DNA of 4,524 bases from a virus (Duplodnaviria; Heunggongvirae; Uroviricota; Caudoviricetes). A model generated the notes under the pieces. The model was not told the DNA's origin. It saw only the letters and a list, made by a program, of their open reading frames with translations, and did no database searches. The stretch lies in IMG/VR virus record IMGVR_UViG_2693429700_000009; one strand, 5' to 3'. A program made the translations under genes and the position numbers. Shown here one piece after another: positions 1 to 4,524 of this stretch. How positions within the stretch are numbered: position 1 is the first letter of the stretch; each line of letters opens with the position of its first letter.

Positions 1-561
1 GAGATTGTGGCGCTGGTCCACAGCCACCCCGGTGGTCTGCCCTGGCTGAGTGAGGCCGACCGGCGGCTGCAGGTGCAGAGTGATTTGCCGTGGTGGCTGG
101 TCTGCCGGGGTGAGATTCATAAGTTCCGCTGTGTGCCGCATCTCACCGGGCGGCGCTTTGAGCACGGTGTGACGGACTGTTACACACTGTTCCGGGATGC
201 TTATCATCTGGCGGAGATTGAGATGCCGGATTTTGTGCGTGAGGATGACTGGTGGCGTAACGGTCAGAATCTCTATCTGGATAATCTGGAGGCCACAGGG
301 CTGTATCAGGTGCCGTTGTCAGCGGCGCAGCCGGGCGATGTGCTGCTGTGCTGTTTTGGTTCATCGGTGCCGAATCACGCCGCTATTTACTGTGGTGACG
401 GCGAGCTGCTGCACCATATTCCTGAACAACTGAGTAAACGGGAGAGGTATACCGACAAATGGCAGCGACGCACACACTCCCTCTGGCGTCACCGGGAATG
501 GCACGCATCTGCCTTTACGGGGATTTGCAACGATTTGGCCGCCGCATCGACCTTCGTGTGA
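1..561 (+). CDS. K: Tail tip assembly protein K (gpK-like; JAMM/MPN metallopeptidase motif plus NlpC/P60 cysteine peptidase domain); 5'-partial, true start lies upstream of the window
   Basis: Frame 1 is open from nt 1 to the TGA at 559-561. Translation begins EIVALVHSHPGGLPWLSEAD, which fits the JAMM motif HxHx7SxxD (His codons 19-21 and 25-27, Ser 49-51, Asp 58-60). Downstream are NlpC/P60-type candidate catalytic residues: Cys in HGVTDCYTLF (178-180), His in VPNHAAIY (376-378) and His-His in ELLHHIP (412-417). The sequence matches lambda gpK from memory. The ORF-track start at nt 7 (GTG) is a window-edge artefact. Confidence 0.9.
   Translation, partial: EIVALVHSHPGGLPWLSEADRRLQVQSDLPWWLVCRGEIHKFRCVPHLTGRRFEHGVTDCYTLFRDAYHLAEIEMPDFVREDDWWRNGQNLYLDNLEATGLYQVPLSAAQPGDVLLCCFGSSVPNHAAIYCGDGELLHHIPEQLSKRERYTDKWQRRTHSLWRHREWHASAFTGICNDLAAASTFV
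441..447 (+). promoter_or_regulatory. Shine-Dalgarno-like element for gene I, embedded in the K coding sequence
   Basis: GGAGAGG at 441-447, 11 nt upstream of the I ATG (459). The spacing is slightly long but acceptable, and translational coupling to K is plausible. Confidence 0.5.
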
Positions 562-1130
562 AAACGGGGGCTGAAGCCATCCGCGCACTGGCCACACAGC
601 TCCCGGCGTTTCGTCAGAAACTGAGCGACGGCTGGTATCAGGTACGGATTGCCGGGCGGGACGTCAGCGCGTCCGGGTTAACGGCGCAGTTACATGAGAC
701 TCTGCCTGATGGCGCTGTGATTCATATTGTTCCCAGAGTCGCCGGGGCCAAGTCAGGTGGCGTATTCCAGATTGTCCTGGGGGCTGCCGCCATTGCCGGA
801 TCATTCTTTACCGCCGGAGCCACCCTTGCAGCATGGGGGGCAGCCATTGGGGCCGGTGGTATGACCGGCATCCTGTTTTCTCTCGGTGCCAGTATGGTGC
901 TCGGTGGTGTGGCGCAGATGCTGGCACCGAAAGCCAGAACTCCCCGTACACAGACAACGGATAACGGTAAGCAGAACACCTATTTCTCCTCACTGGATAA
1001 CATGGTTGCCCAGGGCAATGTTCTGCCTGTTCTGTACGGGGAAATGCGCGTGGGGTCTCGCGTGGTTTCTCAGGAGATCAGCACGGCAGACGAAGGGGAC
1101 GGTGGTCAGGTTGTGGTGATTGGTCGCTGA
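459..1130 (+). CDS. I: Tail tip assembly protein I (gpI-like; N-terminal ubiquitin-like/beta-grasp region, Gly-Gly junction, Gly/Ala-rich hydrophobic segment, conserved C-terminal region)
   Basis: ATG at 459 to TGA at 1128-1130, 223 codons. The protein begins MAATHTLPLASPGMARICLYGDLQRFGRRIDL and ends QVVVIGR, which is near-identical to lambda gpI as I recall it (also 223 aa). It overlaps the K 3' end by 103 nt in a different frame, as in lambda. An SD-like GGAGAGG lies at 441-447. Confidence 0.92.
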   Translation: MAATHTLPLASPGMARICLYGDLQRFGRRIDLRVKTGAEAIRALATQLPAFRQKLSDGWYQVRIAGRDVSASGLTAQLHETLPDGAVIHIVPRVAGAKSGGVFQIVLGAAAIAGSFFTAGATLAAWGAAIGAGGMTGILFSLGASMVLGGVAQMLAPKARTPRTQTTDNGKQNTYFSSLDNMVAQGNVLPVLYGEMRVGSRVVSQEISTADEGDGGQVVVIGR

Positions 1131-1148
1131 TGCAAAATGTTTTATGTG

Positions 1149-1169
1149 AAACCGCCTGCGGGCGGTTTT
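1149..1169 (+). terminator. Candidate stem-loop with 3' T-run in the I-J spacer (possible intrinsic terminator, attenuator or RNA stability element; function unproven)
   Basis: AAACCGCC (1149-1156), loop TGCG (1157-1160), GGCGGTTT (1161-1168) form a perfect 8-bp stem with a GC-rich core, followed by T at 1169. It starts 19 nt after the I stop and ends 22 nt before the J start. In a Q-antiterminated late operon it would be read through. Confidence 0.35.
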
Positions 1170-1178
1170 GTCGTTTAT

Positions 1179-1182
1179 GGAG
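1179..1182 (+). promoter_or_regulatory. Shine-Dalgarno element for gene J
   Basis: GGAG at 1179-1182 with an 8-nt spacer to the ATG at 1191. A second GAGGA at 1186-1190 abuts the start codon and is too close to act as the SD. Confidence 0.6.
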
Positions 1183-1190
1183 CGTGAGGA

Positions 1191-4100
1191 ATGGGTAAAG
1201 GCAGCAGTAAGGGGCATACCCCGCGCGAAGCGAAGGACAACCTGAAGTCCACGCAGCTGCTGAGTGTGATCGATGCCATCAGTGAAGGGCCGGTTGAAGG
1301 TCCGGTGGATGGATTAAAAAGCGTGCTGCTGAACAGTACGCCGGTGCTGGACAGTGAGGGGAATACCAACATCTCCGGCGTCACGGTGGTGTTCCGGGCA
1401 GGTGAGCAGGAGCAGACACCGCCGGAAGGTTTTGAATCCTCCGGCTCCGAGACGGTGCTGGGTACGGAAGTGAAATATGACACGCCGATCACCCGCACCA
1501 TCACGTCGGCAAACATCGACCGTCTGCGCTTTACCTTCGGTGTGCAGGCACTGGTGGAAACCACCTCAAAGGGGGACCGGAATCCGTCGGAAGTCCGCCT
1601 GCTGGTTCAGATACAGCGTAACGGTGGCTGGGTGACGGAAAAAGACATCACCATTAAGGGCAAAACCACCTCGCAGTATCTGGCCTCGGTGGTGGATAAC
1701 CTGCCGCCGCGCCCGTTTAATATCCGGATGCGCAGGATGACGCCGGACAGCACCACAGACCAGCTGCAGAACAAAACGCTCTGGTCGTCATACACCGAAA
1801 TCATCGATGTGAAACAGTGCTACCCGAACACGGCACTGGTCGGCGTACAGGTGGACTCGGAGCAGTTCGGCAGCCAGCAGGTGAGTCGTAATTATCATCT
1901 TCGCGGGCGCATTCTGCAGGTGCCGTCGAACTATAACCCGCAGACGCGACAATACAGCGGTATCTGGGACGGAACGTTAAAACCGGCATACAGCAACAAC
2001 ATGGCCTGGTGTCTGTGGGATATGCTGACCCACCCGCGCTACGGCATGGGGAAACGTCTTGGTGCGGCGGATGTGGACAAATGGGCGCTGTATGTCATCG
2101 GCCAGTACTGCGACCAGTCAGTGCCGGACGGCTCTGGCGGCACGGAGCCGCGCATCACCTGTAATGCGTACCTGACCACACAGCGCAAGGCGTGGGATGT
2201 GCTCAGTGATTTCTGCTCGGCGATGCGCTGTATGCCGGTATGGAACGGGCAGACGCTGACGTTCGTGCAGGACCGACCGTCGGATAAGGTGTGGACCTAT
2301 AACCGCAGTAATGTGGTGATGCCGGATGATGGCGCGCCGTTCCGCTACAGCTTCAGCGCCCTGAAGGACCGCCATAATGCCGTTGAGGTGAACTGGATTG
2401 ACCCGAATAACGGCTGGGAGACGGCGACAGAGCTTGTGGAGGACACGCAGGCCATTGCCCGTTACGGTCGTAACGTCACGAAGATGGATGCCTTTGGCTG
2501 TACCAGCCGGGGGCAGGCACACCGCGCCGGGCTGTGGCTGATTAAAACAGAACTGCTGGAAACGCAGACCGTGGACTTCAGCGTGGGTGCCGAAGGGCTT
2601 CGCCATGTGCCGGGCGATGTCATTGAAATCTGCGATGATGACTATGCCGGTATCCGCACCGGCGGGCGCGTGCTGGCGGTAAACAGCCAGACCCGGACGC
2701 TGACGCTCGACCGTGAAATCACGCTGCCAGCCTCCGGCACCACGCTGATAAGCCTGGTTGACGGGCAGGGGAGTCCGGTCAGCGTGGAGGTTCAGTCCGT
2801 CACCGACGGCGTGAAGGTGAAAGTGAGCCGTGTTCCTGACGGCGTTGCTGAATACAGCGTATGGGGGCTGAAGCTGCCGACGTTGCGCCAGCGCCTGTTC
2901 CGCTGCGTGAGTATCCGTGAGAACGACGACGGCACGTATGCCATCACCGCCGTGCAGCATGTACCGGAAAAAGAGGCCATCGTGGATAACGGGGCGCACT
3001 TTGACGGCGACCAGAGCGGCACGGTAAATGGTGTCACGCCGCCAGCGGTGCAGCACCTGACCGCCGAAGTCACCGCAGACAGCGGGGAATATCAGGTGCT
3101 GGCGCGCTGGGACACACCGAAGGTGGTGAAGGGGGTGAGCTTCCTGCTTCGCCTGACCGTGGCAGCGGATGACGGCAGTGAGCGGCTGGTCAGCACGGCC
3201 CGGACGGCGGAAACCACATACCGCTTCACACAACTGGCGCTGGGGAACTACAGGCTGACAGTCCGGGCGGTAAATGCGTGGGGACAGCAGGGCGATCCGG
3301 CATCGGTATCGTTCCGGATTGCCGCCCCGGCAGCGCCTGTCACTATTGAACTGATACCGGGGTATTTTCAGATAACGGCGGTCCCGAAACTGGCTGTATA
3401 TGACCCGACGGTACAGTTTGAGTTCTGGTTCTCGGAAAAGCGGATTACCGATATCAGGCAGGTTGAAACCACAGCCCGCTATCTTGGTACGGCGCTGTAC
3501 TGGATAGCCGCCAGTATCAATATCAAACCGGGCCATGATTATTACTTTTATATCCGCAGTGTGAACACCGTTGGTAAATCGGCATTCGTGGAGGCTGTCG
3601 GTCAGCCGAGTGATGATGCATCAGGCTATCTGGATTTTTTCAAAGGAGAGATAGGGAAAACCCATCTGGCTCAGGAGTTGTGGACGCAGATTGATAACGG
3701 TCAGCTTGCGCCTGACCTGGCTGAAATCAGGACGTCCATTACGGATGTCAGCAATGAAATCACGCAGACCGTCAATAAGAAACTGGAAGACCAGAGTGCG
3801 GCAATTCAGCAGATACAGAAGGTTCAGGTTGATACAAATAATAACCTGAACAGCATGTGGGCTGTGAAGCTGCAGCAGATGCAGGACGGACGCCTTTATA
3901 TCGCGGGTATTGGTGCCGGTATTGAGAACACCTCTGACGGCATGCAGAGTCAGGTGCTGCTGGCGGCGGACAGGATTGCGATGGTTAATCCTGCGAATGG
4001 CAACACAAAACCGATGTTTGTTGGTCAGGGCGATCAGATATTCATGAACGACGTGTTCCTGAAACGCCTGACGGCCCCCACCATTACCAGCGGTGGAAAT

Positions 4101-4524
4101 CCACCGGCATTTTCCCTGACACCGGACGGAAAGCTGACCGCTAAAAATGCGGATATCAGTGGCAGTGTGAATGCGAACGCCGGGACGCTCAACAATGTCA
4201 CGATTAACGAGAACTGTCGGGTTCTGGGAAAACTGTCCGCGAACCAGATTGAAGGCGATCTCGTTAAAACAGTGGGCAAAGCTTTCCCCCGGGACTCCCG
4301 TGCACCGGAACGGTGGCCATCAGGGACCATTACCGTCAGGGTTTATGACGATCAGCCGTTTGACCGGCAGATTGTTATTCCGGCGGTGGCATTCAGCGGC
4401 GCTAAACATGAGAGAGAGCATACTGATATTTACTCCTCATGCCGTCTGATAGTGCGGAAAAACGGTGCTGAAATTTATAACCGTACCGCGCTGGATAATA
4501 CGCTGATTTACAGTGGCGTTATTG
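1191..4524 (+). CDS. J: Tail tip host-specificity protein J (gpJ-like central tail fibre); 3'-partial, runs off the window end after about 1111 codons
   Basis: ATG at 1191 is preceded by GGAG at 1179-1182 with an 8-nt spacer. I translated the frame codon by codon to nt 4523 and found no stop. The N-terminus [34 protein letters not shown] and long internal stretches (for example [45 protein letters not shown] and [46 protein letters not shown]) match lambda gpJ from memory. Lambda J is about 1132 aa, so only a short C-terminal piece is missing. The ORF is absent from the supplied track, presumably because it has no in-window stop. Confidence 0.95.

Follow-up and report, generated by a model that had tools for sequence, protein, structure and literature searches.

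The K-I-J segment and its relation to phage lambda

The window, by which we mean the whole stretch of DNA analysed here (4,524 nucleotides), carries the 3' part of gene K, gene I and a gene J that is cut by the window end, all on the plus strand (Table 1). Frame 1 of positions 1-561 is open from the first base, begins with EIVALVHSHPGGLPWLSEAD and closes with the TGA at 559-561. The J frame runs without a stop codon up to 4523, and its product matches the Pfam families FNIII-A_GpJ, Phage-tail_3, Ig_J, Ig_J_second, Phage_Tail_Tip and Ig_GpJ_C. In a megablast search with positions 1-1200 of the window, 266 phage records were matched in all, and the identity to the K-I-J region of phage lambda was 97.7%, with window position 1 aligned to position 14315 of the lambda record J02459. 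Of 5426 complete Escherichia coli genomes, 4661 contain related sequence, but an exact copy of the window occurs in none (best match 98.2%). Rfam returned no match within the window, a sigma-70 promoter-like site at 179-207 scored at chance level, and minus-strand open reading frames beneath K (143-364 and 361-597) were unsupported and set aside.

Table 1 Features of the window (positions in nucleotides from the first base; residue numbers of full-length proteins unless marked otherwise)
Feature	Position	Strand	Basis and remarks
Gene K, 3' part (codons 62-247 of 247 and TGA stop)	1..561	+	Translation
JAB/MPN+ (JAMM) metalloprotease domain, C-terminal part	1..132	+	Pfam Prok-JAB, fragment residues 1-44 on profile positions 67-113 of 114
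JAMM motif H-x-H-x7-S-x2-D, HSHPGGLPWLSEAD	19..60	+	Read from sequence; H68, H70, S78, D81
NlpC/P60 (MEROPS C40) papain-like cysteine peptidase domain	148..489	+	Pfam NLPC_P60, fragment residues 50-163
Catalytic Cys, C121 (fragment C60), in 'TDCYT'	178..180	+	96% conserved; D120 before it 97%
Catalytic His, H187 (fragment H126), in 'PNHAAIY'	376..378	+	98% conserved; aligns to the His of Spr/MepS 'RHVGIY'
Third triad residue, His, H199 (fragment H138)	412..414	+	98% conserved; aligns to the His of Spr/MepS 'FVHAS'
Gene I, 223 residues	459..1130	+	Pfam Lambda_tail_I, 98.5 bits, residues 14-97; PDB 8iyk_I
Out-of-frame overlap, 103 nt, of the C-terminal helix of K with the first 34 codons of I	459..561	+	Open reading frame list
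ThiS/MoaD-like beta-grasp (ubiquitin-like) domain of gpI, residues 14-96, ending IVPRVAG96	498..746	+	Profile search
Predicted gpI cleavage region, G96-A97-K-S-G-G101	744..761	+	Exact bond inferred
Gene J, encoding the tip attachment protein (central tail fibre); 1111 codons up to the window end, where it is truncated	1191..4524	+	Pfam

The first 183 nt of K lie upstream of the window, as seen in six public E. coli contigs that are identical to it over 1-561 (ADJW01000019 over 1-1695) and that we used as proxies for the upstream K sequence. In these contigs K encodes 247 residues and starts 5 nt past the L stop codon, and the 61 residues that precede the window begin MTQTESAILAHARRCAPAESCGFVV, so that window residue n corresponds to full-length residue n+61. 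The window fragment is identical to lambda K at 179 of 186 residues (96%), and the seven substitutions all lie outside the positions that reach 90% conservation in the family. The product of gene I is identical to lambda gpI at 221 of 223 residues (99%), and in the K/I overlap four nucleotide differences from lambda alter K residues and none alters an I residue. All ten contigs retrieved with the exact window gpI protein have the gene order L-K-I-J. On its closeness to lambda K and on this gene order, with L directly upstream in the identical contigs, we assign the window gene to the lambda gpK (TAPK) family, with which it has the gene order, the K/I overlap and the two domains in common.

To gauge conservation we scanned 1.84 billion cluster representatives, which gave 2777 relatives of K, and took the figures below from 103 full-length representatives at 34-61% identity. 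Among them, conservation reaches 90% at no more than 22 positions, and all eight catalytic residues described below belong to this set. A K homologue was found in 1765 phage records, with at least 80% of the two-domain protein covered in 1721. PDB searches found no solved structure of K or of a close relative. An AlphaFold2 model of the 247-residue homologue P0006, which is 96% identical to the window fragment, had a pLDDT of 97.1 and a pTM of 0.91, the latter indicating that the two domains of K form one rigid unit.

Two peptidase domains in gene K

The window opens within the JAB/MPN+ domain, in which the JAMM motif codons for H68, H70, S78 and D81 (H7, H9, S17 and D20 of the fragment) occupy nt 19-21, 25-27, 49-51 and 58-60. 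The same pattern, H.H.{7}S..D, arose by chance in 452 of 200,000 shuffles of the 186-residue fragment (0.2%). Scored alone against Prok-JAB (PF14464), the fragment reaches 21.2 bits, short of the gathering score of 25, since part of the domain lies beyond the window edge, whereas the full 247-residue K of the identical contigs scores 52.6 bits over profile positions 3-113 of 114 and passes. The glutamate that completes the JAMM site is E19 in 'PAESCG', which all six identical contigs place about 127-129 nt upstream of the first window base. As the window itself lacks the first 61 K codons, we rely on these contigs for E19, and they strongly suggest that the window's own molecule encodes it as well. 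Among the 103 relatives, E19 is conserved at 96%, H68 at 97%, H70 at 96%, S78 at 91% (with threonine in a further 6%) and D81 at 97%.

Comparison with solved proteins points in the same direction. A profile search against PDB sequences matched 2kks (1.2e-14) and 5lda (6e-12), and E19, H68, H70, S78 and D81 of K align to the equivalent residues of 2kks, 2kcq and 5lda. In Foldseek, the N-terminal domain of the P0006 model matched PfJAMM1 (5lda_A) with a TM score of 0.67 and an rmsd of 2.5 Å over 107 columns, and further matches were 5ld9, AMSH, CSN5 and Rpn11; 5lda is PfJAMM1 together with the ubiquitin-like SAMP2. Judging by the complete E...HxHx7SxxD signature and the modelled MPN fold, the N-terminal domain of K is of the MPN+ rather than the MPN- type, with zinc binding and activity predicted. 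K thus has its fold and its E...HxHx7SxxD site in common with the archaeal JAMM/MPN+ desampylases (Pyrococcus furiosus JAMM1, 5LD9/5LDA), which cut after the C-terminal Gly-Gly of ThiS/MoaD-type ubiquitin-like proteins. Identity to these enzymes is about 24%, and K differs from them in being fused to a second peptidase and in its proposed substrate, which would be a linear fusion within gpI and not an isopeptide conjugate. Against the NCBIfam model for desampylases of the Haloferax type (NF041370), K scores 29.9 bits with a cutoff of 130. K and the desampylases belong to a common superfamily and probably employ a common chemistry, and K is not an equivalog of them.

The remainder of K is occupied by an NlpC/P60 domain, for which the window fragment scores 47.6 bits against NLPC_P60 (PF00877; gathering score 23, E 1.8e-12) over the full profile (1-105 of 105) and full-length K scores 46.7 bits, again past the gathering score. 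C121 sits at the start of helix 121-131 in the P0006 model, and the spacing of 12 residues between H187 and H199 equals that of Spr/MepS, which a profile search against PDB sequences also matched (Spr, 1.4e-6). H200 (H139 of the fragment, nt 415-417) is conserved at 92% and aligns to an alanine in MepS; on this alignment the triad is C121, H187 and H199, and H200 is excluded. Foldseek neighbours of the C-terminal domain are MepS (7v6s_A, TM 0.69, and 8xud), Acd33800 (9ubf, 0.67-0.68) and LytE (8i2e_B, 0.68), with TM scores in the range 0.63-0.69. The papain-like fold and the His-to-His spacing are therefore those of MepS/Spr and other NlpC/P60 (C40) endopeptidases. K differs from MepS/Spr in sequence (17-20% identity), in the length of the insert between Cys and His (66 residues, compared to about 51), and in being cytoplasmic in context and free of a lipoprotein signal. 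Against the NCBIfam family TIGR02219 (phage_NlpC_fam, putative phage cell wall peptidase), K scores 25.1-25.7 bits with a cutoff of 81.9; it is related to this family (the RcGTA g14 type) and stands outside it.

These results bear on a sequence-only reading of the window, which had placed the JAMM motif at nt 19-60, the candidate catalytic cysteine at 178-180 and histidines at 376-378 and 412-417, all of them exact coordinates. Its JAMM motif turned out to belong to a genuine JAB/MPN+ domain, by Pfam, by the profile match to solved JAMM proteins and by the fold match to PfJAMM1, and the glutamate that it expected upstream of the window is found there as E19. Its set of NlpC/P60 residues holds for the codons at 178-180, 376-378 and 412-414, which make up the triad; the codon at 415-417 is conserved and lies outside it. 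Recovery of the upstream sequence, here from the identical contigs, and a structure prediction, both of which it had proposed, bore out the two domains, as full-length K passes both Pfam thresholds and the P0006 model matches both the JAMM and the NlpC/P60 folds.

Compared with GGAGGCGTATTTCC, the lambda record J02459 (1982) lacks one G between 14266 and 14267 (GGAGGC^TATTTCC), and its K frame is broken upstream of the annotated ATG at 14276; an ATG at 14133 opens a different frame, which encodes the N-terminal JAB segment with 'PAESCG'. The annotated K of J02459 has 199 residues because of this missing G, compared to a true length of 247 residues. Eight other lambda-type records have the G and an open K of 247 codons, five of them being lambda or lambda-derived (KT232076, lambda imm21 OM418625, DE3 and DN1) or the close relative HK630. 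An insertion '14266_14267insG' figures among the listed differences between J02459 and commercial lambda DNA. The 199-residue K is nevertheless still annotated in DE3, HK630, DN1 and OM418625 and in UniProt-style records, and a review gives gpK as '199 in total'. Such a protein is without the catalytic glutamate and half of the JAB fold, and its Prok-JAB score of 23.3 bits is under the threshold. Our literature search found no paper on the missing G at lambda 14266/14267 and its consequence for K. J02459, a widely used reference, and the annotations derived from it thus hide the catalytic glutamate and can mislead analysis or mutation of 'gpK residues 1-199'.

The partner protein gpI

[quoted passage not shown] With a profile of the N-terminal domain, the best PDB hits outside the family were 4n6e_B (ThiS/MoaD family, E 0.11) and 1v8c_A (MoaD-related, E 0.32), both of them weak; they span the gpI domain completely, with their C-terminal 'P.VAG(G)' placed on the 'VPRVAG' of gpI. 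The assignment to the ThiS/MoaD type was also reached by Iyer et al. 2006 (PMC1779556). A search with an 11-sequence alignment gave near-identical E. coli prophage loci only, and diversity was checked in four distant K loci (34-38% identity to P0006). An I homologue lies downstream of K in all four, and P92, G96, G101 and Q104 are invariant across the I homologues of these loci. The association of the two proteins extends to gene fusions, for PHROG families exist both for K-I fusions and for JAB-I fusions, the latter including one that lacks an NlpC/P60 domain (phrog_35166), an architecture also given in Table 1 of Iyer et al. 2006 (PMC1779556). The K-I fusions P0028, P0096 and phrog_28576 led us to consider a programmed -1 frameshift from K into I, which we rejected as unsupported: the K frame contains no heptamer of the type X XXY YYZ, and each fusion entry forms a cluster with a single member.

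The two-domain architecture of K and the hypothesis that it processes gpI are already known, since both were published by Iyer, Burroughs and Aravind in 2006 (PMC1779556). These authors described a neighbourhood of TAPK (JAB and NlpC/P60), TAPI (ubiquitin-like) and TAPJ, to which the arrangement in the window is exactly alike with no difference in kind, and they proposed that the JAB domain frees the ubiquitin-like domain by a cut at its C-terminal glycine. Current annotation by NCBI and Pfam likewise carries both domains, under the names 'C40 family peptidase' and 'Mov34/MPN/PAD-1 family protein'. The sequence-only reading had brought up this proposal for gpI, and a conference report of October 2025 (PMC12908700) goes further: according to its meeting summary, gpK was shown experimentally to cut off the N-terminal domain of gpI, and the cleavage is credited to a 'deubiquitinating domain' of gpK. 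A literature search found no full paper behind this report.

Data on lambda virions are consistent with such processing. Mass spectrometry of virions did not detect gpK (PMC10721106), and no tail-tip map resolves it, whereas gpI is visible by cryo-EM, with density only from residue 101 (PMC11101478) or, elsewhere, only for residues 134/135-223. The C-terminal part of gpI is thus now seen in the mature tail, outside which Iyer et al. had placed TAPI. The unseen N-terminus could reflect disorder instead of removal, and mass spectrometry does not settle its presence in the virion, as the supplement reports a single gpI peptide (9.9% coverage) with no position given.

K as a candidate maturation enzyme of the tail tip

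In order to rationalise these findings, we combined our own observations (the two domains identified in K with their intact, conserved sites, the conserved adjacency of K and I and the ThiS/MoaD-like end of gpI) with what the literature provides on gpI cleavage and its timing, on the absence of gpK from virions and on gpI being visible from residue 101. [quoted passage not shown] In the JAB/MPN+ domain, E19 would act as the general base, zinc would be bound by H68, H70 and D81, and S78 would provide the stabilising serine. After the docking of gpI into the J/L complex, the JAB/MPN+ domain would recognise the ThiS/MoaD-like N-terminal domain of gpI and cut at or just after the conserved C-terminal glycine of that domain (G96 to G101). 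The rest of gpI, with its hydrophobic helices and plug domain, would remain in the lumen of the J/L tip, and K and the released ubiquitin-like domain would leave and be absent from the virion. The NlpC/P60 domain (C121/H187/H199) is predicted to be catalytically competent as well. That the JAB rather than the NlpC/P60 domain is the cutter of gpI, and which bond is cut, are points that we infer.

The roles of the two domains might be distributed differently, with the NlpC/P60 domain cutting gpI and the JAB domain merely binding the ubiquitin-like domain or acting on another substrate. Such an arrangement would agree with the conservation of C121, H187 and H199 (96-98%) and with the packing of both domains as one rigid unit. 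The JAB zinc site is, however, as conserved as the NlpC/P60 triad (91-97% among the same 103 relatives), which argues against a mere binding module, and in the JAB-I fusion families mentioned above gpI is joined to a JAB domain with no NlpC/P60 domain present. Moreover, the nearest solved relatives of the N-terminal domain cut after the C-terminal glycine of ThiS/MoaD-type proteins (5lda), the meeting summary names the deubiquitinating domain of gpK, and the homologue in the gene transfer agent RcGTA is an NlpC/P60 protein that has no JAB domain. We hold a gpI-cutting NlpC/P60 domain to be improbable. That homologue, g14 (Rcc01697) of Rhodobacter capsulatus, lies in a K-like position between the hub gene (L-like) and the central fibre gene (J-like), and it invites a different view, in which K would chiefly be a peptidoglycan hydrolase. 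In line with the proposal made for g14, its NlpC/P60 domain would be carried along or set free during infection and open the cell wall to let DNA in, any connection to gpI being secondary. The solved neighbours of the C-terminal domain are all peptidoglycan endopeptidases (MepS, CwlO, LytE and Acd33800) and there is a weak match to TIGR02219; g14 degrades peptidoglycan in vitro (PMC7296036), and the peptidoglycan-cutting enzyme of lambda has not been identified (PMC11101478). On the other hand, g14 has 150 residues and no JAB domain and may sit inside the particle, whereas gpK is absent from lambda virions, which speaks against an entry function in that phage. Deletion of g14, which is needed for tail formation, also abolishes tails (PMC7296036), so that an assembly role is indicated for g14 too. 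The TIGR02219 score of K is, at 25 bits, far under the cutoff. K also seems to have neither a signal peptide nor an evident route of export. Taken together, we regard an entry hydrolase as quite improbable for lambda-type K.

A still more sceptical view would have the motifs arise by chance or persist as relics in a catalytically dead protein that acts as a scaffold or chaperone in tip assembly. It could draw on the fact that the biochemical activity of K lacks full publication and on a few representatives that have lost catalytic residues, such as P0133, which carries both E19K and C121G. This view is very hard to reconcile with the rarity of the JAMM motif in shuffled sequences, with both domains passing their Pfam thresholds and with the eight catalytic residues lying within only 22 positions that are conserved at such a level at 34-61% identity, as dead sites would not be expected among the few conserved positions; we consider it extremely improbable.

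A speculative reading, which we regard as rather unlikely, gives the NlpC/P60 half of K a substrate of its own. The most interesting candidate is the tape measure protein gpH, which it may convert to gpH* by a cut near the glycine-rich C-terminus of gpH; a peptidoglycan-related activity in the cytoplasm or periplasm would be an alternative. If true, K would carry out two maturation steps and set the timing of two different cuts during tail assembly. Among cultured phages, no fewer than 1,721 genomes contain the two-domain K, and K and gpI would represent a case, in a bacterial virus, of ubiquitin-like/deubiquitinase logic used as an assembly checkpoint, which is of general interest.

The K gene in the lambda record and in related entries

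In J02459, the 1982 phage lambda reference record, K is split because one G is missing between 14266 and 14267, and the JAMM Glu is absent from the 199-aa lambda K annotated there. Eight other lambda-type records, re-sequenced lambda and lambda derivatives among them, carry this G together with a K gene of 247 codons; several of the eight still copy the 199-aa annotation.

Databases also record fusions of K with I, of JAB with I and of L with K, both as proteins and as families. Each K-I fusion from E. coli forms a cluster of one and has the look of a gene that was frameshifted or mis-assembled; the window's K frame contains no slippery heptamer. In P0133, a representative of the K homologues with 50% identity to K, the substitutions E19K and C121G remove both the JAMM Glu and the NlpC/P60 Cys. 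A prophage copy undergoing decay may account for this, or a joint loss of the two sites.

Locations of the features and database entries discussed
Feature	Location or entries	Context
Split K segment	J02459 (L001) 1319-1465 = lambda 14133-14279	upstream of window position 1
Strong hairpin	window 1137-1185	inside the 60-nt I-J spacer
Fusion entries	proteins P0028, P0096; PHROG families phrog_28576, phrog_35166, phrog_30	

The I-J spacer and the J gene

The spacer hairpin has the core AAACCGCC-TGCG-GGCGGTTT, with a T-rich run after it, an energy of -21 kcal/mol and a z-score of -2.1. It looks like a terminator; a simple terminator scan did not pick it up, and Rfam returned no match for it.

Downstream, the J gene is mosaic (window 1696-4524). 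One contig is identical to the window through 1695 and divergent beyond that position, and an ungapped comparison of the window J against that of lambda likewise falls apart, suggesting that J has indels or an exchanged distal part. The window end cuts J inside the receptor-binding domain (positions 1-85 of 135 in the Ig_GpJ_C profile).

The start of gene I and its overlap with K

Public records hold two versions of the gene I start, ATG 459 giving 223 aa and GTG 558 giving 190 aa, the latter overlapping the K stop as GTGA. [quoted passage not shown] M1 and M14 are both candidates for the true start. Two further solved gpI homologues, the "putative tail assembly proteins" PDB 9l9p_A and 25vf_9 (199-200 aa), include the ubiquitin-like N-domain at the level of their deposited sequences.

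Within the K/I overlap (window 459-561), the window differs from lambda at four nucleotides (497, 503, 527 and 539), all of which alter K (A227E, R229H, Y236C and V241A, lambda to window) and none of which alters gpI. Judged by these substitutions, the I frame seems to be more constrained than the K frame across this stretch.

What the first reader, a model, noticed from the sequence alone, without database searches (positions are those of the whole stretch)
459..926. gpI looks like a ubiquitin-like domain ending in Gly-Gly, fused to a glycine-zipper hydrophobic segment
Residues 1-99 of I are a small, probably beta-grasp-like domain that ends ...VIHIVPRVAGAKSGG, with the Gly-Gly at codons 100-101 (nt 756-761). 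Immediately after comes a roughly 55-residue Gly/Ala-rich hydrophobic stretch (VFQIVLGAAAIAGSFFTAGATLAAWGAAIGAGGMTGILFSLGASMVLGGVAQMLAP, nt 762-926) with repeated small-xxx-small spacing typical of glycine-zipper or membrane-inserting segments. With a JAMM peptidase encoded in the overlapping upstream gene, this resembles a self-contained ubiquitin-like processing module in a phage tail operon. It has been predicted in the literature but remains largely untested. The hydrophobic segment could matter for tail-tip or host-membrane interaction.
Basis: partly seen in the sequence, partly recalled or inferred. Interest (0 to 1): 0.5.

Follow-up and report, generated by a model that had tools for sequence, protein, structure and literature searches.

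The report
Lambda gpI: ubiquitin-like tail-tip precursor
This is phage lambda's tail-tip protein I: the neighbouring protease K is reported to clip off its ubiquitin-like front end during tail assembly, and its greasy middle part sits inside the tail tip, so the finding is right in outline but already described.

Summary
The ORF at 459-1130 is lambda gpI (2 substitutions against PDB 8IYK). The core of the finding holds.

- **Hydrophobic segment.** A conserved Gly/Ala-rich stretch follows at residues 102-156.
- **Upstream gene.** The overlapping gene K carries an intact JAMM motif.

None of this is new. The Ubl/JAB module was predicted in 2006. Cryo-EM (2023-2025) shows residues 101/134-223 as a trimeric plug in the tail-tip lumen, with two hydrophobic helices proposed to enter the outer membrane. 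A 2025 conference report states that gpK cleaves the Ubl off gpI. An F-pyocin homologue loses its N-terminus on maturation.

Two details of the finding do not hold.

- **The Ub-like terminus.** The family-invariant pair is G96-A97, not G100-G101. G96-A97 aligns with the terminal GG of MoaD, ThiS and ubiquitin. The 100-101 GG is missing in 41% of diverse homologues, and four checked loci without it still have JAMM-bearing K genes.
- **Glycine zipper.** Small-xxx-small spacing does not exceed what the composition gives. The only formal zipper patterns lie in a lambda-specific loop insertion.

Verdict: already known, low interest.

The parts
1..561 (+). 3' part of gene K (tail tip assembly protein K), cut by the window edge. 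It holds the end of the JAMM/JAB domain and the NlpC/P60 domain. Stop TGA at 559-561.
   Evidence: Pfam Prok-JAB (profile 67-113 of 114; 21.2 bits, below the 25-bit cut-off because truncated) and NLPC_P60 (residues 50-163 = nt 148-489). Translation. The C-terminus aligns with K homologues of distant loci.
19..60 (+). JAMM zinc-site motif HSHPGGLPWLSEAD (H-x-H-x7-S-x2-D) of K
   Evidence: Regex match. The same motif is present in K homologues of L002, L004, L005 and L006.
459..1130 (+). Gene I (tail tip assembly protein I, 223 aa), overlapping K by 103 nt in another frame
   Evidence: ORF list. Two substitutions (A71 for T, T164 for I) against PDB 8IYK/8IYL/8K35/8XCG chains, E 1.4e-140. The window is about 95% identical to lambda-like phages annotated K/I/J.
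498..749 (+). Ubiquitin-like beta-grasp domain, residues 14-97 (Pfam PF06805 Lambda_tail_I). ATG 498 (Met14) is a possible alternative start.
744..749 (+). G96-A97: family-invariant small pair, equivalent to the C-terminal Gly-Gly of MoaD/ThiS/ubiquitin. My preferred candidate for the residues just before the scissile bond.
   Evidence: G96 in 56 of 58 and residue 97 A/S/G in 57 of 58. HMM register to 4n6e_B and 3rpf_C. hhalign register to MoaD, ThiS and Ub. The ordered model ends at G96.
750..761 (+). Variable linker K98-S99-G100-G101.
   Evidence: Indels and substitutions across homologues, with GG present in 34 of 58. AF2 places G100-G101 at the N-cap of helix H1. The published closed-state model is resolved from residue 101 (PMC11101478).
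762..926 (+). Gly/Ala-rich hydrophobic segment, residues 102-156. It forms helix H1 (about 100-129, nt 756-845), a loop with a lambda-specific insertion at 129-134 (nt 843-860), and helix H2 (137-155, nt 867-923).
   Evidence: Hydropathy. AF2 helices. G108 and G143 are invariant and G150 nearly so; positions 115, 145 and 149 are small (G/A/S) in 91-97% and position 152 in 83%. H1/H2 are seen in the closed-state cryo-EM model.
933..1127 (+). Plug (residues 159-175) and C-terminal beta-strand region (176-223) that inserts between gpJ hub domains
   Evidence: Residue ranges come from PMC11101478 and PMC10721106. Conserved F176, N181, G186, P190, G194 and G199. PDB 9E7M chains cover residues 133-222.
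1191..4524 (+). 5' part of gene J (central tail fibre / tip attachment protein), the binding partner of mature gpI
   Evidence: Pfam FNIII-A_GpJ, Phage-tail_3, Ig_J, Phage_Tail_Tip and Ig_GpJ_C.

Best explanation
gpI is a three-part precursor of a structural tail-tip protein.

1. **Ubl domain.** Residues 14-97 form a MoaD/ThiS/SAMP-type ubiquitin-like beta-grasp.
2. **Hydrophobic hairpin.** Residues about 100-156 form a conserved, Gly/Ala-rich hydrophobic helical hairpin.
3. **Plug.** Residues 159-223 form the plug and beta-strands that lock into gpJ and gpL.

The JAMM metalloprotease domain of gpK is encoded just upstream and overlaps I. It removes the Ubl once gpI has docked into the nascent tip complex. 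Neither the Ubl nor gpK is found in the virion. The Ubl most likely serves as a solubility or chaperone module for the hydrophobic hairpin and as an assembly checkpoint (inferred).

The mature fragment forms a trimer that cradles the C-terminal coiled coil of the tape-measure protein and plugs the tube. After LamB binding, the plug opens and the hairpin is released towards the outer membrane, where it may insert (proposed in the literature, not shown).

My own addition is about the cut site. The scissile bond most probably follows the invariant G96-A97, the equivalent of ubiquitin G75-G76, rather than G100-G101.
For: **Identity.** Two substitutions against lambda gpI in PDB 8IYK. Pfam PF06805.

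**Protease.** The JAMM motif is intact in K. K-I adjacency with JAB + NlpC/P60 is conserved in distant M-L-K-I-J loci.

**Processing.**
- The conference report says gpK cleaves the Ubl from gpI only after gpI joins the tip complex (PMC12908700).
- The N-terminus of the F-pyocin homologue PA0640 is present in stalled tips but absent from mature particles.
- No cryo-EM model contains residues 1-100.
- Virion mass spectrometry found one gpI peptide with 9.87% coverage. That matches only the 22-residue tryptic peptide 202-223. gpK was not detected.

**Plug and membrane role.**

**Cut site.**
- G96 is present in 56 of 58 homologues and residue 97 is small in 57 of 58, whereas a linker GG occurs in 34 of 58.
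- Four loci whose I protein has no GG after the domain (GAGKFGQ, GASKSPVVN, GSKDDVVGK, GAGNAARI) still have K genes with intact JAMM motifs.
- HMM and hhalign registers all put G96 on the penultimate Gly of CysO, MoaD, ThiS and ubiquitin.
- The published model starts at residue 101.
Against: - The cleavage by gpK is known to me only from a one-paragraph meeting summary. I found no full paper or stated site.
- The F-pyocin preprint did not identify the protease, and it saw the N-terminus removed by unknown E. coli proteases when PA0640 was expressed alone.
- The cut-site inference rests on weak individual alignments (E 0.5-1.7; hhalign probabilities 34%, 0.8% and 4.5%).
- G101 is still present in 81% of homologues.
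- The first modelled residue of a cryo-EM chain is not a reliable terminus.
- Membrane insertion has not been shown. Summed Hessa-type insertion energies are +1.5 to +2.7 kcal/mol, which is marginal, and the scale values came from memory.
Confidence: 0.8

Rival explanations
1. One reading: the Ubl ends at G100-G101, and gpK cuts after Gly101 to release a mature fragment beginning at V102.
For: Lambda has a literal Gly-Gly there. G101 is present in 81% and G100 in 59% of diverse homologues. Residues 97-101 are disordered in the Ubl-only model, like a Ub tail.
Against: GG is absent in 24 of 58 homologues and the linker has indels. Loci lacking it keep JAMM-bearing K genes. Pfam and all fold-family registers end the domain at G96-A97. 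The closed-state model is reported from residue 101 on, which would be one residue upstream of such a cut. AF2 puts G100-G101 in the N-cap of H1.
Confidence: 0.25
2. No processing: the Ubl stays attached in the virion and is invisible only because it is flexibly tethered.
For: [quoted passage not shown] Absence of density alone cannot distinguish disorder from removal.
Against: The meeting report of gpK-dependent cleavage. Mass spectrometry shows loss of the N-terminal region in mature F-pyocin but not in stalled tips. The only gpI peptide in virion mass spectrometry matches residues 202-223, although the Ubl region yields three ordinary-length (9-10 residue) tryptic peptides. Three 9-kDa domains would have to fit in the tip lumen next to the gpH coiled coil.
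Confidence: 0.07
3. The Ubl is a true modifier or sulfur carrier. After release it would be activated at its C-terminus and conjugated or thiocarboxylated, like MoaD, ThiS or SAMP.
For: Its closest folds are MoaD, SAMP1 and CysO. Iyer et al. raised similar interactions or thiolation as a possibility.
Against: No E1-like or ThiF/MoeB gene appears in the window or in the M-L-K-I-J loci examined. There is no Pfam ThiS hit even at E <= 10. The equivalent terminus is G-A or G-S rather than G-G.
Confidence: 0.03
4. The hydrophobic segment is specifically a glycine-zipper channel former (GxxxGxxxG-type packing) that builds the outer-membrane pore.
For: The segment is very rich in Gly and Ala. Relaxed zipper patterns occur at 129-137 and 133-141. 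Membrane insertion of H1/H2 is proposed in the literature.
Against: There is no strict GxxxGxxxG. Spacing is not enriched over composition (p = 0.09). 63% of shuffles carry a relaxed pattern, and only 18 of 58 homologues have one. The lambda patterns lie in a non-conserved loop insertion. The best-conserved small positions (G108, position 115, G143, G150) show i/i+7 spacing, and the conserved S145-G149 pair is the only i/i+4 element; this fits packing in the helical bundle around gpH.
Confidence: 0.1

Closest known systems
Phage lambda gpI (UniProt name 'Tail tip assembly protein I'; PDB 8IYK, 8IYL, 8K35, 8XCG, 9E7M)
   Same: The same protein for practical purposes: 223 aa with 2 substitutions (A71 for T, T164 for I), and the same K-I-J context.
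   Different: Nothing functional can be inferred from the two substitutions. The window comes from a lambda-like phage or prophage about 95% identical in DNA.
F-type pyocin tip plug protein PA0640 (PDB 25VF chain 9) with the gpK homologue PA0639
   Same: Ubl, hydrophobic helices and plug architecture. Only the C-terminal part is seen in the particle. The N-terminus is removed on maturation, and the K homologue is needed for tip assembly.
   Different: About 30% identity. The linker reads GSKQSG, with no Gly-Gly, and there is no 129-134 insertion. The responsible protease has not been shown.
MoaD / ThiS / CysO / SAMP1 / Urm1 sulfur-carrier and modifier beta-grasp proteins
   Different: gpI's Ubl is the N-terminal part of a larger precursor. 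It ends in G-A/S rather than G-G, has no partner E1, and gives no Pfam ThiS match.
JAMM-Ubl processing pairs (Mec+/CysO, QbsD/QbsE, HvJAMM1/SAMP, DRJAMM/MoaD-MoaE)
   Same: A JAMM metalloprotease encoded next to a MoaD-like Ubl, which it releases from a C-terminal extension or fusion (my own knowledge; PMC1779556; titles).
   Different: In gpI the useful product is the C-terminal fragment (a virion protein), not the freed Ubl. The protease is also fused to an NlpC/P60 domain.
Phage T5 pb3 plug domain
   Same: A trimeric tripod that closes the tube at the same place and is proposed to contact the outer membrane (PMC10721106).
   Different: It is part of the hub protein itself, with no Ubl and no separate gene.

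Membership tests
Lambda_tail_I / TAPI family (Pfam PF06805) | Profile match above the curated cut-off | tested here: met
   98.5 bits against a 23.8-bit cut-off, residues 14-97.
Lambda_tail_I / TAPI family (Pfam PF06805) | Tripartite architecture: Ubl, Gly-rich hydrophobic region, C-terminal TAPI-C domain | tested here: met
   Full-length alignment to 57 diverse homologues with conserved columns in all three parts. The architecture is described in PMC1779556.
Lambda_tail_I / TAPI family (Pfam PF06805) | Gene position between K (JAB + NlpC/P60) and J | tested here: met
   Window. The same order holds in L002/L003, L004 and L005.
Ubiquitin-like beta-grasp superfamily (ThiS/MoaD clade) | Beta-grasp fold | tested here: met
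Ubiquitin-like beta-grasp superfamily (ThiS/MoaD clade) | Sequence-level membership of Pfam ThiS (PF02597) | tested here: not met
   No ThiS hit at E <= 10. Only weak PDB profile hits to MoaD and CysO, E 0.5-1.7.
Ubiquitin-like beta-grasp superfamily (ThiS/MoaD clade) | C-terminal Gly-Gly directly after the last strand | tested here: inconclusive
   The equivalent positions are G96-A97 (G in 56 of 58; A/S/G in 57 of 58). The literal GG at 100-101 lies 4 residues downstream and is not conserved.
Ubiquitin-like beta-grasp superfamily (ThiS/MoaD clade) | Activation by an E1-like adenylating enzyme | not testable with these tools
   No E1-like gene in the window or the examined loci. Host enzymes cannot be excluded.
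JAMM/MPN+ peptidase-Ubl processing module | Intact H-x-H-x7-S-x2-D zinc motif in the partner peptidase | tested here: met
   HSHPGGLPWLSEAD at nt 19-60. The upstream catalytic Glu lies outside the window.
JAMM/MPN+ peptidase-Ubl processing module | Peptidase actually cleaves at the Ubl C-terminus | not testable with these tools
   Only literature: the meeting report PMC12908700. The site is not given.
Transmembrane glycine zipper (GxxxGxxxG and relaxed forms) | Conserved zipper pattern on one helix face | tested here: not met
   No strict pattern. The relaxed patterns occur only at 129-141, in a non-conserved insertion. 63% of shuffles and only 18 of 58 homologues carry one.
Membrane-inserting helical hairpin | Two hydrophobic helices long enough to span a bilayer | tested here: inconclusive
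   AF2 helices at 100-129 and 137-155. Kyte-Doolittle 1.6-1.8, but summed Hessa-type energy is +1.5 to +2.7 kcal/mol. TMHMM-positive according to PMC7291167 and PMC11101478. Insertion has never been shown.

The most novel reading that the evidence does not exclude
The Ub-equivalent terminus, and hence the gpK cut, is at the invariant G96-A97|K98 and not at the conspicuous G100-G101. The mature plug protein would then begin with a short, usually basic tail (K/G-K/R-x-G) ahead of helix H1. The phage JAMM would accept Ala or Ser at P1, unlike canonical Gly-Gly-specific JAMM enzymes.

A bolder reading is also not excluded but has no support: that the freed MoaD-like Ubl has a second job in trans, for example as a decoy for host Ubl-conjugating defence systems that target the central tail fibre.
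Probability: 0.5. Interest if true: 0.25.

Novelty: already known. Interest (0 to 1): 0.15.

Why it matters
The K-I pair is a minimal, self-contained ubiquitin-like protein plus JAMM protease system, used here as a checkpoint in building a virus tail. The hydrophobic hairpin it unmasks is a leading candidate for how lambda breaches the outer membrane. Both points are under active study and already published or presented, so this window adds no new biology. The one useful refinement is where the protease probably cuts.

Tried and rejected
- **Glycine-zipper reading.** Tested with shuffles and family conservation, and rejected.
- **Pfam scan of the Ubl at E <= 10 for ThiS/MoaD.** No hit. Fold search was needed instead.
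- **The search for related loci with the 58-sequence alignment.** It failed because no stretch was conserved enough. I looked up individual distant homologues instead. L001 was too short to be useful.
- **Five literature searches for a full paper on gpK-gpI cleavage or the cut site.** They returned only the meeting summary. A sixth search on tail assembly protein K/I with JAMM/MPN gave nothing on phage. PMC11364771 and PMC13612043 were read and are not relevant to processing.
- **gpK-gpI complex prediction.** Not possible.
- **Minus-strand ORFs inside 459-926** (for example 722-979 and 664-804). Not pursued, because the + strand frame is fully explained by a conserved protein.

Full report
**What is there**

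The window carries three genes on the + strand.
- The 3' part of gene K is open from nt 1, with its stop at 559-561.
- Gene I runs from 459 to 1130 and encodes 223 aa.
- Most of gene J follows, from 1191.

The I product differs from lambda gpI in PDB entries 8IYK, 8IYL, 8K35 and 8XCG at two positions, A71 for T and T164 for I (E 1.4e-140). The DNA is about 95% identical to lambda-like phages annotated K/I/J.

G100-G101 are nt 756-761, and nt 762-926 encode the hydrophobic stretch. There is one slip: the quoted string includes P157, one codon beyond 926.

**The N-terminal domain**

Pfam PF06805 (Lambda_tail_I) matches residues 14-97 at 98.5 bits.

I built a 58-sequence alignment of diverse homologues (33-72% identity). 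It drew on a search of 1.84 billion cluster representatives that gave 3,201 hits at E <= 0.001. With it, AlphaFold2 predicts residues 14-95 at pLDDT 93-97, with a beta-beta-alpha-beta-beta-alpha-beta order. The domain alone reaches pLDDT 90.8 and pTM 0.78.

The domain is a MoaD/ThiS-class Ubl, as Iyer, Burroughs and Aravind predicted from sequence profiles in 2006 (PMC1779556).

**The partner protease**

The K fragment contains HSHPGGLPWLSEAD, which is H-x-H-x7-S-x2-D, at nt 19-60. It also matches Pfam Prok-JAB (truncated, and below the cut-off for that reason) and NlpC/P60.

In distant metagenomic loci the order M-L-K-I-J is conserved. There K is a 247-264-aa JAB + NlpC/P60 protein.

**Where the Ubl ends**

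This is where the finding needs correction.

- *Conservation.* Across the 58 homologues P92, G108 and G143 are invariant. G96 is present in 56 of 58, and residue 97 is A, S or G in 57 of 58. G100 and G101 are present in 59% and 81%. The stretch 98-101 varies in length, and a Gly-Gly occurs in it in only 34 of 58.
- *Domain boundary.* The Pfam model ends at A97. The ordered part of the AF2 model ends at G96.
- *Register against the fold family.* A profile of the Ubl finds CysO 4n6e_B and MoaD 3rpf_C with gpI G96 on their penultimate residue. hhalign against MoaD, ThiS and ubiquitin puts G96 on the penultimate Gly each time. Each alignment is weak on its own, but all the registers agree.
- *Loci without the GG.* Four distant loci have I proteins with no Gly-Gly after the domain: GAGKFGQ, GASKSPVVN, GSKDDVVGK and GAGNAARI. 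All four still have a K gene with an intact JAMM motif.
- *Cryo-EM.* Ge and Wang state that the closed-state model resolves gpI 'from position 101 onward' (PMC11101478). That would be impossible if the chain began at V102. AF2 places G100-G101 at the N-cap of helix H1.

I therefore think the Ub-equivalent terminus is G96-A97, and that the cut most likely follows it. This step is inferred, not shown.

**The hydrophobic segment**

It is real and conserved. AF2 gives helices at 100-129 and 137-155. Kyte-Doolittle means reach 1.6-1.8.

The 'glycine zipper' label does not hold.
- Small-xxx-small pairs number 16, against 13.0 +/- 1.9 in shuffles (p = 0.09). GxxxG occurs twice, against 1.9 expected.
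- There is no GxxxGxxxG. The two relaxed patterns, at 129-137 and 133-141, span an insertion (129-134) absent from 72-86% of homologues.
- 63% of shuffled sequences contain such a pattern, and only 18 of 58 homologues do.

The best-conserved small positions are G108, position 115 (A/S), G143, S145, G149 and G150, with position 152 small in 83%. That gives an i/i+7 spacing (108-115, 143-150) plus one S145-G149 pair. This fits tight packing in the helical bundle that cryo-EM shows around the gpH C-terminal coiled coil.

**What the literature already shows**

- *Predicted helices.* TMHMM-predicted helices in gpI were noted in 2020 (PMC7291167).
- *Virion structures.* They show a gpI trimer as a plug in the tip lumen, modelled from residue 135 (PMC10721106), 134 (PMC12617516) or 101. 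After LamB binding the plug opens and H1/H2 disappear from the density. The authors propose that they insert into the outer membrane.
- *Virion mass spectrometry.* It detected gpI but not gpK. The single gpI peptide, with 9.87% coverage, matches only the 22-residue tryptic peptide 202-223.
- *Cleavage.* At an October 2025 meeting the Davidson laboratory reported that gpK cleaves the Ubl from gpI, and does so only after gpI has joined other tip proteins (PMC12908700).
- *F-pyocin.* For the F-pyocin homologue PA0640, the N-terminal region is detectable in stalled tips but not in mature particles. The K homologue PA0639 is required for tip assembly (bioRxiv 10.64898/2026.02.24.707460). A second preprint predicts the same two hydrophobic helices (PMC12874032).

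**Mechanism, with status of each step**

| Step | Status |
|---|---|
| gpI is made as a precursor | shown by sequence |
| The Ubl keeps the hydrophobic hairpin soluble and blocks premature joining | inferred; also suggested |
| gpI docks into the gpJ/gpL tip | shown by the structures |
| The gpK JAMM domain removes the Ubl | reported; no details available to me |
| The cut follows G96-A97 | my inference, about 50-60% |
| The mature trimer holds gpH and plugs the tube | shown by the structures |
| Receptor binding frees the hairpin, which enters the outer membrane | proposed, untested |

**Verdict**

Two descriptive details are not supported: 'ending in Gly-Gly' and 'glycine zipper'.

The practical consequence concerns mutant design. 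The proposed GG-to-AA test at residues 100-101 could give a misleading wild-type result, so G96/A97 should be targeted as well.

Novelty: already known. Interest: low.

Noticed in passing
window 459-561 (especially 498-561): K and I are dual-coding over 64-103 nt. K's C-terminal tail still aligns with distant K proteins, and it is read from the same DNA (in another frame) as the conserved first strand, helix and second strand of the I Ubl. In distant loci the K stop and the I start overlap by only 4-7 nt.
   Followed up: partly
window 558-561: GTG (558-560, Val34 of I) overlaps the K stop TGA (559-561) as GTGA. Many database entries, and the '190-residue gpI' of PMC7291167, start here. That start would delete residues 14-33 of the confidently predicted, conserved beta-grasp, so it is almost certainly a mis-annotation.
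   Followed up: partly
window 459-497: Residues 1-13 (MAATHTLPLASPG) lie outside the Pfam domain, are poorly predicted (the first 10-residue block has mean pLDDT 64), and are absent from most homologues, which begin at the Met14 equivalent. A 210-aa form starting at ATG 498 is the commonest database version (P0012, 5,268 members). The true start codon is uncertain.
   Followed up: partly
window 1137-1185 (I-J intergenic region): A GC-rich hairpin (core AAACCGCC-UGCG-GGCGGUUU, within a longer stem) followed by a U-rich tract lies between the I stop and the J start. The fold is -21 kcal/mol, z -2.1 against shuffles. It looks like a terminator inside the late operon. The consensus scan did not call it.
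   Followed up: partly
proteins P0009, P0013, P0014, P0017, P0030 and others: E. coli database proteins of 245-389 aa combine NlpC/P60 or Prok-JAB with Lambda_tail_I in one polypeptide. These could be frameshifted or mis-assembled genes, or the genuine K-I fusions mentioned by Iyer et al. 2006.
   Followed up: no
protein P0169 (sequence): A 2,783-aa highly repetitive protein matches gpI residues 10-62 in 23 stretches (repeat FGDFENLSRRMDLKVFADAIRASIREQL). It looks like a translated tandem repeat, and its score is inflated by repetition. It is probably unrelated.
   Followed up: partly
L007 1476-2183: A gpI homologue (P0175) is followed by a J-like gene but preceded by a pRha-family gene and a 77-aa ORF instead of K. 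This may be a mosaic junction, or a case where the protease is encoded elsewhere.
   Followed up: no
window 1-561 versus lambda annotation: The JAB match starts at profile position 67 at the window edge, and K homologues are 247-264 aa. The '199-aa' gpK cited in PMC7291167 would lack most of the JAMM domain. The commonly used gpK start may therefore be too far downstream.
   Followed up: no

Follow-up and report, generated by a model that had tools for sequence, protein, structure and literature searches.

Modular exchange of the C-terminus of gene J is textbook lambdoid biology; phage lambda binds LamB and phage 434 uses OmpC. [quoted passage not shown] The AHS and fibre domain names used here are taken from that work. 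Across 1,207 homologues, J residues 960-1132 behave as an independently recombining module, the 'specificity region', in which lambda residues 1048-1049 form an indel hotspot hypothesised to be a surface loop (Maddamsetti et al., Evolution 2018, PMC6646904). The same study noted nested indels outside this region 'of unknown consequence'; it did not characterise a shaft-length polymorphism or address GC content. The C-termini 1A2 and A8, once joined to lambda gpJ at residue 964, allow DNA delivery to cells lacking lamB, and delivery by both chimeras is OmpC-dependent and specific to the OmpC variant, 1A2 failing on K-12 OmpC (Brodel et al., Nature 2024, PMC11338833). The native receptor of phage 21 is LamB, OmpC being gained through a single mutation, and receptor use moves among LamB, OmpC and OmpF by single mutations (PMC11336670).

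Here we describe a window of 4,524 nt (the whole stretch of DNA that was analysed, from the Caudoviricetes record IMGVR_UViG_2693429700_000009). The region of interest is best explained as the last third of J, here an ordinary gene of the lambda type carried by an E. coli prophage, a reading that we consider, as a whole, highly probable. RBD-module exchange is already documented, and the 1A2-type RBD has already been characterised and exploited; in this respect the finding is an ordinary one.

Gene order and domain architecture

The window opens within gene K, which encodes the tail-tip assembly protein with an NlpC/P60 peptidase domain (Pfam NLPC_P60, E = 1.7e-12). Its 3' part occupies 1..561 on the plus strand, cut by the 5' end of the window; it lines up collinearly with residues 14-199 of lambda K at 95.9% ungapped DNA identity. 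K is in an open frame already at nt 1, and the start suggested at nt 7 arises only from the way the ORF was listed. Gene I (459..1130, plus strand), encoding the 223-residue tail assembly protein I (Pfam Lambda_tail_I, E = 3e-28), overlaps the end of K as it does in lambda. In the spacer between I and J, a hairpin folds well; a pattern scanner found no terminator there.

Gene J, encoding the tip attachment protein or central tail fibre, starts with the ATG at 1191 and stays open to the end of the window (1191..4524, plus strand). The window holds 1111 of its codons, and about 48 are missing at the 3' end, judged from relatives with a 1159-residue J. Six gpJ Pfam domains are found in lambda's order (FNIII-A, Phage-tail_3 forming the hub, Ig_J, Ig_J_second, Phage_Tail_Tip and Ig_GpJ_C), with E-values between 1.5e-43 and 1.3e-20. 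Ig_GpJ_C is cut at profile position 85 of 135, so that most of the receptor-binding region is present (profile positions 1-85), and not merely its start as the earlier note had assumed. The hub and first Ig/FNIII domain (1191..3329, plus strand; FNIII-A at residues 86-206, Phage-tail_3 at 329-497 and Ig_J at 609-713) are GC-rich, with a GC of 0.606 and a GC3 of 0.745. The second Ig/FNIII domain, FNIII-2 (3333..3641, plus strand; Ig_J_second at residues 715-817, E = 1.6e-38), opens the lower-GC part.

Among PDB entries, solved gpJ structures match best: a phmmer search with AUSMDU J as proxy retrieved 8iyk_J with E = 0 and 2183 bits. The genomic context agrees, with K and I upstream of J in the window and lom and stf following J in PhiR46_1 and AUSMDU; the downstream context was read from these closest relatives, the window itself ending within J. 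Compared to lambda gpJ, the protein shares the K-I-J position, the domain order, 90-100% identity over residues 1-810 and 93-97% over residues ~940-1000. It differs in total length (~1159 residues versus 1132), in its shaft, which is 28 residues longer, and in two DNA blocks encoding shaft and RBD.

A GC step shared by lambda-type J genes

GC content falls sharply within J. Sliding-window values of 0.62-0.66 over 2500-3300 give way to 0.48-0.52 over 3300-4000, and the best single change-point lies at nt 3342 (codon 718), where GC drops from 0.606 to 0.508 (60.6% to 50.8%). The log-likelihood gain at this point is 14.8, compared with a maximum of 8.5 among 500 codon shuffles, none of which (0/500) reached the observed value; a Mann-Whitney test on the GC of 60-nt lines upstream versus downstream gave p = 8e-7. 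The earlier note had located a fall near 3350 from hand counts, and its counts are exact: 70.0, 61.7 and 65.0% for the GC-rich lines at 2641, 2701 and 3121, and 43.3, 45.0, 43.3 and 46.7% for those at 3601, 3721, 3781 and 4441. The change-point is positioned 9 nt past the start of Ig_J_second (3333), at the boundary between FNIII-1 and FNIII-2 (residue ~715).

The step is common to lambda and to every lambda-type J examined. Lambda J steps at codon 726 (0.593 to 0.532), AUSMDU J likewise has its change-point at codon 726, and, besides lambda's, 11 lambda-type J genes step at the equivalent codon. It is also seen in all 10 aligned J genes, some from lineages only 45-83% identical upstream. The step is therefore older than the divergence of these genes. 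Window and lambda are 85-94% identical in DNA across it, and because lambda carries the same step at the same place, the drop provides no evidence for an exchange. An imported cassette of foreign GC would bring a step that is missing from lambda and that coincides with a loss of identity; we found neither.

It is conceivable that the step carries no history and reflects only the amino-acid and codon needs of the fibre domains (an Ig fold, a helical shaft rich in Gln, Asn, Lys, Ile and Thr, and a beta-prism) as opposed to those of the hub. Amino-acid composition alone predicts a fall from 0.606 to 0.566, accounting for ~40% of the drop, and the change falls exactly on a domain boundary. In contrast, codon choice accounts for the remaining ~60%, and with GC3 declining from 0.745 to 0.574 the change is mostly synonymous. 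Moreover, the distant J homologues of SPN3UB, mEpX2, phi80 and T1 have the same overall architecture but lack a sharp step at the corresponding site, and it is the hub (0.60-0.66) and genes K and I (0.59-0.60) whose GC is elevated, the distal value of ~0.51 not being unusually low. We thus regard a purely compositional origin as unlikely. Because those four homologues lack the step, we also reject it as something inherent in the J fold. A GC of ~51% is near the E. coli genome average. We tentatively favour the view that the step may be an old junction where a GC-rich hub lineage was joined to a fibre segment of ~51% GC, bearing in mind the share of the drop that stems from amino-acid composition. 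The locus offers a worked example of a sharp intragenic GC step that does not mark a recent swap, the reference phage sharing it and the true junctions lying elsewhere.

Mosaic blocks in the distal third of J

A short variant patch (3330..3410, plus strand) coincides with the GC change-point at the FNIII-1/FNIII-2 boundary. It matches 10 of 12 reference J genes at only 72-75% identity, and PhiR5_1 and Stx2a_2409 at 84-86%. The patch is a minority natural allele: it recurs at 95-99% identity in 252 E. coli records, with 92.8% in the best sequenced phage. In VT1-Sakai J, identity to the window jumps from ~65% to ~95% at this site, around 3400.

Downstream of the patch, pairwise alignment to lambda J resolves four blocks of alternating similarity, with 92% DNA identity over 3411-3641 (91.8%), 46% over 3642-4010, 93% over 4011-4200 and 52% from 4201 to the end. 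The two divergent blocks (3642-4010 and 4201-4523) make up ~58% of the distal third. The suggestion that the distal third diverges from lambda thus holds for these two blocks and fails for 3411-3641. The pattern that would have spoken against the proposal of the earlier note, uniform GC with near-identity to lambda throughout J, was not seen: the step is real and two blocks diverge. The statement that lambda differs here while sharing a flank was also accurate, with 45.8% DNA identity over 3642-4010 and 92.6% over 4011-4200. The shared flank is the lower central straight fibre (4011..4200, plus strand), which lies between both variable blocks, contains a 69-nt exact run against lambda at 4110-4178 and harbours the peptide FMNDVF...VNAN quoted in the earlier note, found at residues 951-996 (nt 4041-4178).

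The shaft and RBD blocks are common natural alleles separated by ~190 conserved nucleotides. All four combinations exist: the long shaft with the 1A2-type RBD (the window and AUSMDU), the short shaft with the same RBD (2G7b, whose J has 3396 nt), the long shaft with another RBD (phage 21, Chlobot and STEC1575) and the short shaft with another RBD (lambda and 434). The two blocks therefore assort independently. The incongruence runs in both directions. In the RBD, the window groups with 2G7b, PhiR5_1 and Stx2a_2409 (98-99%), whose upstream blocks are only 45-65% identical; conversely, upstream identity reaches 95-99% for phage 21, Chlobot and STEC1575, compared with 51-58% in the RBD. Phage 21 J carries the window's long shaft allele at 97.0% and an RBD with 57% DNA identity to the window's, and 434 J carries lambda's short shaft and an RBD with 51%. 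Both of these RBDs are unlike those of the window and of lambda, and both genes are block-wise mosaics as the window is.

To locate the host-range junction, two observations converge. Many phages match the window from nt 1 to 4217, 4287 or 4291 and then stop, and lambda residue 964, the graft point of the A8 and 1A2 chimeras, maps to nt ~4161. The junction is therefore near 4150-4290, with the GC step lying some 800 nt further upstream. The start of the 'specificity region' of lambda (residues 960-1132) matches this left boundary, and that region corresponds to the right-hand divergent block of the window, with independent inheritance in both cases. An exchanged host-range module, as the earlier note proposed, is accordingly supported in so far as J is a mosaic and its RBD is another allele than lambda's; the module begins near 4200, however, and not at 3350.

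These data bear on the proposal that everything from ~3350 to the end is one imported lower-GC host-range cassette, with the GC step as its left junction. GC does fall at 3342, the patch at 3330-3410 is unusual in the window, and the jump in VT1-Sakai is a true mosaic junction, so this site can serve as a recombination joint in the family. Against a single cassette, lambda and all other lambda-type J genes carry the step at the same codon, the two stretches with 91.8 and 92.6% identity to lambda do not belong to one foreign piece, the shaft and RBD blocks assort independently, and the segment sufficient for host range begins only at lambda residue 964 (PMC11338833). We consider a single import highly improbable. 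Separate best hits for the two parts of J, another expectation, were not obtained: PhiR55_1 ranks first or close to first for each, and the entire window is matched in one piece by E. coli prophages at 98.2%.

For the independently assorting blocks, the lower fibre (4011-4200) is likely a substrate for homologous crossover. The blocks would be swapped by homologous recombination in their conserved flanks, among the several lambdoid prophages that each E. coli genome carries; the median number of J-bearing places per E. coli genome is 3.

The receptor-binding block and the predicted receptor

The receptor-binding block (4201..4524, plus strand) is of the gpJ-1A2 type, for which the predicted receptor is OmpC; its Ig_GpJ_C match begins at nt 4272 (E = 1.3e-20). 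Over 4201-4523 it shows 51.7% DNA identity to lambda and 97.8-100% to 2G7b, PhiR5_1, Stx2a_2409, VT1-Sakai and AUSMDU. The gpJ-1A2 sequence was taken from machine-read text containing indels and was aligned by a frameshift-tolerant protein-versus-DNA method. In this alignment, 113 of 122 readable residues of the window are identical to published gpJ-1A2 (92.6%); at four window positions the text cannot be read, and genuine differences may be among the 9 mismatches. The full-length proxy AUSMDU reaches 157 of 168 (93.5%), compared with 46.5% for lambda and 65.5% for phage 21 as controls. Plain tblastn against the machine-read text was discarded, as the OCR indels break the frame and yield misleading identities of 50-70%. 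Most mismatches adjoin such indels. The few probable substitutions are of the kind S/N, A/S and R/K, and a likely real difference is HEREH versus HEKEH, at about lambda residues 1048-1049. The likeness runs from the NADISG motif to the end of the window. gpJ-1A2 is itself an engineered chimera that joins a natural E. coli prophage C-terminus to lambda's short shaft in recoded DNA.

Since the RBD is ~93% identical at readable positions to gpJ-1A2, which was shown to use OmpC, a receptor other than LamB is likely, as the earlier note had suspected. On this similarity, we infer that the phage adsorbs through OmpC (EDL933-type variants) and not through LamB. The last ~48 codons of the RBD lie beyond the window; their identity is predicted from relatives 98-100% identical to the window end, and the missing C-terminus of J would be expected to read ...IDMPAGHGHMTLEFSVSAWLVN(D/N)WYPTASISDLLVVVMKKATAGI(S/T)IS.

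The receptor cannot be read from similarity alone, because the phage 21 RBD is equally far from lambda's and yet uses LamB. Continued use of LamB, or of another non-OmpC receptor, would fit with the phage 21 domain having only ~57% DNA identity to the window's, with the ease by which single mutations move receptor use among LamB, OmpC and OmpF (PMC11336670), and with the window differing from 1A2 at a few positions and lacking its last 48 residues. On the other hand, the comparison is with a C-terminus that was tested in lamB and ompC deletion backgrounds (PMC11338833), and most of the mismatches to it sit beside OCR indels. The isolation hosts are weak evidence in the same direction: those named among the 57 phage records with a 1A2-type RBD are ECOR13, E. 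coli C and O157/O55, with K-12 in none, which fits the failure of 1A2 on K-12 OmpC. We consider this alternative quite improbable and retain the prediction of OmpC. A receptor-prediction preprint covers Drexlerviridae-type GpJ and says nothing about the 1A2-type RBD.

The same RBD type is found in 3,376 of 5,426 complete E. coli genomes. The OmpC (EDL933-type) prediction thus concerns a J allele present in ~62% of them, including O157/O55 Stx-converting prophages. Binding to OmpC would be expected to trigger shaft flipping and hub opening as described for lambda.

Two common shaft lengths

The left divergent block (3642..4010, plus strand) encodes the AHS and the upper central straight fibre in a 'long' allele. 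It is 93-99.7% identical to phage 21, AUSMDU, 640R1, Chlobot and others, and its shaft exceeds lambda's by 28 codons, with 84 nt (63 + 21) absent from lambda. The 28 extra residues equal four heptads, or roughly 4 nm of helix. Residues 842-899 contain no Pro or Gly and show a 3.6-residue periodicity, and a single-sequence AF2 model features a helix at residues 844-893 with pLDDT 80-91. Only positions with pLDDT > 80 were used, as the model of residues 794-940 has a mean pLDDT of 63 and over-extends the helix into lambda's beta-prism. Pfam Phage_Tail_Tip spans residues 871-999. The segment described as coiled-coil-like in the earlier note, with the peptide LAEIRT...GRLY found at residues 843-903 (nt 3717-3899), is thus assigned to the shaft that transmits the receptor signal; rather than being part of the host-range module, it belongs to a separately assorting shaft allele.

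We searched for an origin of the longer shaft by internal duplication and found no tandem repeat. A first alignment of 10 sequences had made lambda appear as the shaft outlier, an impression refuted by the broader survey, in which 85 phage records and 2,649 genomes have the short shaft, and 65 phage records and 3,552 of the 5,426 complete E. coli genomes have the long one. The shaft indel may match one of the nested indels reported by Maddamsetti et al. (PMC6646904).

It is tempting to speculate that the length polymorphism is a maintained functional dimorphism and not neutral mosaicism. The shaft flips and partly refolds, relaying receptor binding to the hub, so its length could determine how far the fibre extends through O-antigen or capsule, or the threshold at which DNA ejection is triggered. 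Separately, the GC step at codon ~715 could date back to an ancient fusion that joined a fibre cassette to a GC-rich hub gene. Taken jointly, we put these suggestions forward tentatively and consider them doubtful. Each of the two shaft forms is present in about half or more of the complete E. coli genomes, and both lengths are therefore common in nature.

Architecture of the tail-tip region

Three genes are present in the window, all on the plus strand. The 3′ part of K (nt 1–561) is open in frame from nt 1, matches lambda K residues 14–199 and carries the Pfam domain NlpC/P60, and I (nt 459–1130) matches Pfam Lambda_tail_I. J, encoding the lambda-type tip attachment protein gpJ (central tail fibre), starts at an ATG at nt 1191 and runs past the 3′ end of the window, giving 1,111 codons; J is 1,159 aa long in the nearest complete relatives, which implies that about 48 codons lie beyond the window. 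The gpJ series of Pfam domains is complete: FNIII-A (aa 86–206), Phage-tail_3 (aa 329–497), Ig_J (aa 609–713), Ig_J_second (aa 715–817), Phage_Tail_Tip (aa 871–999) and Ig_GpJ_C (aa 1028–1109, profile positions 1–85 of 135). Among 5,426 complete E. coli genomes, the best match covers the whole window in one piece at 98.2% identity, and 4,661 contain matches, at a median of three places per genome. The tail-tip region in the window is ordinary for a lambdoid prophage. Relative to lambda, E. coli AUSMDU00014361 and other J genes, a one-codon deletion lies at J aa ~141–199 (window ~1610–1790), and window residue numbers therefore run one behind those of lambda from there on.

The GC step is an old trait of lambda-type J genes

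The earlier note had described a drop in GC in distal J, and its hand counts on 60-nt lines proved exact when recomputed. In sliding windows, GC is 0.62–0.66 at nt 2500–3300 and 0.48–0.52 at nt 3300–4000. A two-segment likelihood scan of J split the gene at nt 3342 (codon 718), 9 nt into the second Ig/FNIII domain, which begins at nt 3333, with a gain of 14.8 log units that exceeded all 500 codon shuffles (maximum 8.5). Across this point GC falls from 0.606 to 0.508 and GC3 from 0.745 to 0.574. Encoding the same downstream residues with the codon preferences of the upstream part gave an expected GC of 0.566, which attributes ~40% of the drop to amino-acid composition and ~60% to codon choice. 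It is the upstream GC that is elevated (hub 0.60–0.66, K and I 0.59–0.60); the distal third, at ~0.51, is not unusually low.

The step does not set the window phage apart from lambda. Codon-aligned lambda J falls from 0.62–0.66 to 0.47–0.52 over the same columns, where the two genes share 85–94% DNA identity, and the change-point lies at codon 726 in both lambda J and the J of AUSMDU00014361, the closest E. coli prophage. All ten J genes of our first alignment have the step, including those of VT1-Sakai and Stx2a_2409, whose sequences before the step share just 45–83% identity with the window. This rules out a recent import in the window phage. Four distant homologues (SPN3UB, mEpX2, phi80 and T1; 34–42% protein identity in the hub) lack a sharp step at the equivalent position, which rules out a general property of the J fold. 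We conclude that the GC step is an old trait common to the lambda-type J lineage.

At family level, the boundary placed by the earlier note at ~3350 retains some meaning. The patch at nt 3330–3410, in the FNIII-1/FNIII-2 linker, is 72–75% identical to most relatives and unlike 10 of 12 reference J genes; PhiR5_1 and Stx2a_2409 come nearest (84–86%), and the linker peptide differs from that of lambda. The patch is a minority natural allele, found at 95–99% identity in 252 E. coli records (best sequenced phage, 92.8%). At the same site, the identity of VT1-Sakai to the window switches from ~65% to ~95%. Together, these indicate that the FNIII-1/FNIII-2 boundary can serve as a junction between mosaic segments in the J family, not as a point of difference between the window and lambda.

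Two divergent blocks assort independently

Protein identity to lambda is 90–100% up to ~aa 810, 12–55% over ~aa 820–930, 93–97% over ~aa 940–1000 and 30–57% beyond. Divergence is thus confined to two blocks of the distal third. FNIII-2 (nt 3411–3641) retains 91.8% DNA identity, whereas the alpha-helical shaft with the upper fibre (nt 3642–4010) is 45.8% identical and includes 84 nt absent from lambda, in agreement with the earlier note, in which lambda differs in a coiled-coil-like segment. The lower fibre (nt 4011–4200) is again 92.6% identical, with a 69-nt exact run at 4110–4178; the block given in the earlier note as common with lambda (…VNAN, nt 4041–4178) falls here. The receptor-binding block (nt 4201–4523) is 51.7% identical.

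The window shaft is 28 residues (four heptads) longer than that of lambda. It contains a Pro/Gly-free run (aa 842–899) with a hydrophobic periodicity of 3.6 residues, and a single-sequence AF2 model, unreliable elsewhere, has a helix at aa 844–893 (pLDDT 80–91). No tandem DNA repeat was found in the longer shaft, which rules out a recent duplication. Long shafts occur in 65 phage records and 3,552 of the 5,426 genomes, short ones (lambda, 434, HK630, Stx1a and Stx2c phages) in 85 and 2,649, and the window-type receptor-binding domain (RBD) in 57 and 3,376; both divergent blocks are common alleles. In lambda gpJ, LamB binding makes the lambda shaft flip and its C-terminal part (lambda 841–861) refold into beta-strands, releasing the FNIII strings and opening the hub (PMC11101478). 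The common two-length polymorphism of this signal-transmitting element is the least ordinary feature left.

Aligning 13 J genes showed every one of the four shaft–RBD combinations: long with 1A2-type RBD (window, AUSMDU00014361), long with another RBD (21, Chlobot, STEC1575), short with 1A2-type (2G7b; J 3,396 nt) and short with another (lambda, 434). PhiR5_1 and Stx2a_2409 carry a third shaft allele, likewise joined to a 1A2-type RBD. This is four-gamete evidence of recombination between the blocks, which assort independently; the coiled-coil block is an allele in its own right, outside the host-range module. Crossovers would most readily occur in the conserved lower fibre. In many phages the match to the window begins at nt 1 and breaks off at 4217, 4287 or 4291, placing host-range junctions there. 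A host-range module exchanged relative to lambda exists as proposed, with its start ~800 nt past the GC step; the initial observation is confirmed and its interpretation partly supported. Everything found agrees with known lambdoid biology. A study of 1,207 natural homologues had already shown that J residues 960–1132 form an independently circulating module, and it also noted nested indels elsewhere in J (Maddamsetti et al., PMC6646904).

OmpC is the predicted receptor

Two natural prophage gpJ C-termini, A8 and 1A2, have been fused to lambda gpJ at residue 964, and the chimeras deliver DNA into lamB-deleted cells via OmpC; 1A2 is functional on the EDL933 OmpC variant and not on K-12 OmpC (Brodel et al., PMC11338833). 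The published 1A2 sequence (supplement) is recoded and was machine-read with indels, making plain tblastn misleading, and we therefore used frameshift-tolerant alignment restricted to readable residues. The window is identical to 1A2 at 113 of 122 readable residues (92.6%), whereas lambda reaches 46.5% and phage 21 65.5%, and mismatches mostly adjoin OCR indels. Lambda residue 964 corresponds to window nt ~4161; the window thus holds the left end of the segment that sufficed in those experiments. This similarity predicts OmpC as the receptor, from an RBD without its last 48 residues (outside the window), and makes the earlier suggestion of a receptor other than LamB likely. Caution also applies because phage 21 natively uses LamB despite a comparably divergent domain, and one mutation adds OmpC (PMC11336670).

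In supplementary file 10 of PMC11338833 (Extended Data Fig. 2 source data), the 1A2 and A8 values of Panel C (OmpC-EDL933) equal those of Panel B (OmpC-MG1655), which suggests that one panel was duplicated in the file or during its extraction. [quoted passage not shown] 8.

Additional observations

The closest full-length relative of J (AUSMDU00014361; NZ_CP045827.1, 3724473–3740998) lies within a prophage undergoing decay. Its annotation gives frameshifts in H, L, K and I, and an IS1203 element breaks the side-tail-fibre gene; J is intact. A short way downstream are nleG and nleA, which encode type III effectors. MW057783.1, 'Campylobacter phage CJLB-4' (48,361 bp), shows 100% identity to the 257-nt shaft block of lambda, located at lambda-like coordinates; the record may represent lambda itself, or contamination by it, rather than a Campylobacter phage. 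A 472-aa antisense ORF on the minus strand (2118–3536) covers the GC-rich, hub-encoding part of J and ends shortly past the GC fall. Rather than being a gene, it most likely arises from high sense-strand GC3. The I–J spacer (1131–1190) contains a GC-rich hairpin, AAACCGCC-TGCG-GGCGGTTT followed by TTTTGTCGTTT (1144–1174), with a folding energy of −16.1 kcal/mol (z = −3.8 versus shuffles). A pattern scanner made no terminator call on it, and the phage 21 and 434 records annotate a terminator at the homologous spot. The hairpin could be a terminator with an attenuating role between I and J.
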